DNA of 64,000 bases from Minisyncoccota bacterium (GCA_036169735.1 JAVHNX010000036.1:13681-77680); one strand, 5' to 3'. Counted from the stretch's first letter, positions 1-64,000 are shown. Numbers and translations are program-made. Notes: generated by a model from the letters alone, not told the origin.

Positions 1-147
1 GGTTTTCTTTTTGTAAAAGCTCGTGGTAACCCTGGAGAAATTGAAGTAGCCAAAAAATCTCTACTTTATACAGTTATAGGTGCAGCAATTCTTTTAGGGG
101 CATGGGCAATTGCTCAGATTATAACGAATACAATACTGGCACTTTAA
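1..147 (+). CDS. VirB2/TrbC pilin-like small membrane protein, 5'-truncated at window edge (paralog 1 of 4)
   Basis: Frame 1 is open from the window edge to TAA at 145-147. The C-terminal hydrophobic helix ...AKKSLLYTVIGAAILLGAWAIAQIITNTILAL has the same architecture as the C-termini of the next three ORFs. Confidence 0.4.
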   Translation, partial: GFLFVKARGNPGEIEVAKKSLLYTVIGAAILLGAWAIAQIITNTILAL

Positions 148-194
148 TTTTTATAAGCTAATCTATTTATATCAACAGTATTTTATTAAACCAA

Positions 195-581
195 ATGAAA
201 AATTTTAAAAAACTTTCTTCAATAATTTTTGTCACTTCCTTTATTTTACCGATTGTTTCTTTTGCTCAAACCACAACTGTTGCCAGTTGTACCTTGGTAC
301 CAAATCCTAAATTTGGTGATTTACTAAATTTTGTTACTTGTAATATATCCAGATCAGTTATTCCTCTTGTGTTTGCTTTGGCTGTGGCTGCTTTCATTTG
401 GGGAGTAGTTCAGTATGTTATTTTGGGTGCTGAAGAAGAGTCAAAAAGAGCAAAAGGTCGACAGTTTATGATATGGGGTCTTATTGCTTTGGCCGTGATG
501 GTTTCGATATGGGGCCTTGTGGCTATCATTGGAAATACTTTCGGTATAGACAACGCTATTCCACAACTTCAGACCCATTAA
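195..581 (+). CDS. Small secreted two-helix membrane protein, TrbC/VirB2 pilin-like (paralog 2)
   Basis: Signal peptide MKNFKKLSSIIFVTSFILPIVSFA, then two hydrophobic helices separated by a short charged loop (GAEEESKRAKGRQ); conserved Cys; about 100-aa mature size, typical of T4SS pilin subunits. Confidence 0.45.
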   Translation: MKNFKKLSSIIFVTSFILPIVSFAQTTTVASCTLVPNPKFGDLLNFVTCNISRSVIPLVFALAVAAFIWGVVQYVILGAEEESKRAKGRQFMIWGLIALAVMVSIWGLVAIIGNTFGIDNAIPQLQTH

Positions 582-736
582 TATTTGCTTTTGAGGTTTT
601 TGTTGTTATAATTAAATTACCCTAATATTTAGGAAAGTTATAAAAGGTCGCTTTAAATTATCAATTATTATTAATTAAAAATTAAGTGTGTCGCGTCTTA
701 ATTGACGTTTACGCGACATGTTTTCGAAAAAACAAT

Positions 737-1099
737 ATGAAAAATAAATTAATTCCATTAGTCGCTTTTGGTTTAGTCTTAGCTCCTTTTGCTTTCGCTG
801 TAAATACAGTGGGTGGTATCATTATTACAATCGGAGGTCTTCTTAATACTGTAGTACCTATTCTTATTACTCTAGCCGTTATCTATTTCATCTGGGGAGT
901 TGTTTCTTATGTTCTTGCAAAAGAAGAAGAAGCTAAAACAGCCGGAAGAGATAAAATGATCTACGGTCTTATCGGTCTAGTAGTTATCGTTGGTATGTGG
1001 GGTCTAGTTGGTATTATTGCTAATACTTTCGGTATCGGTGTTGGTGGTGGCTCACAGGGCATTACTGCTCCTTGTATCCCAGGAACAATCGGTTGTTAA
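737..1099 (+). CDS. Small secreted two-helix membrane protein, TrbC/VirB2 pilin-like (paralog 3)
   Basis: Start trimmed from ORF-track 686 to the Met opening signal peptide MKNKLIPLVAFGLVLAPFAFA. Two TM helices with charged loop AKEEEAKTAGRDK. C-terminal motif WGLVGIIANTFGI parallels WGLVAIIGNTFGI of paralog 2. Confidence 0.45.
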   Translation: MKNKLIPLVAFGLVLAPFAFAVNTVGGIIITIGGLLNTVVPILITLAVIYFIWGVVSYVLAKEEEAKTAGRDKMIYGLIGLVVIVGMWGLVGIIANTFGIGVGGGSQGITAPCIPGTIGC

Positions 1100-1119
1100 T
1101 CTAATTACTTAAAAAATTA

Positions 1120-1488
1120 ATGAATTTTTTCTTTACAAATGTCGCTTATGCCGCTGGTGAGAGTCTGGATAAATTTATCCAGAACGTCAACAACCTGATT
1201 ATCAATCCGCTAATCGTTTTACTTTTTGCTTTAGCTTTAGCTTATTTTCTTTGGGGAGTATTTGTCTTTATTTCTAATCAAGACAATGAAGAAAAGAAAA
1301 CAACAGGGAAAAGTCACATGGTTTATGGGTTGATAGGGATTACGATTATGATGGGAGTCTGGACTATTCTTTCAATTGTTATGAATACTCTAAACATCTC
1401 CACAACAGAGATCAATCCTAGTACAGGTAAAGTTGATTTAGGTAATTACAATCCTCCGGCAGGGAGTGGTGAGTTGAAGATAAATTAA
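1120..1488 (+). CDS. Divergent pilin-like two-helix membrane protein (paralog 4)
   Basis: Same helix - charged loop (NQDNEEKKTTGKS) - helix layout, conserved Y/WGLIG motif, very short N-terminal leader, longer hydrophilic tail. Confidence 0.35.
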   Translation: MNFFFTNVAYAAGESLDKFIQNVNNLIINPLIVLLFALALAYFLWGVFVFISNQDNEEKKTTGKSHMVYGLIGITIMMGVWTILSIVMNTLNISTTEINPSTGKVDLGNYNPPAGSGELKIN

Positions 1489-1497
1489 ATTAAAATA

Positions 1498-1534
1498 AAA
1501 AAAGCCGTTCACAATTTGTGAACGGCTTTTTGTT
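1498..1534 (+). terminator. Rho-independent terminator after pilin-like gene array
   Basis: Hairpin agccgttcacaatttgtgaacggct followed by a T-run. Confidence 0.6.
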
Positions 1535-1561
1535 TGCATCGGGCAATGCGATATTATACCC

Positions 1562-2179
1562 TCAATTTAATACTTCTACTCCATAATTACTTGGTTCACC
1601 TTGGCAGACTGAAAACCAGCCTGCAAGTTGGCGACCCATGTTTAGGACTTCACCTGGTTTTAATTCCCATGTAGTCCCTGATGGAGATTTTATAATTATT
1701 TTTCCACCCTTAGGGTAAAATGCAGTTTCACTTTTTAAATAAACTGAAATACATTTTACACTGGCAGAAAACTTATAAAATACTTTTTTTGCTTCTTGTT
1801 TTTCTATTGTTTGTATTGCTGGTGTACCATGACTGCTGTGCGCAAAACGGGGTATTGTGTAATTCAAACCAATCAATACAATAATAATCAAAACTGCGAA
1901 AAACAAAAAATCTTTAAAAAAGATTAATACAATTAAAACAATTGCATTGGTAACCCAAAAGAATAAAGGAAAACCATACCATGCGTGCCAAAGTAGAGGG
2001 CACTGCAATTGCATGTAGATTATTCCTAATATGTAGAATATTATAAACAGTCCATTTTTTTTGAACCATCCCAATTCTACTTTTACTTTTATCTTACCGC
2101 CTTTTTTAATTAACGAGATAACAAAAATTAATACAACAAAAGCTACTATGCCTAAGGCAATTTCTAAAATTATTTCCAT
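1562..2179 (-). CDS. Polytopic membrane protein, possible NfeD-like partner of the adjacent SPFH protein
   Basis: 205-aa ORF with several hydrophobic segments and a C-terminal soluble beta-rich segment (SPSGTTWELKPGEVLN). Start overlaps the upstream SPFH gene stop by 1 nt (ATGA). Ends with TGA. Confidence 0.3.
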   Translation of the reverse strand: MEIILEIALGIVAFVVLIFVISLIKKGGKIKVKVELGWFKKNGLFIIFYILGIIYMQLQCPLLWHAWYGFPLFFWVTNAIVLIVLIFFKDFLFFAVLIIIVLIGLNYTIPRFAHSSHGTPAIQTIEKQEAKKVFYKFSASVKCISVYLKSETAFYPKGGKIIIKSPSGTTWELKPGEVLNMGRQLAGWFSVCQGEPSNYGVEVLN

Positions 2180-3255
2180 TATTTTCCCTCCTTTTTAGTT
2201 TCATCACCATCAACATTGATGGTGGATATTACATTAGATCCAAGGACACGTATCTGTGTCTCTTTCACTTGTTCCAAATTCATAAACGGGATTATCCCAG
2301 GATTTTTCTTTGCAACTTTACTCATCTCATCAAAGCGGTGTGCTTCAGCTTCTGTCGTAAGTATTTGTGCATCTTTTGCAAACTTAGCGCTGTCAATCAA
2401 GGCCTTGCCTTCAGAATTGGTTTTAATTTCCAAAATCTTGGCTGCGGTCTCTGATCTCGTAATCAGAGCTTTTCCTTCGTTTTCCGCTATTAAATTTTCA
2501 GCAAGCGATTTATCTACTTCTTCATTTGCTGGACCTTTGCTTATGCCATAGTTTGCAAGTTTCATGCTATCAACCTCTATTCCTAGAGTTCTTGATGTGG
2601 TTTCATTAATGGATTCAGTAATTTGTCTGATAAAATCAGAATCTTTACTTGTTTTATCCGCTTTTTCAAACGCATCCCATTCTTTATTTCTCACAAAATT
2701 ATTAACAGCTGTTTCTATGTCAGCTGAAGCTTTGTAGATTGTGATTCCATCAGGTTGTGAGAGAAAGAGCAGTTTGGTAATATTCATTACCTTAAACCTA
2801 AACTTTAGATCTAAATCTATTTTAATTTCACCACCCAATAATTCAACTTCCTTTACTATGATTCTAAAGTCATAGAGATGCTTGAAAGATGTATGTTCTT
2901 CAAATTGTTCATCATTTTGATAAACTTTAAATTTCAAGATTTCATTAATTGGACTTAACCCCAAATAGGTCATACCAAGTTTTTCAAACAAATAACCTAA
3001 ATTTTGTGGTCTGCATATGAAGTTTCCTTCGTTGTCTTTGCATTCCTTCCAGTTTCCTTCTTTGTCATAGAAACCATTTTTGGAATTAAATAATAAGTTT
3101 ACAACGTTCTTTCCCTTTACAACACCTTTACCAGTTTCTTTTGTAAGTTCTGTAAAGTGAGTGTCATTTTTTCCCAATTGCTTTAAAAGCAAAGTAAAGC
3201 CAAAACCAATTAGCGACAATATCGCTAAGATGGCAAATGTAATTAGTGCTGTCAT
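2179..3255 (-). CDS. SPFH/band-7 (stomatin/prohibitin/flotillin-like) membrane protein
   Basis: N-terminal TM anchor (ALITFAILAILSLIGFGFTLLL). Region GIEVDSMKLANYGISKGP...AENEGKALITRSETAAKILEIKTNSEGKALIDSA resembles the SPFH-domain core with its A/E-rich helical tail. Confidence 0.5.
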   Translation of the reverse strand: MTALITFAILAILSLIGFGFTLLLKQLGKNDTHFTELTKETGKGVVKGKNVVNLLFNSKNGFYDKEGNWKECKDNEGNFICRPQNLGYLFEKLGMTYLGLSPINEILKFKVYQNDEQFEEHTSFKHLYDFRIIVKEVELLGGEIKIDLDLKFRFKVMNITKLLFLSQPDGITIYKASADIETAVNNFVRNKEWDAFEKADKTSKDSDFIRQITESINETTSRTLGIEVDSMKLANYGISKGPANEEVDKSLAENLIAENEGKALITRSETAAKILEIKTNSEGKALIDSAKFAKDAQILTTEAEAHRFDEMSKVAKKNPGIIPFMNLEQVKETQIRVLGSNVISTINVDGDETKKEGK

Positions 3256-3293
3256 TTTTTGTTTCTCCTTTTTATTTTTGGTTAGTTTAATTA

Positions 3294-3360
3294 ATAGTTA
3301 TGTTCAGCGAAACGGCTCAGTATAAAAAGGGGACTGAGCATCTTTGCTGAACATAACTAT
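3294..3360. repeat. Extended two-stem inverted repeat in the 5' region of the SPFH operon
   Basis: atagttatgttcagc...gctgaacataactat (15-bp arms) enclosing inner stem gctcagt...actgagc. It lies between the IPT/TIG gene end and the SPFH gene start on the minus strand. Confidence 0.5.
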
Positions 3361-3427
3361 TTCTCTAACCTGTTTTCAAACAACTTATTATGGATAAAGT
3401 ATAGCATATATAAGCAAAAAAGTCAAC

Positions 3428-3456
3428 CATGTTGGGCTGACTTTTTTGCATTATTT
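3428..3456 (-). terminator. Putative terminator of IPT/TIG gene
   Basis: Minus-strand hairpin agtcagcc caacatg gttgact flanked by A/T runs directly after the stop at 3467. Confidence 0.35.
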
Positions 3457-3466
3457 AAGGGTGTTA

Positions 3467-4213
3467 TTAAGCGTGTTTTAAAGGAGTATGTTTTTTGTCT
3501 TCTTTAACAAAAGCTTTTCTGGCAAATATTACTATCAGTAGAACTAAGGTTAAAAGTAGAAGCCATCCGATTAAACTTGAAGGCATTAAACCGTTTGTTC
3601 CAAACAGTGCGTTGGCCATAAGACTACTACTAGAATCTGTTGATTTGGTTGTACTTTTAGCAACAGTTGTTTTCTTTACCACCTTTGCTGTTGTTACAGT
3701 CGTTGCAGTTGTTGTAGTTGTCGATTTTGCGACAGAAGCTTTGTTTAGTTGGAATATGGCGGAATTTGACATTCCACCTCCTGGTAGAGGATTAAAGACT
3801 GTTATTGTGTAAGCACCTAATCCAGACATATCTGATGGGGTAAGGGTTGTTGTAATTTTATTTGAGTTTACAAAAGTTGTTGCTCTTTCTTCACCGTTCC
3901 ATTTAGCAACTGATCCAAATGAAAAGTTGGTTCCTATGATTGTTACAACAGTAGCAGCTTTACTTGAAACTGCAGAATCAGGGCTGATTGAATTTATGGT
4001 TGGAACTAAATTGACTGTTGGCGTGGGTGTTGCTGTTGTGGGTGTATTAATATCACCTACATAGGAATATCCATTGTAGTAACTACCAGCTCCGCCGTCA
4101 TAAGAAAAGCCACCATAAGCATTAGCTTTTAAGGGTAAAACTAGGATACTGAAAACAAATATACCTAATACCCCTAAAGTCTTTATTATTAAGTTGTTAG
4201 TTGTTTTATTCAT
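3467..4213 (-). CDS. Cell-surface protein with IPT/TIG domain, Thr-rich linker and C-terminal TM anchor
   Basis: Signal peptide ...VLPLKANA. Segment PTINSISPDSAVSSKAATVVTIIGTNFSFGSVAKWNGEERATTFVNSNKITTTLTPS...YTITVFNPLPGGGMSNSAIFQ matches the IPT/TIG fold pattern. Poly-Thr stretch, then hydrophobic helix GWLLLLTLVLLIVIF and basic tail. Start trimmed to MNKTTNN. Confidence 0.5.
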   Translation of the reverse strand: MNKTTNNLIIKTLGVLGIFVFSILVLPLKANAYGGFSYDGGAGSYYNGYSYVGDINTPTTATPTPTVNLVPTINSISPDSAVSSKAATVVTIIGTNFSFGSVAKWNGEERATTFVNSNKITTTLTPSDMSGLGAYTITVFNPLPGGGMSNSAIFQLNKASVAKSTTTTTATTVTTAKVVKKTTVAKSTTKSTDSSSSLMANALFGTNGLMPSSLIGWLLLLTLVLLIVIFARKAFVKEDKKHTPLKHA

Positions 4214-4263
4214 ATAAGTCAAGTATACCATATATAAATCTAAAAGTCAAGCTTATTAAAGCT

Positions 4264-4345
4264 TATAAACATTGTGCCGGGAGGGAGACTCGAACTCCCA
4301 AGGGTTGCCCCACTAGTTCCTAAGACTAGCGCGTATACCAATTCC
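4264..4345 (-). tRNA. tRNA-Leu (anticodon TAG)
   Basis: Cloverleaf in reverse complement: acceptor GCCGGGA/TCCCGGC, anticodon stem-loop CTAGT-CTTAGGA-ACTAG, long variable arm, T-arm GGGAGTTCGAGTCTCCC. No encoded CCA. Confidence 0.85.
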
Positions 4346-4434
4346 GCCATCCCGGCATTTTTTCGATTACTATATAGAATAGCTTTCTTTTGATAATAAA
4401 TCAAACACGAGAGTAAGAAAAAATTTTTTAAATG

Positions 4435-4488
4435 CACACATAAAATTCTGCTGAATTTTTGCTCTGCTCGGCTCGTCAGCCTGCGCAA
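4435..4488 (-). repeat. Conserved ~55-nt element (copy 1) in tRNA-Lys/tRNA-Leu spacer, homologous to mnmA leader element
   Basis: Minus-strand TTGCGCAGGCTGACGAGCCGAGCAGAGCAAAAATTCAGCAGAATTTTATGTGTG is about 85 percent identical to 28823-28877. Small hairpin ggct-gacg-agcc versus ggcc-gaccg-ggcc shows a compensatory change. The spacer is bracketed by cacacgagag...ctctcgtgt. Confidence 0.5.
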
Positions 4489-4521
4489 GGCATTTTAAAA
4501 ACATTTTCTTTCTCTCGTGTG

Positions 4522-4595
4522 TGCACCCAGGAGGGATCGAACCTCCGACATTCTCCTTAAGAGGGAGCTACTCTACCAGCTGAGTTATGGGTGCA
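4522..4595 (-). tRNA. tRNA-Lys (anticodon CTT)
   Basis: Reverse complement GCACCCATAACTCAGCTGGTAGAGTAGCTCCCTCTTAAGGAGAATGTCGGAGGTTCGATCCCTCCTGGGTGCA; anticodon loop CTCTTAA. Confidence 0.8.
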
Positions 4596-4659
4596 TAAAA
4601 ACAAATATAAAAACTTACTTTCTACTTTAACATATTTATTTTATTTTCAATATGTCTTG

Positions 4660-4741
4660 TGCCCGGAGTGGGGGTCGAACCCACATCCCTTGCGAGACAC
4701 GATTTTAAGTCGTGCGCGTATACCAATTCCGCCATCCGGGC
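4660..4741 (-). tRNA. tRNA-Leu (anticodon TAA)
   Basis: Reverse complement has acceptor GCCCGGA/TCCGGGC, anticodon stem-loop CACGA-CTTAAAA-TCGTG, long variable arm, T-arm GGGTTCGACCCCC. Confidence 0.85.
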
Positions 4742-4782
4742 AAATTATAATTTAATATGATTCTTTTTTCAAATTACACTTG

Positions 4783-4855
4783 AGGCCTGGGGCGGAATCG
4801 AACCGCCGTATATTCCTTTTGCAGAGGAATGCCTTACCACTTGGCTACCAGGCCG
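4783..4855 (-). tRNA. tRNA-Cys (anticodon GCA)
   Basis: Reverse complement GGCCTGGTAGCCAAGTGGTAAGGCATTCCTCTGCAAAAGGAATATACGGCGGTTCGATTCCGCCCCAGGCCT; anticodon loop CTGCAAA; discriminator U. Confidence 0.85.
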
Positions 4856-4882
4856 TAGGCGCACAACTAACGCCTATCTATC

Positions 4883-5206
4883 TTACTTTTCTCGAAGCAG
4901 TTCGTCAATTCTTTGTCTATTTTTTTCTCCTTTATCTATCTCAATATCAATAAATGGGATTGTTTTTACTTCCATATTCTTTTTCAAGAAGTCTCGTAGG
5001 TCTGCTCTTCTGCGTTTTGCGAATTCCAATGCCAGCTTCTCTTTTGATTCAGGGAGCACAGTGATAAATATAGTTGCACGTTTCATGTCAGGGGAGGTGT
5101 TGCATGAAGTAACAGTTATGAGTGAGGTATTATTGTTCTCGCGTGCCAAAAACTGAGCAGCAAGCTCTTTTACAAATTGTGCTATTTTTTCATTTCGTGG
5201 AATCAT
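4883..5206 (-). CDS. rbfA: Ribosome-binding factor A
   Basis: 107-aa protein directly downstream of infB. KH-like RbfA pattern (...SLITVTSCNTSPDMKRATIFITVL...). Confidence 0.75.
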   Translation of the reverse strand: MIPRNEKIAQFVKELAAQFLARENNNTSLITVTSCNTSPDMKRATIFITVLPESKEKLALEFAKRRRADLRDFLKKNMEVKTIPFIDIEIDKGEKNRQRIDELLREK

Positions 5207-5207
5207 A

Positions 5208-6704
5208 TTATTTTTGTGTTATTGAAAACGACTCAAGAATGTCTCCTGCTACTATCTCAATCTTTGATTCGATCATAGTACCAAATTCTGAACCTTCTTC
5301 TACTTTGTTTGTTTTTGATTTGAATTTCTCTAGGTTTACGATTCTACCTTTACCTATTTCAAACTCACGACGAATTATTTTAACTGTTTCACCAAGAGAG
5401 ATATTTCCTTCAGTAACTTTTCCTCCGACAACTTGGCGTTCCTTGGTACGGCTGAAAGCTTTGATTATCTTAGCTCGTCCGGTAACTTCGATTGTTTCTA
5501 CTCTAGGGCGTCTCTTTTCCATTTCTTCTGTCAACCATTCTGTCATTTTGTAAATGATATCGAAAAATAGAATTGGAATGTTTTGCTTTATAGCTAAGTC
5601 ATTGGCACCTCTGTCTGCTTTTACATTAAACCCGATTACAATGATTTCTGAACCCTGGGATGATTTAATATCGGACTCAGTAATAGGTCCGACACCTTTC
5701 TGGATTATTTTGAATTCTGCACCTTCACTTTGTATTTTTTTTATTTCTTTTTCGATTGCTTCAATAGATCCCATGACATCTGCACGCAAAACTATTGGAA
5801 TCATTTTTTTATCACTTATTTCTCTCTTTTCATTTTTGGTTATTTTTTTATTTAATATTTCTTTTGCGTATTCTTCAGCATCACCTTTCTTTTCGAAAGC
5901 TTTAAACATTGCTCCAACTTTTGGAACTTTACTAAAGCCAACTAGTCGAACAGGGGATGAAAATGTGGCATCTTTAACCATTTTGCCTAAAAAGTTTTCC
6001 ATGATGCGAGTAGAACATAAAGCATCTTCCACTGCTACAGTCATACCATTTTTAAGTTTTCCATTTTTAATAATTAAAGTAGCTTGGATTCCTCTTTTTG
6101 GATCTAAGTTTGCTTCGATAACATATCCCGTTGCTCCTTCCTCCGTATTTGCTGTAAATTCTTCCATCTCAGCTATAAGAAGAATTAGAGTTAAAAGATT
6201 ATCTACGCCAGTACCAACTTTTGCAGAAATCTCAGCGACAGGTGTCTTGCCTCCGTATCCTTCAACATATATTTCATTTTCAGCAAGTTCCATTTTTGTC
6301 TTTTCGATATTAGCAGCTGGTCTATCTATTTTGTTGATAGCAACAATAAATGGAATCTTACTTTCAAGAATTGTTTTGTAAGCTTCTATTGTTTGTGGTT
6401 TTACTCCATCTTCGGCTGAAACAACTAAGATAGCAATATCTGCTGCTTCCGCTCCACGTTCACGCATTTTTGAGAAAGCTTCGTGTCCTGGAGTATCTAA
6501 GAAAGTAATTTTTTTATCTTTACCATGTTCGTCTTTATGAACAACTTCATACGCAGAAATATGCTGAGTAATTCCTCCAGCTTCACGGTCAACAATATTT
6601 GTCTTTCTGATATAGTCCAGCAACGTAGATTTACCATGGTCGATATGACCCATGACTACTACTATCGGTGGACGATCTATTATGTTTTTTATTTTGTTTT
6701 TCAT
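5208..6704 (-). CDS. infB: Translation initiation factor IF-2 (short form lacking N-terminal extension)
   Basis: G-domain motifs [22 protein letters not shown]-terminal beta-barrel domains. Followed by rbfA. Confidence 0.9.
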
Positions 6705-7165
6705 TATTGTTTAACTTCAGCTTTTTTTAGTATTTCTTTTTCTTCGTTTGTTAATTCGTATTCTGATTTTCCTTTTTTAATAGGCTTAGCAAAAACACTC
6801 ATTCTCTCACGGGAATATAAACTTGAAAGGACTACACCGTCACCGTCCTCGTTTAATAGTCCTATAGCAAAACTTTGGTTGCTGCCTTGATCAGGGAAAG
6901 GGTTGAAACGAACAGTCTCGAGTCCACGAATACTTTTTCTTAATTTTGCATTTATCTCAATAATTTCTTTTTCGTGTTCCTCTTTTATTTTTATTAAGTT
7001 AGCAAGGTCACTTTCTAGTGAAATAATGGTATCCTCTAAATCTTTTGCTTTTTTACCAACAAAAAATCTTTTTAATCTTTTCTCTGTTTTCATAACCCAA
7101 ATAACGCCAACAATGACGTAAATTCCAGTTAAAACAAAAAAAGCGATCTCGAGCTTTATATTCAT
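6704..7165 (-). CDS. DUF4446-like membrane/coiled-coil protein
   Basis: N-terminal TM helix, coiled-coil segment, then RFNPFPDQGSNQSFAIGLLNEDGDGVVLSSLYSRE motif reminiscent of the DUF4446 family. Overlaps infB start by 1 nt. Confidence 0.35.
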   Translation of the reverse strand: MNIKLEIAFFVLTGIYVIVGVIWVMKTEKRLKRFFVGKKAKDLEDTIISLESDLANLIKIKEEHEKEIIEINAKLRKSIRGLETVRFNPFPDQGSNQSFAIGLLNEDGDGVVLSSLYSRERMSVFAKPIKKGKSEYELTNEEKEILKKAEVKQ

Positions 7166-7189
7166 GCCTTTTCAATATATACTATTTTT

Positions 7190-8530
7190 ATGGTTAAATC
7201 AATCAAAAAATCAAAGAATATATATATGGATTATGCCAGCGGTGCTTCAGCTAATCCTGCCAATCCTGGAGCAATTCACGATTTTGGTGTGAAAGCGAAA
7301 AAACAACTGAATGAAGCAAGGGAAGAAATTGCCAAGATTTTAGGTGCACACTCAAATGAAGTGGTTTTTACCTCAGGGGCAACAGAGAGTAATAATTTGG
7401 CAATTTTGGGAATACTAAGAAAATATTTTGAAACTTTTAGCCCCTATGTCAGACATAGGGGAGTTTCCCCTATGTCTGACATAGGGGCTGTTCCACATAT
7501 TGTTACCACAAACATAGAACATGCATCTGTGCTGGAGGTGTGTAAATATTTAGAAAAAACAAAACAAATAGAAGTGACTTATGTTCCAGTAGAAGAAAAT
7601 GGAATAGTAGATCCGGAGAAAATAAAAAAATCACTTAGACCAAATACGATTTTTGTTTCTGTTATGTATGCGAATAATGAGATTGGAAGTATCCAGCCAA
7701 TAAGAGAAATTGCAAAAGAAATTAGACATTATCGAAAACAAGAAGCGGAAAGAATAAATGAAAAAAGGTCGGACATTAAGAATTTAGAAAGGTCCGACCT
7801 TGGTATTTTTCCAGTTTTTCATACCGATGCGACTCAAGCAATAAATTATTTACCGATCAATGTTGAAAAACTTGGCATTGATTTGTTATCTTTTAATGGA
7901 TCAAAAATTTATGGGCCGAGTGGTGTTGGAGCTTTGTATGTAAAAAGACAGACACCTATCACTAGTATTATATTTGGCGGTGATCAAGAATTTGGATTAA
8001 GACCAGGGACAGAAAATATTGTCGGTATTGTTGGATTAGCAAAAGCTTTAAAAGTTGTAGAACAAATAAAAGATAAAGAAACAAAACGTTTAATTAAACT
8101 AAGAGATTATTTTATTAAAAAAATGTCAAGGTTAAGCCTTGACACTACACATTCCCCGAAACCAGGTTTAGGGGAACTTCCCCTAAACCTGGTTTCGGGG
8201 AAAGTTATACTAAATGGTGACCTAGAAAATAGACTACCAAACAATATAAATATCACTATTCCAAAAATTCCAAGTGATCTTTTGGTAATAGAACTTTCTG
8301 CTCATGGAATTATGGCTTCTGTCAAAAGTGCTTGTAAATCTGGTGACGAAAAGGCATCCCATGTAATACAAGCTATTCGAGAAGCACAACTAGGGGAGTT
8401 ATTGGTTAATAAAGAAATTGACGGATCAATCAGATTTTCTCTTGGTAGACAAACAACCAAAGATGATATTGACTACACACTAAAGGCTTTGTCTCAAATT
8501 TTGACCAAACTAAAAAGGTGGTATAATTAG
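7190..8530 (+). CDS. Cysteine desulfurase, NifS/IscS family (class V aminotransferase), carrying four in-frame palindromic insertions
   Basis: N-terminus IYMDYASGASANP...FTSGATESNNLAILG matches the IscS start, and ...SFNGSKIYGPSGVGALYV matches the PLP-lysine region. At 446 aa it is longer than typical because of the inserted peptides SPYVRHRGVSPMSDIGA, RSDIKNLERSDLG, MSRLSLD and HSPKPGLGELPLNLVSG. Confidence 0.8.
   Translation: MVKSIKKSKNIYMDYASGASANPANPGAIHDFGVKAKKQLNEAREEIAKILGAHSNEVVFTSGATESNNLAILGILRKYFETFSPYVRHRGVSPMSDIGAVPHIVTTNIEHASVLEVCKYLEKTKQIEVTYVPVEENGIVDPEKIKKSLRPNTIFVSVMYANNEIGSIQPIREIAKEIRHYRKQEAERINEKRSDIKNLERSDLGIFPVFHTDATQAINYLPINVEKLGIDLLSFNGSKIYGPSGVGALYVKRQTPITSIIFGGDQEFGLRPGTENIVGIVGLAKALKVVEQIKDKETKRLIKLRDYFIKKMSRLSLDTTHSPKPGLGELPLNLVSGKVILNGDLENRLPNNINITIPKIPSDLLVIELSAHGIMASVKSACKSGDEKASHVIQAIREAQLGELLVNKEIDGSIRFSLGRQTTKDDIDYTLKALSQILTKLKRWYN
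7439..7490. repeat. GC-rich composite palindrome inserted in-frame in nifS
   Basis: agcccctatgtcagacatagggg-ag-ttt-cccctatgtctgacataggggct: a 52-nt palindrome made of two CCCC...GGGG half-palindromes; encodes SPYVRHRGVSPMSDIGA. Confidence 0.7.
7765..7801. repeat. Hairpin element aaggtcggac...gtccgacctt inserted in-frame in nifS
   Basis: 10-bp arms aaggtcggac/gtccgacctt with a 17-nt loop. The same arms form the stem of the rsmI terminator at 58619-58672. Confidence 0.6.
8123..8145. repeat. ATG..CAT hairpin element (family 1) inserted in-frame in nifS
   Basis: atgtcaagg-ttaag-ccttgaca. Near-identical copies at 40142-40164, 57884-57906 and the variant at 49828-49850. Encodes MSRLSLD. Confidence 0.7.
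8154..8200. repeat. GC-rich composite palindrome inserted in-frame in nifS
   Basis: ccccgaaaccaggtttagggg-aactt-cccctaaacctggtttcgggg: a perfect 47-nt palindrome; encodes PKPGLGELPLNLVSG. Confidence 0.7.
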
Positions 8531-8533
8531 CCG

Positions 8534-9319
8534 ATGGATATCAAAGATTTAAATAAACCACAACTAATACTATTGGCATTGCTTTTGAGTTTCGTTACTT
8601 CATTGGCGACTGGTATTACAACCGTTGCTTTAATGCAACAGGCTCCAGATTCTGTGACTGTTCCAATAAATAGAATTATTAGACAGACTGTTGAAAAAAT
8701 AGTACCGACTGATATCGGAAAACCAGCCCAGACAATTATTATTAAGGAAGAAGATTTAGTTGTTGATGCGATTGCTAAAAATAAATCTGCTATTTTTTCA
8801 GTGACCAAGGAATCGACTGATGAACTTGGAGCAATTATTGAAATTTCTGCTGGAAAAGGATTTGTTATTTCTTCTGATGGTATGATTGTTACCGATTCAG
8901 CATTGGTTCCAGACAAAGAAGTTTATTTTGTTAAAAATGATTCAGGTAAATTTAAAGCAGATTTTGTTTCTACAAAAGATGGATTTTCATTTTTAAAAAT
9001 CGGTGCACCGTTGGATGAAAAAAATAAACTAGTTTTTACTTTGCCTACTTGGGGAGATCTTACTAAAATGAAAATAGGACAGAAAATAATAGTCCTAGGT
9101 GGATCAATATCTTCTTTTATTTTTGATGGATCAAAAGATCTTAAAATTAATGTTACAAAATCAAATGCTGGGGGAGTGGTTCTTGATTTAGATGGAAATG
9201 TTCTGGGAATTGCTTTGTCAGGTGATAATTCATCTTTTGCTTCAATTCCTGTAATTACCGATGCGTTAAAACCAGTGCCGATTCCTGTTTCAGTTACAGA
9301 AGCACCTAGTATTCAATAA
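8534..9319 (+). CDS. Membrane-anchored trypsin-like (S1/HtrA-fold) protein, apparently catalytically inactive
   Basis: N-terminal TM helix. GKGFVISSDGMIVTDSALV aligns to HtrA GSGFIIS.DGYILTNNHVV with His replaced. SNAGGVVLDLDGNVLGIA aligns to GNSGGPL..GxVIGIN with Ser replaced by Ala. Confidence 0.45.
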   Translation: MDIKDLNKPQLILLALLLSFVTSLATGITTVALMQQAPDSVTVPINRIIRQTVEKIVPTDIGKPAQTIIIKEEDLVVDAIAKNKSAIFSVTKESTDELGAIIEISAGKGFVISSDGMIVTDSALVPDKEVYFVKNDSGKFKADFVSTKDGFSFLKIGAPLDEKNKLVFTLPTWGDLTKMKIGQKIIVLGGSISSFIFDGSKDLKINVTKSNAGGVVLDLDGNVLGIALSGDNSSFASIPVITDALKPVPIPVSVTEAPSIQ

Positions 9320-9324
9320 TTTAA

Positions 9325-9348
9325 CCCTATTGCTCGCGAGCGACGGGG
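9325..9348. promoter_or_regulatory. 24-bp operator-like palindrome abutting the clpB -35 box
   Basis: ccctattgCTCGCGAGcgacgggg. Its reverse complement matches 49974-49997 (ccccgtcgCTCGCGAGtgacaggg) at 16 contiguous positions. Confidence 0.4.
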
Positions 9349-9376
9349 TTGACATTTAATTTATTTATTCTATTAT
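9349..9376 (+). promoter_or_regulatory. Sigma70-type promoter of clpB
   Basis: TTGACA-16 nt-TATTAT, about 15 nt upstream of the clpB ATG (short leaderless-like 5' end). Confidence 0.5.
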
Positions 9377-9391
9377 ATAACATTCAAACAT

Positions 9392-12067
9392 ATGCCACCA
9401 TTAAATAAATTTACAACTAAAGCCAAAGACGCAATAAAAAAAGCTCACGAGTTGGCGATTGAACGTGGACAAAATCACGTTTCTTCTTTGCATTTACTTG
9501 CTGCATTCTTACTTCAAGAAGAGAGTATGGTGAATTCCATTTTAGATAAAATGGAAATTGATACAATGCTCTTAACCGATTCTGTTTTAGAATTGATTGA
9601 ATCACCTGAGTCACAAACAACAGTTTCTCCCTCATTCCAGATTTATTTGAATCCCGATTTAGCACAAACAATAGAACATTCCGTGAAATTGGCAGAGTCA
9701 TTAAAAGATGAATTTGTTTCGACAGAACATCTTTTTATTGCAATGCTTGAGGTGCCAGGTGAAGCACGAGAGCTTTTGGCTAGATTTAGAATTCACAAAG
9801 ATCTAGTAATAAAAATATTAGAAGAACTTCGCAGTCAAAATATTTCAGATGTATCAGAAACAAAGAAGTTTCGTCTACTTTCAAAATATACTCGCAACAT
9901 GACCAAGCTTGCCAAAGAAGATAAACTTGATCCAGTGATTGGACGTGATAATGAAATTATGCGCATAATGCAAATTCTTTCTCGACGAACAAAAAATAAC
10001 CCTATATTGATAGGTGAAGCAGGAACTGGTAAGACAGCAGTAGTAGAAGGTTTGGCTCAGAGAATAGTCAAGAACGATGTATCTGAATCTTTAAAAGATA
10101 AAGAGCTTGTTTCTTTGGATTTGGGTTCATTGATTGCTGGTACTAAATATCGTGGAGAATTTGAAGAAAGATTAAAAGGCATAATGAAAGAGATAGAGAG
10201 GTCTGACGGTAAAATAATTCTTTTTATTGATGAGATTCACACTATCGTCGGTGCTGGAGGTGCAGAGGGAACAATGGATGCTTCAAATATGTTAAAGCCT
10301 GCATTGGCTCGTGGAGAACTTCGTGCAATCGGAGCAACAACTTTGAAAGAATACCAAAAGCACATAGAAAAAGATCCAGCTTTGGCTCGTCGTTTTCAAC
10401 CAGTTTTTATCGATGAACCTTCCGTAGAAGATGCTATTGCTATCTTGCGAGGACTTAAAGAAAAATATGAACTTTTCCATGGTGTTCGCATTACTGATGA
10501 TGCGATTCTTTCTGCTGTCAATTTGAGTACTCGATATATCACAAATAGATTTTTGCCAGATAAGGCTGTTGATCTTATTGATGAGGCAGCTTCATCCTTA
10601 AAAATTGCACTTGAAAATAAACCTCCAATTTTAGAAGAAGCACACAGAAAAATAATGCGTCTGGAAATTGAAAAAGAAGCATTAAAAAAAGAAAGTTTAG
10701 AAAATAAAGATGCCAAGATGCGAGTTAAAGATATTGATAAAGATATTAGTAACTTACGCGAGAAAACAAAAGAGTTGGAGCTTAAGTGGCAGAATGAAAA
10801 AACAACTGTTACGGAAATACGTTCAATTAAAAAAGAGCTTGAGATTTTTCGTCTTGAAGCAGAGAATGCCGAAGCTCGAGCTGATCTTTCTCGTGCAGCA
10901 GAAATACGTTATGGAAAAATACCCAGTCTGAAAAAAGAACTTGAAACAAAACTTTTACGTTTGAAAAAATTACAAAAATCTAGAAAGATATTAAGAGAAG
11001 AAATAACCTCCGAGGATATTGCAGAAGTTGTTGCTCGTTGGACAGGTATTCCTCTTGTTAAAATGCTTGAAGAAGAACGTGAGAAACTAGAGAAAATGGA
11101 AGAAGAATTACGTAAACGCGTGATAGGGCAAGAAGAAGCAATAAAACGTGTGGCAGATGTTATACGTCGTTCAAGAGCTGGTATTTCTGACCCAAATCGT
11201 CCTATTGGTTCCTTTATATTTTTAGGTCCGACTGGTGTTGGAAAAACAGAATTAACAAAAGCTTTGGCTCAATTTATGTTCAATGATGATAAATCTCTTG
11301 TTCGAGTGGATATGTCAGAATACATGGAGCGTCATTCTATTTCGAAACTTATTGGTTCTCCACCAGGATATGTTGGGCATGATGAATCCGGTCAATTAAC
11401 AGAGGCAGTCAGACATCGACCATATGCTGTAATTCTTTTTGATGAAGTTGAAAAAGCGCATCCAGAAGTTTTCAATATGTTGTTACAGGTTTTAGATGAA
11501 GGAAGATTGACTGACGGAAAAGGAAGAGTAGTTAATTTTAAAAATACAATTATTATTCTTACTTCCAACATTGGTTCCCAGTTTATAAATAAAATGGAAT
11601 CAATCGGATTTTCAAATGCGTCCGACCAACAAAACTATAACAGCATGAAAGATAAAGTCATGGAGACTTTGAAAGATCATTTTCGTCCAGAGTTCTTAAA
11701 TCGATTAGATGAGACTATAGTTTTTGACATATTACCTGAGGCAGCTATTAGACAAATAGTTGATCTTAGAATAAAGGTTGTTAAAGATAGATTGGTCACA
11801 AAAGGAATTGGTTTTGAAATTTCAGATGAGACTCTTTCTTACCTTGCAAAAGAAGGTTTTAATCCTTCTTATGGAGCACGCCCATTAAATCGTCTAATTC
11901 AAAATAAGATTTTGAACTCTGTCGCTACTTTTATTATTTCGCTTAAAGCGAAAAAAGGGGATACTATTTTTGTCTCAATGAAAGATAATGAGATTGTTAT
12001 TGATACTAAGAAAGCTAAGATAAAAAGTCCTATTCGTATTAAAAGTAACTCAGTAAGCAAAATTTAA
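9392..12067 (+). CDS. clpB: Chaperone ClpB (Hsp100 disaggregase)
   Basis: Clp N domain, two AAA+ modules ([20 protein letters not shown]), long coiled-coil M-domain between NBD1 and NBD2; 891 aa. Confidence 0.9.
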
Positions 12068-12076
12068 CAAATAAAA

Positions 12077-12106
12077 AAACCTAAACTTTCGTTTAGGTTT
12101 TTTTAT
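12077..12106 (+). terminator. Rho-independent terminator after clpB
   Basis: aaacctaaac-tttc-gtttaggttt followed by a T-run. Confidence 0.65.
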
Positions 12107-12227
12107 TTGTTGGGAAGGAATTTCTCGCCTTACAGGCGCAGTATACCTTTTGCATACGCTTTCAGTCTATAAGCAAAAGCTTTTCGAGTCCTTCATAAGA
12201 GCAAATAAATTTGCTCTTACTCGACGA

Positions 12228-12268
12228 CACATACAAAAAATCCCCAAACAGAAGTTTGGGGATTTTTA
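12228..12268 (-). terminator. Terminator after tRNA-Tyr
   Basis: Minus-strand hairpin atccccaaac-ttct-gtttggggat followed by a T-run, just 3' of the tRNA. Confidence 0.5.
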
Positions 12269-12273
12269 TGTTG

Positions 12274-12356
12274 TGCGTCGGGAAGGATTCGAACCTTCGA
12301 AGCCCGGAGGCGACAGATTTACAGTCTGTTGTGATAGACCACTCCACCACCGACGC
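12274..12356 (-). tRNA. tRNA-Tyr (anticodon GTA)
   Basis: Reverse complement has acceptor GCGTCGG/CCGACGC, anticodon stem-loop ACAGA-CTGTAAA-TCTGT, long variable arm (class II), T-arm GAAGGTTCGAATCCTTC. Confidence 0.85.
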
Positions 12357-12442
12357 ATGTATACAAAATAACATAAAAATATTTTTTCTGCATCTTTTTA
12401 TTTATTTTGAAAATAAGTTATGGCTTGGTATAATTAGGGGAT

Positions 12443-12811
12443 ATGAATACTAATAAAATAGAAATATTAATAGCGAGGATTGGTTTAGCTTTTCCTTTTA
12501 TTTATGCCGCTATCGCTAGTTTGATTAATCCTTCTTTTTGGCTTGGATTTTTTCCTCCTTTTATGACGAATTTATTACCTCAAGGATTTCTAATTACAGG
12601 CTGGGCAATTTTGCAAATCACGGTTGGTTTATGGCTTGTTATCGGTAGAAAAATTCTAATTCCAAGTATAATTGCTGCGTTTATGCTTGTTGGTATCTTG
12701 ATTTTTAATTACAAACTGTTAGATCTTATTTTTAGAGATGTATCTATCTTGGCAACTGCTGTATTTTTGATTATATATTCCTACAGAGAACAGAATAATA
12801 AAACTCTATAG
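12443..12811 (+). CDS. Small integral membrane protein (4 TM; DoxX-like?)
   Basis: 122 aa with four hydrophobic helices; family assignment is tentative. Confidence 0.3.
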   Translation: MNTNKIEILIARIGLAFPFIYAAIASLINPSFWLGFFPPFMTNLLPQGFLITGWAILQITVGLWLVIGRKILIPSIIAAFMLVGILIFNYKLLDLIFRDVSILATAVFLIIYSYREQNNKTL

Positions 12812-12848
12812 ATATTGACTTTAGGTCAATTTATGTTATCATTTTAGT

Positions 12849-13406
12849 ATGATAATACCAGTAACAATACCGCCGACAATGCCTTATAACGTACCGTTAT
12901 ATTCCCAAATAAGTGATATTTCATCTGTTGCATGGAAGCAAAAAGGCTGCGGAGTAGCAGACCTTGCAATGATAATTGAATACTATAAACCCAACACAAC
13001 CTCAGTTCAAAAGGTTCTTGAGGAAGGTATTGCTGGAGGTGCTTACCAAAAGAACGTAGGGTGGAAACATGACGGGCTGGCAGCCTTGGCTGTAAAACAC
13101 GGCCTAGTCGGTAGAACTTTTGATTTTTCAAAACTAGACAAAAAGAGTGCCTTTATTGAGTTTCAAGATATTATAAAAGAGGGTCCTGCTGTGGCATCAA
13201 TTCATCATGGTTTTAATCCTAAAAGTCCGTATGGTCACCTTGTTGTCGTAACTGGTTTTGACGAAGATTTTATTTATTACAACGATCCAGGAAAACATGA
13301 TGGTATCAGAAAAGTATCAGTTACAGATTTTATGAAGGGTTGGAAGAAAAGACTTATTGTTGTAAGACCTCCTGAAACAAAAATACAAGTAGCATTAGCG
13401 CGTTAA
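12849..13406 (+). CDS. Peptidase C39-like (papain-fold) domain protein
   Basis: Catalytic Cys context KQKGCGVADLAMII and His context SPYGHLVVVTGFDED match the Peptidase_C39_2-type pattern; about 185 aa. Confidence 0.5.
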   Translation: MIIPVTIPPTMPYNVPLYSQISDISSVAWKQKGCGVADLAMIIEYYKPNTTSVQKVLEEGIAGGAYQKNVGWKHDGLAALAVKHGLVGRTFDFSKLDKKSAFIEFQDIIKEGPAVASIHHGFNPKSPYGHLVVVTGFDEDFIYYNDPGKHDGIRKVSVTDFMKGWKKRLIVVRPPETKIQVALAR

Positions 13407-15335
13407 TGCTGTACCAACAAGGCATACTTTTTGCCAAGGTTGGTAGATACTTTTGAAAATTCTTTTTTTAGTTGTACCGTCTTGGTATTTTACAGAATAT
13501 AAAACTTCAGTAGTCACACCGTCGTGTGGTGTCTCTGTGCATTGTGTTTTTCCAACAGGAATATCTTTGCTTTGGATATATTTTGTTTTTGGTGCAGGAA
13601 TTTTGTCGTGTATATATGGTTTTGATATCTCTACAGAGCGGCCATCTTTTTGTCCGTAAAGTTCCATTATAACTTGTTTATTTTCTACTCTTGCTTGTAA
13701 GAGCAGAAAACCACCTGTGTCATTTACAAAACTAAGATCTGGATGAGGGCCGTAGATTGTTGCATCGAGTCCTGGTGGATTATAATAACCAATAACAAAA
13801 CGGTGATTCATTCTTTCTGTAATAGATAATCCAGCGTTAAGAGCTAAACGAAAAAGGGTAGTAGCAACTTGGCATAAACCTCCTCCAAATTCTTTAGTGG
13901 TTTTATTTTCTTTGATTACCGTTTCTTTTACATAACCTTTTTTTCTGGTAACGGAACCAATAGAAGATACTGTGGAAAATTCTGCACCTGGGGCTATTAA
14001 TATTCCATTGATAGCAGCGACTCCTATTTTTATATTATGTTCTCGATCTTTACTACTCCCATTAAAACTTGTACGTATTTCCCCAACTAAATCCCTTATT
14101 TGATATTTTGATATTGTCTCTTTTGTTATTTTAGGCTCAACCTGAATAGTTTCAATAGGTAAATATTGGATATTATTTAGGGTATCTAAATTCATTTCTG
14201 ATTCATGAATTATTTTTTCAATTTTTTGTACAATGTTTTCTATATCTATGATGTTGCCAGGTTTACCTGGAGCTATTTCAATCAGTTTTCCATTTTGAAT
14301 TTCAAAACGGCTATTTTGGGGTGGGTTATTAATAAATTTAGTAACTGTTGTACTAAAATAATCGTTTAGTTTTGTGTTGTCAATATCGATTTTGCCTTCT
14401 TTGTTTATTGTCAGCCATGTTACAAGCTTTGGTCCTGCTATTTTCCATTCGTGTCCTTTATATTGAAATACAAAATTTGTTTTTTGTGAAAAGTTTTCAG
14501 CAAAAACTAAAAATGGACTTAGATCTTCTTGTGTTATTGTAGGAATGTCTATTTCTGTCTTGAAAACTGTAGAAGATGTGTCAAATTGATTTAATTTTTT
14601 TTCTAAAATATTAAGAATTTCTTCTTTATCTATTGTTTCTCCTGTCTCTTCTTTTAAAATAGAAATTTTATTTTCAGTAGATGAAAATCTTGCCGGTAAA
14701 TTTTTCTTCAAAAAACCAGAAAGATCATTTTCAAGCAATGAGTTAACTGCTTCATTTTGAATAGAAATAGAAAACTTGAAATTTTTTCTTACAAACAGGA
14801 GAGAAAATTGTTCTTTTAGTCTGCGGAATATATTTTTTTCATGTCCCCAAGCATAAGCTTCTTTTAGGTCATTTTCCCATTCATCAAGCGTAAAGTATTC
14901 CACAGAATTATCTGAAGTTAATCCTGTTGTGGATATTGGTATATTTATATTTTGAATTCCTTTGGATGTTTCAAAACTTACATTTAATCCATTTTTTTGT
15001 AGCTCTTCTGCTTTTTCTTTAAAATGACCGAGTGCTTCATCATAAGTCTGACCACCGATAGATTCACTACCAATAAAAACACCTGGATAAAACCGGTCGT
15101 TATACTTTGTTTCAAAAGCTATGAATGCCCATATTCCTATGAGTAATGGTAATAATAAAAATAATAAGCCCAAAAATGATAATCCAAAGGCAACAAAAGG
15201 AGGAATAGATTCCTTTGTTTTTTCTATTTGTATTTTATTTACATCTTTAGGATGGTGTTTTTTCTTGAAGTGTTTATGTGGAAAGTGTTTAAACATTTCT
15301 GTATTATAGGACTTTGTAGATGATTTTACTATCAC
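13395..15335 (-). CDS. VanW-family protein with N-terminal TM anchor
   Basis: C-terminal region GGGLCQVATTLFRLALNAGLSITERMNHRFVIGYYNPPGLDATIY is the VanW-domain signature; 646 aa with a single TM near the N-terminus. Confidence 0.6.
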   Translation of the reverse strand: MIVKSSTKSYNTEMFKHFPHKHFKKKHHPKDVNKIQIEKTKESIPPFVAFGLSFLGLLFLLLPLLIGIWAFIAFETKYNDRFYPGVFIGSESIGGQTYDEALGHFKEKAEELQKNGLNVSFETSKGIQNINIPISTTGLTSDNSVEYFTLDEWENDLKEAYAWGHEKNIFRRLKEQFSLLFVRKNFKFSISIQNEAVNSLLENDLSGFLKKNLPARFSSTENKISILKEETGETIDKEEILNILEKKLNQFDTSSTVFKTEIDIPTITQEDLSPFLVFAENFSQKTNFVFQYKGHEWKIAGPKLVTWLTINKEGKIDIDNTKLNDYFSTTVTKFINNPPQNSRFEIQNGKLIEIAPGKPGNIIDIENIVQKIEKIIHESEMNLDTLNNIQYLPIETIQVEPKITKETISKYQIRDLVGEIRTSFNGSSKDREHNIKIGVAAINGILIAPGAEFSTVSSIGSVTRKKGYVKETVIKENKTTKEFGGGLCQVATTLFRLALNAGLSITERMNHRFVIGYYNPPGLDATIYGPHPDLSFVNDTGGFLLLQARVENKQVIMELYGQKDGRSVEISKPYIHDKIPAPKTKYIQSKDIPVGKTQCTETPHDGVTTEVLYSVKYQDGTTKKRIFKSIYQPWQKVCLVGTALTR

Positions 15336-15402
15336 TCATATTATAAGTTAGATTTTTATATCTAAAGATGGCGAATTTATATATATAACATATAATGTAA
15401 AC

Positions 15403-18030
15403 ATGAATTGGCTTAGACATATTTTTTCAAAAATTAAAGGAGGAGAGGAAATTGATAATTCTTCTCAAAAGGAACTCTCAGATAATTTATTAGAATTTGC
15501 TATTAACGACTCTAATTTTGCACTAAATAAACTAGATTCTAGTGTAAGTGGTTTAGATCAAGAAGAGGTTCAAAAAAGAATTAAAATTTTTGGATTTAAT
15601 GACCTCTCTGAAGAGAAAAAAACAAATCATTTGTTTAGGTTATTTAAAATCTTAAAAGATCCTTTAAATTTACTTTTGGCAGTTTTGGCAATAGTTTCTT
15701 TTTTTGTTGGTGATACTAAAGCCGCTACTATCATCATAGTGATGGTTTTAATGAGTATTATTTTAAATTTTTATCAGGAAACAAAAGCTGAAATAGCTGC
15801 TGATAAATTAAAATCAATAATTCATGCAAAATCTACCGTAATAAGAGGGGGAATTAAATCCCAAATTTTGTTAAGAGAAATTGTTCCTGGTGATATAGTT
15901 TTTTTGTATTCTGGTACGATTATTCCAGGAGATGTTAGGTTAATTTCTTCAAAAGATTTATTTATAAATCAAGCGACATTGACTGGTGAATCGATGCCAG
16001 TTGAAAAACATATTACTGATATTGATTTAAATGATAAAAGTGTAATAGAAATTAGTAATTTGTGTTTTTTGGGTACGAGTGTTGAAAGCGGTGTGGCTAC
16101 AGCTTTGGTTTTGAGTACTGGAAGAAAAACTTATTTAGGTAATATTTCTCACGATATAAATAAAAATAATCATGTTTCTGATTTTAATAAGGAGTTAAAA
16201 CAGTTTGTTCTTTTGATTCTAAAATTTATGGCAGTTATGGTGCCTGCTGTTTTTTTATTTAATGGTTTTTTCAAAGGGGATTGGTTTGAGGCTTTTTTGT
16301 TTGCGATTGCTGTTGCTGTTGGTGTTGCACCAGAAATGATTCCAACGATTGTGGCTGTAAATTTATCAAAAGGAGCTTTGGTTTTGTCAAAAAATAAAGT
16401 TATTGTAAAACACTTGGATGCTATTGAGAATCTAGGAGTAATGGATGTTTTATGTACAGACAAGACGGGAACAATAACAGAAGGAAAAATTGTCTTAGAA
16501 AAACATTTAGATATCAATGGCAAGGAGAGTGTTGAAGCATTACATTGTGCATTTATAAATAGTTATTTTCAGACAGGTTTAAACGATATCATAGATGATG
16601 CTATTTTAAGACATGAAGAAGCCAAGGAAAAACTAGAAATAGTAAACTATCAAAAGATAGATGAAATTCCTTTTGATTACAACAGAAGAAAAATGTCGGT
16701 GATAGTATCAAATGATAAAGATAAAAATTTATTTGTCTGTAAAGGAGCAGTAGAAGAAGTTTTGGGTTCTTGTAGTGGCGTACTAGTTGATAATAAAATA
16801 GTTTCCTTAAGTGGTTTCAGTGAAGATAAAAAAATACAAATTGAAAAGGAGTTAAATAAAGATGGTTTTCGGGTTATTGCTATTGCATACAAAGAAGTTA
16901 GTAAAGATAAAAAGATTTTTACTAGTGATGATGAAAATGATCTTATTTTTGTTGGATTTCTTGCATTTTTTGATCCACCCAAACAAAGTGCTGCTGAAAC
17001 GATAGAAGATCTAAATGAGTTGGGTGTAAGTGTAAAAATTTTAACGGGTGACAACGAAATAGTTACAAGAAAAATATGCGAGGAAGTAGGTATGCATATA
17101 GATAGAATACTTTTAGGTAAAGACATTGAAAAATTTACTGATGAGGAGTTGGCAAGAGAAGTTGAATTAGTTTCAGTTTATGCCAAACTTTCTCCGTATG
17201 ATAAAGAGAGAATAATAAAAACCTTACGCAAAAATAATCACGTAGTGGGTTTTCTTGGAGATGGTATCAATGATTCTCTTTCTTTAATTTCTGCCGATAT
17301 AGGGATATCTGTCGACACAGCAGCTGATATAGCGAAAGAGTCTTCAGATATGATTTTATTGGAAAAAAGTTTACTTGTTCTTAAAGAAGGAATTAAAGAG
17401 GGAAGAAGAATTTTTGATAACATAATAAAATATATAAAAATGGCAGCTAGTTCAAATTTTGGAAATATGTTCAGTGTGGTCGGTGGAAGTATATTTTTAC
17501 CTTTCCTTCCAATGTTGCCTGTCCAGATTTTAACTAACAATATTTTGTATGATTTTTCACAAATGACTATTCCAACAGACAACGTAGACGAGGAACGTTT
17601 ATTGAAACCTAAAAAATGGGACTTCAAAAATATTAAAAGATTTATTTTGTTTTTTGGTCCGATAAGTTCTTTGTTTGATTATGCTACTTTTTTTGTAATG
17701 CTTTATGTTTTTCACGCTTGGGGTAATCCTGCTCTTTTCCAGACTGGTTGGTTTGTTGAATCATTACTTACTCAGACTTTGATTGTACATATTATTAGAA
17801 CAAGTAAGATTCCATTTTTCCAGAGTATGGCTAGCTGGCCTCTGGTTGTTTCTACTTTGTCTGTAATTGCGTTTGGAATCTACCTTCCATTTTCACCATT
17901 TGCTGAAGCCTTTAAGCTTGTTGCACTACCAGTGTCATATTTTATATTTTTAGTTATTGGGCTTATTCTTTACTTTATATTAACTCAATTCCTAAAGATG
18001 TGGTTTATTAAAAAATACGAGTGGATATAA
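15403..18030 (+). CDS. mgtA: Magnesium-translocating P-type ATPase
   Basis: DKTGTIT phosphorylation motif, TGDN motif (ILTGDNEIVTRKICEEVG as in MgtA), GDGINDS, ten predicted TM helices; 875 aa. Confidence 0.7.
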   Translation: MNWLRHIFSKIKGGEEIDNSSQKELSDNLLEFAINDSNFALNKLDSSVSGLDQEEVQKRIKIFGFNDLSEEKKTNHLFRLFKILKDPLNLLLAVLAIVSFFVGDTKAATIIIVMVLMSIILNFYQETKAEIAADKLKSIIHAKSTVIRGGIKSQILLREIVPGDIVFLYSGTIIPGDVRLISSKDLFINQATLTGESMPVEKHITDIDLNDKSVIEISNLCFLGTSVESGVATALVLSTGRKTYLGNISHDINKNNHVSDFNKELKQFVLLILKFMAVMVPAVFLFNGFFKGDWFEAFLFAIAVAVGVAPEMIPTIVAVNLSKGALVLSKNKVIVKHLDAIENLGVMDVLCTDKTGTITEGKIVLEKHLDINGKESVEALHCAFINSYFQTGLNDIIDDAILRHEEAKEKLEIVNYQKIDEIPFDYNRRKMSVIVSNDKDKNLFVCKGAVEEVLGSCSGVLVDNKIVSLSGFSEDKKIQIEKELNKDGFRVIAIAYKEVSKDKKIFTSDDENDLIFVGFLAFFDPPKQSAAETIEDLNELGVSVKILTGDNEIVTRKICEEVGMHIDRILLGKDIEKFTDEELAREVELVSVYAKLSPYDKERIIKTLRKNNHVVGFLGDGINDSLSLISADIGISVDTAADIAKESSDMILLEKSLLVLKEGIKEGRRIFDNIIKYIKMAASSNFGNMFSVVGGSIFLPFLPMLPVQILTNNILYDFSQMTIPTDNVDEERLLKPKKWDFKNIKRFILFFGPISSLFDYATFFVMLYVFHAWGNPALFQTGWFVESLLTQTLIVHIIRTSKIPFFQSMASWPLVVSTLSVIAFGIYLPFSPFAEAFKLVALPVSYFIFLVIGLILYFILTQFLKMWFIKKYEWI

Positions 18031-18074
18031 GAGTTGTTTGCTTTATTGGTTCAAGATGATAAATTAAGTATGTT

Positions 18075-18995
18075 ATGAATAAAAGATATATTATCAGTTT
18101 CATTCTAATAATTTCTATTGTTTTGTTTTTGGTCTTTTTATTCCGCATTCAAAAACAAACACCAATCAAGTCTGATAGGTTACAAGTCGTGGCTAGCTTT
18201 TACCCTTTGTATTTCTTTGCTAGTCAAATTGGTGGAGACAAAGTTCAAGTAATAAATATTACTCCTGCCGGCATTGAACCACATGACTATGAACCAAAAG
18301 CTCAAGACATGGCCAAAATAGAAAATAGTAGTTTATTAGTTTTAAATGGTGGTGGTTTGGAATCTTGGGGTAAAAATATTGAAACAAATATAAATCCTGA
18401 ACGTACAAAAATACTAACAGTAGGAGATGGTTTATTAAATAGACAAATAACAGAAAATGGAAAAGAAAGTATTGATCCACATATTTGGCTTTCACCAGAA
18501 GTTTCAAAAAAAATAGTGGATAAAATTACTGAAAGTTTCATAGAAGTTGATTCTATGAATAAAGATTATTATCTCTCTAATGCTAACATCTTAAAAGAAA
18601 AATTAAGTAACCTTGATTTGTCTTATAAACAAGGTCTAAGTAATTGCACAGAAAAAAATATTATTACATCTCATACTGCTTTTGGGTATTTAGCTGCAAC
18701 TTATGGTTTTAATCAAATATCAATCGCAGGATTGTCACCTGATGCGGAGCCTTCCACGAAGCAATTGGTAGATATACTAAAATTTGCTAAACTTAATAAT
18801 GTTAAGTACATATTTTTTGAGAGTCTGGTTAATCCAAAACTTTCAGAGACTATTGCAAACGAAATCGGAGCACAGACTATGGTATTAAATCCTATTGAAG
18901 GATTGACTCAGAGCGAACTATCTAAAGGTAAGGATTACTTTACTGAGATGCAGAATAACTTATTAAATTTAGAAATAGCATTACAATGCAAATAG
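18075..18995 (+). CDS. Metal (Zn/Mn) ABC transporter substrate-binding protein, ZnuA/TroA family
   Basis: Signal/TM anchor, VVASFYPLYFFASQIGGDKV...DPHIWLSP pattern typical of cluster A-I SBPs. Confidence 0.65.
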   Translation: MNKRYIISFILIISIVLFLVFLFRIQKQTPIKSDRLQVVASFYPLYFFASQIGGDKVQVINITPAGIEPHDYEPKAQDMAKIENSSLLVLNGGGLESWGKNIETNINPERTKILTVGDGLLNRQITENGKESIDPHIWLSPEVSKKIVDKITESFIEVDSMNKDYYLSNANILKEKLSNLDLSYKQGLSNCTEKNIITSHTAFGYLAATYGFNQISIAGLSPDAEPSTKQLVDILKFAKLNNVKYIFFESLVNPKLSETIANEIGAQTMVLNPIEGLTQSELSKGKDYFTEMQNNLLNLEIALQCK

Positions 18996-19759
18996 TAGAT
19001 CATACAAAAAATATTATAGAAGTAAAAAATATTTTCTTTTCTTATAATAAAGAAGAGGTTATTCGAGATATTTCTTTTGATGTACATCAAGGTGATTATT
19101 TAGGAATGATAGGACCAAACGGAGCGGGTAAAACAACCTTATTAAAAATAATGCTAGGACTTCTTGTTGCTGGTAGTGGTTCTGTTAAATTATTTGGACA
19201 GGATATTAAGAATTTTAAAGATTGGCAAAAAATAGGTTATGTACCACAAAAGGCGACTAGTTTTGATATCAATTTTCCTGCGACAGTGAAAGAAGTAGTA
19301 TTAATGGGTAGATATGCTCGTGCTGGACTTTTCCATGGAATGACTAAAAAAGATTTAAACTTAGTACAGAAATCTTTAGAACAAGTTGATATGTGGGAAT
19401 ACAGAGACCGACTTATTGGAGATCTTTCTGGTGGACAACAACAGCGTGTTTTTATCGCACGAGCTCTTGTCTCCGAACCAGAAATTATTTTTTTGGATGA
19501 GCCTACCTCTGGTGTAGATGAAAAAACTCAAAATGAATTTTTTAGTTTACTTAGAAAATTAAACCAGGAATTTTCTTTGACATTAGTTCTTGTTTCTCAT
19601 GATATAGAAAAGATTACTAAAGAAGTAATGCATATTGCTTGTATAGACAAAACTCTAGTTTGCCATATGTCTCCAGAAGAATATATAAAAGAAAGTCATG
19701 ATGTAAATATTTCTGGGTTGCCGGTAAAAATTATTACTTCACATCACCATAATAATTAA
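18986..19759 (+). CDS. Metal ABC transporter ATP-binding protein
   Basis: Walker A GPNGAGKTT, ABC signature LSGGQQQRV, Walker B IIFLDEP. Confidence 0.75.
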   Translation: MQIVDHTKNIIEVKNIFFSYNKEEVIRDISFDVHQGDYLGMIGPNGAGKTTLLKIMLGLLVAGSGSVKLFGQDIKNFKDWQKIGYVPQKATSFDINFPATVKEVVLMGRYARAGLFHGMTKKDLNLVQKSLEQVDMWEYRDRLIGDLSGGQQQRVFIARALVSEPEIIFLDEPTSGVDEKTQNEFFSLLRKLNQEFSLTLVLVSHDIEKITKEVMHIACIDKTLVCHMSPEEYIKESHDVNISGLPVKIITSHHHNN

Positions 19760-19777
19760 TAAAAATAATATAAAAAA

Positions 19778-20581
19778 ATGTTAGAAAATATTTTACAATA
19801 TGGTTTTGTGGTTAGGGGATTGGAAGCTGGAATTGTCGTTGCGATTATTGCTCCGTTGATTGGTATTTTTCTTGTTCTTAGAAGATACTCACTCATTGCT
19901 GATACTCTTTCTCATGTGTCCTTAGCGGGCATCTCTATCGGTTTACTCCTGGGTTTGAATCCTATGGCGACTGCTTTGGGCTCCACTGTCTTGGCTTCAT
20001 TCGGAATCGAACGTCTTCGTACTTCTAAAAGAGTCTACGGTGAATCGGCATTAGCTTTATTTATGTCCGGTAGTTTAGCGTTGGCTATTGTTTTGCTTAG
20101 TCTTTCTAATGGTTTGAATGCGAATCTTTTTAATTATTTATTTGGAAGTATTGTTACTGTTACAATAAACGATGTAATCATGATTGGTCTTTTAGCTATC
20201 GTTGTTGTTGTTACTTTGTTTACTTTTTATAAAGAACTTGTATATGTTACCTTCGATGAAGAAGCAGCAAAGGTCAGTGGCATCCCTGTTCGTTTTATTA
20301 ATACAATCCTTATTTTTCTTACAGCTCTAACTGTATCTCTTGCAATGCCGATCGTCGGTGTTTTGTTAATTGCTGCTTTGATTGTTGTTCCAGTCGTCAC
20401 AGCATTACAATTACGTAAAAGTTTCATACAGACAATTATTTGGGCAGAAATTATTTCTATTTTTTCAGTAATTTCCGGAATCATTTTTTCTTTTTATTTA
20501 AATCTTTCTACTGGAGGCACAATTGTCTTATTGATGCTTTCTATTTTTGTTATAGTTTTCTTTTCTAAACGTAGTAATTAA
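19778..20581 (+). CDS. Metal ABC transporter permease (ZnuB-like)
   Basis: 267 aa, 7-8 TM helices, follows SBP and ATPase genes. Confidence 0.65.
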   Translation: MLENILQYGFVVRGLEAGIVVAIIAPLIGIFLVLRRYSLIADTLSHVSLAGISIGLLLGLNPMATALGSTVLASFGIERLRTSKRVYGESALALFMSGSLALAIVLLSLSNGLNANLFNYLFGSIVTVTINDVIMIGLLAIVVVVTLFTFYKELVYVTFDEEAAKVSGIPVRFINTILIFLTALTVSLAMPIVGVLLIAALIVVPVVTALQLRKSFIQTIIWAEIISIFSVISGIIFSFYLNLSTGGTIVLLMLSIFVIVFFSKRSN

Positions 20582-20619
20582 AAAGGTATTTTTAGAAATT
20601 AAATTTATTTGCTGTTTTA

Positions 20620-21258
20620 TTAATCATCCAGTTCTTTATTTCCCTCTATTTTATCTTTAGGATTTTTATTTGATTCTGGTTTATCTTCTATTATTTTTTT
20701 AGTTTCATTTTCTATTTCTGGTTTATCTAACTTTAGAAGGACGCTGTTTATTTTTTGGGTTGTTGATTCAGTGTTGATATTTACGGAATTGTTTATTTTT
20801 GAAATGGCGTCAAGATTATTTTTCAGCTCGTCTCCCATTTGAGCTTTTTTTGTTTTATCCAACTTTCCAGTCAAAGATAGGGCTTGTATTTCAGCCAGAC
20901 GCCTGTCTACTATTTTTTTATGCCAGGCGATTTTGGCTTCAGGAGAAAACTGGAGAGCGGATATTATTTTTTCATTTATATTTATCTTAATAGGATGGAG
21001 TATATCTCCAGGTAGAGATTTCTCAGCGGCAAAAGCGAGTGCACCTCCTCCAAAAATAACAATCAGGCAGGCGGCAATCAACGATTTTCTAAGAGTCAAA
21101 AAATGTGACTTGAACAAATAAGGTGAAGGTGTGCTTGCCATGGGTGAAGAAAAAATAAAAGAAGATAAATTTGAACGGATAAAAATCATTTCCCTTTCGG
21201 TAATTGTTATTTTTTTTAACTTATTTATAAGTTGTTTAATCTGTTTGTCCATTTTCAT
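20620..21258 (-). CDS. Putative anti-sigma factor (single-pass membrane protein)
   Basis: Directly downstream of and overlapping the ECF sigma gene; central TM helix LIAACLIVIFGGGALAFAA; no recognizable enzymatic motifs. Confidence 0.35.
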   Translation of the reverse strand: MKMDKQIKQLINKLKKITITEREMIFIRSNLSSFIFSSPMASTPSPYLFKSHFLTLRKSLIAACLIVIFGGGALAFAAEKSLPGDILHPIKININEKIISALQFSPEAKIAWHKKIVDRRLAEIQALSLTGKLDKTKKAQMGDELKNNLDAISKINNSVNINTESTTQKINSVLLKLDKPEIENETKKIIEDKPESNKNPKDKIEGNKELDD

Positions 21259-21760
21259 TTAAAATAATTTTTAATTTTTCCAATCCTCTGTGAATTCTTA
21301 CGGAAACATTGTTTTCAGTCTCGTTTGTTATTTTTGCTATTTCTTTAATTGATAAATCTTCTACATATCGTAAAGTTATGATTTCGCTGTATTTTTCTTC
21401 AAGTTTTTTTATAGTTTCGAGTGCCTTCTCTCCTTCAAAGATCATTTCTATTTCTTCCTTCAAATCTTTTTCGTTAGCAAAGTCAAAACCGTCATCAATC
21501 ATTTTGTCTAATGAAAAGTCTTTTTTCTTTCGTCTGTCATCTATCACCGTATTTCTTGCGACTTGATACAAAAAAGCTTTTACATGCTCGATTTTATTTT
21601 CACCGGAAGACATATATGTCCAGACTTTTATAAAAGTATTTTGCGCTATATCCTTTGCTTTTTCTCGATCACTCGTTTGGAAATAGCAATAGCGGAAGAT
21701 TGCGTCTGCATACTCATCGTATATTTTCAAGAATTTTTCTTCTGATTTTTTGATGTCCAT
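21236..21760 (-). CDS. ECF-type RNA polymerase sigma factor (sigma-70 family group 4)
   Basis: Region 2 (IAQNTFIKVWTYM...FLYQVARNTVID) and region 4 (ITLRYVEDLSIKEIAKITNETENNVSVRIHRGLEKLK). Confidence 0.75.
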   Translation of the reverse strand: MDIKKSEEKFLKIYDEYADAIFRYCYFQTSDREKAKDIAQNTFIKVWTYMSSGENKIEHVKAFLYQVARNTVIDDRRKKKDFSLDKMIDDGFDFANEKDLKEEIEMIFEGEKALETIKKLEEKYSEIITLRYVEDLSIKEIAKITNETENNVSVRIHRGLEKLKIILNENGQTD

Positions 21761-21944
21761 GTTTCAATTATTAAGACGTTTTATCTTCCAAATTATTACG
21801 TTTATATATAATAGAGGCATATCAAACATATTGCAAATTAAACATTAGCGTCAAATCATGTAAGATTAGTAAGATTGCCTCGTCTTATATAATGTCGGAA
21901 CATTATTATTAAGGTTTTTATTATAAGTAATATAAATTTAATTT

Positions 21945-22748
21945 ATGAAAAAATATATAAGTACTCTGTTTTTAGTTGGTTTTCTTATGGTTCCAGGATT
22001 ATCCTTTGCTCAACAGGCAGATGTAAATCCTGCAGGAACATCTGCCTGTGCAGATATTAATGCAAATATAGGCTTTGGTAATCGTGATAGTGATGTAAAT
22101 AGTAATGCCGTATCAATGCTTCAAGATTTTCTAAGTACCAGTGGATTTTTAACAGCTACTCCAAGTGGTTACTTCGGTAGTGCCACATTGAAAGCAATTA
22201 AAGCTTTTCAAGCAGCCAATGGTATAAGTCCAACAGGCTATGTTGGTGCTCTTACTCGTGCAAAGATTAAAGACATTGATTGTAATGGTGGAACTGCAGG
22301 TACAGCACCAGCTAGTCCAATTCAACAACCGGTATCTCCAACAGTAGATAATTCATCGGTAAATAATCCTGCAACAGTTAATCCAGTAGTTCCTAATTTA
22401 TCTGTGAATCCTCTTATCAAAGGTGAAAGTGAAAATAGTAGTGTAAACAAAGGTGAAAGTGAAAGTGAAAATAGTAGTGTAAGTAAAAATGAAAATGAAA
22501 GTGAAAATAGTAGTGTAAGTAAAAATGAAAATGAAGGTGAAAATAGTAGTGTAAACAAAGGTGAAGGTGAAAATAGTAATGCAAACGGAAACAATGCTGA
22601 TTGTTCAGCGGGTGATAAATTTAGTTCAAAAACAGGACAATTATGTTCTAGTATAGCTCCTGTTGTGTATCCAGAAGGTTGTAATGCAAATTTTGCTTTC
22701 AGTCCAGTAACAGGAAAGTCATGTTCTGTTACTAGTTCAACACAATAA
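21945..22748 (+). CDS. Secreted protein with peptidoglycan-binding (PG_binding_1-like) domain and acidic Ser/Glu/Asn tandem repeats
   Basis: Signal peptide; DVNSNAVSMLQDFLSTSGFLTATPSGYFGSATLKAIKAFQAANGISPTGYVGALTRAKI resembles the PG-binding helical repeat; repeat region NSSVNKGESE x about 5; Cys-rich C-terminal end. Confidence 0.5.
   Translation: MKKYISTLFLVGFLMVPGLSFAQQADVNPAGTSACADINANIGFGNRDSDVNSNAVSMLQDFLSTSGFLTATPSGYFGSATLKAIKAFQAANGISPTGYVGALTRAKIKDIDCNGGTAGTAPASPIQQPVSPTVDNSSVNNPATVNPVVPNLSVNPLIKGESENSSVNKGESESENSSVSKNENESENSSVSKNENEGENSSVNKGEGENSNANGNNADCSAGDKFSSKTGQLCSSIAPVVYPEGCNANFAFSPVTGKSCSVTSSTQ
22422..22592 (+). repeat. Coding tandem repeat (30-39-nt units)
   Basis: Repeated gaaaatagtagtgtaa(ac/gt)aaa...gaaagtgaa units encoding NSSV(N/S)K(G/N)E(S/N)E. 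Confidence 0.7.
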
Positions 22749-22761
22749 AAATTACAAATAA

Positions 22762-22789
22762 AAAACCTCCTATTTAGGAGGTTTTTTAT
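22762..22789 (+). terminator. Rho-independent terminator
   Basis: aacctcctatttaggaggtt followed by a T-run. Confidence 0.65.
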
Positions 22790-22916
22790 TTGCTGTTTTT
22801 AAAATAATATGCTATTATGGATTTATTCAAATGAAGTCCTCGGGCTTTTTTGTTTTATTCCGCTTCTACGGCGGATTGCCGATGAGGCAATATTATTATT
22901 ATAAAAAATACACAAA

Positions 22917-24722
22917 ATGGAAATCAGAAACATCGCAATTATCGCACACGTTGACCACGGCAAGACTACCTTGACCGACGCCCTAATGAAACAAAATGGA
23001 GGCCTTCAAGATGAAGGATTGACCATGGACTCAAACGCTATTGAAAAAGAGCGTGGTATTACTATTTATTCTAAAAATACTTCTATTACTTACAAAGATA
23101 CAAAGATTAACATTGTTGATACTCCTGGACACGCTGATTTCGGTTCTGAAGTTGAGCGTGTTTTGCGTGCTATTGATTCGGTGCTTCTTTTAGTGGATGC
23201 GGTTGAAGGACCTATGCCTCAAACTCGATTCGTTTTAAAGAAATCATTAGAGCTAGGACTTAAGCCAATCGTAGTTATCAATAAAATCGACAAGCCAGCT
23301 GCAGATCCAAATCGTGTACACGAAGAAGTCCTTGGTTTGTTTTTTGAACTTGGTGCGACTGATGAACAAGCAAATTTCGAAACTATTTATGCTATTGGCC
23401 GTCAAGGTTTAGCAAAAAGACATCTTAATGATGAATCTAAAGATTTGTCTCCACTTCTAGATCTTATTTTAGAAAAAGTTCCAGCAGCTTCTGTGAATGA
23501 AGATGCAAAAATGTCCGCTCAGGTTTTCAATCTTGGTTACGACAACTTCTTAGGTAGAATGGCTGTTGCCAGAATTTACTCCGGAAAGATAACTCCAAAT
23601 AGTCAACTTTTTGTTAAAGGAGAAAACGGTACTCGACCAGCAAGAATAACAAAATTATTTACCTTTGAAGGTATCAGTAGAAAAGACGTTACAGAAGCAA
23701 CATCTGGTGATATCGTGCTTCTTGCAGGTATTCCAGATATTTATATTGGTGAGACAATCTGTGGAGACGAAAGTGTAGAACCTTTACCACACATTGCTAT
23801 TGATGAGCCTACAATTTCTCTAAACCTTTTAGTTAACGATTCTCCATTCGCAGGTAAGGAAGGAAAGTTTGTTACTTCAAGACAGATCAAAGAAAGACTT
23901 GAAAAAGAACTTGAAATCAACGTTGGTCTTAAAGTAGATTTTTCTCCAGACCAAGGTGAAATAAAATCAGGTCCAAGTTTCTTTAAAATTTATGGAAGAG
24001 GTGAATTGCACGTTGCGATTCTTCTGGAATACATGCGCCGAGAAGGATTCGAAATGCAGGTATCTCAGCCCGAGGTTATTATCAAAGAAGTGAATGGTAA
24101 AAAGACAGAACCTTACGAAGAATTGGTTGTGGATGTTCCTATGGAATCTTCCGGTGTTGTTATTGAAAAGATGGGAAAGCGCCGCGGTATCATGAAAGAT
24201 ATGACTGAAAAGGAGGGTATTGCGAGAATCGTTTTTGATATTCCTACACGTGGACTTTTGGGTTACCGTGGAGAATTTACTGTGGACACAAAAGGTGAGG
24301 GTATTATGTCCTCACGTGTTACAGGTTTCCAGGATTATGCAGGAGAAATCAAGAGACGAGAATACGGTGCTATGACCTCTATGGTTGCAGGTAAGGCTGT
24401 TGCTTTCTCTCTAGCAAACTTACAGGATCGTGGAGTTCTCTTTATTGAGCACGGAACTGAGGTTTACGAAGGTATGGTTGTTGGTAACGTTTTGAAAGGA
24501 GAAGACATGGCCGTGAACCCTACAAAAGGTAAACAGCTTACAAACATGCGTGCCTCAGGTACTGATGAAGCCTTATTTCTTAAGCCTGTTTATACTTTGA
24601 CTATTGAACGAGCCCTTGAAGTTATGAATGCAGACGAATACCTAGAAATAACTCCAAAGTCCGTCAGACTACGCAAAAAGTACCTTACAGAACAAGACCG
24701 TATTAAATCTTTACGAAAGTAA
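22917..24722 (+). CDS. typA: Translational GTPase TypA/BipA
   Basis: [22 protein letters not shown]; EF-G-like domain layout; about 600 aa, typical for BipA. Confidence 0.85.
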
Positions 24723-24838
24723 ATTTATTTCATTTATGTTAAGTCAAAATTTGACATTGTTAAAAATAAGTGTAATATGTATATGTAACTAAAATTTAAC
24801 CAAAATACTATTTATTATTAAAATTCTTTTTAAAGATT

Positions 24839-25867
24839 ATGTCAACAATATCATTTAAACCAAAACAAGTAACAAAGAAAATAACTTCACATCTTCAGGA
24901 TCGTGCGAGCGATGTTATAATGAATCGTTTTGGTTTGACTACTGATGCTCAACGTAAAACTCTAGAAGAAATCGGTAAGAAATACAGTATCACACGAGAA
25001 CGTGTTCGACAGATTGAAGATGCCGCTTTGGCTTCAATCAAGAAATCTGATGCTTATAAAGCAGAACAGGTTACTTTTGATGAGATAAAACAATTGATTC
25101 ATTCTCTTGGTTCAATCGTTGCTGAACATGAATTCTTATCTTCAATATCAAAAGATAAAGCTACCCAGAACCATATTCATTTTTATATGGTTTTAGGTGA
25201 TTCCTTCAAAAAACATCGTGAAGATGATCATTTCCAAACACGTTGGAGTATTGACGATGAAATGGCTTCTAAAGTCCATGATTCTCTAAAAAAACTTTAC
25301 TCAAGTTTGAGTGACTCAGATCTTGTTCCTGAAACTGAAATGATTAAAAAGTTTTTTGATCAAATGAAAGATGTTTCTGAACAGTTCAAAAATGAAGAGA
25401 TGGCAAAAAGATGGTTAACTATTTCAAAAACTATTTCTAAGAATCCTCTTGGAGAGTGGGGAAAATCAACATCACCAAATATTCATACTCGTGGAGTAAA
25501 AGATTATGCCTTTTTAGTAATGAGAAAACATGGAAACCCTATGCACTTCCGTGAAGTAGCTGATTCTATTTCTAAAACTTTTGGAAGAAAGACTCACTAC
25601 GCAACTTGTCATAATGAACTTATTAAAGACCCTCGTTTTGTCCTCGTTGGACGTGGAATGTATGCTCTTGCAGAATGGGGCTATAAAACAGGAATTGCAC
25701 GTGAAGTTATTCGTGATATTCTAAAAAGAGAAGGACCACTTTCTAAAGAAGATGTAGTAGAAAGAGTAATGAAAGAAAGATATTTTAAAAAGAATACTAT
25801 TTTAGTAAATCTACAGAACCCAAAATACTTCAAGAAGAACAAAAACGGACTTTATACTTTAGCTTAA
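24839..25867 (+). CDS. Putative transcription factor: sigma-70 region-4-like HTH (N-terminal) plus HARE-HTH-like winged helix (C-terminal)
   Basis: N-terminus EEIGKKYSITRERVRQIEDAALASIKK resembles the sigma region 4.2 signature. C-terminus PMHFREVADSISKTF...IKDPRFVLVGRGMYALAEWGY matches the HARE-HTH pattern known from RNAP delta subunit N-termini. Confidence 0.45.
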   Translation: MSTISFKPKQVTKKITSHLQDRASDVIMNRFGLTTDAQRKTLEEIGKKYSITRERVRQIEDAALASIKKSDAYKAEQVTFDEIKQLIHSLGSIVAEHEFLSSISKDKATQNHIHFYMVLGDSFKKHREDDHFQTRWSIDDEMASKVHDSLKKLYSSLSDSDLVPETEMIKKFFDQMKDVSEQFKNEEMAKRWLTISKTISKNPLGEWGKSTSPNIHTRGVKDYAFLVMRKHGNPMHFREVADSISKTFGRKTHYATCHNELIKDPRFVLVGRGMYALAEWGYKTGIAREVIRDILKREGPLSKEDVVERVMKERYFKKNTILVNLQNPKYFKKNKNGLYTLA

Positions 25868-25874
25868 TTTTATT

Positions 25875-26003
25875 ATGTACAATAAGGGTGTCGCTCACAT
25901 TATTTTAATTTTAATTGGTGTTCTAGTTATCCTGGTACTTTTAGGTTTTTTTTCTGTCCAACAAGGTTCTGATTCAGAAATTGATTCATCTCAGGTTCAA
26001 TAG
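25875..26003 (+). CDS. Possible 42-aa single-TM small protein
   Basis: ATG...TAG ORF MYNKGVAHIILILIGVLVILVLLGFFSVQQGSDSEIDSSQVQ in an otherwise empty 190-nt gap; not in the ORF track (too short). Confidence 0.2.
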   Translation: MYNKGVAHIILILIGVLVILVLLGFFSVQQGSDSEIDSSQVQ

Positions 26004-26061
26004 TAATAATCTATCCCCAATTTATTTTGATTTGTCTCACTTATGTATTAAAATATAACTA

Positions 26062-27315
26062 ATGGTTGATTCAATAGTTTATTTTTCTTCGTATATTTTT
26101 TCGGTAGTTTGGCCCTTTGTTGGGTTCGCACTCCTTGCTCATTTCGCATGGCTTTTTTGGCATCACTATGTAGAACATGATTTCATTGCTGGTATTGATT
26201 GGGTTCTGCTTGAAATAGTTCCTCCAAGAGACGTATTAAGATCGCCTAAGGCAATGGAATTATTTTTCACTAACGGACTTTATTCCTTAAGTAATAAGGG
26301 ATTTCTTGAAACGTACTGGCTCGGAGCAGTTCAATTGTGGTTCTCACTTGAGATTGTTTCTATTGGAGGTCAGGTTCATTTTTATCTTCGAGCCCCATCC
26401 CGAATGAAGGGTTTAATCGAGACTCAATTGTATGCACAGTATCCTCAAGCACAAGTAAAGGTAGCAGAGGATTATACTTTAGCTGTTAATAAAATATCTC
26501 CTGAAAGTGGGTGGGATCTTTGGGGGTGCGAATTTACTTTAGTAAAACCTGATGCATACCCTATTAAAACTTATGTTGATTTTGGATTAGATAAAGACCC
26601 TAAAGAAGAATTCAAGGTTGATCCGATTTCTCCGGTTATAGAACTTTTTGGTTCAATCGAAAAGGGTGAACAAGTATGGATGCAAATAGTTATAGCGCCT
26701 TCACAAAAAAAATTCCACACTCATGGCACAAGATCAGAACACCATGGATGGGTTGAAGAATCAGAACACGTAATGAAAGAGCTTACCGAAAAATATACCA
26801 AAGGCGAAGGTGAATCTTCATTTAAATTATTGCCAAAATGGTTGGACCCTGTTTTAGAAGGTATGACTAAAAAAAGCGCCAAGGTTGGGTTCGATACAGG
26901 AATAAGAGTTTGTTATGTGGCAAAGAAAGAAAATTTTCAAAACAATACCAAGCGTAATCTTCGTTTAATTTTCCGCCAGTATGAGTCAGCATCTTTGAAT
27001 AGTTTTAAGAGAGTGAATACAACAAGTTTTAGTCATTTTTGGCAATATACTGCTACTTCTCTTTTTAGATTTAAAGACAGAATGCTTGAAGAGTACAGGG
27101 AGAGAGCTTTCTTTTACCCACCTCTTATACACCATATTCCAATTCCTTTTCCTGTTTCATTATTTTTTCCAAAATATAGTCATCCAAATATTTCGGTTCT
27201 TAACACTGAAGAGTTGGCTACTATTTTTCATTTTCCAGGTCAGATATTACAGGTTCCTACTCTTGAACGTATTGAATCAAAAGAGGCAGCTCCTCCTTCT
27301 AATCTGCCTATATAA
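26062..27315 (+). CDS. Hypothetical membrane-anchored protein (two N-terminal TM helices, large soluble domain)
   Basis: 417 aa; no motif recognized; directly upstream of mltG. Confidence 0.35.
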   Translation: MVDSIVYFSSYIFSVVWPFVGFALLAHFAWLFWHHYVEHDFIAGIDWVLLEIVPPRDVLRSPKAMELFFTNGLYSLSNKGFLETYWLGAVQLWFSLEIVSIGGQVHFYLRAPSRMKGLIETQLYAQYPQAQVKVAEDYTLAVNKISPESGWDLWGCEFTLVKPDAYPIKTYVDFGLDKDPKEEFKVDPISPVIELFGSIEKGEQVWMQIVIAPSQKKFHTHGTRSEHHGWVEESEHVMKELTEKYTKGEGESSFKLLPKWLDPVLEGMTKKSAKVGFDTGIRVCYVAKKENFQNNTKRNLRLIFRQYESASLNSFKRVNTTSFSHFWQYTATSLFRFKDRMLEEYRERAFFYPPLIHHIPIPFPVSLFFPKYSHPNISVLNTEELATIFHFPGQILQVPTLERIESKEAAPPSNLPI

Positions 27316-27318
27316 TTT

Positions 27319-28263
27319 ATGGATAATATTCCTTCTTTAGATAATTCAGCCTATAAATTAGGTAGTAATTTTAAACAAAATTCTTATTTAAAGATAGTTT
27401 TTTTTGGTTTCATTGGAATATTCGTCATAATAATATTTTTTTATTTCTTATTTTTAAGTCCACCAAGTAATTTTCCAGTTGGTCAAATAATAAACATAGA
27501 ACAAGGAACAAGCCTCAGAAGTATTTCAAAAGATTTAGAAGTAAAACACTTAATAAAATCTAGAGTTGCTTTTGAAACTTTCGTCATTATTTATGGAGGT
27601 GAAAAACATATAGTACCCGGAGATTATCTTTTTGAAAATAAGTCCCTTGTTTTTGAAGTAGCTAGAAGAGTCTCATATGGGGATCATCATTTACTTCCTG
27701 TAAAAATTACTGTACCAGAAGGATTTAATATTTCTGATATTTCAAATATCATGTCTACTAAATTATTAAATTTTAATAAAGAAAAATTTTTATTAGAAGC
27801 ACAAAAAAAAGAAGGGTATCTTTTTCCTGATACATATTTTTTCTTTACTACTGCAAATGAAGAAGATGTTTTGAGTGCTATGAGTGACAATTTTACAAGA
27901 AAAATAAAGCCTATCCAAGAAGAGATTAATTTATCTGGTAAAAGTGAAAAAGAAATTATTACCATGGCATCAGTCATTGAACGTGAGGCAAAAGGAGATG
28001 CTGACAGAGGTATTATTTCAGGTATTTTATGGAATAGGTTAAATAAAGGTATGTTGCTTCAAGTCGATGCTTCACCTGAGACTTATAAAATAAAAGGACT
28101 ACCAATTAATCCGATTTCTAATCCAGGAATCGAAGCTATTAAGGCTGCACTTGAACCAGAAAATTCACCTTACCTTTTTTACTTACATGATAAAAATGGC
28201 GTGATTCATTATGCAGTTACCTTTACGGAACATAAGAAGAATATTACAAAGTACTTGAAATAA
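27319..28263 (+). CDS. mltG: Endolytic murein transglycosylase MltG (YceG-like)
   Basis: N-terminal TM, YceG-like core including GLPINPISNPGIEAIKAALEP..YLFYLHDKNGVIHYAVTFTEHKKNI. Confidence 0.7.
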   Translation: MDNIPSLDNSAYKLGSNFKQNSYLKIVFFGFIGIFVIIIFFYFLFLSPPSNFPVGQIINIEQGTSLRSISKDLEVKHLIKSRVAFETFVIIYGGEKHIVPGDYLFENKSLVFEVARRVSYGDHHLLPVKITVPEGFNISDISNIMSTKLLNFNKEKFLLEAQKKEGYLFPDTYFFFTTANEEDVLSAMSDNFTRKIKPIQEEINLSGKSEKEIITMASVIEREAKGDADRGIISGILWNRLNKGMLLQVDASPETYKIKGLPINPISNPGIEAIKAALEPENSPYLFYLHDKNGVIHYAVTFTEHKKNITKYLK

Positions 28264-28267
28264 ATAT

Positions 28268-28798
28268 ATGAAAAAACATAACCTAGCATTTATCGATATA
28301 GAGACAACCGGTCTCAACTTGATGCAACATGAGATTATTGAGATTGGTTGTATTGTTGTGAGCCCAACTTTTGAAATCTTGGAAGAGTTTGAGTTAAAAA
28401 TAAAACCAATACACATTGAGACGGCTGATCCTGTGTCTCTGAAAATAGTTCATTACGATGAAGAAAAATGGGAAGACGCCATCACTTTAAAAGAAGCAAT
28501 AAAAATACTCGCTGATAAAACAGAAGATTCAACAATGATAGGACATAATATTTCTTTTGATGCTGCATTTTTAGATAAAGCTTTTTTTGAAACGAAAACA
28601 AAAAAGAAATTTTTTCATTTTCATTTACTCGACACCATCTCAATTGCTTATGCCAAATTACATGACCGTGAAGATATTGAGAAGTTATCACTACATGAAT
28701 TGTGTGCATATTTCGATATAAAAAATGAACATGAACATTCTGCGCTATCAGATATACGCGCAACCCTCGAGCTTTACAAAAAGCTGATGAGCCTATAA
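28268..28798 (+). CDS. DEDDh 3'-5' exonuclease (DnaQ / Pol III epsilon-like)
   Basis: Exo I FIDIETTGL, Exo II IGHNISFDAAFL, Exo III HSALSDIRAT. Confidence 0.7.
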   Translation: MKKHNLAFIDIETTGLNLMQHEIIEIGCIVVSPTFEILEEFELKIKPIHIETADPVSLKIVHYDEEKWEDAITLKEAIKILADKTEDSTMIGHNISFDAAFLDKAFFETKTKKKFFHFHLLDTISIAYAKLHDREDIEKLSLHELCAYFDIKNEHEHSALSDIRATLELYKKLMSL

Positions 28799-28822
28799 AA
28801 TCAAAATACCTTATTAAAAACA

Positions 28823-28877
28823 TTGCGCAGGCCGACCGGGCCGAGCATAGCAAATTTTCAGTAGAAAATTATGTGTG
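28823..28877 (+). repeat. Conserved ~55-nt element (copy 2) in mnmA 5' leader
   Basis: TTGCGCAGGCCGACCGGGCCGAGCATAGCAAATTTTCAGTAGAAAATTATGTGTG is about 85 percent identical to the minus-strand sequence at 4435-4488. Confidence 0.5.
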
Positions 28878-28901
28878 TTTTTTAGAAGGTATTTTGATTT
28901 T

Positions 28902-30023
28902 ATGCCACTAAAAAATAAAACTATATTTGTGGGAATGTCAGGCGGGGTGGATTCCTCTGTTTCCGCTGCTATTTTAAAAGACCAGGGGCATAATGTTGTT
29001 GGGGTTTTTATTCGTACCTGGCACCCTGATTTTTTGGTTTGTAATGAAGAAGATGAGCGCCGCGACGCTATGCGCGTCGCGGCGCATTTGGATATTCCAT
29101 TTTTAACTTTTGACCTTTCAGATGTTTACAAAAAAGAAGTCGCAGACTATATGATTGCTGAGTATAAAATGGGCCGTACTCCAAACCCAGATGTGATGTG
29201 CAACAAAGAAGTGAAGTTTGGTGCTTTCTTGAAAAAGGCTCTTGAAATGGGTGCAGATTATGTTGCGACAGGGCATTATGCGCAAGTTTTAGAAAAAAAA
29301 TTAGTTAAAGGTGTTGATTCTTCAAAAGATCAATGTTATTTCTTGTGGACTTTAAAACAAGAACAACTAAAACATATTTTATTTCCCGTAGGGCATTTAA
29401 ATAAAACAGCGGTAAGAAAATTGGCAAAGAAATATAAATTGCCTGTCGCAGAAAAGAAAGACAGTCAAGGGATTTGTTTCCTAGGTGATATTGATTTGAA
29501 AGATTTTTTGAAACATTATATTAAAGAAAAAAAGGGAAAAGTAATAAATGAAAAAGGAGAAGAAATCGGATATCACGATGGTGCTGTTTTTTTGACTCTG
29601 GGAGAACGTCACGGTTTTACTATTACGAAAAAAGGCCCAAATGATGGGGCTTATTATGTTGTTAGTAAAGATGTAAAGAAAAATATCATAATTGTGTCAC
29701 AGATTTCCCCCCTCCTTAATAAGGAGGGGGTTGGGGGTGGTAATTCAAAGAATCACCACCCCGCTCTAAAGAGCACCCTTCCTCAAAAAGGAGGGGAAAA
29801 AATTAGAATTAGTGACATTAATTGGATCTCAAGTACTCCAGATGAAAATAAAGAATACACAGCTCAAGTACGTTATCATGGAGAATTTTTACCTTGCCAA
29901 GTAATTTGTGGAAGTCCGACTTCCGCAAAAGTAATTTTTGAAAAACCTGTACTCGTTGCTCCTGGACAATCAATTGTTTTCTATGATAAAGATATTTGCT
30001 TTGGTGGTGGGGTAGTAGCCTAA
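28902..30023 (+). CDS. mnmA: tRNA-specific 2-thiouridylase MnmA, with an in-frame GC-rich palindromic insertion
   Basis: Start trimmed to MPLKNKTIFVGMSGGVDSSV (PP-loop SGGVDSS). Catalytic Cys region present. Insertion peptide LLNKEGVGGGNSKNHHPALKSTLPQKGGEK comes from palindromes at 29707-29796. Confidence 0.8.
   Translation: MPLKNKTIFVGMSGGVDSSVSAAILKDQGHNVVGVFIRTWHPDFLVCNEEDERRDAMRVAAHLDIPFLTFDLSDVYKKEVADYMIAEYKMGRTPNPDVMCNKEVKFGAFLKKALEMGADYVATGHYAQVLEKKLVKGVDSSKDQCYFLWTLKQEQLKHILFPVGHLNKTAVRKLAKKYKLPVAEKKDSQGICFLGDIDLKDFLKHYIKEKKGKVINEKGEEIGYHDGAVFLTLGERHGFTITKKGPNDGAYYVVSKDVKKNIIIVSQISPLLNKEGVGGGNSKNHHPALKSTLPQKGGEKIRISDINWISSTPDENKEYTAQVRYHGEFLPCQVICGSPTSAKVIFEKPVLVAPGQSIVFYDKDICFGGGVVA
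29707..29796. repeat. Cluster of GC-rich palindromes inserted in-frame in mnmA
   Basis: cccccctccttaat-aaggaggggg, then gggggtggtaattc-aaa-gaatcaccacccc, then cccttcctc-aaaaa-ggagggg. The first resembles the priA insert ccctccccttggcaaggggaggg. Confidence 0.65.
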
Positions 30024-30050
30024 ATTTTTTATTTTGCTTTCATTTTTTGC

Positions 30051-30545
30051 TTGAAGTATAATAGCTACATGTCTCAATTTTTTATAGAAAATGGTGATTT
30101 TATTTTAAGGATAATTTTAGCAGTAGTGCTTGGTATGATGATTGGTGCTGAACGTCTTTTTGTTCACAAAGAAGCTGGAATGAAGACACATGCGTTGGTT
30201 TCCATGGGAGCAGCACTTTTTATGTTGGTTTCTGAATCTATGGTTGAAAAATACGCTGGTCTTAATGGCTTGAACCCGACTATGATACCTGCACAGATTG
30301 TGACGGGTATAGGATTCTTGGGTGCTGGTTCAATAATTCTACAAGGAACTAGACTTAAGGGTCTTACTACTGCTGGAGGACTTTGGGTCACAGCAGGTAT
30401 TGGTATGGCTGCTGGGATGGGTTTGTTTAGTCTTGCAACTATCTCAACTATCTTGGTTCTTTTTATTTTTATCGCAATGAATATTCTTGAAGAACCTATT
30501 AGAAAAATGGCAGGTGCTGATGATACAGATAAACCGGCTAATTAA
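30051..30545 (+). CDS. mgtC: MgtC/SapB-family membrane protein
   Basis: ILAVVLGMMIGAERLFVHKEAGMKTHALVSMGAALFM...GIGFLGAGSI...GLTTAGGLWVTAGIGMAAGMG matches the MgtC N-terminal domain. Confidence 0.6.
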   Translation: MKYNSYMSQFFIENGDFILRIILAVVLGMMIGAERLFVHKEAGMKTHALVSMGAALFMLVSESMVEKYAGLNGLNPTMIPAQIVTGIGFLGAGSIILQGTRLKGLTTAGGLWVTAGIGMAAGMGLFSLATISTILVLFIFIAMNILEEPIRKMAGADDTDKPAN

Positions 30546-30557
30546 AATATAAAATTT

Positions 30558-32303
30558 ATGCAATCAAACGAAATCAGATCCAGGTTTTTGAAATTTTTTG
30601 AAAACCGTGGACACAAAATAATACCTTCAGCTTCACTCGTACCAGAGAATGATCCTTCTGTTCTTTTTAATACTGCCGGCATGCAGCCTCTTGTTCCTTA
30701 TCTCATGGGACAGAAACATCCAAGTGGTACAAGGTTGGTAAATGTTCAGAAATGTATCAGAACTCAAGACATCGATGAAGTTGGAGATAATACTCATGAT
30801 ACATTTTTTGAAATGATGGGTAATTGGTCTCTCGGTGATTATTTTAAGGATGACACTATCAAGTGGAGTTATGAATTTTTAACTTCTAAGGAAGAAGGAT
30901 TAGGTCTCGACCCAAAAAGATTATACGTGACAGTCTTTGAAGGAGACGAAAATTCACCAAAAGATACAGAAGCATTTGAAATTTGGAAAAAATATATTCC
31001 TGAGAACCGTATTTACTTTATGAGCGTGAAATCGAACTGGTGGAGTGTGGGAGAAAATGGTCCATGTGGTCCTGATACTGAAATGTTTTATGATATTACC
31101 ACTGAAGGTCTCGGCTATTTAACTAAAGAAGAATACATGAAAGCTGACGAATCTCAGAAGGTTGTCGAGATCTGGAATGATGTATTTATGCAGTATGAAA
31201 AGAAAGACGGAAAGGTAATCGGCAAACTTTCTCAACAAAATGTCGACACAGGTTCTGGGCTTGAAAGAATAGTGATGGCTGCACAGGGTAAAAATAATAT
31301 TTTTGATACAGATTTATTTAGTTCTATAATGAGCAAAATAGAAGAGCTGACCGCAAGTGTAGATATCCGTGCGAAACGTATTGTTGCTGATCATGTTCGT
31401 ACTAGTGTATTTATTTTAGCCAACGGTGTTGTTCCAGATAATTCAGGACGTGGATATATCCTCCGACGGTTGTTGCGTCGCGCAGTGAGGTTTGCTGACA
31501 ACTTAAATTTGAAACATGGTTCGTTGTCTTGGTTTGCGGAGTCAGTCGTCGAGAAATATAAAGATGTGTATTCTGAACTCGAGATAAATAGTGAAGATAT
31601 CAAGAGAGAGATTAATGCTGAAGAAAATAAATTCCGTCAGACTCTAGAACATGGATTAAAAGAATTTGAAAAAGGAGTGGATCCGTTTATTCTAGCTACT
31701 ACCTACGGTTTCCCTGTAGAGCTTACTGTCGAACTTGCAAAAGAAAAAGGACAGACAGTAGACCTTGAAGATTTTCATAATAAAATGACAGAACACCAAA
31801 AGCTTTCTCAGACAGCCTCAGCTGGTATGTTCAAGGGTGGCTTAGCGAATCATAACGAAAAGACTATTAGACTTCATACAGCACACCATATGCTCCTAGC
31901 AGCAATGCAGGAGGTTGTTAATCCAGATATCAAGCAAAGAGGTAGTAATATTACCGAAGAACGCCTTCGTATTGATTTTCTGTGTGACCACAAGCTAACT
32001 GACGAAGAAAAAAAGAAAGTTGAAGATTTGGTAAATGAAAAAATAAAAATGGGATTAAATGTCGTTCGTCGTGAGATGCCGTTTATTGAAGCGGAAAAAA
32101 TTGGTGCCCAGATGGAATTCGGTGCGAAGTATCCAGAAGTTGTGAGTGTGTATTTTATTGAAGACCAAGAGGGAAGTCAGTTCTCAAAAGAATTCTGTGG
32201 TGGTCCACATGTTGCAAATACTTCAGAACTAGGTCATTTCAAAATTCTAAAAGAAGAAGCTGTTGCCGCAGGTATTCGTAGAATCAAAGCAGTACTAGAA
32301 TAA
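30558..32303 (+). CDS. alaS: Alanine--tRNA ligase, short form (581 aa; lacks C-terminal C-Ala domain)
   Basis: Catalytic core FLKFFENRGH..SASLVP..DPSVLFNTAGMQP...WSLGDYFK. Editing-domain HxxxH (HTAHHMLLAAM) and CGGPHVANTSELG Zn motif are present. Confidence 0.8.
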   Translation: MQSNEIRSRFLKFFENRGHKIIPSASLVPENDPSVLFNTAGMQPLVPYLMGQKHPSGTRLVNVQKCIRTQDIDEVGDNTHDTFFEMMGNWSLGDYFKDDTIKWSYEFLTSKEEGLGLDPKRLYVTVFEGDENSPKDTEAFEIWKKYIPENRIYFMSVKSNWWSVGENGPCGPDTEMFYDITTEGLGYLTKEEYMKADESQKVVEIWNDVFMQYEKKDGKVIGKLSQQNVDTGSGLERIVMAAQGKNNIFDTDLFSSIMSKIEELTASVDIRAKRIVADHVRTSVFILANGVVPDNSGRGYILRRLLRRAVRFADNLNLKHGSLSWFAESVVEKYKDVYSELEINSEDIKREINAEENKFRQTLEHGLKEFEKGVDPFILATTYGFPVELTVELAKEKGQTVDLEDFHNKMTEHQKLSQTASAGMFKGGLANHNEKTIRLHTAHHMLLAAMQEVVNPDIKQRGSNITEERLRIDFLCDHKLTDEEKKKVEDLVNEKIKMGLNVVRREMPFIEAEKIGAQMEFGAKYPEVVSVYFIEDQEGSQFSKEFCGGPHVANTSELGHFKILKEEAVAAGIRRIKAVLE

Positions 32304-32328
32304 TTTTTGTTTGTGGTACAATTATCTC

Positions 32329-33498
32329 ATGAATATTTTTTCTAAACCAAAAGAAAAAAAGGAATTAACTCTTGTTTTTGATATTGGCTCGACATCTGTC
32401 GGTGCAGCACTTTTCTTTTTACAAAAATCCGGTGTTCCTAAAATAATTTGTTCTATTCGTGAACCTATTATCCTTGAAAAAGAAGTTGATTTTGATCGAT
32501 TACTTTCTTTGACTGCAAAATCTCTTGAAATTGTTGCCAATAAAATTCTTTTAAAGAAACTTGGTGCACCAAAGGATATTTTTTGTATCCTTTCGTCTCC
32601 TTGGTACACTTCTCAGACAAGAACCATAAACCTAGAAAAAAATACTCCTTTTACCTTCACTGCGAAACTAGCTGATAGTTTAACTCAAAAAGAATTATCT
32701 CTATTTAAAGAGGAACATTCAATCCAGCACTCAAATTCAGGAGTTCAATTAATCGAACTTAAAAATATGAAAACTAAACTAAATGGTTATACAACATCTA
32801 GCCCTTTGGGTAAGAAATCCAAAGAGCTCGAGATGACTATTTTTATTTCAATGAGCTCTGATGTTGTATTGGAAAAGTTTAAACACGCTGTCGGTAGATG
32901 TTTTTATCCAAGCAGTATCAAGTTCTCATCATTAGCGATGGCATCATTTGTTGTCACTCGAGATATGTTCATAAATCAGAAAGATTTTTTATTAGTTGAT
33001 ATTGGCGGGGAAGTCACAGACATATCTCTAATAAAAAATGACATATTATGTGAATCAATTTCTTTCCCACTAGGTAAAAATTTTATAATAAGAAAAGCTG
33101 CATCTGTTTTAAAAACCTCGTTACATGAAGCAAAGTCTCTTGTTTCCCTTTGTAAGGATGGCCACGCCAATGAACAGACTGAAAAGATACTCAAGCCTGT
33201 TGTTGATGAATTAAAATTAGAATGGCTTAAAAATTTTCAGATATCTCTAGGTAGCCTTTCAAATAATATTTCTATTCCATCGTCTATTTTTGTGATGGCA
33301 GACCAAGATTTAGCAGATTTTTTCTCAGGAACTATTAAAATGGAACAATTTAATCAGTATACTTTAACTGAGTCAAAATTTAATGTTGTCTTGCTCAATA
33401 CAAAAACTCTTCATGGTTTTGTCATTTTAGAAAAAAATATAATTCGTGATCCTTCTCTTATCATTGAATCTATTTACATTAGTAGTTTTCTTCGCTAA
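32329..33498 (+). CDS. Actin-like ATPase of the FtsA/PilM family
   Basis: LTLVFDIGSTSVGAALF (phosphate-1-like) and DIGGEVTDISLI (phosphate-2/adenosine-like) motifs of the ASKHA fold; about 390 aa; C-terminal hydrophobic/amphipathic tail. Confidence 0.4.
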   Translation: MNIFSKPKEKKELTLVFDIGSTSVGAALFFLQKSGVPKIICSIREPIILEKEVDFDRLLSLTAKSLEIVANKILLKKLGAPKDIFCILSSPWYTSQTRTINLEKNTPFTFTAKLADSLTQKELSLFKEEHSIQHSNSGVQLIELKNMKTKLNGYTTSSPLGKKSKELEMTIFISMSSDVVLEKFKHAVGRCFYPSSIKFSSLAMASFVVTRDMFINQKDFLLVDIGGEVTDISLIKNDILCESISFPLGKNFIIRKAASVLKTSLHEAKSLVSLCKDGHANEQTEKILKPVVDELKLEWLKNFQISLGSLSNNISIPSSIFVMADQDLADFFSGTIKMEQFNQYTLTESKFNVVLLNTKTLHGFVILEKNIIRDPSLIIESIYISSFLR

Positions 33499-33507
33499 AA
33501 TATAAGT

Positions 33508-34782
33508 ATGCCTAAAAAGTCTTTTCAAGATATTGTAAAAATAAAACATATAAATAGAGATGTACTTACAGAAAGAAAAATAGAAAAGAAAGAAAAAATA
33601 GAAAAATCTGAACACAAAGAATCTCATTTTAATTATCATGTAGAGGAAAGTAATAATTCCAGATATGCACTTTGGTTTGTTGCATTAGTCTCCGTTATTT
33701 TTCTTCTTTTTGCTTTTTCTTTTTTATTCTCTAGAGCAAAAGTTACAGTTAATCCAAAAGTAAAAGATTTGGAACTAAATGAGACTTTGTCTGCCACCAA
33801 GGATTCAAGCGTTAATGGTTTATCTTTTCAGTTAATCTCAATTTCTGACAAAGAAACTAAAATAGTACCAGGTGGAGAAGAAAAAGATGTTTCTGTAAAA
33901 GCTAAAGGAGTTGTTACTATTTTTAATACTTTTAGTTCTGCTCCACAGTCTCTCAGTATCGATACACGGCTTGAAGGGTCAAACGGTAAGATGTACACAA
34001 CAGATGCCAAGATTGTCGTGCCAGGAATGGCTAAAGACGGCACTCCAGGGCGTGTAGAAGTAAATATCTCTGGAAAAGAAGCTGGGAGTGAGTATAATAG
34101 TGCTCCACTTGATTTTAAGATTTTTGGTTTTAAGGGAACTTCTAAATATTCAAAAATCTATGCTAGATCAAAGTCACCAATAACTGGTGGACTCAAAGGT
34201 AAATTTGGTCAGATTTCTGACACTGAAAAAGAAACTATAGTAAATGATTTAAAGACTATTTTGCAAACAAAATTGTTTAAAAAAGCCACTGAACAAATTC
34301 CAAGTGAATATATTTTATTTAAAGATGCAGTCTTTTTTAAGACCGAAGATCCGACAGTTGATTTTATTCCTGCGGGTGGCCAAGTTTCAATTGGTATAAA
34401 AGGAACATTGTATGGTTTTTTCTTTAATGAAAAAGATTTGACCAAAAAAATTGCTACATCAAATATTGAAGATTATGATGGCAGTGATGTTTACGTTTCA
34501 AAAATTAAAGATTTATTATTCTCTCTTACTAATAAGGAAACTATTTCATTTAGTGATGTAAAAAATATCAATTTTACACTAAAGGGTGATACAAAAATAG
34601 TATGGAGAGTAGAAAATGACAAGCTAGTTAATGATCTTTTAAATACTAAGAAGAAAGATTTTAATAGTATTTTTTCTAAATATTCTAATATCAATTCAGC
34701 TGATTTAGTTTTACGCCCAGCATGGAAGAGTTCCTTACCTGATAAAAAACAAAAAATAGATATTATAGTGAATTACCCATAA
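33508..34782 (+). CDS. Single-pass membrane protein with large beta-rich ectodomain (unknown function)
   Basis: Basic N-terminus, TM YALWFVALVSVIFLLFAFSFLF, 350-aa extracytoplasmic region; no motif recognized. Confidence 0.3.
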   Translation: MPKKSFQDIVKIKHINRDVLTERKIEKKEKIEKSEHKESHFNYHVEESNNSRYALWFVALVSVIFLLFAFSFLFSRAKVTVNPKVKDLELNETLSATKDSSVNGLSFQLISISDKETKIVPGGEEKDVSVKAKGVVTIFNTFSSAPQSLSIDTRLEGSNGKMYTTDAKIVVPGMAKDGTPGRVEVNISGKEAGSEYNSAPLDFKIFGFKGTSKYSKIYARSKSPITGGLKGKFGQISDTEKETIVNDLKTILQTKLFKKATEQIPSEYILFKDAVFFKTEDPTVDFIPAGGQVSIGIKGTLYGFFFNEKDLTKKIATSNIEDYDGSDVYVSKIKDLLFSLTNKETISFSDVKNINFTLKGDTKIVWRVENDKLVNDLLNTKKKDFNSIFSKYSNINSADLVLRPAWKSSLPDKKQKIDIIVNYP

Positions 34783-34883
34783 TAAATATTTGTTCATAAA
34801 TTTACGTTGAGTATTATATGTTGTTATTAACATAATATATTTTGACTTTATTATATAATTTTGTTAAAATAACCAAACATCAA

Positions 34884-35105
34884 ATGAGCGATCAAAGAAA
34901 CGAAAAAATTTTGACAGCTAGAGGAGTTGTCACTGAGGCATTGCCTAGTACTTTATTTCGAGTGATAATGGGTGATCAAAAGGAAATACTTGCTTACTTA
35001 TCTGGAAAGATGCGTATGCACCGTATTAAAATTTTGATAGGAGATCAAGTAGAAGTTGTACTTGACCCGTACGGTGGAAAGGGTAGAATCGTTAAAAGGT
35101 TGTAA
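34884..35105 (+). CDS. infA: Translation initiation factor IF-1
   Basis: S1-like OB fold ...ARGVVTEALPSTLFRVIMGDQKEILAYLSGKMRMHRIKILIGDQVEVVLDPYGGKGRIV. Start trimmed to MSDQ. Confidence 0.85.
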   Translation: MSDQRNEKILTARGVVTEALPSTLFRVIMGDQKEILAYLSGKMRMHRIKILIGDQVEVVLDPYGGKGRIVKRL

Positions 35106-35208
35106 TTTATTTAGAATAGTGTATTATAGTAATTACGGTTTTAGAAGACGATAAGTGTTATTAAAAATAAGGGTTTTCCCCTTGTTTTATCTTAATTTAA
35201 AAATTTAT

Positions 35209-35319
35209 ATGAAAATCAGAGCATCAGTAAAAAAAATTTGTGATAATTGCAAAATGGTCAAGCGCCAGAGGCATTTAAGAGTTATTTGCGTTAATCCTAA
35301 ACATAAACAAAAACAATAA
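35209..35319 (+). CDS. rpmJ: Ribosomal protein L36
   Basis: [36 protein letters not shown] (C-x2-C...C zinc ribbon). Not in the ORF track because of length. Confidence 0.85.
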
Positions 35320-35324
35320 AATTT

Positions 35325-35705
35325 ATGAGAATACTCGGAATTACAATACCAAATGAAAAGAGACTTGAAATCGGCTTAACCGTTCTTTTTGGAATCGGTA
35401 TCCCAGCTGCCCGTAAGATATTAGACCAAGTTGGTCTTGATCATGGAAAAAAAGCTAAAGACTTAACACCTGATGAAGAAAATAAAATTCGTGCAATCAT
35501 TGAAGTAATGACTATCGAAGGAAATCTAAAGCGTGAAATCTCTGGAAATATCAAAAGACTAAAAGACATCAAAACACACAAAGGTGTCAGACACATGAAG
35601 AGATTACCTGTCAGAGGACAACGTACAAAGACCAATTCTAGAACTGTCCGAGGTAATGTACGAAAGACTATGGCATCTGGAAAGAGAAAAGAGAGTAAGA
35701 CATAA
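35325..35705 (+). CDS. rpsM: Ribosomal protein S13
   Basis: MRILGITIPNEKRLEIGLTVLFGIG...; basic C-terminal tail. Confidence 0.9.
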   Translation: MRILGITIPNEKRLEIGLTVLFGIGIPAARKILDQVGLDHGKKAKDLTPDEENKIRAIIEVMTIEGNLKREISGNIKRLKDIKTHKGVRHMKRLPVRGQRTKTNSRTVRGNVRKTMASGKRKESKT

Positions 35706-35719
35706 AATAATTAATTAAA

Positions 35720-36148
35720 ATGGCAAAGACAAAAACAACAACAGAAGAAGTAAAGACAGAAGGAGAAGTAAAAGCTACTCCTTCTAAAACAGCAAAGAAG
35801 AAAATAACTTCTGGAATTTTATATGTTGATGCTACTTTCAACAATACTAAAGTTATTTTCGCTGATAAATTAGGCAACGTATTGTTTTGGTCAAGTTCAG
35901 GTTCACTAGGTTTCCGTGGAGCAAAAAAGGGTACTCCTTTCGCAGCTTCTAAGGTTGGAGACATTGTTGGAGACAAAGCAGCTACTCTTGGAGTTAAAGA
36001 TGCAGATGTAGTTGTCCGAGGAGTTGGTTCTGGACGTGAACCTGCTATCAGGGCATTCATGGCTCACAATATTGAAATAGTTACAATCAAGGATGCCACA
36101 CCAGTACCACACAATGGTCCAAAAGCTAAGAAGCCTAGAAGAGTTTAA
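35720..36148 (+). CDS. rpsK: Ribosomal protein S11
   Basis: GILYVDATFNNTKVIFADKLGNVLFWSSSGSLGFRGAKKGTPFAA. Confidence 0.9.
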   Translation: MAKTKTTTEEVKTEGEVKATPSKTAKKKITSGILYVDATFNNTKVIFADKLGNVLFWSSSGSLGFRGAKKGTPFAASKVGDIVGDKAATLGVKDADVVVRGVGSGREPAIRAFMAHNIEIVTIKDATPVPHNGPKAKKPRRV

Positions 36149-36169
36149 TTAATAAATTACTAAACAAAA

Positions 36170-36772
36170 ATGATTACTAAACCAAAATTTAAAATTTGCC
36201 GAAGATTAGGACCAGGAGTTTATGACAAATGTCAGACTTCTAAATTTAAGCCTTCCGCAAAGTTTGCTGGACCTGGCGCACGTCGCCCAAAGGCTCCTTC
36301 TGAATACGGAGCTCAGCTTATTGAAAAGCAGAAAATTCGTTTTTCTTATGGAATTACTGAACGCCAGCTTTCAAACTATGTTAAAAAAGCTACTCATATC
36401 AAGGGTGCTGGTACAGCAGAGAAATTTTATGAAGGACTTGAAACTCGTCTTGATAACGTAATCTATAGAATGGGTCTTGGAAGTTCAAGACGTGCAACCA
36501 GACAAATGGTGTCACATGGACATTTTATTGTCAATGATCACAAAGTTACTATTCCTTCATACGAAATGAAGCCAGGAGATATCGTAAAGATTCGTGAAGG
36601 TTCAAAAGGAAAGAAAATTTTTGAAGGTATGTCTGATAAACTAAAAGATTATAAATCTCCAGCATGGGTATCATTTGATGCAAAAACAATGGAAGGTAAA
36701 GTTTCAGCTAAACCAAAGAATACAGAAAGTTTCCTTGACCTTAATGCCGTTCTTGAATTCTACAGTCGTTAA
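36170..36772 (+). CDS. rpsD: Ribosomal protein S4
   Basis: N-terminal KICRRLG..., S4 RNA-binding domain RLDNVIYRMGLGSSRRATRQMVSHGHFIVN. Confidence 0.9.
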   Translation: MITKPKFKICRRLGPGVYDKCQTSKFKPSAKFAGPGARRPKAPSEYGAQLIEKQKIRFSYGITERQLSNYVKKATHIKGAGTAEKFYEGLETRLDNVIYRMGLGSSRRATRQMVSHGHFIVNDHKVTIPSYEMKPGDIVKIREGSKGKKIFEGMSDKLKDYKSPAWVSFDAKTMEGKVSAKPKNTESFLDLNAVLEFYSR

Positions 36773-36787
36773 TTTATTACGTTTTTT

Positions 36788-36803
36788 CCCGCCAAAGGGC
36801 GGG
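36788..36803 (+). other. GC-rich stem-loop between rpsD and rpoA
   Basis: cccgcc-aaag-ggcggg with no downstream T-run; possible processing or attenuation hairpin rather than a canonical terminator. Confidence 0.3.
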
Positions 36804-36847
36804 CAAGTATTATTAAAAAATTTAAAAATAACTTTTTATAAAAAAAC

Positions 36848-37828
36848 ATGCCTGAATATAAAATAATCATGCCATCTAAGCCTCGCGTTGTTGTTGAAGA
36901 AGGAAACAAAGGAGTATTTGAAATAGACGGTTTATATCCTGGGTACGGACATACCCTTGGTAACAGTCTACGAAGAATTATTCTTTCTTCTCTACCAGGC
37001 GCAAGTATAACATCAATCAAAATTGATGGTGTTTCTCATGAATTCTCAACACTTGAGGGAGTTAAAGAAGATGTGATTGTTATGATCTTAAATTTGAAAA
37101 AGACTCGTTTTAAAATGACTTCTGATGAACCTCAGACAGTTACTCTTTCCGTTAAAGGACCAAAAGAAGTTACTGCAGCAGATATTAAAACAAGTGGACA
37201 AGTTGAAGTTTTAAACCCAGATCTTCATATTGCTGAAGTTACTGGTAAGGTTAATTTAAATATTGAAATGAGAATCGAGAAAGGCTTAGGTTTTATCTCG
37301 AAAGAAGTTTTACAAAAAGAAAAAGTTGATGTCGGCACAATCGCTGTTGATGCTATCTTTACTCCTATTCGTCGTGTTGCTTACGAAGTTGAGAATATGC
37401 GCGTTGGAGACAGAACAAACCACAACCGCCTAAGAATATCTATCGAGACAGACGGTACTTTGACTGCGCGTGAAGTTCTTTCTCAATCTATAGAAATCAT
37501 GATCAATCAGCTTAAAGCTATTATCGATTTCAAAGAACCTGAAGAAGAAATAAAAATTGAAAAGAAAGCTCCTAAAGAAGAAGAAAAAGAATTAGAAGAA
37601 GATGATAAAAAGGGAGATGATTTTACTGATGTTTTAAAGACACGCACAGATACTCTTGATCTTTCTACTCGAACCTTAAATGCTCTTACAGCCGCAAATA
37701 TTCGTACTCTTGGAGGTCTTGCTCGCAAGAAAAGAGAAGATTTGCTTGAAGTAGAGGGTATTGGTGAAAAGGGGATAACAGAGATTAAAAAAGTGCTCGG
37801 AAAATTCGGGCTTAATTTGAAAGAATAA
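36848..37828 (+). CDS. rpoA: DNA-directed RNA polymerase alpha subunit
   Basis: N-terminal dimerization domain GYGHTLGNSLRRILLSS, acidic linker, C-terminal domain with helix-hairpin-helix (LSTRTLNALTAANIRTLGGL). Confidence 0.9.
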   Translation: MPEYKIIMPSKPRVVVEEGNKGVFEIDGLYPGYGHTLGNSLRRIILSSLPGASITSIKIDGVSHEFSTLEGVKEDVIVMILNLKKTRFKMTSDEPQTVTLSVKGPKEVTAADIKTSGQVEVLNPDLHIAEVTGKVNLNIEMRIEKGLGFISKEVLQKEKVDVGTIAVDAIFTPIRRVAYEVENMRVGDRTNHNRLRISIETDGTLTAREVLSQSIEIMINQLKAIIDFKEPEEEIKIEKKAPKEEEKELEEDDKKGDDFTDVLKTRTDTLDLSTRTLNALTAANIRTLGGLARKKREDLLEVEGIGEKGITEIKKVLGKFGLNLKE

Positions 37829-37839
37829 TTTAAAAATTT

Positions 37840-38193
37840 ATGAGACACGGTAATTCAAAAAGAAAATTTGGAAGAGAAAAGAATCAGAGAAACGCTTTGA
37901 TTAATTCATTGGCGCTCAATTTGATAGTGCGTGAAAAAATTAAGACAACTGAACCTAAAGCAAAAGAACTACGACCTTTTATCGAGAAGCTTGTTACAAA
38001 AGCAAAAGCAGGAGACCTTGCAACACGTCGATTGGTTATTTCTAAACTTTCAAACAGAAGTAAAGAGGTAAAGAAATTGTTCGATGTCATTGCACCGAAG
38101 TATTCTGATAGAAAAGGTGGATACGTTCGAGTATTAAAATTAGGCGCTAGAAAGTCTGATGGTGCCAAGATGGCACAAATAGAATTCGTATAA
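37840..38193 (+). CDS. rplQ: Ribosomal protein L17
   Basis: MRHGNSKRKFGREKNQRNALI...GGYVRVLKLGARKSDGAKMAQIEFV. Confidence 0.9.
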   Translation: MRHGNSKRKFGREKNQRNALINSLALNLIVREKIKTTEPKAKELRPFIEKLVTKAKAGDLATRRLVISKLSNRSKEVKKLFDVIAPKYSDRKGGYVRVLKLGARKSDGAKMAQIEFV

Positions 38194-38223
38194 TATTTGT
38201 ATTTTTTTTAAAAATGATTTAGT

Positions 38224-38577
38224 ATGGAAAAACACATGAAAACAATTGACGCATCAGGAAGAACACTAGGCAGAGTTGCATCAGAAGCAGCTATGTCTTT
38301 AATGGGCAAGACCAAGGCTACCTTTGAGAGGAATGTTTATTCTGGTTTTCCTGTAAATATTACGAATGCCTCAAAGCTTCGTATTACTACAAAAAAATTG
38401 GCTGAAATTTATCACACCAAGTATTCCGGTTATCCAGGCGGTCTACGTATCACAAAAGGTACTGAGACAGCTGAGAAAAAAGGACTGAAAGAATTAATCA
38501 GACTTGCGACCTACCAAATGCTTCCTGGAAATAAACTAAGAAGAGAGATGATGAAACACTTAACTATCGAAGATTAA
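38224..38577 (+). CDS. rplM: Ribosomal protein L13
   Basis: KTIDASGRTLGRVASEAAMSLMGK...; true start possibly the Met at 38236. Confidence 0.85.
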   Translation: MEKHMKTIDASGRTLGRVASEAAMSLMGKTKATFERNVYSGFPVNITNASKLRITTKKLAEIYHTKYSGYPGGLRITKGTETAEKKGLKELIRLATYQMLPGNKLRREMMKHLTIED

Positions 38578-38582
38578 ATAAA

Positions 38583-38993
38583 ATGGCAAAAACATTAACA
38601 AAAGATATATATATTGAAGGAGTAGGAAGAAGAAAAACTTCTACAGCCAGAGTTCGTATTTTTGAAGCTACAAAAGCTAGTTTTATTGTGAACAACAAAG
38701 ACTCCAAGGAATACTTCCAAACTGAAGATCAAAGACGTCTCATTCAAGATCCTATGGTCAAAGTTACTCCTGGAATGAAGTATGCTGTTGAAGCGAGAGT
38801 TAACGGTGGAGGAATTCATTCTCAAGCTGAAGCTGTCCGTCACGGTTTATCTCGCGCCCTTGTTGATTCTGACTTAGAACTTCGTGGAAAGCTAAAAGCA
38901 CTAGGATACCTAATGCGCGATCCAAGAGCGAAAGAAAGAAGAAAATTCGGTCTCAAAAAGGCGAGAAAGGCCCCACAGTGGTCAAAACGTTAA
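38583..38993 (+). CDS. rpsI: Ribosomal protein S9
   Basis: GRRKTSTARVRI...RDPRAKERRKFGLKKARKAPQWSKR C-terminus. Confidence 0.9.
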   Translation: MAKTLTKDIYIEGVGRRKTSTARVRIFEATKASFIVNNKDSKEYFQTEDQRRLIQDPMVKVTPGMKYAVEARVNGGGIHSQAEAVRHGLSRALVDSDLELRGKLKALGYLMRDPRAKERRKFGLKKARKAPQWSKR

Positions 38994-39000
38994 TCTCAAA

Positions 39001-39027
39001 AAATCCCTCTCACGAGGGATTTTTTAT
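39001..39027 (+). terminator. Rho-independent terminator after rpsI
   Basis: aaatccctc-tcacg-agggattt followed by a T-run. Confidence 0.6.
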
Positions 39028-39055
39028 TGTAAATTTTTTATGTTAATATAAAAAC

Positions 39056-39649
39056 ATGAGTGAAGAAAATGAAGAAATAAAAAATATTGAAGAAGTAGAA
39101 TCATCTGAACCTGAATCAGAGGTAGTTGAATTTGAATTCAATGATGACGGTGAAGAAGATTTAAAGAAAACTTTAAAGAAATTTAGAGCTGACATAAAAG
39201 AACTTAAAGCTCAAAAAGAAGAATACTTGACTGGCTGGCAAAAAGAGCGAGCAGACTTCGTGAATTACCGAAAAGAAGAAGAAGAAAGAAATAGGAATTT
39301 TAGAAATATTATCCAAGAAAGAATCTTGGAAAATTTCCTTTCTGTGATGGATAGTTTTGATATGGCTTTTTCCAATAAAGAGGCTTGGGAGAAAGTAGAT
39401 GCAAACTGGAGAACTGGTGTGGAATATATCTATTCTCAGATGAGTAATATCTTTGAAGAATACGGTATCACTTCTATTGGCCAAGTAGGGGAGAAATTCA
39501 ACCCAGAAATTCATCAGTCTGTGGAAGTTGTGGAAACTACTGACCAATCTAAAGATGATACTATCGCTCAAGTTTTACAAAAGGGTTACAAGACAAAAGA
39601 TAAAGTTCTTCGTGCTGCTCGAGTTAAAGTATTTGGACATAAAGAATAG
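39056..39649 (+). CDS. grpE: Nucleotide exchange factor GrpE
   Basis: Acidic N-terminus, long coiled-coil helix (YLTGWQKERADFVNYRKEEE), C-terminal beta domain (...KGYKTKDKVLRAARVKV). Confidence 0.85.
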   Translation: MSEENEEIKNIEEVESSEPESEVVEFEFNDDGEEDLKKTLKKFRADIKELKAQKEEYLTGWQKERADFVNYRKEEEERNRNFRNIIQERILENFLSVMDSFDMAFSNKEAWEKVDANWRTGVEYIYSQMSNIFEEYGITSIGQVGEKFNPEIHQSVEVVETTDQSKDDTIAQVLQKGYKTKDKVLRAARVKVFGHKE

Positions 39650-39652
39650 AAA

Positions 39653-39686
39653 TAAAAAATCTCACATAACTGTGAGATTTTTTATT
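39653..39686. terminator. Bidirectional terminator between grpE (+) and the PaaX-like gene (-)
   Basis: aaaaatctcaca-taac-tgtgagatttttt: hairpin flanked by an A-run and a T-run. Confidence 0.6.
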
Positions 39687-40257
39687 TCTTGAAAGTATCA
39701 AATAAAAACTTTTTAGTTTCTTCGTCGATGAATTGAGTTTTGATTATCATCATCTCAGTAGTGAGCTCTAAATCTTTTTTAATATTTTCAAAAAGATGTT
39801 CATAAGGATAAGGGGAGATCCAAGCAGAATTTTTTAGACATACGAACCCAGCTTTTTTTAATAAATAGCGGAGAGACCCGCGTTCACTTTTTCGGGTCTC
39901 TGGTAAATCTAATAAAATAATTCTCCAATATCCATCCCAGGAAGTATCGACGAGAGTAGTATCACTATCGAGCTTTAAGCTATTTATTTTCTTTTTTCCT
40001 TCTTTTGTTAATCGAGCGTAATCATTCTGACCAGAGGAAATATTCTCTATTAGACCAGCTTCACGAAGGCCTTTTAAAGAGCGTGTGATGGCGTAGGACA
40101 CTTTTAAATCTGCTTTACTTATATTGTTATATAAAGGCTCCATGTCAAGGTTAAGCCTTGACATTTGTTGGCTTAATTCAGGTAGGGAAATAGCTGTTTT
40201 TTCACCTAAAATTTTGAGTATTTTCTTGGAATAGTCGGGTTTAGTTGACATATTCAT
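39682..40257 (-). CDS. PaaX-like transcriptional regulator (N-terminal wHTH, C-terminal PaaX_C-like domain)
   Basis: C-terminal WDGYWRIILLDLPETRKSERGSLRYLLKKAGFVCLKNSAWISPYP fits the PaaX C-terminal pattern (W.G.W.......PE..R..R..LR..L...GF..L..S.W..P). Contains the family-1 hairpin insert encoding MSRLNLDM. Confidence 0.4.
   Translation of the reverse strand: MNMSTKPDYSKKILKILGEKTAISLPELSQQMSRLNLDMEPLYNNISKADLKVSYAITRSLKGLREAGLIENISSGQNDYARLTKEGKKKINSLKLDSDTTLVDTSWDGYWRIILLDLPETRKSERGSLRYLLKKAGFVCLKNSAWISPYPYEHLFENIKKDLELTTEMMIIKTQFIDEETKKFLFDTFKK
40142..40164. repeat. ATG..CAT hairpin element (family 1) inside the PaaX-like CDS
   Basis: atgtcaagg-ttaag-ccttgacat; same element as 8123-8145 and 57884-57906. 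Confidence 0.7.
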
Positions 40258-40308
40258 ATATTATACTATATATTGGCTTTTGACAAGCATTTCGTGGTCA
40301 CGAAAAGC

Positions 40309-40336
40309 TTGCTAAAAATAATGGGGTGTGTATAAT
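40309..40336 (+). promoter_or_regulatory. Putative sigma70-type promoter of dnaK
   Basis: TTGCTA-16 nt-TATAAT, about 180 nt upstream of the dnaK ATG. The leader contains hairpin ctggcg-gagctt-cgccag at 40379-40396. Confidence 0.4.
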
Positions 40337-40519
40337 TGTCTATGTTCATTAAAATTAATCTTTTTATAAAGCAATCTGTCTGGCGGAGCTTCGCCAGCGA
40401 ACTGCTCGTCGCTCAAGAAAATAATAAATGGAATACCATTTTTATTTTCTAAGCTCCTGTGCAAGACTTTCTAAAAAAATTAATTTTAATTTACCTTATA
40501 AACTTAATAAAATAAAATT

Positions 40520-42436
40520 ATGGCAAAAATAATAGGAATAGACTTAGGTACAACAAACTCAGCGGTCGCTATCATCGAAGGTGGTGCGCCAAAAATAATA
40601 GAAAATATTGAAGGTGCTCGTACGACTCCTTCGGTAGTTTCTGTTGCAAAAAATGGAGACAGACTTGTCGGTCTTTTAGCAAAAAGACAAGCGGTCACAA
40701 ATCCTGAAAATACCATCTATGGTATCAAGCGTTTTATGGGTCACAATTTTGAAGATCCAGAAGTACAGAAAGATTTAAAGAATGCTTCTTTTAAAATTCA
40801 GAAAGGTGCAAATGGTGGAGTAGAAGTTAAAATTGGAGATAAGTGGATGCGTCCAGAAGAAATTTCTGCGATGATTCTTTCTAAAATTAAAACAGACGTG
40901 GAAGCAAAGATCGGTGAGAAGATCACTGAAGCGATTATTACTGTACCTGCATATTTTAATGACACACAAAGACAAGCAACTATTGATGCGGGTAAAATTG
41001 CTGGCCTGACTGTAAAAAGAATTATCAATGAACCGACAGCTGCAGCATTGGCTTATGGTTTGAACTCAAAGAAAAATGAAAAGATTGTAGTCTACGATTT
41101 CGGAGGCGGAACAACTGATATCTCTGTTCTTGAAGTTGGTGATGATGTTATCGAAGTTAAATCTACTGATGGTGACAGTCACCTTGGTGGACGTGATATC
41201 GATCACAAAATTATAAATTGGATTGCTGACGAATTTAAAAAGACTTCCGGTGTAGATGTAAGAACTGATGCATTGGCATTGCAGCGTCTTGATGAAGCTG
41301 CAGAAAAAGCAAAAATCGAACTCTCAACAGCTATCGAAACTGAAATAAATATTCCTTTCATTACTTCCACCGCAGCTGGCCCTCAGCACTTGTTGTTGAA
41401 AATGACTCGTGCTCAATTGGAGTCTATCGCTGACGAATATATCACTCGTTCAATAGATATTGCAAAGCGTGCAGTTGCAGCTTCTGGTTTTAAAATCGAA
41501 GAAATAAACGAAATCATAATGGTCGGAGGACAAACCAGAATGCCAAAAATTGTCGAAGAAATAAAGAAACTATTTGGTAAAACTCCAAACCTTACAATCA
41601 ATCCTGATGAAGTTGTTGCTCTTGGTGCTGCTGTTCAAGCAGGAGTATTGCAAGGTGATGTGCGTGATGTCCTTCTTCTTGATGTTATTCCTCTTTCCTT
41701 GGGTATTGAAACACTTGGAGGAGTTGCGACAAAACTTGTAGAAAGAAACACAACTATCCCTTCTTCAAAGTCACAAACATTTTCAACTGCAGCTGACAAT
41801 CAGACTTCTGTCGAAATACACATCGTGCAAGGTGAACGTCCAATGGCTTCCGATAACAAATCTCTAGGAAGATTTATCTTAGACGGTGTTCCTCCAGCTC
41901 CTCGTGGTATGCCACAAGTTGAAGTAACTTTCGATGTTGATGCCAATGGTATTTTGAATGTTACTGCGAAAGAAAAAACTAGTGGTAAAACTCAGACTAT
42001 CAGAATCGAAGCTAGTTCTGGGTTGAAACCTGAAGATATCAAAAAAATGCAAGAAGATGCAGAGCTTCATGCTGATGAAGATAAAAAGAAAAAAGAAGTC
42101 GCTGATGCAAAGAACACAGCTGACATGACTATCTTTACTGCAGAGAAAGCATTAAAAGATAATGAAGGAAAAATTTCAGAAGAAACAAAGAAAGGTGTTG
42201 AAGAAAAAATAACAGCATTGCGTGGAGTAAAAGAAGGTTCAGACATAGAGGCAATAAAGAAATCTATAGATGAACTTTCCAGTGAAATGTCTAAAATTGG
42301 TGAAGAAATGGTAAAAGCATCTTCCAAAGTAGATGATGCTGGTGCACCACCAGTAGAGCCAAAAGAAGAAGCTTCTACTCATGAAGCTGGTTCTAAGGAA
42401 GGTGAAACTCCATCCGCTGACGAAGCTGCAAAATAA
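40520..42436 (+). CDS. dnaK: Chaperone DnaK (Hsp70)
   Basis: [18 protein letters not shown] equivalent ([13 protein letters not shown]), substrate-binding domain and acidic C-terminal lid; 638 aa. Confidence 0.95.
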
Positions 42437-42546
42437 TATAAATATTGCGAAGGACAGTCTTCCGTAGAAAGTAAAAATCCTCTCCGACTTTGGTTGTAGG
42501 GAATTTTTACTTTCACCTATTTTTAATTTTTGCTATAATTCATTTT

Positions 42547-44661
42547 ATGGAGAATCCTAAAATACCAATCAATAAAGATATGACATATATAGGTCAGACG
42601 ACCTTTAGAGATAAGAATCAGATCTTTGGTATGAAGCGCAGAGATAGACGTCAGCACGTATATGTTCTTGGAAAATCTGGTACTGGTAAATCTGTGCTAC
42701 TTTCCAATATGATTGTTCAGAACATTCAAAACGGAGATGGTGTTTGCGTTGTTGATCCTCACGGAGAATTAGTTGAAAGTGTTTTACAATCTATTCCAAC
42801 TGACCGTATCAAAGATGTTATTTATTTCAACCCAGCTGATACGGATTACCATATAGGCTTTAATGTTATTGAAATTCTAGATCCAAAATATAAACATTTG
42901 GTGGCTTCAGGCTTGATGGGAATTTTCACTAAGATCTGGGCAAATGCTTGGTCTGCTCGTATGGAATATATTTTAAATAATACAATCTTGGCATTGTTGG
43001 ATACTCCAGGTTCGACTCTTCTTGGTATTCCAAGAATGTTAGTGGACAAAGAATATCGCAAAAAAATAATTGAAAATTTAAAGGATCCAGTCATTAAAGC
43101 TTTTTGGATACATGAGTACGAAGCTTGGAATGAAAAATTTAGAAATGAAGCTATTGCTCCGATTCAGAACAAAGTTGGACAATTTCTTTCTTCTTCTATC
43201 ATTAGAAATGTTGTAGGTCAATCAATGAGTACCATTAATGTTTTTGATATCATGAATGAAGGTAAAATTTTCTTGGTGAACGTTTCCAAGGGACGTATTG
43301 GTGAAGATAATTCCGCATTGCTTGGAGGTATGATTATTACCAAGATCCAGCTCGCTGCAATGGAGCGTGTGCGTATTCCTGAAGATGAAAGAAAAGACTT
43401 TTATTTATATGTCGACGAGTTCCAGAACTTCGTGACTGATTCTTTTGCCAGTATTTTGTCTGAAGCTCGAAAATACCGATTGAATCTAACTGTTGCTCAC
43501 CAGTACACAGCTCAGCTCGTGATTGATGGGTCTTCGGCAGTGCGTGACGCTGTCTTCGGCAACGTCGGTACGATGATTGTATTTCGAGTGGGTGCTGATG
43601 ATGCACTCTTTTTGGAAAAAGAATTTGAACCAGAATTCACTCCACAGGATATCGTGAACTTGCCGAACTATCGTATTTATTTACGTTTGATGATTGATGG
43701 TATTGGTTCACGTCCATTTTCTGCAAAGACTTTGCCTCCAATAGCAAAAAATCCAGATACTCAAGTTGAAGATAAAGTTATCAGTATGTCTCGCGCACTT
43801 TACTGTAAAAAGAAAGAAGTAGTTGAACAAGAAATAAATGATTGGAGTGGTATGTCTATCGGGAATATTGTCAGTACCAGTCCTATTAGTAATGTTGAAA
43901 AATTCCCAGCTGTTTGTTCTAATTGTAAAAAGGAAACTTCAGTACCATTTAAGCCTGAACCAGGACGACCGATTTATTGTAAGGATTGTATTGCAAAAAT
44001 AAAATCTGGAGAAATAAAGCCACTTCCACAACCAGCTCCTGTTAAAGAACCAATAAATGAAGTTAAAGTAGAACCAGTAAAGTCTGGAATTCTTTCAACA
44101 CTTACAAAAGTTTTAAAACCCATTATTCCGATTATTCCTATTCGTGCTCCATCAGAAATTAAGCGAAATGATTCTGTAGAATCAAAAGCTTTTACTAAAG
44201 CTCCGACTGTTCCTGTTGTTTCAGTGCCTCCAGTTCAAAAAGAAGCCCCAAGGCCATTTATTACTCGTCCTATACCAGCCCCAGTAAAACCTACAGAAAA
44301 TACAGCTTTGAGAGATATTTTAAATAAGACTTTGTCTGAGAGTAAAGTTCTTGAGAAACTTATTGTAGTACCAGAGGTAAAAGAAATTAAAATTCCCGTA
44401 CCACCTCCTGCAATGTCATTGAGTGATTTAAAAAGAACAAATCCTATATCAACAAATTCTCTAAATAATAATGATAGATCTGCAAGTGCTGAAGATATGA
44501 ATAAACTTAAAAACTTTATTTTTGAAAAAGTACCCACAGTATCACAAGAAAAAAAAGTTGAGCCGGTGAGCGAGGAAGTAAAAAAAGAAATTCCAGTCCC
44601 AACACCTCCAAAAAATATAAAAGAAGTGCCTGAAGATGTGTTAAAGAAGATTTTAGAATAG
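42547..44661 (+). CDS. FtsK/HerA-superfamily P-loop ATPase related to T4SS coupling proteins (TraG/VirD4/TraD-like), with C-terminal zinc ribbon and Pro-rich tail
   Basis: Walker A VLGKSGTGKS, VVDPHGE, Walker B LYVDEFQNF, ARKYRLNLTVAHQYTAQL (T4CP/HerA arginine-finger region). CSNCKK...YCKDC zinc ribbon, then PxP-rich low-complexity tail. No N-terminal TM. Start set at the second Met (MENPK) after the -10 TATAAT at 42533. Confidence 0.5.
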   Translation: MENPKIPINKDMTYIGQTTFRDKNQIFGMKRRDRRQHVYVLGKSGTGKSVLLSNMIVQNIQNGDGVCVVDPHGELVESVLQSIPTDRIKDVIYFNPADTDYHIGFNVIEILDPKYKHLVASGLMGIFTKIWANAWSARMEYILNNTILALLDTPGSTLLGIPRMLVDKEYRKKIIENLKDPVIKAFWIHEYEAWNEKFRNEAIAPIQNKVGQFLSSSIIRNVVGQSMSTINVFDIMNEGKIFLVNVSKGRIGEDNSALLGGMIITKIQLAAMERVRIPEDERKDFYLYVDEFQNFVTDSFASILSEARKYRLNLTVAHQYTAQLVIDGSSAVRDAVFGNVGTMIVFRVGADDALFLEKEFEPEFTPQDIVNLPNYRIYLRLMIDGIGSRPFSAKTLPPIAKNPDTQVEDKVISMSRALYCKKKEVVEQEINDWSGMSIGNIVSTSPISNVEKFPAVCSNCKKETSVPFKPEPGRPIYCKDCIAKIKSGEIKPLPQPAPVKEPINEVKVEPVKSGILSTLTKVLKPIIPIIPIRAPSEIKRNDSVESKAFTKAPTVPVVSVPPVQKEAPRPFITRPIPAPVKPTENTALRDILNKTLSESKVLEKLIVVPEVKEIKIPVPPPAMSLSDLKRTNPISTNSLNNNDRSASAEDMNKLKNFIFEKVPTVSQEKKVEPVSEEVKKEIPVPTPPKNIKEVPEDVLKKILE

Positions 44662-44761
44662 TTATACATATACATGGGAGTTTCCTATGTAGTTGCAATC
44701 TTCACTAGAAATAAAAAATTATTATCTATTTTAAAACATAAAAATGTTATAATATTTCGGT

Positions 44762-45748
44762 ATGGTATTAAAAAAGACACTAAAAAAGAAAGATGTTGTT
44801 ATTTACCAAGCCAAAAATGGAGCTATTGAACTTCGTGGTGATTTTTCTCGTGAAACTGTGTGGGCTACTCAGGCGCAGATTGCTGATGTTTTTCAGACTG
44901 AAAGATCTGTTGTGACTAAGCATATAAGAAATATTCTTAATGATAAAGAACTTAATGCTAATTCAGTATGTGCAAAATTTGCACATACTGCAGATGATGG
45001 AAAGGTTTATCAAGTACAATTTTATAATCTTGATGTTATTTTAGCTGTTGGATATAGAACAAGTTCAAAGAAGGCTATTGAATTTCGTCAGTGGGCAACA
45101 AAAACGTTACGAAGCTATATCGTAGATGGTTTTGCAATAAATAAAAACCGAATTGCTAAAAATTATGAACATTTTTTAAATGTTGTTGATGATATTAAAA
45201 AACTTTTGCCAGCTGAATCTACGGTTAATCCAAAAGATGCTATAGAACTCATATCACTTTTTGCTGATACTTGGCTTTCTTTGGATGCTTATGATCGAGA
45301 AATTTTATCAAAAGGAAAGCTTACAAAAAAGAAAGTTAACATTACTTCCGAAAAAATTTCACGAGATTTATTCGAGCTTAGAAAAATTCTTATTGAAAAA
45401 GGTGAAGCGACAGATATTTTTGGTCACGAAAGAAATGTTGGTTTTGTGTCGGGAATAGTTGATAATGTAATGCAGTCATTCGGAGGCAATGAACTTTATC
45501 CAACAGTTGAAGAAAAGGCTGCACATCTTTTGTATTTTATGGTAAAGAACCATCCATTTACTGATGGTAATAAACGTTCAGGAGCTTTTGCTTTTGTTTG
45601 GTTATTGAAACAGGCAAATATTCTTGATATTCAAAAATTAAGCCCTTCAGCCCTGACAGCATTAACTGTGCTTGTGGCAGAAAGTGACCCAAATCATAAA
45701 GATAAGATTATTAAACTCATTTTGAATCTTATTTCAAAGAATAATTAA
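44762..45748 (+). CDS. RhuM-family N-terminal domain fused to Fic/Doc domain
   Basis: N-terminus VVIYQAKNGAIELRGDFSRETVWATQAQIADVFQTERSVVTKHIRNI matches the RhuM family. C-terminus has the Fic motif HPFTDGNKRSG. Confidence 0.7.
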   Translation: MVLKKTLKKKDVVIYQAKNGAIELRGDFSRETVWATQAQIADVFQTERSVVTKHIRNILNDKELNANSVCAKFAHTADDGKVYQVQFYNLDVILAVGYRTSSKKAIEFRQWATKTLRSYIVDGFAINKNRIAKNYEHFLNVVDDIKKLLPAESTVNPKDAIELISLFADTWLSLDAYDREILSKGKLTKKKVNITSEKISRDLFELRKILIEKGEATDIFGHERNVGFVSGIVDNVMQSFGGNELYPTVEEKAAHLLYFMVKNHPFTDGNKRSGAFAFVWLLKQANILDIQKLSPSALTALTVLVAESDPNHKDKIIKLILNLISKNN

Positions 45749-45805
45749 ATATATTTGTTAATGATTATATAAATAATATAATATATGTTATATTGCATAA
45801 ACTAA

Positions 45806-46462
45806 ATGAAAAAAGATTATTACAAAACTTTAGGGGTAGAAAAAGGCGCATCGAAAGAAGAGATTAAAAAAGCTTTTCATAAGTTGGCGCATAAATATCA
45901 TCCCGATAAAAAAGAAGGCGATGAAGCTAAATTCAAAGAGGTAAATGAAGCTTATCAGACTCTTTCTGATGATTCCAAGCGTTCAAAATACGACCAATTT
46001 GGTCCTGGTTTTGAAAACATGCAAGGCGGTGGGCAAGGACAAGGCGGATACCAACAAGGTGGTTTCAGTGGAGGTTTTGAAGGTTTCGATTTTTCTGGTT
46101 TTCAGAATGGAGGAAGTGCAGATTTTGACTTAAATGATATTTTTGGTGAATTTTTTGGTGGTGGTTTTCGTACTCAGAGAACTCCACGCGGAAGAGATAT
46201 GAAGACTGAATTATCTATTTCTCTTGTTGATTCTATTTTAGGTTCAGATAAAAAAATATCCATTAGTGGACATGACGATATTGTAATAAAAATTCCAGCT
46301 GGAATTCAGAGTGGTCAGACCATAAAAATGACTGGTGGTGGAGAACAAATAAAAGATGGAAAGCCTGGAGATTTGTATATTCTTATTACGATAAAAATAC
46401 CAAGCAAGATTTCCAAGAAAGCTCGTGAACTTCTAGAAGAACTGAAAAAAGAGGGAATTTAG
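45806..46462 (+). CDS. J-domain co-chaperone (DnaJ-like, lacks the Cys-rich zinc-finger domain)
   Basis: J domain with HPD (YHPDKK), Gly/Phe-rich linker, single C-terminal beta domain; no CxxCxGxG repeats; 218 aa. Confidence 0.65.
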
Positions 46463-46536
46463 TAGAAAACTTATTAGGTTAGCTTATTTTATATACAATA
46501 ATTTGCCTTTTTTAAAATTTTGTATATAATGTCTTC

Positions 46537-47175
46537 ATGCTTAAATTAACAGCGAAAAGTAGAGATATTAAAGAAGACTTAAAAGAAATGCGAAAAGCAG
46601 GTGAATTACCCGCTGTATTTTATGGAGCAGACAAAAAAACTACTTCCATCTCAGTATCAAAAATAGAATTTAAAAAAGTTTGGTTGAAAGCTGGAGAATC
46701 TTCTACAGTTGAAATCACAACACCAGAAGGAAAAGTGAATGTTCTAATTCATGATGTTCAGGTTGATCCTGTTACAGATGAACCTATACACATAGATTTC
46801 TTGGCTATCGATATGAACAAGAAGATTACTGTTCATGTTCCTTTTGAATTCGAAGGTGTTTCCGAGGCAGTTAAAAATGGTTCTGGAACCCTTGTCAAAG
46901 TAGCACACGAAATCGAAGTCGAAGCTCTTCCAAAAGATCTTCCACACAATATCGTTGTTGATATTTCTAAACTTAAAACTTTACACGACCAGGTTCTTAT
47001 TTCAGATTTGAAAGTCCCAGCTGGAGTTACAATTCTTGGTGAAGTTGATGAAGTTATTGCTTCTATTGCTGTTCAAGTAGAAGAAGTAGAAGAAGAAGCT
47101 TCCCTAGTTGATCTATCTGCAATCGAAGTTGAAAAGAAAGGAAAGAAAGAAGAGGAAGCTACTCCTGCAGAATAA
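46537..47175 (+). CDS. rplY: Ribosomal protein L25 / general stress protein Ctc
   Basis: L25 N-terminal beta-barrel (RKAGELPAVFYGADKK..) plus Ctc-type C-terminal extension with acidic tail. Confidence 0.8.
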   Translation: MLKLTAKSRDIKEDLKEMRKAGELPAVFYGADKKTTSISVSKIEFKKVWLKAGESSTVEITTPEGKVNVLIHDVQVDPVTDEPIHIDFLAIDMNKKITVHVPFEFEGVSEAVKNGSGTLVKVAHEIEVEALPKDLPHNIVVDISKLKTLHDQVLISDLKVPAGVTILGEVDEVIASIAVQVEEVEEEASLVDLSAIEVEKKGKKEEEATPAE

Positions 47176-47206
47176 AAATAAATCAAATTATGTTATAATA
47201 GAAGCT

Positions 47207-48550
47207 ATGATACGGAAAATGGTCATGGCTTTTATTTTTGCTATATTTTTGTTTTCAAGTTTTTCAGTGAATAAAACATTCGCTGTTTTTGATTGTTTAA
47301 CACTTTCTATTTCCTCTTCTCAGACAGACAAGGATTACTGTCGTAGTGAATTAAGCCAAATAGAACAACAGCTGACTGAACTCTTAGCAAAACAAAAAGA
47401 ACAACAGAAACAGACTGGTACACTGAAAGGTGATGTTAATTATTTGACTAGCCAGATTAATGCTTTAAAAACCAAAATCAAAGCCCGTGCGTTAGTTATT
47501 GCACAATTAAAAGTTTCTATTAGTGATAAGGTAAAAACAATAGGGACTCTATCGGATAAAATAGATCGTGAGCATGAGTCTCTTGCTCAGCTTTTACGTA
47601 ATACCAATGAGTTTGACAATGAAAATATGATACATTTGATTCTTTCTGATCAATCCGTTTCAGATTTTTATAGTGATTTAGAATCTTATGCTTCTATTAA
47701 ACAAGCTGTAAAAGCTTCCGTTGAAGAAATTACTGGAGTAAAACAAGAAACAGAAATACAAAAGAAAGATTTAGAGATAAAACAAAATGCAGAAATTGAT
47801 GCCAGAGATGAACTGCAAAGTGCACAGAAAAAAGTTGTTCAATCAGAAGCGGACAAGAAAAAGTTATTAGCTATTTCAAAAGAAAAAGAGTCTGCTTATC
47901 AAAAACTTGCTGCTGATAAAAAAGCTAGAGCTGACAAAATTCGTTCTGCACTTTTCGCTTTGCGTGATACTAAAGCAATTCCTTTCGGAACAGCTTTGAA
48001 GTATGCTCAAGAAGCCGAGAAAAAAACTGGGGTACGCCCAGCATTCGTTCTTGCTATTCTTACCCAGGAGACAAACTTGGGTGAAAATATTGGTACTTGT
48101 AATCGTGTGACTGATTCAGCTGCAAAAAATTGGGTAAATATTATGAAACCAAGCCGTGACTTGGAGCCATTTAAGAGAATCACTTCGGCTTTGGGGATAA
48201 ATCCAGAAGGCACTCCGCTTTCTTGTCCTTGGAATGGTGGTTATGGTGGAGCGATGGGCCCTTCACAATTTATTCCTTCTACGTGGGAACTTTATGCATC
48301 AAAAATTGCGAAAGCACTTGGTATAAGTGGAATGCCAAATCCATGGGAACCTAAGGATGCTTTCTTCGCATCATCTATTTATTTAGGAGAATTAGGTGCC
48401 TCAAAAGGAGGATTTACTGCTGAACGTACTGCTGCTTTGAAATATTATGCTGGCGGTAATTGGAATAAAAAGGCTAATGCTTTCTATGGTGATGGTGTTA
48501 TGAGAAAAGCTAGTCTCATCCAAGCTGATATAGATTTGCTTTCAAACTAG
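47207..48550 (+). CDS. Secreted coiled-coil protein with C-terminal MltB-like lytic transglycosylase domain
   Basis: Signal peptide MIRKMVMAFIFAIFLFSSFSVNKTFA, about 220-aa heptad-rich region, then ILTQETNLGENIG (catalytic Glu) and GGAMGPSQFIPSTW (family-3 LT signature). Confidence 0.55.
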   Translation: MIRKMVMAFIFAIFLFSSFSVNKTFAVFDCLTLSISSSQTDKDYCRSELSQIEQQLTELLAKQKEQQKQTGTLKGDVNYLTSQINALKTKIKARALVIAQLKVSISDKVKTIGTLSDKIDREHESLAQLLRNTNEFDNENMIHLILSDQSVSDFYSDLESYASIKQAVKASVEEITGVKQETEIQKKDLEIKQNAEIDARDELQSAQKKVVQSEADKKKLLAISKEKESAYQKLAADKKARADKIRSALFALRDTKAIPFGTALKYAQEAEKKTGVRPAFVLAILTQETNLGENIGTCNRVTDSAAKNWVNIMKPSRDLEPFKRITSALGINPEGTPLSCPWNGGYGGAMGPSQFIPSTWELYASKIAKALGISGMPNPWEPKDAFFASSIYLGELGASKGGFTAERTAALKYYAGGNWNKKANAFYGDGVMRKASLIQADIDLLSN

Positions 48551-48571
48551 GTTTATGATAATCTCTTAAGT

Positions 48572-48784
48572 ATGAAAAAAGGTATACATCCAAAATTTAG
48601 CACAAAAACCAAGGCCGCCTGTGCGTGTGGGGCTGAGTTTGAAGTTGGTTCCACTTTGCCTGAAATTTCAGTTGAAATCTGCAGTCAGTGTCACCCTTTC
48701 TATACTGGTAATGAAAAGATCATGGATACTGCTGGACGTGTTGAACGTTTCAACAAGCGCCGAGCTGCATCTCCAAAGAAATAA
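48572..48784 (+). CDS. rpmE: Ribosomal protein L31
   Basis: MKKGIHPKF...CACGAEF...[10 protein letters not shown] zinc-ribbon form. Confidence 0.85.
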
Positions 48785-48792
48785 CTTCTTCT

Positions 48793-48825
48793 AAACACCC
48801 TCCTTGTATAAAGGAGGGTGTTTTT
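48793..48825 (+). terminator. Rho-independent terminator after rpmE
   Basis: aacaccctcc-ttgtataa-aggagggtgtt followed by a T-run. Confidence 0.65.
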
Positions 48826-48842
48826 GATGATATAATAAATTT

Positions 48843-49814
48843 ATGGCATTTGATTTAGAAGAACTAAAAAAGAATCACAACACCAGCTACTTAGCAGGTA
48901 TTTTGGAGCGTCTAGCACGTGAAGAAGCTGAGGTACGAGAGATGCTTGCAGGCGATGATACTTTGCACGAAATGGCTCAAACTGAGCTTAAGTCAATTCA
49001 AGAACAAAGAGACGGTACTGAGAAGCAGATACAAGAAATTTTAGATAAAGATAAAGAAGAAGAAGAGTTTCCAAATGAAATCGTGCTTGAAGTACGAGCT
49101 GGAGCTGGTGGTGATGAAGCTGCTCTTTTTGCTTGGGAGCTCGCTCATATGTATGAAAGACTCGCTGAAGTTCAGGGTTGGCAATGGAAAGTAAATGATG
49201 AATCTAAAAATGATATCGGTGGATATAAAGAAGCTAGTTTTGAAATAAAAGGTAAGGATGTTTACAAAAAAATGCGTTATGAGACTGGCGTGCATAGAGT
49301 TCAAAGAATTCCAGCGACAGAAAAAAATGGCCGAGTGCATACTTCAACTGCGTCTGTGGCTATTTTGCCTATCAAGAAAAAAGTTAATTTTGTTATCAAC
49401 CCAGTTGATCTAGAAATGGAATATTCTCGTTCTGGTGGTAAAGGCGGACAAAATGTGAACAAAGTTGAGACAGCTGTACGTTTGATTCACATACCGACAG
49501 GACTTGATGTTCGTTCGACAAATGAAAGAAGTCAGCTTGCAAACCGTGAAAAGGCGATGATGATTTTGACTGCCAAAATTCAGCAATTAAAAGATGAGGA
49601 AGAAGCCAAAAAATATTCTAGTGAACGTAAAGGACAGATTGGAACAGGGGATAGAAGTGAGAAAATTCGTACTTACAATTTTCCACAAGACCGTGTGACT
49701 GATCACCGTATCAAAAAATCTTGGCATAATTTACCAAAGATAATGGAAGGTGGAATCGGAGAGGTTATAGAATCTATTGAATCCGGGGTCGTGGGGGACG
49801 AAGACGAGGAATAA
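48843..49814 (+). CDS. prfA: Peptide chain release factor 1 (short form)
   Basis: GGQ motif (SGGKGGQNVNKVETAVRL), PAT tripeptide (RIPATEKNGRVHTS) indicating RF1 specificity; 323 aa. Confidence 0.8.
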   Translation: MAFDLEELKKNHNTSYLAGILERLAREEAEVREMLAGDDTLHEMAQTELKSIQEQRDGTEKQIQEILDKDKEEEEFPNEIVLEVRAGAGGDEAALFAWELAHMYERLAEVQGWQWKVNDESKNDIGGYKEASFEIKGKDVYKKMRYETGVHRVQRIPATEKNGRVHTSTASVAILPIKKKVNFVINPVDLEMEYSRSGGKGGQNVNKVETAVRLIHIPTGLDVRSTNERSQLANREKAMMILTAKIQQLKDEEEAKKYSSERKGQIGTGDRSEKIRTYNFPQDRVTDHRIKKSWHNLPKIMEGGIGEVIESIESGVVGDEDEE

Positions 49815-49827
49815 CTTCGTGTTAAAT

Positions 49828-49850
49828 ATGTCAAAGATGCCCTTTGACAT
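49828..49850. repeat. Family-1-like ATG..CAT hairpin just after the prfA stop
   Basis: atgtcaaag-atgcc-ctttgacat; variant of atgtcaagg-ttaag-ccttgacat; may act as the prfA terminator. Confidence 0.5.
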
Positions 49851-49973
49851 GCATATTGTTTATAGTATTTATCCACACAGTATAGTTTCATTGCTTTTTC
49901 TCACTTTTGTGCTATACTGCTCCAGTAGTTTCTCCAATAGCTTTTTGTTTGAGTTGTGAGTTTTGATTTGTAC

Positions 49974-49997
49974 CCCGTCGCTCGCGAGTGACAGGGT
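49974..49997. promoter_or_regulatory. 24-bp operator-like palindrome upstream of the RRM protein gene promoter
   Basis: ccccgtcgCTCGCGAGtgacaggg; partner of 9325-9348 upstream of clpB. Confidence 0.4.
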
Positions 49998-50016
49998 TTG
50001 GCACCAATTAGGCCAA

Positions 50017-50047
50017 TTGAGCGACAAGAGTATCTACGCATTATAAT
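50017..50047 (+). promoter_or_regulatory. Putative sigma70-type promoter of RRM protein gene
   Basis: TTGAGC-18 nt-TATAAT. Confidence 0.35.
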
Positions 50048-50056
50048 TAGTTTTTG

Positions 50057-50077
50057 CCCGATTTTTTAAAACGGGAG
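50057..50077 (+). promoter_or_regulatory. 5'-leader hairpin overlapping the GGGAG Shine-Dalgarno of the RRM protein gene
   Basis: cccgatttt-tt-aaaacggg-ag; the 3' arm contains the only purine-rich SD (gggag) about 11 nt upstream of the ATG. Confidence 0.3.
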
Positions 50078-50087
50078 AAATAATAAT

Positions 50088-50435
50088 ATGGCTACAAAGC
50101 TATACGTAGGGGGACTTCCTTACAGTACCCAAGAAGATGCTCTTAAAGAGCTTTTCGCACAAGCAGGAAATGTAACTTCTGCTGTGATTATCATGGACAA
50201 AATGTCCGGTCGCTCAAAAGGTTTTGGATTCGTTGAAATGTCAACAGACGAGGAAGCACAAGGTGCAGTCTCAATGTTTAACGGTCAAGAATTCGAAGGA
50301 CGCAAACTTACAGTTAACGAAGCTCGCCCTATGGAAGCTCGCCCACCAAGAACTGGTGGAGCAGGTGGATACAGTAGTGGAGGCAATAGTGGTGGATACG
50401 GCGGTGGAAACCGTGGTGGACGCCGAGAGTACTAA
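50088..50435 (+). CDS. RRM-domain RNA-binding protein with Gly-rich C-terminal tail
   Basis: RNP2 LYVGGL, RNP1 KGFGFVEM, C-terminal GG(Y/N/S) repeats (Rbp/GRP-type). Confidence 0.75.
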   Translation: MATKLYVGGLPYSTQEDALKELFAQAGNVTSAVIIMDKMSGRSKGFGFVEMSTDEEAQGAVSMFNGQEFEGRKLTVNEARPMEARPPRTGGAGGYSSGGNSGGYGGGNRGGRREY

Positions 50436-50461
50436 TCTCTTATTAGAGACTCAAAATAAAA

Positions 50462-50491
50462 AATACCCTGACTTCGGTCAGGGTATTTTTT
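50462..50491 (+). terminator. Rho-independent terminator
   Basis: aataccctgac-ttcg-gtcagggtatt followed by a T-run. Confidence 0.65.
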
Positions 50492-50645
50492 ATTGTTTGA
50501 CTTTTTTATTATTTATGTTAATCTAAAATTGTTTTAGTTCTTCGACATATTGGTTCAATTATGAATTGTTTTGTTTTCCTTGGTTCTTTATAGAGGCAGG
50601 GAAAACAAAATAATTCACAGAATAGTTAAACCTAAAACAAAACAA

Positions 50646-51032
50646 ATGAAAATAGTAATTAGTTCACTCGTGATAGTAGTATTTAGTTTTCAAATGCTTA
50701 AAGCGCAACAAAAACAGAATTTAGAAAAAGAGAATGTTTCTAATGAATATTTCTATATGAAGCAAAAAGCAATAGAAACAGAAAATAAGTTTATGAATAC
50801 CGTACAAAATGTTATTCATGAATATTCTGTGCTGGACTCTCTTGAGAAAATTTATTTTGAGATTGAGCAGATTAAAAAAAGTAAAACTGTCTCGATTAGC
50901 TTCTTAAATAAGATGATTGATCAAAATAATGCTATTTTAAGAGCAAAAGAAGTTGCAGCCGAAGCTCAGCAAGAAAGCGATATTGCTTGCAGTCAGTTCA
51001 AATTATTAAATAACAACTACAAACCAGATTAA
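50646..51032 (+). CDS. Hypothetical secreted coiled-coil protein
   Basis: Start trimmed to MKIVISSLVIVVFSFQMLKAQQ (signal peptide); helical and charged remainder; no motif recognized. Confidence 0.35.
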   Translation: MKIVISSLVIVVFSFQMLKAQQKQNLEKENVSNEYFYMKQKAIETENKFMNTVQNVIHEYSVLDSLEKIYFEIEQIKKSKTVSISFLNKMIDQNNAILRAKEVAAEAQQESDIACSQFKLLNNNYKPD

Positions 51033-51047
51033 TAGAATTGAATAAAT

Positions 51048-51090
51048 AAAAGCCCCGTTACCATAAATGGTAACGGGGCTTTCTTTTTTT
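51048..51090 (+). terminator. Rho-independent terminator
   Basis: aaagccccgttacc-ataaa-tggtaacggggcttt followed by a T-run; the stem contains CCCGTTA/TAACGGG. Confidence 0.6.
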
Positions 51091-51122
51091 ATATATTTTT
51101 GTTATATTTTATGGGTTGATTT

Positions 51123-51194
51123 GAGTGTGTAGTTCAGTGGTAGAACGCTGTCCTGATAAGACAGAGGTCGATGGTCCGATTCCATCCACACTCA
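51123..51194 (+). tRNA. tRNA-Ile (anticodon GAT)
   Basis: GAGTGTGTAGTTCAGTGGTAGAACGCTGTCCTGATAAGACAGAGGTCGATGGTCCGATTCCATCCACACTCA; anticodon loop CTGATAA. Confidence 0.85.
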
Positions 51195-51197
51195 CAA

Positions 51198-51437
51198 ATG
51201 AAAGAATTAAATAAAAAAGGGAATGATTGGAAAATGACAGCAATGATTTTTTATGCCAAGACCACCGCGTGGATAATCATCCCAGCACTGTTGTCTATGT
51301 TTGTTAAATCTTTTTTTAGTATAAATTCTGATTTAGTTTTTCCAATTTTAATTGGATTGAGTTTCGGTGTTTCATGTTTCGGTATTTTTAAAGAAATAAA
51401 AAATTATCAAAAGAGTATAGAAAGTAATGGAAAATAA
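51198..51437 (+). CDS. Small two-TM membrane protein preceding the ATP synthase operon (AtpI/AtpZ-like position)
   Basis: Start trimmed so the ORF no longer overlaps tRNA-Ile; two hydrophobic helices; position matches atpI/atpZ; sequence not diagnostic. Confidence 0.3.
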   Translation: MKELNKKGNDWKMTAMIFYAKTTAWIIIPALLSMFVKSFFSINSDLVFPILIGLSFGVSCFGIFKEIKNYQKSIESNGK

Positions 51438-52290
51438 TACACAAAATACAAATACTGCAGTTTCCCACGAAGTGACTATCTTTGCTGAACCTATTCTTAG
51501 TGTAGGTAATTTTACTGTTACTAATTCCGTTATCACTTCTTGGTTGACTCTTATAGTTATCACAGTTCTTGCTTTGGCAATCCGCCTTAAGATTAAAAAA
51601 ATACCAGGCAAGCTTCAAAATTTTTTTGAAATAATTATGGACGGTGCTTTGTCCCTTTGTGATCAGGTGACAGGTGATAGAAAAATTTCTAAAAAAGTAT
51701 TCCCTTTTTCTTTAACTCTTTTCTTTTTTATTTTAATTAGTAATTGGCTTGGCCTTGTGCCTTTTCTAGGTTCTTTAGGTTTTACTTCTTTTGAAGGAGG
51801 AAATGCTGCGTTTGTGCCGCTTTTCAGATCTGCTACAGCTGATATAAACACCACATTGGCTCTTTCTATTGTTGTAGTTATTGCTTCAAATATTTTTGGT
51901 ATCTTTATGGTTGGATTATGGAAAACTTTTAATAAATATGTTAATCTAATATCGCTTGGTTCTGTATTCACAAAGGTGAAAAAAGATCCAACAGTGCTCA
52001 TTGTTGCTCCTATAAATTTCTTTGTTGGAGTTCTTGAGTTAGTCGGCGAGATGGCAAAAATTGCTTCCTTGTCCTTCCGACTATTCGGAAATGTTTTTGC
52101 GGGTGAAGTGTTACTAGCTTCTATGGGTGCGATTATGTCATACCTCGTCCCTGCACCATTTTTATTTTTGGAAGTGTTCGTTGGATTGATTCAGGCTGTT
52201 GTATTTAGTCTGCTTGCCACTGTGTATTTTGCAATGGCGGCACAGGATCACACTGAGCACGAGGAGAAACACAGTGAAGCACATGCATAG
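51427..52290 (+). CDS. atpB: F0F1 ATP synthase subunit a
   Basis: Five TM helices; conserved Arg in helix 4 (LSFRLFGNVFAGE). Confidence 0.85.
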   Translation: MENNTQNTNTAVSHEVTIFAEPILSVGNFTVTNSVITSWLTLIVITVLALAIRLKIKKIPGKLQNFFEIIMDGALSLCDQVTGDRKISKKVFPFSLTLFFFILISNWLGLVPFLGSLGFTSFEGGNAAFVPLFRSATADINTTLALSIVVVIASNIFGIFMVGLWKTFNKYVNLISLGSVFTKVKKDPTVLIVAPINFFVGVLELVGEMAKIASLSFRLFGNVFAGEVLLASMGAIMSYLVPAPFLFLEVFVGLIQAVVFSLLATVYFAMAAQDHTEHEEKHSEAHA

Positions 52291-52337
52291 TTATTTATTA
52301 TTATAAGTTAGTCGATTTTATTAAAAGGTTAATATAA

Positions 52338-52586
<249 letters not shown>

Positions 52587-52594
52587 TGGAATGA

Positions 52595-52716
52595 ATCCCG
52601 TTAGAAGCCGCGGTCGCAGTTTCAAATCGGGATATAAATTAATTAGGATTAAAAAAATAATTAGCAGGAAATGGTTTATTTAAAAAGATTGACCGTGACC
52701 TGCTTCTAAACGGGAT
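52595..52716. repeat. IR-flanked intergenic element A (atpE-atpF spacer); right arm overlaps atpF start codon
   Basis: Left arm atcccgttagaagc (52595-52608), right arm gcttctaaacgggat (52702-52716); about 90-nt AT-rich interior; atpF ATG at 52715. Confidence 0.6.
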
Positions 52717-53209
52717 GAATGAATTAATAACAACATTTCACATAGATTGGAAAATAATGCTCGCACAGCTATTCAACTTTGCGTTGGTTTTTGTTGCTCT
52801 TTATTTTATTGCCGCAAAACCACTTCGCAAGATGATGGACGATCGTGAGAATGAAATAAAGACCGGTTTGACTGATGCTGAAAATGCTAAGGCCGAGCTT
52901 GCAGGAGCAAGTCTAAAAAAGGAAGAAATCACAAGAGAAGCAAAGGACAATGCAAAAAATATTATTTCTCAGTCACAAGCTGACGGTAGAGACATAGTAA
53001 AAGAGGCAAAAGACAAAGCTACTCTTGAAAAAGAAGAAATCTTAAAACAAGCTCGACTTGATGTAGAAAAAGAAAAGAAGACTGGCGACGAAGCTATCAG
53101 AAAAGAAGCTGCAGAGCTCGTCTCTGTTGGTATACGAAAAATGGTTGAAGGCTACGTAGCTGCTGGTAAAGGTGATGAAATTATCAATGCAATGTTGGCT
53201 AAGAAATAA
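52715..53209 (+). CDS. atpF: F0F1 ATP synthase subunit b
   Basis: N-terminal TM helix then long charged alpha-helix; operon position. Confidence 0.8.
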   Translation: MNELITTFHIDWKIMLAQLFNFALVFVALYFIAAKPLRKMMDDRENEIKTGLTDAENAKAELAGASLKKEEITREAKDNAKNIISQSQADGRDIVKEAKDKATLEKEEILKQARLDVEKEKKTGDEAIRKEAAELVSVGIRKMVEGYVAAGKGDEIINAMLAKK

Positions 53210-53211
53210 TA

Positions 53212-53628
53212 ATGATTAAATCAAAACAACTGGCTCAGGCTTTATTTGAACTCTCAGAAGAGGAGAACTTGGTAGCAGGACTACCAAGTTCACTTGGTAG
53301 TCCTGCTACCAAGTCATTGGATGAGAAGTTTTTTAGTTTTATTGAAAAAAGAAATTTGAAAGGACAGATGAACTCAGTCCTTTATCACTTGGAAAGAATC
53401 ACTGAACAAGAAAAAGAAAAGAAGGGTATACAGATAGAAACAGCTCATGAGATAAAAGCTGAGACTGCCAAACAAATAAAGACTTTCCTAAAAGCTGATC
53501 ACCTGACTGAATCATTAAAAATCAAAAAAGAATTAGTCGCAGGATTTCGAGCGAAGTTCGGAGGAAAGATTTATGATTCGAGTATTATGACTGGTTTGAA
53601 GAAATTAGAAAGAGAGATTGCCAAATAA
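53212..53628 (+). CDS. atpH: F0F1 ATP synthase subunit delta (short, 138 aa)
   Basis: Operon position. C-terminal IKKELVAGFRAKFGGKIYDSSIMTGLKKL resembles the OSCP/delta C-terminus. Confidence 0.65.
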   Translation: MIKSKQLAQALFELSEEENLVAGLPSSLGSPATKSLDEKFFSFIEKRNLKGQMNSVLYHLERITEQEKEKKGIQIETAHEIKAETAKQIKTFLKADHLTESLKIKKELVAGFRAKFGGKIYDSSIMTGLKKLEREIAK

Positions 53629-53662
53629 AATTTTTAATATTATTAACTTTAACTAAATTATT

Positions 53663-55150
53663 ATGAGTGCGAATGCAACAATAGAAAATTTAAAAAAAAG
53701 AATTGCTGGTTTTGAAGGAGGAGCCGAGATGTATGAATACGGCACAGTGCTTTCTGTCGCAGATGGAATCGCAAAGATTTCCGGCCTTGCAAAGTGTCAG
53801 TCTTCAGAAATGGTTTCTTTTGATTCCGGAGCTATTGGACTCGCACTCAACTTGGAAGAAGATTCTGTCGGAGCTATCGTGCTCGGAGATTTTTCTAAAA
53901 TCAAAGAAGGGGAAACTGTAAAGAGAACAAATAAAATTCTTTCAATCCCTGTTGGTAAAGGTTTCATTGGACGTGTGGTAAACCCTCTAGGTGAACCCAT
54001 CGATGAAGCTGGAGCTATCCAGTCCGATGCTGTCTACCCTGTAGAAAAAGTCGCTTCAGGTGTTATGACTCGTGAACCTGTGAAAACCCCCGTACAGACA
54101 GGTATAAAGGCTATTGACGCCATGATTCCGATCGGTCGCGGACAACGCGAGCTTATTATCGGTGACCGTCAAACAGGAAAGACTGCTATCGCTATCGATA
54201 CTATCATCAACCAAAAAGGCGAAGATATTATTTGTATCTATGTCGCTATTTCACAAAAGCAATCAAAAGTCGCTCGTATCGTTTCAAAATTAAAAGAAGC
54301 AGGCGCGATGGATTATACTATCGTTGTTTCAGCCGGAGCATCTGATGGTCCAGCTTTCTCATACCTTGCTCCTTACTCTGGTACAGCACTAGGAGAATAT
54401 TTCTTGGACAAAGGGAAAGATGTTTTAATAATTTATGATGATCTTTCCAAGCACGCTGTGGCTTACCGAGAAATCTCTCTCTTACTTCGTCGTCCACCAG
54501 GTCGTGAAGCTTATCCTGGAGACGTTTTCTATTTGCACTCTCGTTTATTGGAACGTGCTTGCCGATTAAATAAAAATTACGGTGGTGGATCTATCACTGC
54601 ACTTCCAATCATCGAGACTCAAGCCGGTGATGTGTCTGCGTATATTCCTACGAACGTTATTTCTATTACTGACGGACAGATTTTCTTGGAAACAGGTCTT
54701 TTCAACAAAGGTCTTCGCCCTGCTATCAACGTCGGTCTTTCTGTTTCTCGTGTCGGTTCATCTGCCCAAATAAAATCAATGAAGAAAGTTGCGGGTAAAA
54801 TGAAACTAGCGATGGCTCAATACCGTGAGCTTGAATCTTTTGCACAATTTGATTCCGATCTTGATCCTGAGACAAAAAAAGCTATCAACAGAGGAAAGAG
54901 AGTCACTGAACTTCTAAAACAAAATCAATACTCTCCTGTGTCTGTTGCAAAACAAGTCACAAGTATCTTTGCTGTAAACGAAGGATATTTGGATGAACTA
55001 GAAACTACAGAAATCAAAGCGTGGGAAGAAGGATTTTATGCTCATCTAGACCGTGCGAAAAAAGATTTACTTACAAAACTTACTACTGGTTGGGATGATG
55101 TTATCGAAGCTGATCTTCGAAGTGCGATTGTAGAATTCATGGGAATGTAA
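53663..55150 (+). CDS. atpA: F0F1 ATP synthase subunit alpha
   Basis: Walker [14 protein letters not shown], alpha signature motifs; 495 aa. Confidence 0.95.
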
Positions 55151-55179
55151 TTTAAAAGCTAGCTAGTTTAGCTACTCAT

Positions 55180-56088
55180 ATGCCTTCGACTAAAGAAATA
55201 AAACAAAAAATAAAATCTACCGGAAACATCAAAAAAATCACTAAAACGATGGAGATGGTTTCGGTTTCCAAGATGCGCCGTGCGGTGGACAAAGCTCTTG
55301 CTTCACGCGCTTATTCTCGTTTTGCTCTTGAACTTTTGGTGAATTTATCAAAAAATAAAGATGTCTCTCATTCTTTGATGGAAAAAGGTAAGGGTGACAA
55401 GGAATTATTGATTGTCGTCGCTAGTAGCAAAGGCTTGTGCGGAGGATATCATACGAACCTTTTCAAAGCTTTAAATATTTATCTTAAAAAAGAAGAGTCC
55501 TTAGGTATAAATTTGAAGGCCATAACGATAGGTAAGTATGGCGAGAAAATTTGTAAGAAAGCAGGTGTCTCGACTTTTGCCAGCTTCCTAAACTTTTCCG
55601 AAGCTTCGAGCATGGAACAAGTAAAAGAATTGTCAGATTTGGTTTCAAAAGAATATGTCGAAGGAGGATACAAGAGTGCAAAGATTTTATACACACAATT
55701 CCTGAAATCAACTTCTTACAAACCAGTCTTACGAGAACTCTTTCCAATCAGTCCTGAATCGGTAAAAAATATTATCGAGACGCCCGAACAGAAAGTTGAT
55801 ATCAGTGAAGAGGGTAATAATTTTGTGGATTATAAGTTTGAACCGGATTTAGAAACAATATTGGAAAGTATTTTACCGGGGTTAGTGGATGTCGTTGTTT
55901 ACCAAGCTTTAGCTGAAGCCTATGCCTCTGAACACTCTGCTCGAATGTTTGCTATGAAGAATGCTGGAGATAATGCCACGACGATATTGGATAGATTGAT
56001 GTTATCTTACAACCACGCAAGACAAGACGGTATTACAAGAGAGCTTTCCGAGATAGTCGCCGGAGCGGAAGCATTATCAAGCAACTAA
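55180..56088 (+). CDS. atpG: F0F1 ATP synthase subunit gamma
   Basis: N- and C-terminal coiled-coil helices (…ITRELSEIVAGAEAL at C-terminus); operon position. Confidence 0.85.
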   Translation: MPSTKEIKQKIKSTGNIKKITKTMEMVSVSKMRRAVDKALASRAYSRFALELLVNLSKNKDVSHSLMEKGKGDKELLIVVASSKGLCGGYHTNLFKALNIYLKKEESLGINLKAITIGKYGEKICKKAGVSTFASFLNFSEASSMEQVKELSDLVSKEYVEGGYKSAKILYTQFLKSTSYKPVLRELFPISPESVKNIIETPEQKVDISEEGNNFVDYKFEPDLETILESILPGLVDVVVYQALAEAYASEHSARMFAMKNAGDNATTILDRLMLSYNHARQDGITRELSEIVAGAEALSSN

Positions 56089-57495
<1,407 letters not shown>

Positions 57496-57498
57496 TTA

Positions 57499-57622
57499 AT
57501 CCCGTTAGAGGTAGGAAGTCTTTAGACTTCCGTCAGTGTTGCCACTAAAAGTTACTTAACTAAATTTATTATAAAATATTCATTCATCAATAATATAAAA
57601 ACTATATGACCTCTAACGGGAT
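57499..57622. repeat. IR-flanked intergenic element B (atpD-atpC spacer); right arm lies in codons 2-6 of atpC
   Basis: Left arm atcccgttagaggt (57499-57512), right arm acctctaacgggat (57609-57622); inner hairpin ggaagtc-tttag-gacttcc; atpC ATG at 57606. Confidence 0.6.
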
Positions 57623-57872
57623 AAAAATCTCAATTATAGCTAAAGATAAAGTTATCTACCAAGGTGAAGCTATTTCTGTGATTGTTCCTACAAAAAGTGG
57701 AATCATCGAAGTGCTTCCTGAACACATGCAACTCGTCTCTGCTCTTGCAAAAGGTGAGATTGTTTTGACTCTCTCAAATGAAAAGAAAAATTTCACTATC
57801 TCTGGTGGAGTTTTAGAAATAAAAACAAAGAGTAATATACTTATTTTGGCTGATATTGTCTCTGAGCAATAA
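57606..57872 (+). CDS. atpC: F0F1 ATP synthase subunit epsilon (88 aa, beta-sandwich domain only)
   Basis: Operon position; N-terminal beta-sandwich pattern (…VLPEHMQLVSALAKGEI…); lacks the C-terminal helical hairpin. Confidence 0.7.
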   Translation: MTSNGIKISIIAKDKVIYQGEAISVIVPTKSGIIEVLPEHMQLVSALAKGEIVLTLSNEKKNFTISGGVLEIKTKSNILILADIVSEQ

Positions 57873-57883
57873 AATGAAAAAAA

Positions 57884-57906
57884 ATGGCAAGGTTAAGCCT
57901 TGCCAT
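57884..57906. repeat. ATG..CAT hairpin element (family 1), intergenic copy after atpC
   Basis: atggcaagg-ttaag-ccttgccat. Confidence 0.65.
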
Positions 57907-57931
57907 CTGAGATTTATAGTATAATCATTTT

Positions 57932-58609
57932 ATGTCTAAATTTTACGTAGTTGCTACACCGATAGGAAATATGGGAGACATTACCTTCCGAGCTATTGAA
58001 ACACTTAAAGAAGTGGATTTGATACTGTGCGAAGATACCCGTGATACAAAAAGGATTCTTGATAGGTACAATATCAGTAAACCGATGATGAGTTATCATG
58101 CCCAGAGTAAACTCGCAAAGGTGGATAAGATTTTTGAATTATTGGAAGAAGGTAAGAATCTTGCTTTAGTTTCAGATGCTGGCACACCAGGTATTTCTGA
58201 TCCCGGTGCTATGCTAGTTTTTAAAATAAAAGAAAGATTTACAACTGAAGAAGTCCAAGTTATTCCGATACCGGGAGCAACTGCTCTTGTAGCTGCTCTT
58301 TGTGCTTCTGGGCTGCCTACTCATGAATTTACATTTATCGGTTTTATGCCCCACAAGAAAGGCAGAGAAACATTGTTTAAAGAAATAGCAGAAGCAAAAC
58401 GTACAATGGTTTTTTACGAGTCCCCACACAGAATTTTAAAAACTTTAGAATCATTGATAAAATTCTGTCCAGACAAAAAAGTTTGCATTGCTCGTGAAAT
58501 AACAAAAATCTACGAAGAATTTAAAACCGGTTCAGCCGCAGAGCTTCTAGAATATCTGACAGTTAATCCCGTAAAACAAAAAGGGGAGTTTGTTGTGCTT
58601 GTAGCGTAA
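57932..58609 (+). CDS. rsmI: 16S rRNA (cytidine1402-2'-O)-methyltransferase RsmI
   Basis: Tetrapyrrole-methylase-fold start FYVVATPIGNMGDITFRAIETLKEVDLILCEDTR...; 225 aa. Confidence 0.7.
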   Translation: MSKFYVVATPIGNMGDITFRAIETLKEVDLILCEDTRDTKRILDRYNISKPMMSYHAQSKLAKVDKIFELLEEGKNLALVSDAGTPGISDPGAMLVFKIKERFTTEEVQVIPIPGATALVAALCASGLPTHEFTFIGFMPHKKGRETLFKEIAEAKRTMVFYESPHRILKTLESLIKFCPDKKVCIAREITKIYEEFKTGSAAELLEYLTVNPVKQKGEFVVLVA

Positions 58610-58618
58610 TTAAAGGTT

Positions 58619-58676
58619 AAACGAAGGTCGGACCTTAGACATATTTGTCTAAGGTCCGACCTTCGTTTTTTTTGTT
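58619..58676 (+). terminator. Strong rho-independent terminator after rsmI, built from the aaggtcggac repeat family
   Basis: 23-bp stem aaacgaaggtcggaccttagaca / tgtctaaggtccgaccttcgttt, 4-nt loop, then T-run. Confidence 0.7.
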
Positions 58677-58682
58677 TTTAAA

Positions 58683-58711
58683 TTGACACATCTATCTAGC
58701 CATGTTATCAT
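58683..58711 (+). promoter_or_regulatory. Putative sigma70-type promoter
   Basis: TTGACA-17 nt-TATCAT. Confidence 0.35.
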
Positions 58712-58750
58712 GCATTTTATAACAGTATTTTGACATATATTATAGTTTTT

Positions 58751-58800
58751 CAGTAGAACTCTTTGGGTACCAGGAAACTGGTTTTTAAAGAGTTCTACTG
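58751..58800 (+). other. Two-level stem-loop in the leader of the 58858 gene
   Basis: cagtagaactcttt...aaagagttctactg (14-bp outer stem) enclosing accag-gaaa-ctggt. Confidence 0.45.
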
Positions 58801-58857
58801 TGAAGTAGTACATATAAATTAAATATAATTTAAACCACTACTAAAAACTATCTTAAA

Positions 58858-59640
58858 ATGAAACAAGCACCTAACACTAACCTCGATCAAATTAAAAATG
58901 ATCCATCGGAAAAGATTAAAAAAATTTCTGGTTGGAAAGACTATTACAAAAAACAAAAAGTAATAGTAACTTTAACCAACGATACTGTTGAAGAAGAAAA
59001 AAGATTCAACAAAGAATGCGATGATATAAATGAAAATCCACAAAATGTTTCTTTCATTGTATTAGCTCCAATAACTTTTTTACACCTTCACGATTTCAAA
59101 GAAAAAGTAGAAATTGCAACCACTTTTTTTTGTTTTATGAAAAACGGACATGTAATCACAGAGGAACGTACTGGTCTCTCAACAATTAATTTTACTAAAG
59201 CATTTAATGCAATTGTAAAAAGAGTTACCGGCACTGACCCAAGTGCAATTGTTCCTGAAGTTCCACTAACTGATTTGCTTAGCTTAGAGCAAGAATCAAA
59301 ACTTCAAGAAAAACTTGATAAGTTTGGTGAAAATTTAGAACTTTGGATGGAAAAGTTTAATATACTTCCAGCAGTAAGGCGTGCGTCTCTTTTTATAGGA
59401 GATCGTCCTGGATGGTTGGTGGAAATTAGTATAAAAAGTGATTTTCCAGGTAATGATTCATGTGATGATTTCATTTTATGTATTGGTAATGAAGTTGTAA
59501 ATCCTGATTGGGATCCGGTTGGAGAAGAGTCTGCATTGTACAAAAAATGGTTCAATGAATTGAAATTGAGTTCTTACGAGAACTTATATAAGTCATTGGT
59601 GGAATTATCAAATCAATATGTTTGTATTCCGCAGGCCTAA
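58858..59640 (+). CDS. Hypothetical cytoplasmic protein
   Basis: 260-aa ORF, no signal peptide, no motif recognized. Confidence 0.35.
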   Translation: MKQAPNTNLDQIKNDPSEKIKKISGWKDYYKKQKVIVTLTNDTVEEEKRFNKECDDINENPQNVSFIVLAPITFLHLHDFKEKVEIATTFFCFMKNGHVITEERTGLSTINFTKAFNAIVKRVTGTDPSAIVPEVPLTDLLSLEQESKLQEKLDKFGENLELWMEKFNILPAVRRASLFIGDRPGWLVEISIKSDFPGNDSCDDFILCIGNEVVNPDWDPVGEESALYKKWFNELKLSSYENLYKSLVELSNQYVCIPQA

Positions 59641-59659
59641 GTGTTTTGTAAAATTATTT

Positions 59660-59686
59660 AAAAGCCCCAGATCATCGGGGCTTTTT
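59660..59686. terminator. Terminator hairpin between convergent genes
   Basis: aaaagcccc-agatcatc-ggggctttttt. Confidence 0.55.
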
Positions 59687-59692
59687 TTATTT

Positions 59693-61636
59693 CTATAAGA
59701 TATTTTCTGGATCGATATTTACTGAAAATTCACGAGGAAGTAACAAAAGTTTTTCAAGAAGTTTTTCATCAATTTTAGAATTTGTAGATAGTTCAGGTAA
59801 GGACCATTTTTTAGTATCTATTTTTATTAACATATTTGTGACATATTTATCTTTTATTTTACTCACGAAACCACTAAAAATCTCAGGGTCATAATCTTTG
59901 AATACTTCTTCAAGGGCTTTTTTTGTATGAATTGAATCTTCTTTATTTCCCATGTGCGTGATTTTAATAAAACGTTTAAATGGAGGATATCCAAGATTTT
60001 TTCTATCTTCTAATTCTTCACGCACAAAAGACAATATGTTTTCTGTCTCAACTGCATGGATAGCTGGGTCTTGCTTATTTTTGGTTTGGATAATAAGTTT
60101 GTCTTTTGTTTTGGAAATTATCGAAAAAATAAGTTGGATAATTTTCTCATTCATTTTGAAACTAGGCACACTCCAAAGTGAATCAAAAGAAGCGATGACT
60201 GAGAGGGTAACAGGTTCTTTTATATATAGTAGTGCCATCTCAGTACCGACGAGTATTGATCCAGGATTCTCTTCAAATTCCTTTATTATTTTTATTGCAC
60301 CTTTGGTTGTCTTGGCTGATTCTTTGTCGAGTTTAAAAATTTTTGTTTCAGGGAAAAGTTTTTGAGCTTCTTCAAATACAGTATCAGTACCAATACCGAG
60401 CGGCATAAGATTCCAACTATTACAATTTAAACATCTGGTCTCAGGATCTTTTTCTGTATTACATCGGTTACAAGCAAACATTCTTTTTTTACCATCTCTA
60501 GATAAATAAAGGACGACAGGTACGGAACATTTTGTGCACATGACTGGTTCATTACAATCTCGGCAAAGTGTCTCTGTTGCCAGGCCTTTTCGTAGTGAAA
60601 ATATAAAAATGCTTTCTTTTTTTGTAATCACTTCTTGTATTTCTTGGGCAGTATCGTCAGTTAATACTTTAAATTTCTCTTCCTTTTTTTCTGGTATTTT
60701 TATTTCTCCTTCAAAATTTAACCTGAAAGATAATGGGTGTACTTCAGAAAAATTATCCATTTCTTTTCGAGCTATTGTTTCAAAATGAAGTAGGGAATCA
60801 CCGAGTATAAGTTTGGCACTTATCTTTGAAGCATAAAGTTCCACAAATGAACGCAGGTCGAAATAAGGCCTATTCATCATTTTGTAAGCATTGGAACTCT
60901 CATGTTCCAGGATAATAGTCCCAAAATCACGACGTGGTATAGATAAAAATGGTGCAGTACCAAATACGAGGACTGGGTGTGAGGAAGTTACAATCTCATC
61001 AAATTTTTTTAAAATCTTTTTTGGTCCCAATCCTGCATACATTGAGAAGCTGAAGTTCTCGATTCCTTTCGATAATGTTTTTGAAAATATCTCAATATCT
61101 ATCTCAGTAGGTAAAACTATAAAAACTGATTTTTTTTCTGCGAATGATCCACGGATCAGAGTCTTGTAAAAAGAAATACGATCTTCAAGTGGATATTGAA
61201 AAAGTAATTTTTCTTTTTTTATATTCACCCCTCCCAACCCTCCCCTTGGCAAGGGGAGGGCAATGGTGTAATCTTCATTTTTTATTTTAGATATCTTGTC
61301 GTACTCTTCTCGAAAGATTGATGGGATCAAAGTCACAATTGCATCATTTTTTCTTGTTGCAAAATATTTACTGATGTCGAGAGTGGACTCGATATATTCT
61401 TTTAAGAAAATTGAGTTCTCTTTTACTTCAGTTATTTTTTTTAGATTGAATGCCAGGTTTTTTATATCAGATTTTGTGTCAGTTGCTTTCTCTGAAGAGA
61501 CCGCTAGACCAAGTATTTGTTTATTTCGAATTGGCACAGTCACAATACTCCCATCAGGTATATTTTTTGAGCTAAAATAGGTCAGATTTTCCCTGAAAGC
61601 TCCTTTTTCCAACGGGATTACTGTCACGATTTTCAT
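59693..61636 (-). CDS. priA: Primosomal protein N' (PriA) homolog; helicase motifs degenerate
   Basis: N-terminal 3'-DNA-binding domain (MKIVTVIPLEKGAFRENL...GSIVTVPIRNKQILGLAV). Cys-rich zinc-binding region CRDCNEPVMCTKCSVP...CNRCNTEK...CLNCNS. No recognizable GxGKT Walker A; DExH reads ILEHESS. Contains GC-rich palindromic insert encoding LPLPRGGLGG. Confidence 0.65.
   Translation of the reverse strand: MKIVTVIPLEKGAFRENLTYFSSKNIPDGSIVTVPIRNKQILGLAVSSEKATDTKSDIKNLAFNLKKITEVKENSIFLKEYIESTLDISKYFATRKNDAIVTLIPSIFREEYDKISKIKNEDYTIALPLPRGGLGGVNIKKEKLLFQYPLEDRISFYKTLIRGSFAEKKSVFIVLPTEIDIEIFSKTLSKGIENFSFSMYAGLGPKKILKKFDEIVTSSHPVLVFGTAPFLSIPRRDFGTIILEHESSNAYKMMNRPYFDLRSFVELYASKISAKLILGDSLLHFETIARKEMDNFSEVHPLSFRLNFEGEIKIPEKKEEKFKVLTDDTAQEIQEVITKKESIFIFSLRKGLATETLCRDCNEPVMCTKCSVPVVLYLSRDGKKRMFACNRCNTEKDPETRCLNCNSWNLMPLGIGTDTVFEEAQKLFPETKIFKLDKESAKTTKGAIKIIKEFEENPGSILVGTEMALLYIKEPVTLSVIASFDSLWSVPSFKMNEKIIQLIFSIISKTKDKLIIQTKNKQDPAIHAVETENILSFVREELEDRKNLGYPPFKRFIKITHMGNKEDSIHTKKALEEVFKDYDPEIFSGFVSKIKDKYVTNMLIKIDTKKWSLPELSTNSKIDEKLLEKLLLLPREFSVNIDPENIL
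61226..61268. repeat. GC-rich palindrome inserted in-frame in priA
   Basis: cacccctcccaa-ccctccccttggcaaggggaggg-caatggtg. Confidence 0.65.
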
Positions 61637-61679
61637 ATTTCTATTCTAGCATAATTTGTGATATATTTAGCCGTATGGG

Positions 61680-61779
61680 TCCCGTTAGAAGTTATCCTAA
61701 TGGGGCTTATTTATAAACATAATAAAGTTACCTAAAAGTCATTTATCTATAATGTAATATTGGTTAACTTCTAACGGGA
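61680..61779. repeat. IR-flanked intergenic element C (priA/mreB divergent region); right arm abuts mreB start codon
   Basis: Left arm tcccgttagaagtta (61680-61694), right arm taacttctaacggga (61765-61779) followed by ATG. The complement of the left arm can pair with atcccgttgg in priA codons 6-9. Confidence 0.6.
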
Positions 61780-61784
61780 TGGGA

Positions 61785-62792
61785 ATGTTTTCAAGAAAAA
61801 TAGGAATCGACCTCGGAACCGCTAATACATTGGTCTTTTTACCAGGTAAAGGCATTGTTTTAAATGAGCCTTCTGTTGTGGCTGTTTCTGAACAAGACAA
61901 TAAAATTCTAGCTATTGGTTTCGATGCCAAGGATATGATTGGAAAGACTCCAGATTCTATCATTGCTTATCGTCCGATGAAAGATGGAGTGATAGCAGAC
62001 TACCGTGTGACTGAAGCGATGCTTCGCTATTTCATAAATAAATCTATGGGTAGATTCAATTTATTCAAACCAGATGTGATGGTCTCAGTGCCAGCTGGTG
62101 TGACTTCCACAGAACGCAGAGCTGTCGTAGAGGCGACAATTCGTGCTGGTGCTAGAAATGCGTACGTTGTGAAAGAACCAATTCTTGCAGCGATTGGTGC
62201 AGGAATTCCTATTTATGAAGCAAGAGGTCACATGGTTGTTGATATTGGTGGAGGTACGACAGATGTTGCGGTTATTTCTCTTGGCGGAATCGTGGCTTCA
62301 ACTTCTGTAAAATGTGCTGGAAACAAAATCGATCAAGCGATAGCTGACTACATTAAAAAAACTTTCAACTTAGCGATTGGTGATAAGACAGCAGAAGAAG
62401 TAAAAATTAAAATAGGTGCAGCTGTTGCTCTCGAAGAAGAACTTCGTGTCACTATCAAAGGAAGAGATTTCATTCAAGGCTTACCACGTTCTGCTCAAGT
62501 CGGAACCAATGAAATCGTCAAAGCGATAGATGGGGAATTAAAACAAATAATTAAAGCTATCAAAGATGTTTTGCAAGAAACTCCTCCAGAACTTGCTTCT
62601 GATATTATAGACCACGGTATTGTTATGACAGGTGGCTCATCTCAACTTCGATGTTTAGCTGATTTGGTTTACCGAAGGACAGGTGTAAAAGCAGTCTTGG
62701 CTGAAGACGCACTATTTTGTGTTGTAAAAGGTACAGGTATTGCTCTTGAGCATTTAGATGTCTACAAGAGAACTATTCTAAGTAAAAAATAA
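61785..62792 (+). CDS. mreB: Rod shape-determining actin homolog MreB
   Basis: MFSRKIGIDLGTANTLVF..., DIGGGTTDVAVISLGG; ORF-track start at 61779 (MGM...) is the alternative. Confidence 0.9.
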   Translation: MFSRKIGIDLGTANTLVFLPGKGIVLNEPSVVAVSEQDNKILAIGFDAKDMIGKTPDSIIAYRPMKDGVIADYRVTEAMLRYFINKSMGRFNLFKPDVMVSVPAGVTSTERRAVVEATIRAGARNAYVVKEPILAAIGAGIPIYEARGHMVVDIGGGTTDVAVISLGGIVASTSVKCAGNKIDQAIADYIKKTFNLAIGDKTAEEVKIKIGAAVALEEELRVTIKGRDFIQGLPRSAQVGTNEIVKAIDGELKQIIKAIKDVLQETPPELASDIIDHGIVMTGGSSQLRCLADLVYRRTGVKAVLAEDALFCVVKGTGIALEHLDVYKRTILSKK

Positions 62793-62800
62793 TCGCTACT

Positions 62801-62832
62801 CAAGCCCGGCCTCACAAGTGAGGCCGGGCTTG
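62801..62832 (+). terminator. GC-rich terminator hairpin after mreB
   Basis: caagcccggcctcac-aagt-gaggccgggcttg followed by an A/T-rich stretch. Confidence 0.55.
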
Positions 62833-62842
62833 TAAAATTAAT

Positions 62843-63568
62843 ATGAAAATTTTAGAACATTTAGACAAAAACAATCTACACCATGCATATCTCATAGAAG
62901 GATCTCGAACTGAGATTTTACCGGAAATTTTTTCCTTCCTAGAAGATATAGATATTAAAACTTCAGCCAATCCTGATTTTTATAATATTGTTATTGATAA
63001 TTTTAAAATCGATGATGCCTTGAATCTCAGAGCTTCTGGTTCTGAAAAAAGTTTTTCTTCGGGCAAGAAGATATTTATCCTTTCTGTAAATCAATTCACC
63101 TTAGACGCACAAGGGGTTCTTTTAAAAATGTTTGAAAACCCGTCTCCTGATACACATTTTTTTTTGATCATGCCTGACACAGCTGCACTGTTAAAAACAG
63201 TTATTTCCAGATTTTATTATATTTCTACGAAACCGGAAATGGTTGATGAAATAAAAGAAGCTGAGAAATTTATCAGTATGAAATTAAGTGACAGAATAGA
63301 ATTTTTAAAAATATTTTCAAAACTGGAAAAAGATGAAGATGATGAATCTGCAGCAGTGACAGACGAAGAATCTCCTCGCATAAAAGCATCTAAATTTTTG
63401 AATGCATTAGAAATAGCTTTACATAATAAAATGTCAAAGACTGCATTTGACACATTTGACACATCTTTTTTCAAACACTTCTTTAAGGTTCGAGAATTTC
63501 TTCGTCAGCCTGGTTCCTCTACAAAATCTCTTATGGAGTCAGTGGCTATCATCGTGCCAAATTTATAA
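62843..63568 (+). CDS. DNA polymerase III delta'-like clamp-loader subunit (HolB-like, Walker A absent)
   Basis: HAYLIEG start and ...LLKMFENPSPDTHFFLIMPDTAALLKTVISR (sensor-1/SRC-like region) resemble the delta-prime/delta N-terminal AAA+ fold; 241 aa. Confidence 0.45.
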   Translation: MKILEHLDKNNLHHAYLIEGSRTEILPEIFSFLEDIDIKTSANPDFYNIVIDNFKIDDALNLRASGSEKSFSSGKKIFILSVNQFTLDAQGVLLKMFENPSPDTHFFLIMPDTAALLKTVISRFYYISTKPEMVDEIKEAEKFISMKLSDRIEFLKIFSKLEKDEDDESAAVTDEESPRIKASKFLNALEIALHNKMSKTAFDTFDTSFFKHFFKVREFLRQPGSSTKSLMESVAIIVPNL

Positions 63569-63587
63569 TTTCTGATACAATATATCC

Positions 63588-64000
63588 ATGCAATACAATT
63601 TTACAAATTTTAAAAATGAATTAAAAAAAGCAGGGGAATTTTTAAGTAAAGAATATAGTCAGCTTAGTACTGGCCGTGCTTCACCGATGGTTTTAGATGG
63701 AGTTTCTGTTGAAATATATGGTGATTACCAGCCAATCAAAAATATCGCTTCAGTAAATATTGAAGATCCAAAAACTCTACGTATTGCACCTTGGGACAAG
63801 GGTCAGATTAAAGCAATCGAAAAGGCTATTATGGCTGCGAACCTAGGATTATCCGTAGCTATTGATGACATGGGTATTCGTGTTATTTTTCCTCAATTAA
63901 CTACCGAGACTAGACAGACCTTGGTAAAAGTTTTGAAAGCAAAAATGGAAGATGCAAAAATAGTTGTCCGTAAAGTACGCGAGGAAGTTCTAGACGATGT
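63588..64000 (+). CDS. frr: Ribosome recycling factor (3'-truncated at window edge)
   Basis: ...LSTGRASPMVLDGVSVEIYGDYQPIKNIASVNIEDPKTLRIAPWDKGQIKAIEKAIMAANLGLSVAIDDMGIRVIFPQLTTETRQTLVK matches the RRF pattern. Confidence 0.8.
   Translation, partial: MQYNFTNFKNELKKAGEFLSKEYSQLSTGRASPMVLDGVSVEIYGDYQPIKNIASVNIEDPKTLRIAPWDKGQIKAIEKAIMAANLGLSVAIDDMGIRVIFPQLTTETRQTLVKVLKAKMEDAKIVVRKVREEVLDD

Follow-up and report, generated by a model that had tools for sequence, protein, structure and literature searches.

Correia elements (NEMIS) are non-coding repeats of about 100–150 bp with terminal inverted repeats (TIRs), a short target duplication and arms that form a hairpin. They are often co-transcribed, and the RNA hairpin of their arms is cut by RNase III, altering expression in Neisseria. 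The REP/REPIN repeats (RAYT, Y1/HUH) are short, palindromic and intergenic; their structure is kept with a variable stem, and they are thought to move as hairpins. Rickettsia palindromic elements (RPEs) are palindromic mobile repeats of reduced genomes which are tolerated in or beside essential genes owing to the place and manner of their insertion. MIRU and ERIC/IRU are intercistronic repeats inside operons; the ORFs of MIRUs overlap the stop and start codons of the adjacent genes, an arrangement believed to maintain translational coupling.

The repeats analysed here resemble these systems in the features named, but differ from each of them. Correia elements have an unrelated sequence, a TA duplication and 26-bp arms, are not tied to start codons and reside in Neisseria, whereas the present element duplicates TGRR at a start codon, completes a new ATG with its own last base and occurs in CPR and other uncultivated phyla. 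REPINs lack TIRs bounded by duplications, have a GTAG motif and are found mostly at the 3' ends of genes, whereas the present element has a 4-bp duplication and is placed on start codons; an assignment to REP/REPIN-RAYT was rejected since the element has both a target duplication and TIRs and a different core. RPEs are situated in frame within coding sequences and are translated, whereas the element is placed at the start codon and gives rise to a uORF of 5–81 codons. MIRUs are tandem direct repeats and not hairpins, and neither MIRU nor ERIC/IRU duplicates the start codon.

We consider it likely that the three repeats found in the analysed DNA are copies of a non-autonomous, MITE-like mobile element of about 100–125 bp, belonging to a family which is spread across the Patescibacteria and, judged by record title, several further uncultivated phyla. 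The element looks like an undescribed variant of the bacterial miniature transposons and not like a home-grown regulatory RNA. The earlier note on this DNA knew of no described element with this consensus, and our searches agreed with it: there is no Rfam family for the element, and nothing relevant was found in the searchable literature. With Rfam 15 at gathering score only tRNA, tmRNA and c-di-GMP-I were detected in the window and 18 further loci, and in E-value mode the best sub-threshold match to copy 1 was unrelated (E = 0.24).

The window, i.e. the whole stretch of 64,000 nt that was analysed, has a G+C content of 34.8% and belongs to the Minisyncoccia (Patescibacteria/CPR); its AtpF is 98% identical to a protein from a Minisyncoccia MAG. 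The gene order is atpB-atpE-(copy 1)-atpF-atpH-atpA-atpG-atpD-(copy 2)-atpC and, further on, priA (minus strand)-(copy 3)-mreB. All three copies reported in the earlier note on the starts of atpF, atpC and mreB were recovered at essentially the same coordinates. Their shared arm consists of TCCCGTTAGA plus three covarying bases and abuts or overlaps the three starts. The features are as follows.

52596..52715, plus strand: copy 1, long-stem subtype, in the usual orientation relative to atpF
52596-52608 and 52702-52715: 13-nt TIRs of copy 1, left TCCCGTTAGAAGC and right GCTTCTAAACGGGA, the latter with one extra A
52609-52615 and 52691-52697: stem extension of copy 1, CGCGGTC pairing with GACCGTG, with ACCT unpaired on the right strand
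52592..52595, plus strand: left copy (TGAA) of the target duplication of copy 1
52716..52719, plus strand: right copy (TGAA) of the target duplication of copy 1, which together with the terminal A52715 forms the working atpF start ATGAA
57500..57621, minus strand: copy 2, subterminal-hairpin subtype, inverted relative to atpC
57500-57512 and 57609-57621: TIRs of copy 2
57514-57531: hairpin GGAAGTC-TTTA-GACTTCC of copy 2, 1 nt inside the left TIR
57606..57621, plus strand: element-derived start of atpC, comprising the ATG (57606-57608), codons 2-5 (T-S-N-G) and the A of codon 6
61680..61779, plus strand: copy 3, short subtype, with 19-nt arms containing one mismatch; the closest interiors (L093, L023) are 72-76% identical
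61676..61679, plus strand: left copy (TGGG) of the target duplication of copy 3, reading ATGGG with A61675
61780..61783, plus strand: right copy (TGGG) of the target duplication of copy 3, which with the terminal A61779 forms the mreB ATG (61779-61781)

The exact 12-mer TCCCGTTAGARG occurs five times in the 64 kb and is confined to the three arm pairs, the sixth arm carrying a 1-nt insertion; no further credible copy was detected in the 64 kb by a paired scan allowing up to 3 mismatches per arm. The interiors of the three copies (80–102 nt) are AT-rich and mutually unalignable; the arms alone are common to them. In copies 1 and 2 the left arm starts 4–9 nt past the upstream stop codon (atpE, 52584–52586; atpD, 57493–57495).

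In copy 1 the left TGAA together with A52591 represents the old atpF start ATGAA, which is now the pseudo-start of a 30-codon uORF ending within the element. The ATG of atpF (52715–52717) takes its A from the final base of the right arm. Copy 2 has no target duplication (flanks TTAA and TAAA) and stands in place of 13 nt (AATATGTCTAATC) that included the ancestral atpC ATG. The new ATG stems from a CATATG that is conserved in the subfamily of copy 2. The N-terminus of AtpC reads MTSNGIKISIIAKD in the window versus MSNLKISIIAKD in a sister genome (L133, GCA_049287045.1), the aligned starts being MTSNG-IKISII and MSNL-KISII. The atpC copy has later lost its duplication and the old ATG, and the gene now starts inside the element. 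For mreB an alternative start at a second in-frame ATG (61785) is possible.

Comparison with the sister genomes revealed the empty sites. L133, which shares 92–96% nucleotide identity with the window, has no element between atpE and atpF or between atpD and atpC, and the alignment of the two breaks exactly at 52587/52715 and 57499/57622. A second relative (L131, GCA_023267435.1; 81–89%, or about 85%, nucleotide identity) is empty at atpD–atpC and at priA–mreB. At the mreB site L131 reads TATATTTAGCCCTATGGGAATGTTTTC, versus ...GCCGTATGGG followed by the element (TCCCG...CGGGATGGG) and AATGTTTTC in the window, corresponding to an exact insertion with duplication of ATGGG. At the atpF site the sequence of the relatives is ...ATGAATGAA..., as compared with ATGAA, the element and then ATGAATGAA in the window. 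All three copies of the window arrived after the split from these sister genomes, which keep the empty sites. No orthologous occupied site was found among the relatives that would serve for a test of compensatory changes; those with 76–85% AtpF identity carry another spacer. A conserved G+C-rich block, GCCTTCGCCCTCTGAAAAGATAGGAAAGGGGACCCACGAC, was seen in the atpE–atpF spacer of relatives (L131, 9889–10000; L139, 1223–1330; L137, 1–76). In the same spacer L133 has the hairpin TTGACAAGGTTCAACCTTGTCAA and the window has the TIR element.

Mobility is also apparent within single genomes. Near-identical interiors were found at different sites of one genome, with 98% identity in L105, where the two copies are 212 nt apart, and 95% in L112. 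There are also tandem or back-to-back copies, in which a second element is inserted in the ATGAA regenerated by the first:

L026, 7674-7895: tandem elements
L024, 5898-6279: tandem elements
L105, 6579-6909: tandem elements
L117, 3882-3889: tandem elements

The earlier note had taken the repeats for a structured RNA rather than a MITE. On this reading they would be an immobile cis-regulatory RNA evolved by the host, whose long-range stem joins the cistrons and acts as an RNase III site or as a coupling or occlusion structure in the ATP synthase operon. The stable predicted stems, the covarying arms, the closeness of the left arms of copies 1 and 2 to the upstream stop codons and the predicted partial pairing of the start codon at the right arm (AUG2) are in its favour. 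It fails, however, on the target duplications, on the precise empty sites in sister genomes whose operons are intact, on the near-identical copies dispersed over different sites and on the spread of the copies over several phyla, where they precede about 150 unrelated gene families; furthermore, the operon of the relatives runs without the element. We therefore regard a host-evolved RNA as very improbable, and as the exclusive explanation it is already contradicted. The element is a mobile insertion, to which the pairing constraint described below belongs.

The extent of the family was assessed by scanning species-representative genomes, one genome per species, with the pattern TCCCGTTAGA-N75-105-TCTAACGGGA, and at least 120 stretches matched. 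The matches listed are mostly from Patescibacteria (Saccharibacteria, Paceibacteria/Parcubacteria, the Kaiser-, Nomura-, Wolfe- and Yanofskybacteria groups, and others), and by MAG record title they also include Omnitrophota, Sedimentisphaerales, Elusimicrobia and WOR-3. The 0.94 Mb around the matches listed contain 143 paired elements of 80–131 nt with length peaks at 102–108 and 116–122 nt. As this sample was chosen by exact 10-nt arms, arm positions 1–10 are fixed by the pattern and are uninformative on conservation. Among the matches listed the downstream proteins span 148 Pfam families, many of them essential, for example PheT, topoisomerase I, aaRS, RRF, L9, L17, SecG and adenylate kinase. 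A confinement of the element to the ATP synthase operon is not supported.

Six characteristics of MITEs could be tested and five of them were found, the missing one being an autonomous partner. With 80–131 nt the elements are smaller than 300 bp, and they lack coding capacity of their own, the frame opened by the left ATG having no conserved length. The element has 13-bp TIRs. A target duplication is present in 100 of 142 elements among the matches listed, and in the window copies 1 and 3 have it and copy 2 does not. Presence/absence and dispersal are documented by the empty sites in L133 and L131, by the pairs in L105 and L112 and by the occurrence in at least 120 stretches.

The search for the partner covered the flanks, the window and viral contigs. 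No pairs of TIRs more than 320 nt apart, as expected for an autonomous copy, were present in the 0.94 Mb of flanks; the unpaired arms mostly have a diverged partner 95–320 nt away. In the window none of the 30 ORFs scanned encodes a transposase, integrase, Y1 protein or invertase, all being housekeeping genes or without match, and no viral contig matched the element. A gene for a TrwB/VirD4-type coupling protein with a zinc finger, followed by a RhuM-Fic gene, is located at 42547–45748 of the window; both are kept in L133, and no transposase gene lies nearby.

The ends of the element resemble, as we presume and as a lead only, the piggyBac/IS1380-type ends, with a 13-bp TIR CCCTAGAAAG in piggyBac and (T)CCCGTTAGAAG in the element. 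Both presumably also share a 4-bp duplication of the form T..A, which is TTAA for piggyBac and mostly TGAA or TGGA for the element. PiggyBac excises precisely. It is, however, eukaryotic, and the target of the present element is not palindromic. A non-palindromic TGRR target is odd for a symmetric DDE transpososome and counts against the explanation that we prefer, the MITE-like mobile element.

The location on start codons claimed for the three copies proved to be a property of the family. Among the matches listed an ATG directly follows the right arm (CGGG) in 127 of 143 elements. This right-hand ATG opens an ORF of at least 60 aa in 118 of the 127, whereas of all ATGRR sites in this DNA 29% do so. 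An open frame of at least 60 codons upstream of it was present in just four of these 127 listed matches, so that the elements are situated at N-termini and not at internal Met codons. The copies were thus neither scattered at random relative to genes nor, as shown below, equipped with non-complementary arms.

Oriented by the ATG, the left flank reads A-T-G-R-R-T in about 85% of the matches listed, and in 90 of 127 of them an identical 5-mer is present on both sides (ATGAA more often than ATGGA, and ATGGA more often than ATGAG). When the element is treated as a perfect palindrome TCCCG...CGGGA, identical 4-nt flanks are found in 100 of the 142 among the matches listed, and another 10 share only 3 nt. 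The duplication is TGRR in 89 of the 100. The base preceding it is A in 86 cases and G in three, and never C or T, which identifies start codons, ATG or GTG, as the targets. Since the element ends with the A of the right-hand ATG, the three GTG genes now read ATG. In the same way the terminal A and the duplicated TGRR rebuild the ATG, so that the downstream gene stays intact. Among the matches listed the upstream genes often have their stop codon within the left ATGA (17 cases) or in the TAG of the left arm (10 cases).

Two purines follow TG in 89% of the duplications versus about 37% of the called ATG starts. This preference points to a preference of some enzyme, and the restriction of the preceding base to A or G points to start-codon function. 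In a crude count over the same loci several hundred to about 1,200 non-coding ATGRR sites were found versus about 270–500 at starts. With about 93% of the ATGRR-flanked copies at starts, the observed share exceeds this crude neutral expectation, and random insertion followed by purifying selection may thus be insufficient. The bias may arise from active targeting, from strong selection or from survival of copies where only precise excision is viable.

Signals in front of the left ATG were inspected as well. An SD-like sequence (GGAG, GAGG or AGGA within 25 nt) precedes it in 19 of 100 cases, which is about equal to the coding control. Within the 34 nt upstream of the left ATG in L011–L130, a TANNNT hexamer resembling a -10 box ends exactly 6 nt before this ATG in 18 of 100 element-bearing genes. 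Given these two values, leaderless-type starts seem common in the lineages bearing the element.

We considered whether the element actively homes to start codons, with a machinery directed to translation or transcription start sites, for example by melted leaderless-promoter DNA or by a site-specific recombinase with an ATGRR crossover, instead of being sorted by selection after insertion. The youngest copies (pairs with 95–98% identity) also reside on ATGRR, a regenerated ATGAA is used again in the tandem copies, and the only base other than A in front of TGRR is G, so that GTG starts are used. The enrichment above the crude neutral expectation and the -10 box exactly 6 nt upstream, a leaderless arrangement, would fit as well, and the joined ends CGGGA and TCCCG around an asymmetric core of 4–5 bp resemble the core site of a recombinase. 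However, about 11% of the clean duplications are other 4-mers (TAAA, TTTA, CTGA, CTTA, CTAA) that do not lie at starts. Whether operon-internal, leaderless or SD-led, all these kinds of starts are targeted and have only ATGRR in common, and a deletion bias in streamlined genomes could retain those copies that are removable only precisely. Active homing is for us a tentative possibility which we do not favour. The same reserve applies to a more far-reaching view, namely that a mobile element homes to start codons across several phyla with a machinery that reads start sites and an end made to restore the ATG, and that its hairpin is a portable translational coupler or occluder, a selfish element having turned into a widespread, exchangeable 5' module of CPR housekeeping genes; we put this forward as speculative and rather doubtful.

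Returning to the MITE-like element, we analysed the pairing of its arms. The covariation noticed in the three copies of the window, from which a selection for pairing had been deduced, holds for the family in general, and the arms are constrained in their pairing and not in sequence alone. Among the matches listed arm positions 11–13 are perfectly complementary in 108 of 127 elements, with 14 triplet types, whereas with shuffled partners the mean was 15.6 and the highest count 28. At position 11 the pairs are A-T (76), G-C (38), T-A (4) and C-G (4), and positions 12 and 13 are similar; in the matches listed more than 93% of the pairs at these variable positions of the 13-bp TIR are of the Watson-Crick type. 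Non-Watson-Crick pairs on the gene strand are G.U in 25 versus A.C in 12 cases, and this excess is a weak hint of selection at the RNA level or specific for one single strand.

The constraint extends beyond the TIRs. Among the matches listed, 40 elements contain a perfect hairpin of 6–10 bp exactly 1 nt inside one arm, with 25 different stems. This subterminal-hairpin layout, to which copy 2 belongs, is ACGG-stem-loop-stem-CC-T-arm. In the long-stem layout, represented by copy 1, the 5' half of the hairpin adjoins the left arm, and the terminal stem is thereby lengthened to about 21 bp, its right strand having a 4-nt bulge. The extension covaries too (CGCGGTC/GACCGCG, CACGGTC/GACCGTG, CGCGGAC/GTCCGCG). 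Among the matches listed the elements favour one orientation towards the gene by 51:6, and by 22:0 in the long-stem type.

We predicted the RNA folds of the elements. The terminal stem is part of the predicted minimum free energy (MFE) structure in 122 of 127 elements among the matches listed (mean -41 kcal/mol, median z -4.5). On average 2.1 of the three bases of the start codon at the right arm (AUG2) are predicted to be paired, versus 1.0 for the left one (AUG1). Copy 2 is predicted to form the terminal stem as expected (z -5.2), and in copy 3 the stem appears in both the MFE and the centroid structure (z -1.6). In the MFE structure of copy 1 the left arm pairs with an internal CGGGAT instead (z -3.2). 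A (C)GGGA(T) box, located at 52624–52630 in the window, is weakly enriched 20–35 nt from the left end of the elements L011–L130. This box has the sequence of the terminal CGGGAT and is able to compete with the right arm for the left one; it may provide an alternative fold or one more site for protein binding.

Additional pairings had been suggested within the window which turned out to be coincidental. The sequence atcccgttgg in priA, supposed to pair with the complement of the left arm of copy 3, encodes I-P-L-E and reads ATTCCACTTAAA in L131. The CCCGTTA occurrences in the terminator stem at 51048–51081 are not conserved either, with CCCCATTATC in L133 and an unrelated hairpin in L131. A link between the terminator upstream of tRNA-Ile and the element was dismissed as coincidence.

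The element could also be moved in single-stranded, folded form by an enzyme that recognises structure, either an HUH/Y1 transposase of the kind serving REP/REPIN and IS200/IS605 or a tyrosine recombinase of the kind acting on integron attC, and not by DDE cut-and-paste. A fixed core next to a paired region that is free in sequence, with a hairpin free in sequence at a fixed distance, would suit such an enzyme, as would the biased orientation; the core GTTAGA/TCTAAC recalls the R boxes GTTRRRY/RYYYAAC of attC. REP/RAYT and IS200/IS605, however, have neither duplications nor terminal inverted repeats and the element has both. The order of the boxes is opposite to that of attC, with GTTAGA on the 5' arm, and an integrase or Y1 gene is absent from the window. 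On balance we think that single-strand transfer is unlikely. An identification of the element as an integron attC site itself was rejected on account of the reversed box order (GTTAGAR on the 5' arm), the location at the 5' ends of housekeeping genes and the lack of an integrase in the window.

Just upstream of genes, the inverted repeat encloses a non-conserved AT-rich segment with many -10-like hexamers, a layout that could in principle also belong to an invertible promoter (inverton) or to paired sites of a DNA-binding protein, serving as operators or uptake signals. Among the 20 independent assemblies found, ten were inspected and in none of them was the interior flipped, which argues against an inverton. 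The 80–100 bp interior contains no positioned -35/-10 pair, the duplications and empty sites testify to insertion, and no invertase is encoded in the window. We give this interpretation practically no credence.

Other candidate functions of the interior were tried and rejected. A conserved peptide read from the left ATG is not apparent, as the lengths vary from 5 to 81 codons and only 14 frames read through among the matches listed. As to a positioned internal promoter or SD, the -10-like hexamers are spread diffusely over both strands as in AT-rich DNA, and SD-like words have no sharp peak. A guide-like covariation between the type of duplication and the sequence of the element was not supported either, given that near-identical elements carry different duplications.

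For the MITE-like element we propose the following working. Insertion duplicates 4 bp, in about nine of ten clean cases the TG of the start codon and the next two purines ([A/G]TG RR), and the mobilising enzyme would act in trans. In the mRNA, pairing of the arms would leave the insertion as a loop. The base of the resulting stem would carry on its 5' side the former initiation context, namely the promoter, the overlapping stop codon or the SD, and the pseudo-start AUG1, and on its 3' side the working AUG2, followed by the intact coding region. A stable stem 6 nt past AUG1 should disfavour initiation at AUG1 and would bring AUG2 near the original context. The partly paired AUG2 probably needs melting of the stem by ribosomes that end the upstream gene or translate the AUG1 uORF; through such melting an insertion would be tolerated before essential genes and the pairing kept. 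The pairing constraint could stem from this requirement at the RNA level or from a single-strand hairpin that is recognised in transposition.

The element is possibly a translational coupler, even before essential genes, and both RNase III processing and translational coupling appear plausible. This comes close to the idea of the earlier note, but coupling would be a property of the mobile element. A functional analogy for an AUG beyond a stable hairpin may be seen in the hairpin-bridged ribosome binding site of phage T4 gene 38 and in termination-reinitiation coupling. Structures of the gene 38 type are fixed and gene-specific, whereas the hairpin of the element would be delivered by a mobile sequence.

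If our reading is correct, the element would be the first bacterial miniature transposon known to us with nearly all of its copies on start codons and with a terminal base that restores the ATG. Its start-codon specificity is unusual and possibly mechanistically new. It would also provide a handle on translation initiation in CPR, where essential genes would tolerate a hairpin of about 120 nt and a predicted stability of roughly -40 kcal/mol between their signals and the AUG. Furthermore, the element could be a ready marker of recent insertions and of horizontal exchange between uncultivated phyla.

The element has practical consequences for sequence records, since it interferes with assembly as well as with gene calling. 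Starts carried by the element are overlooked or misplaced by gene callers; one record stores the same atpF as a protein of 150 aa called from an internal ATG. In atpC the start codon and four further codons are derived from the element. The Logan contigs L140–L142, from independent assemblies of the strain of the window, have their break precisely where the left duplication and arm of copy 1 are located, and begin with ATGAATCCCG... or GAATCCCG....

Further palindromes of a different kind were noticed in the window. In atpH (53212–53628) a perfect 23-nt inverted repeat with a 2-nt spacer is located at 53267–53314 and adds 42 nt in frame; AtpH has 138 aa in the window versus 124 in L133 and 125 in L131. 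Each arm of this palindrome is itself a hairpin (ACTTGGTAG-CAGGA-CTACCAAGT), and L137 has a different palindrome at the same codon of atpH. The atpH palindrome resembles an RPE-like in-frame insertion; its sequence is unrelated to the TIR element, and it is a closer analogue of the RPEs than the TIR element. Two more double-hairpin palindromes with an architecture like that in atpH are situated inside the ORF 7190–8530 (Aminotran_5), at 7439–7489 and 8149–8205. Their arms are complementary over 24 nt at 100% and over 28 nt at 96%, and the Pfam match of this ORF is split in three stretches.
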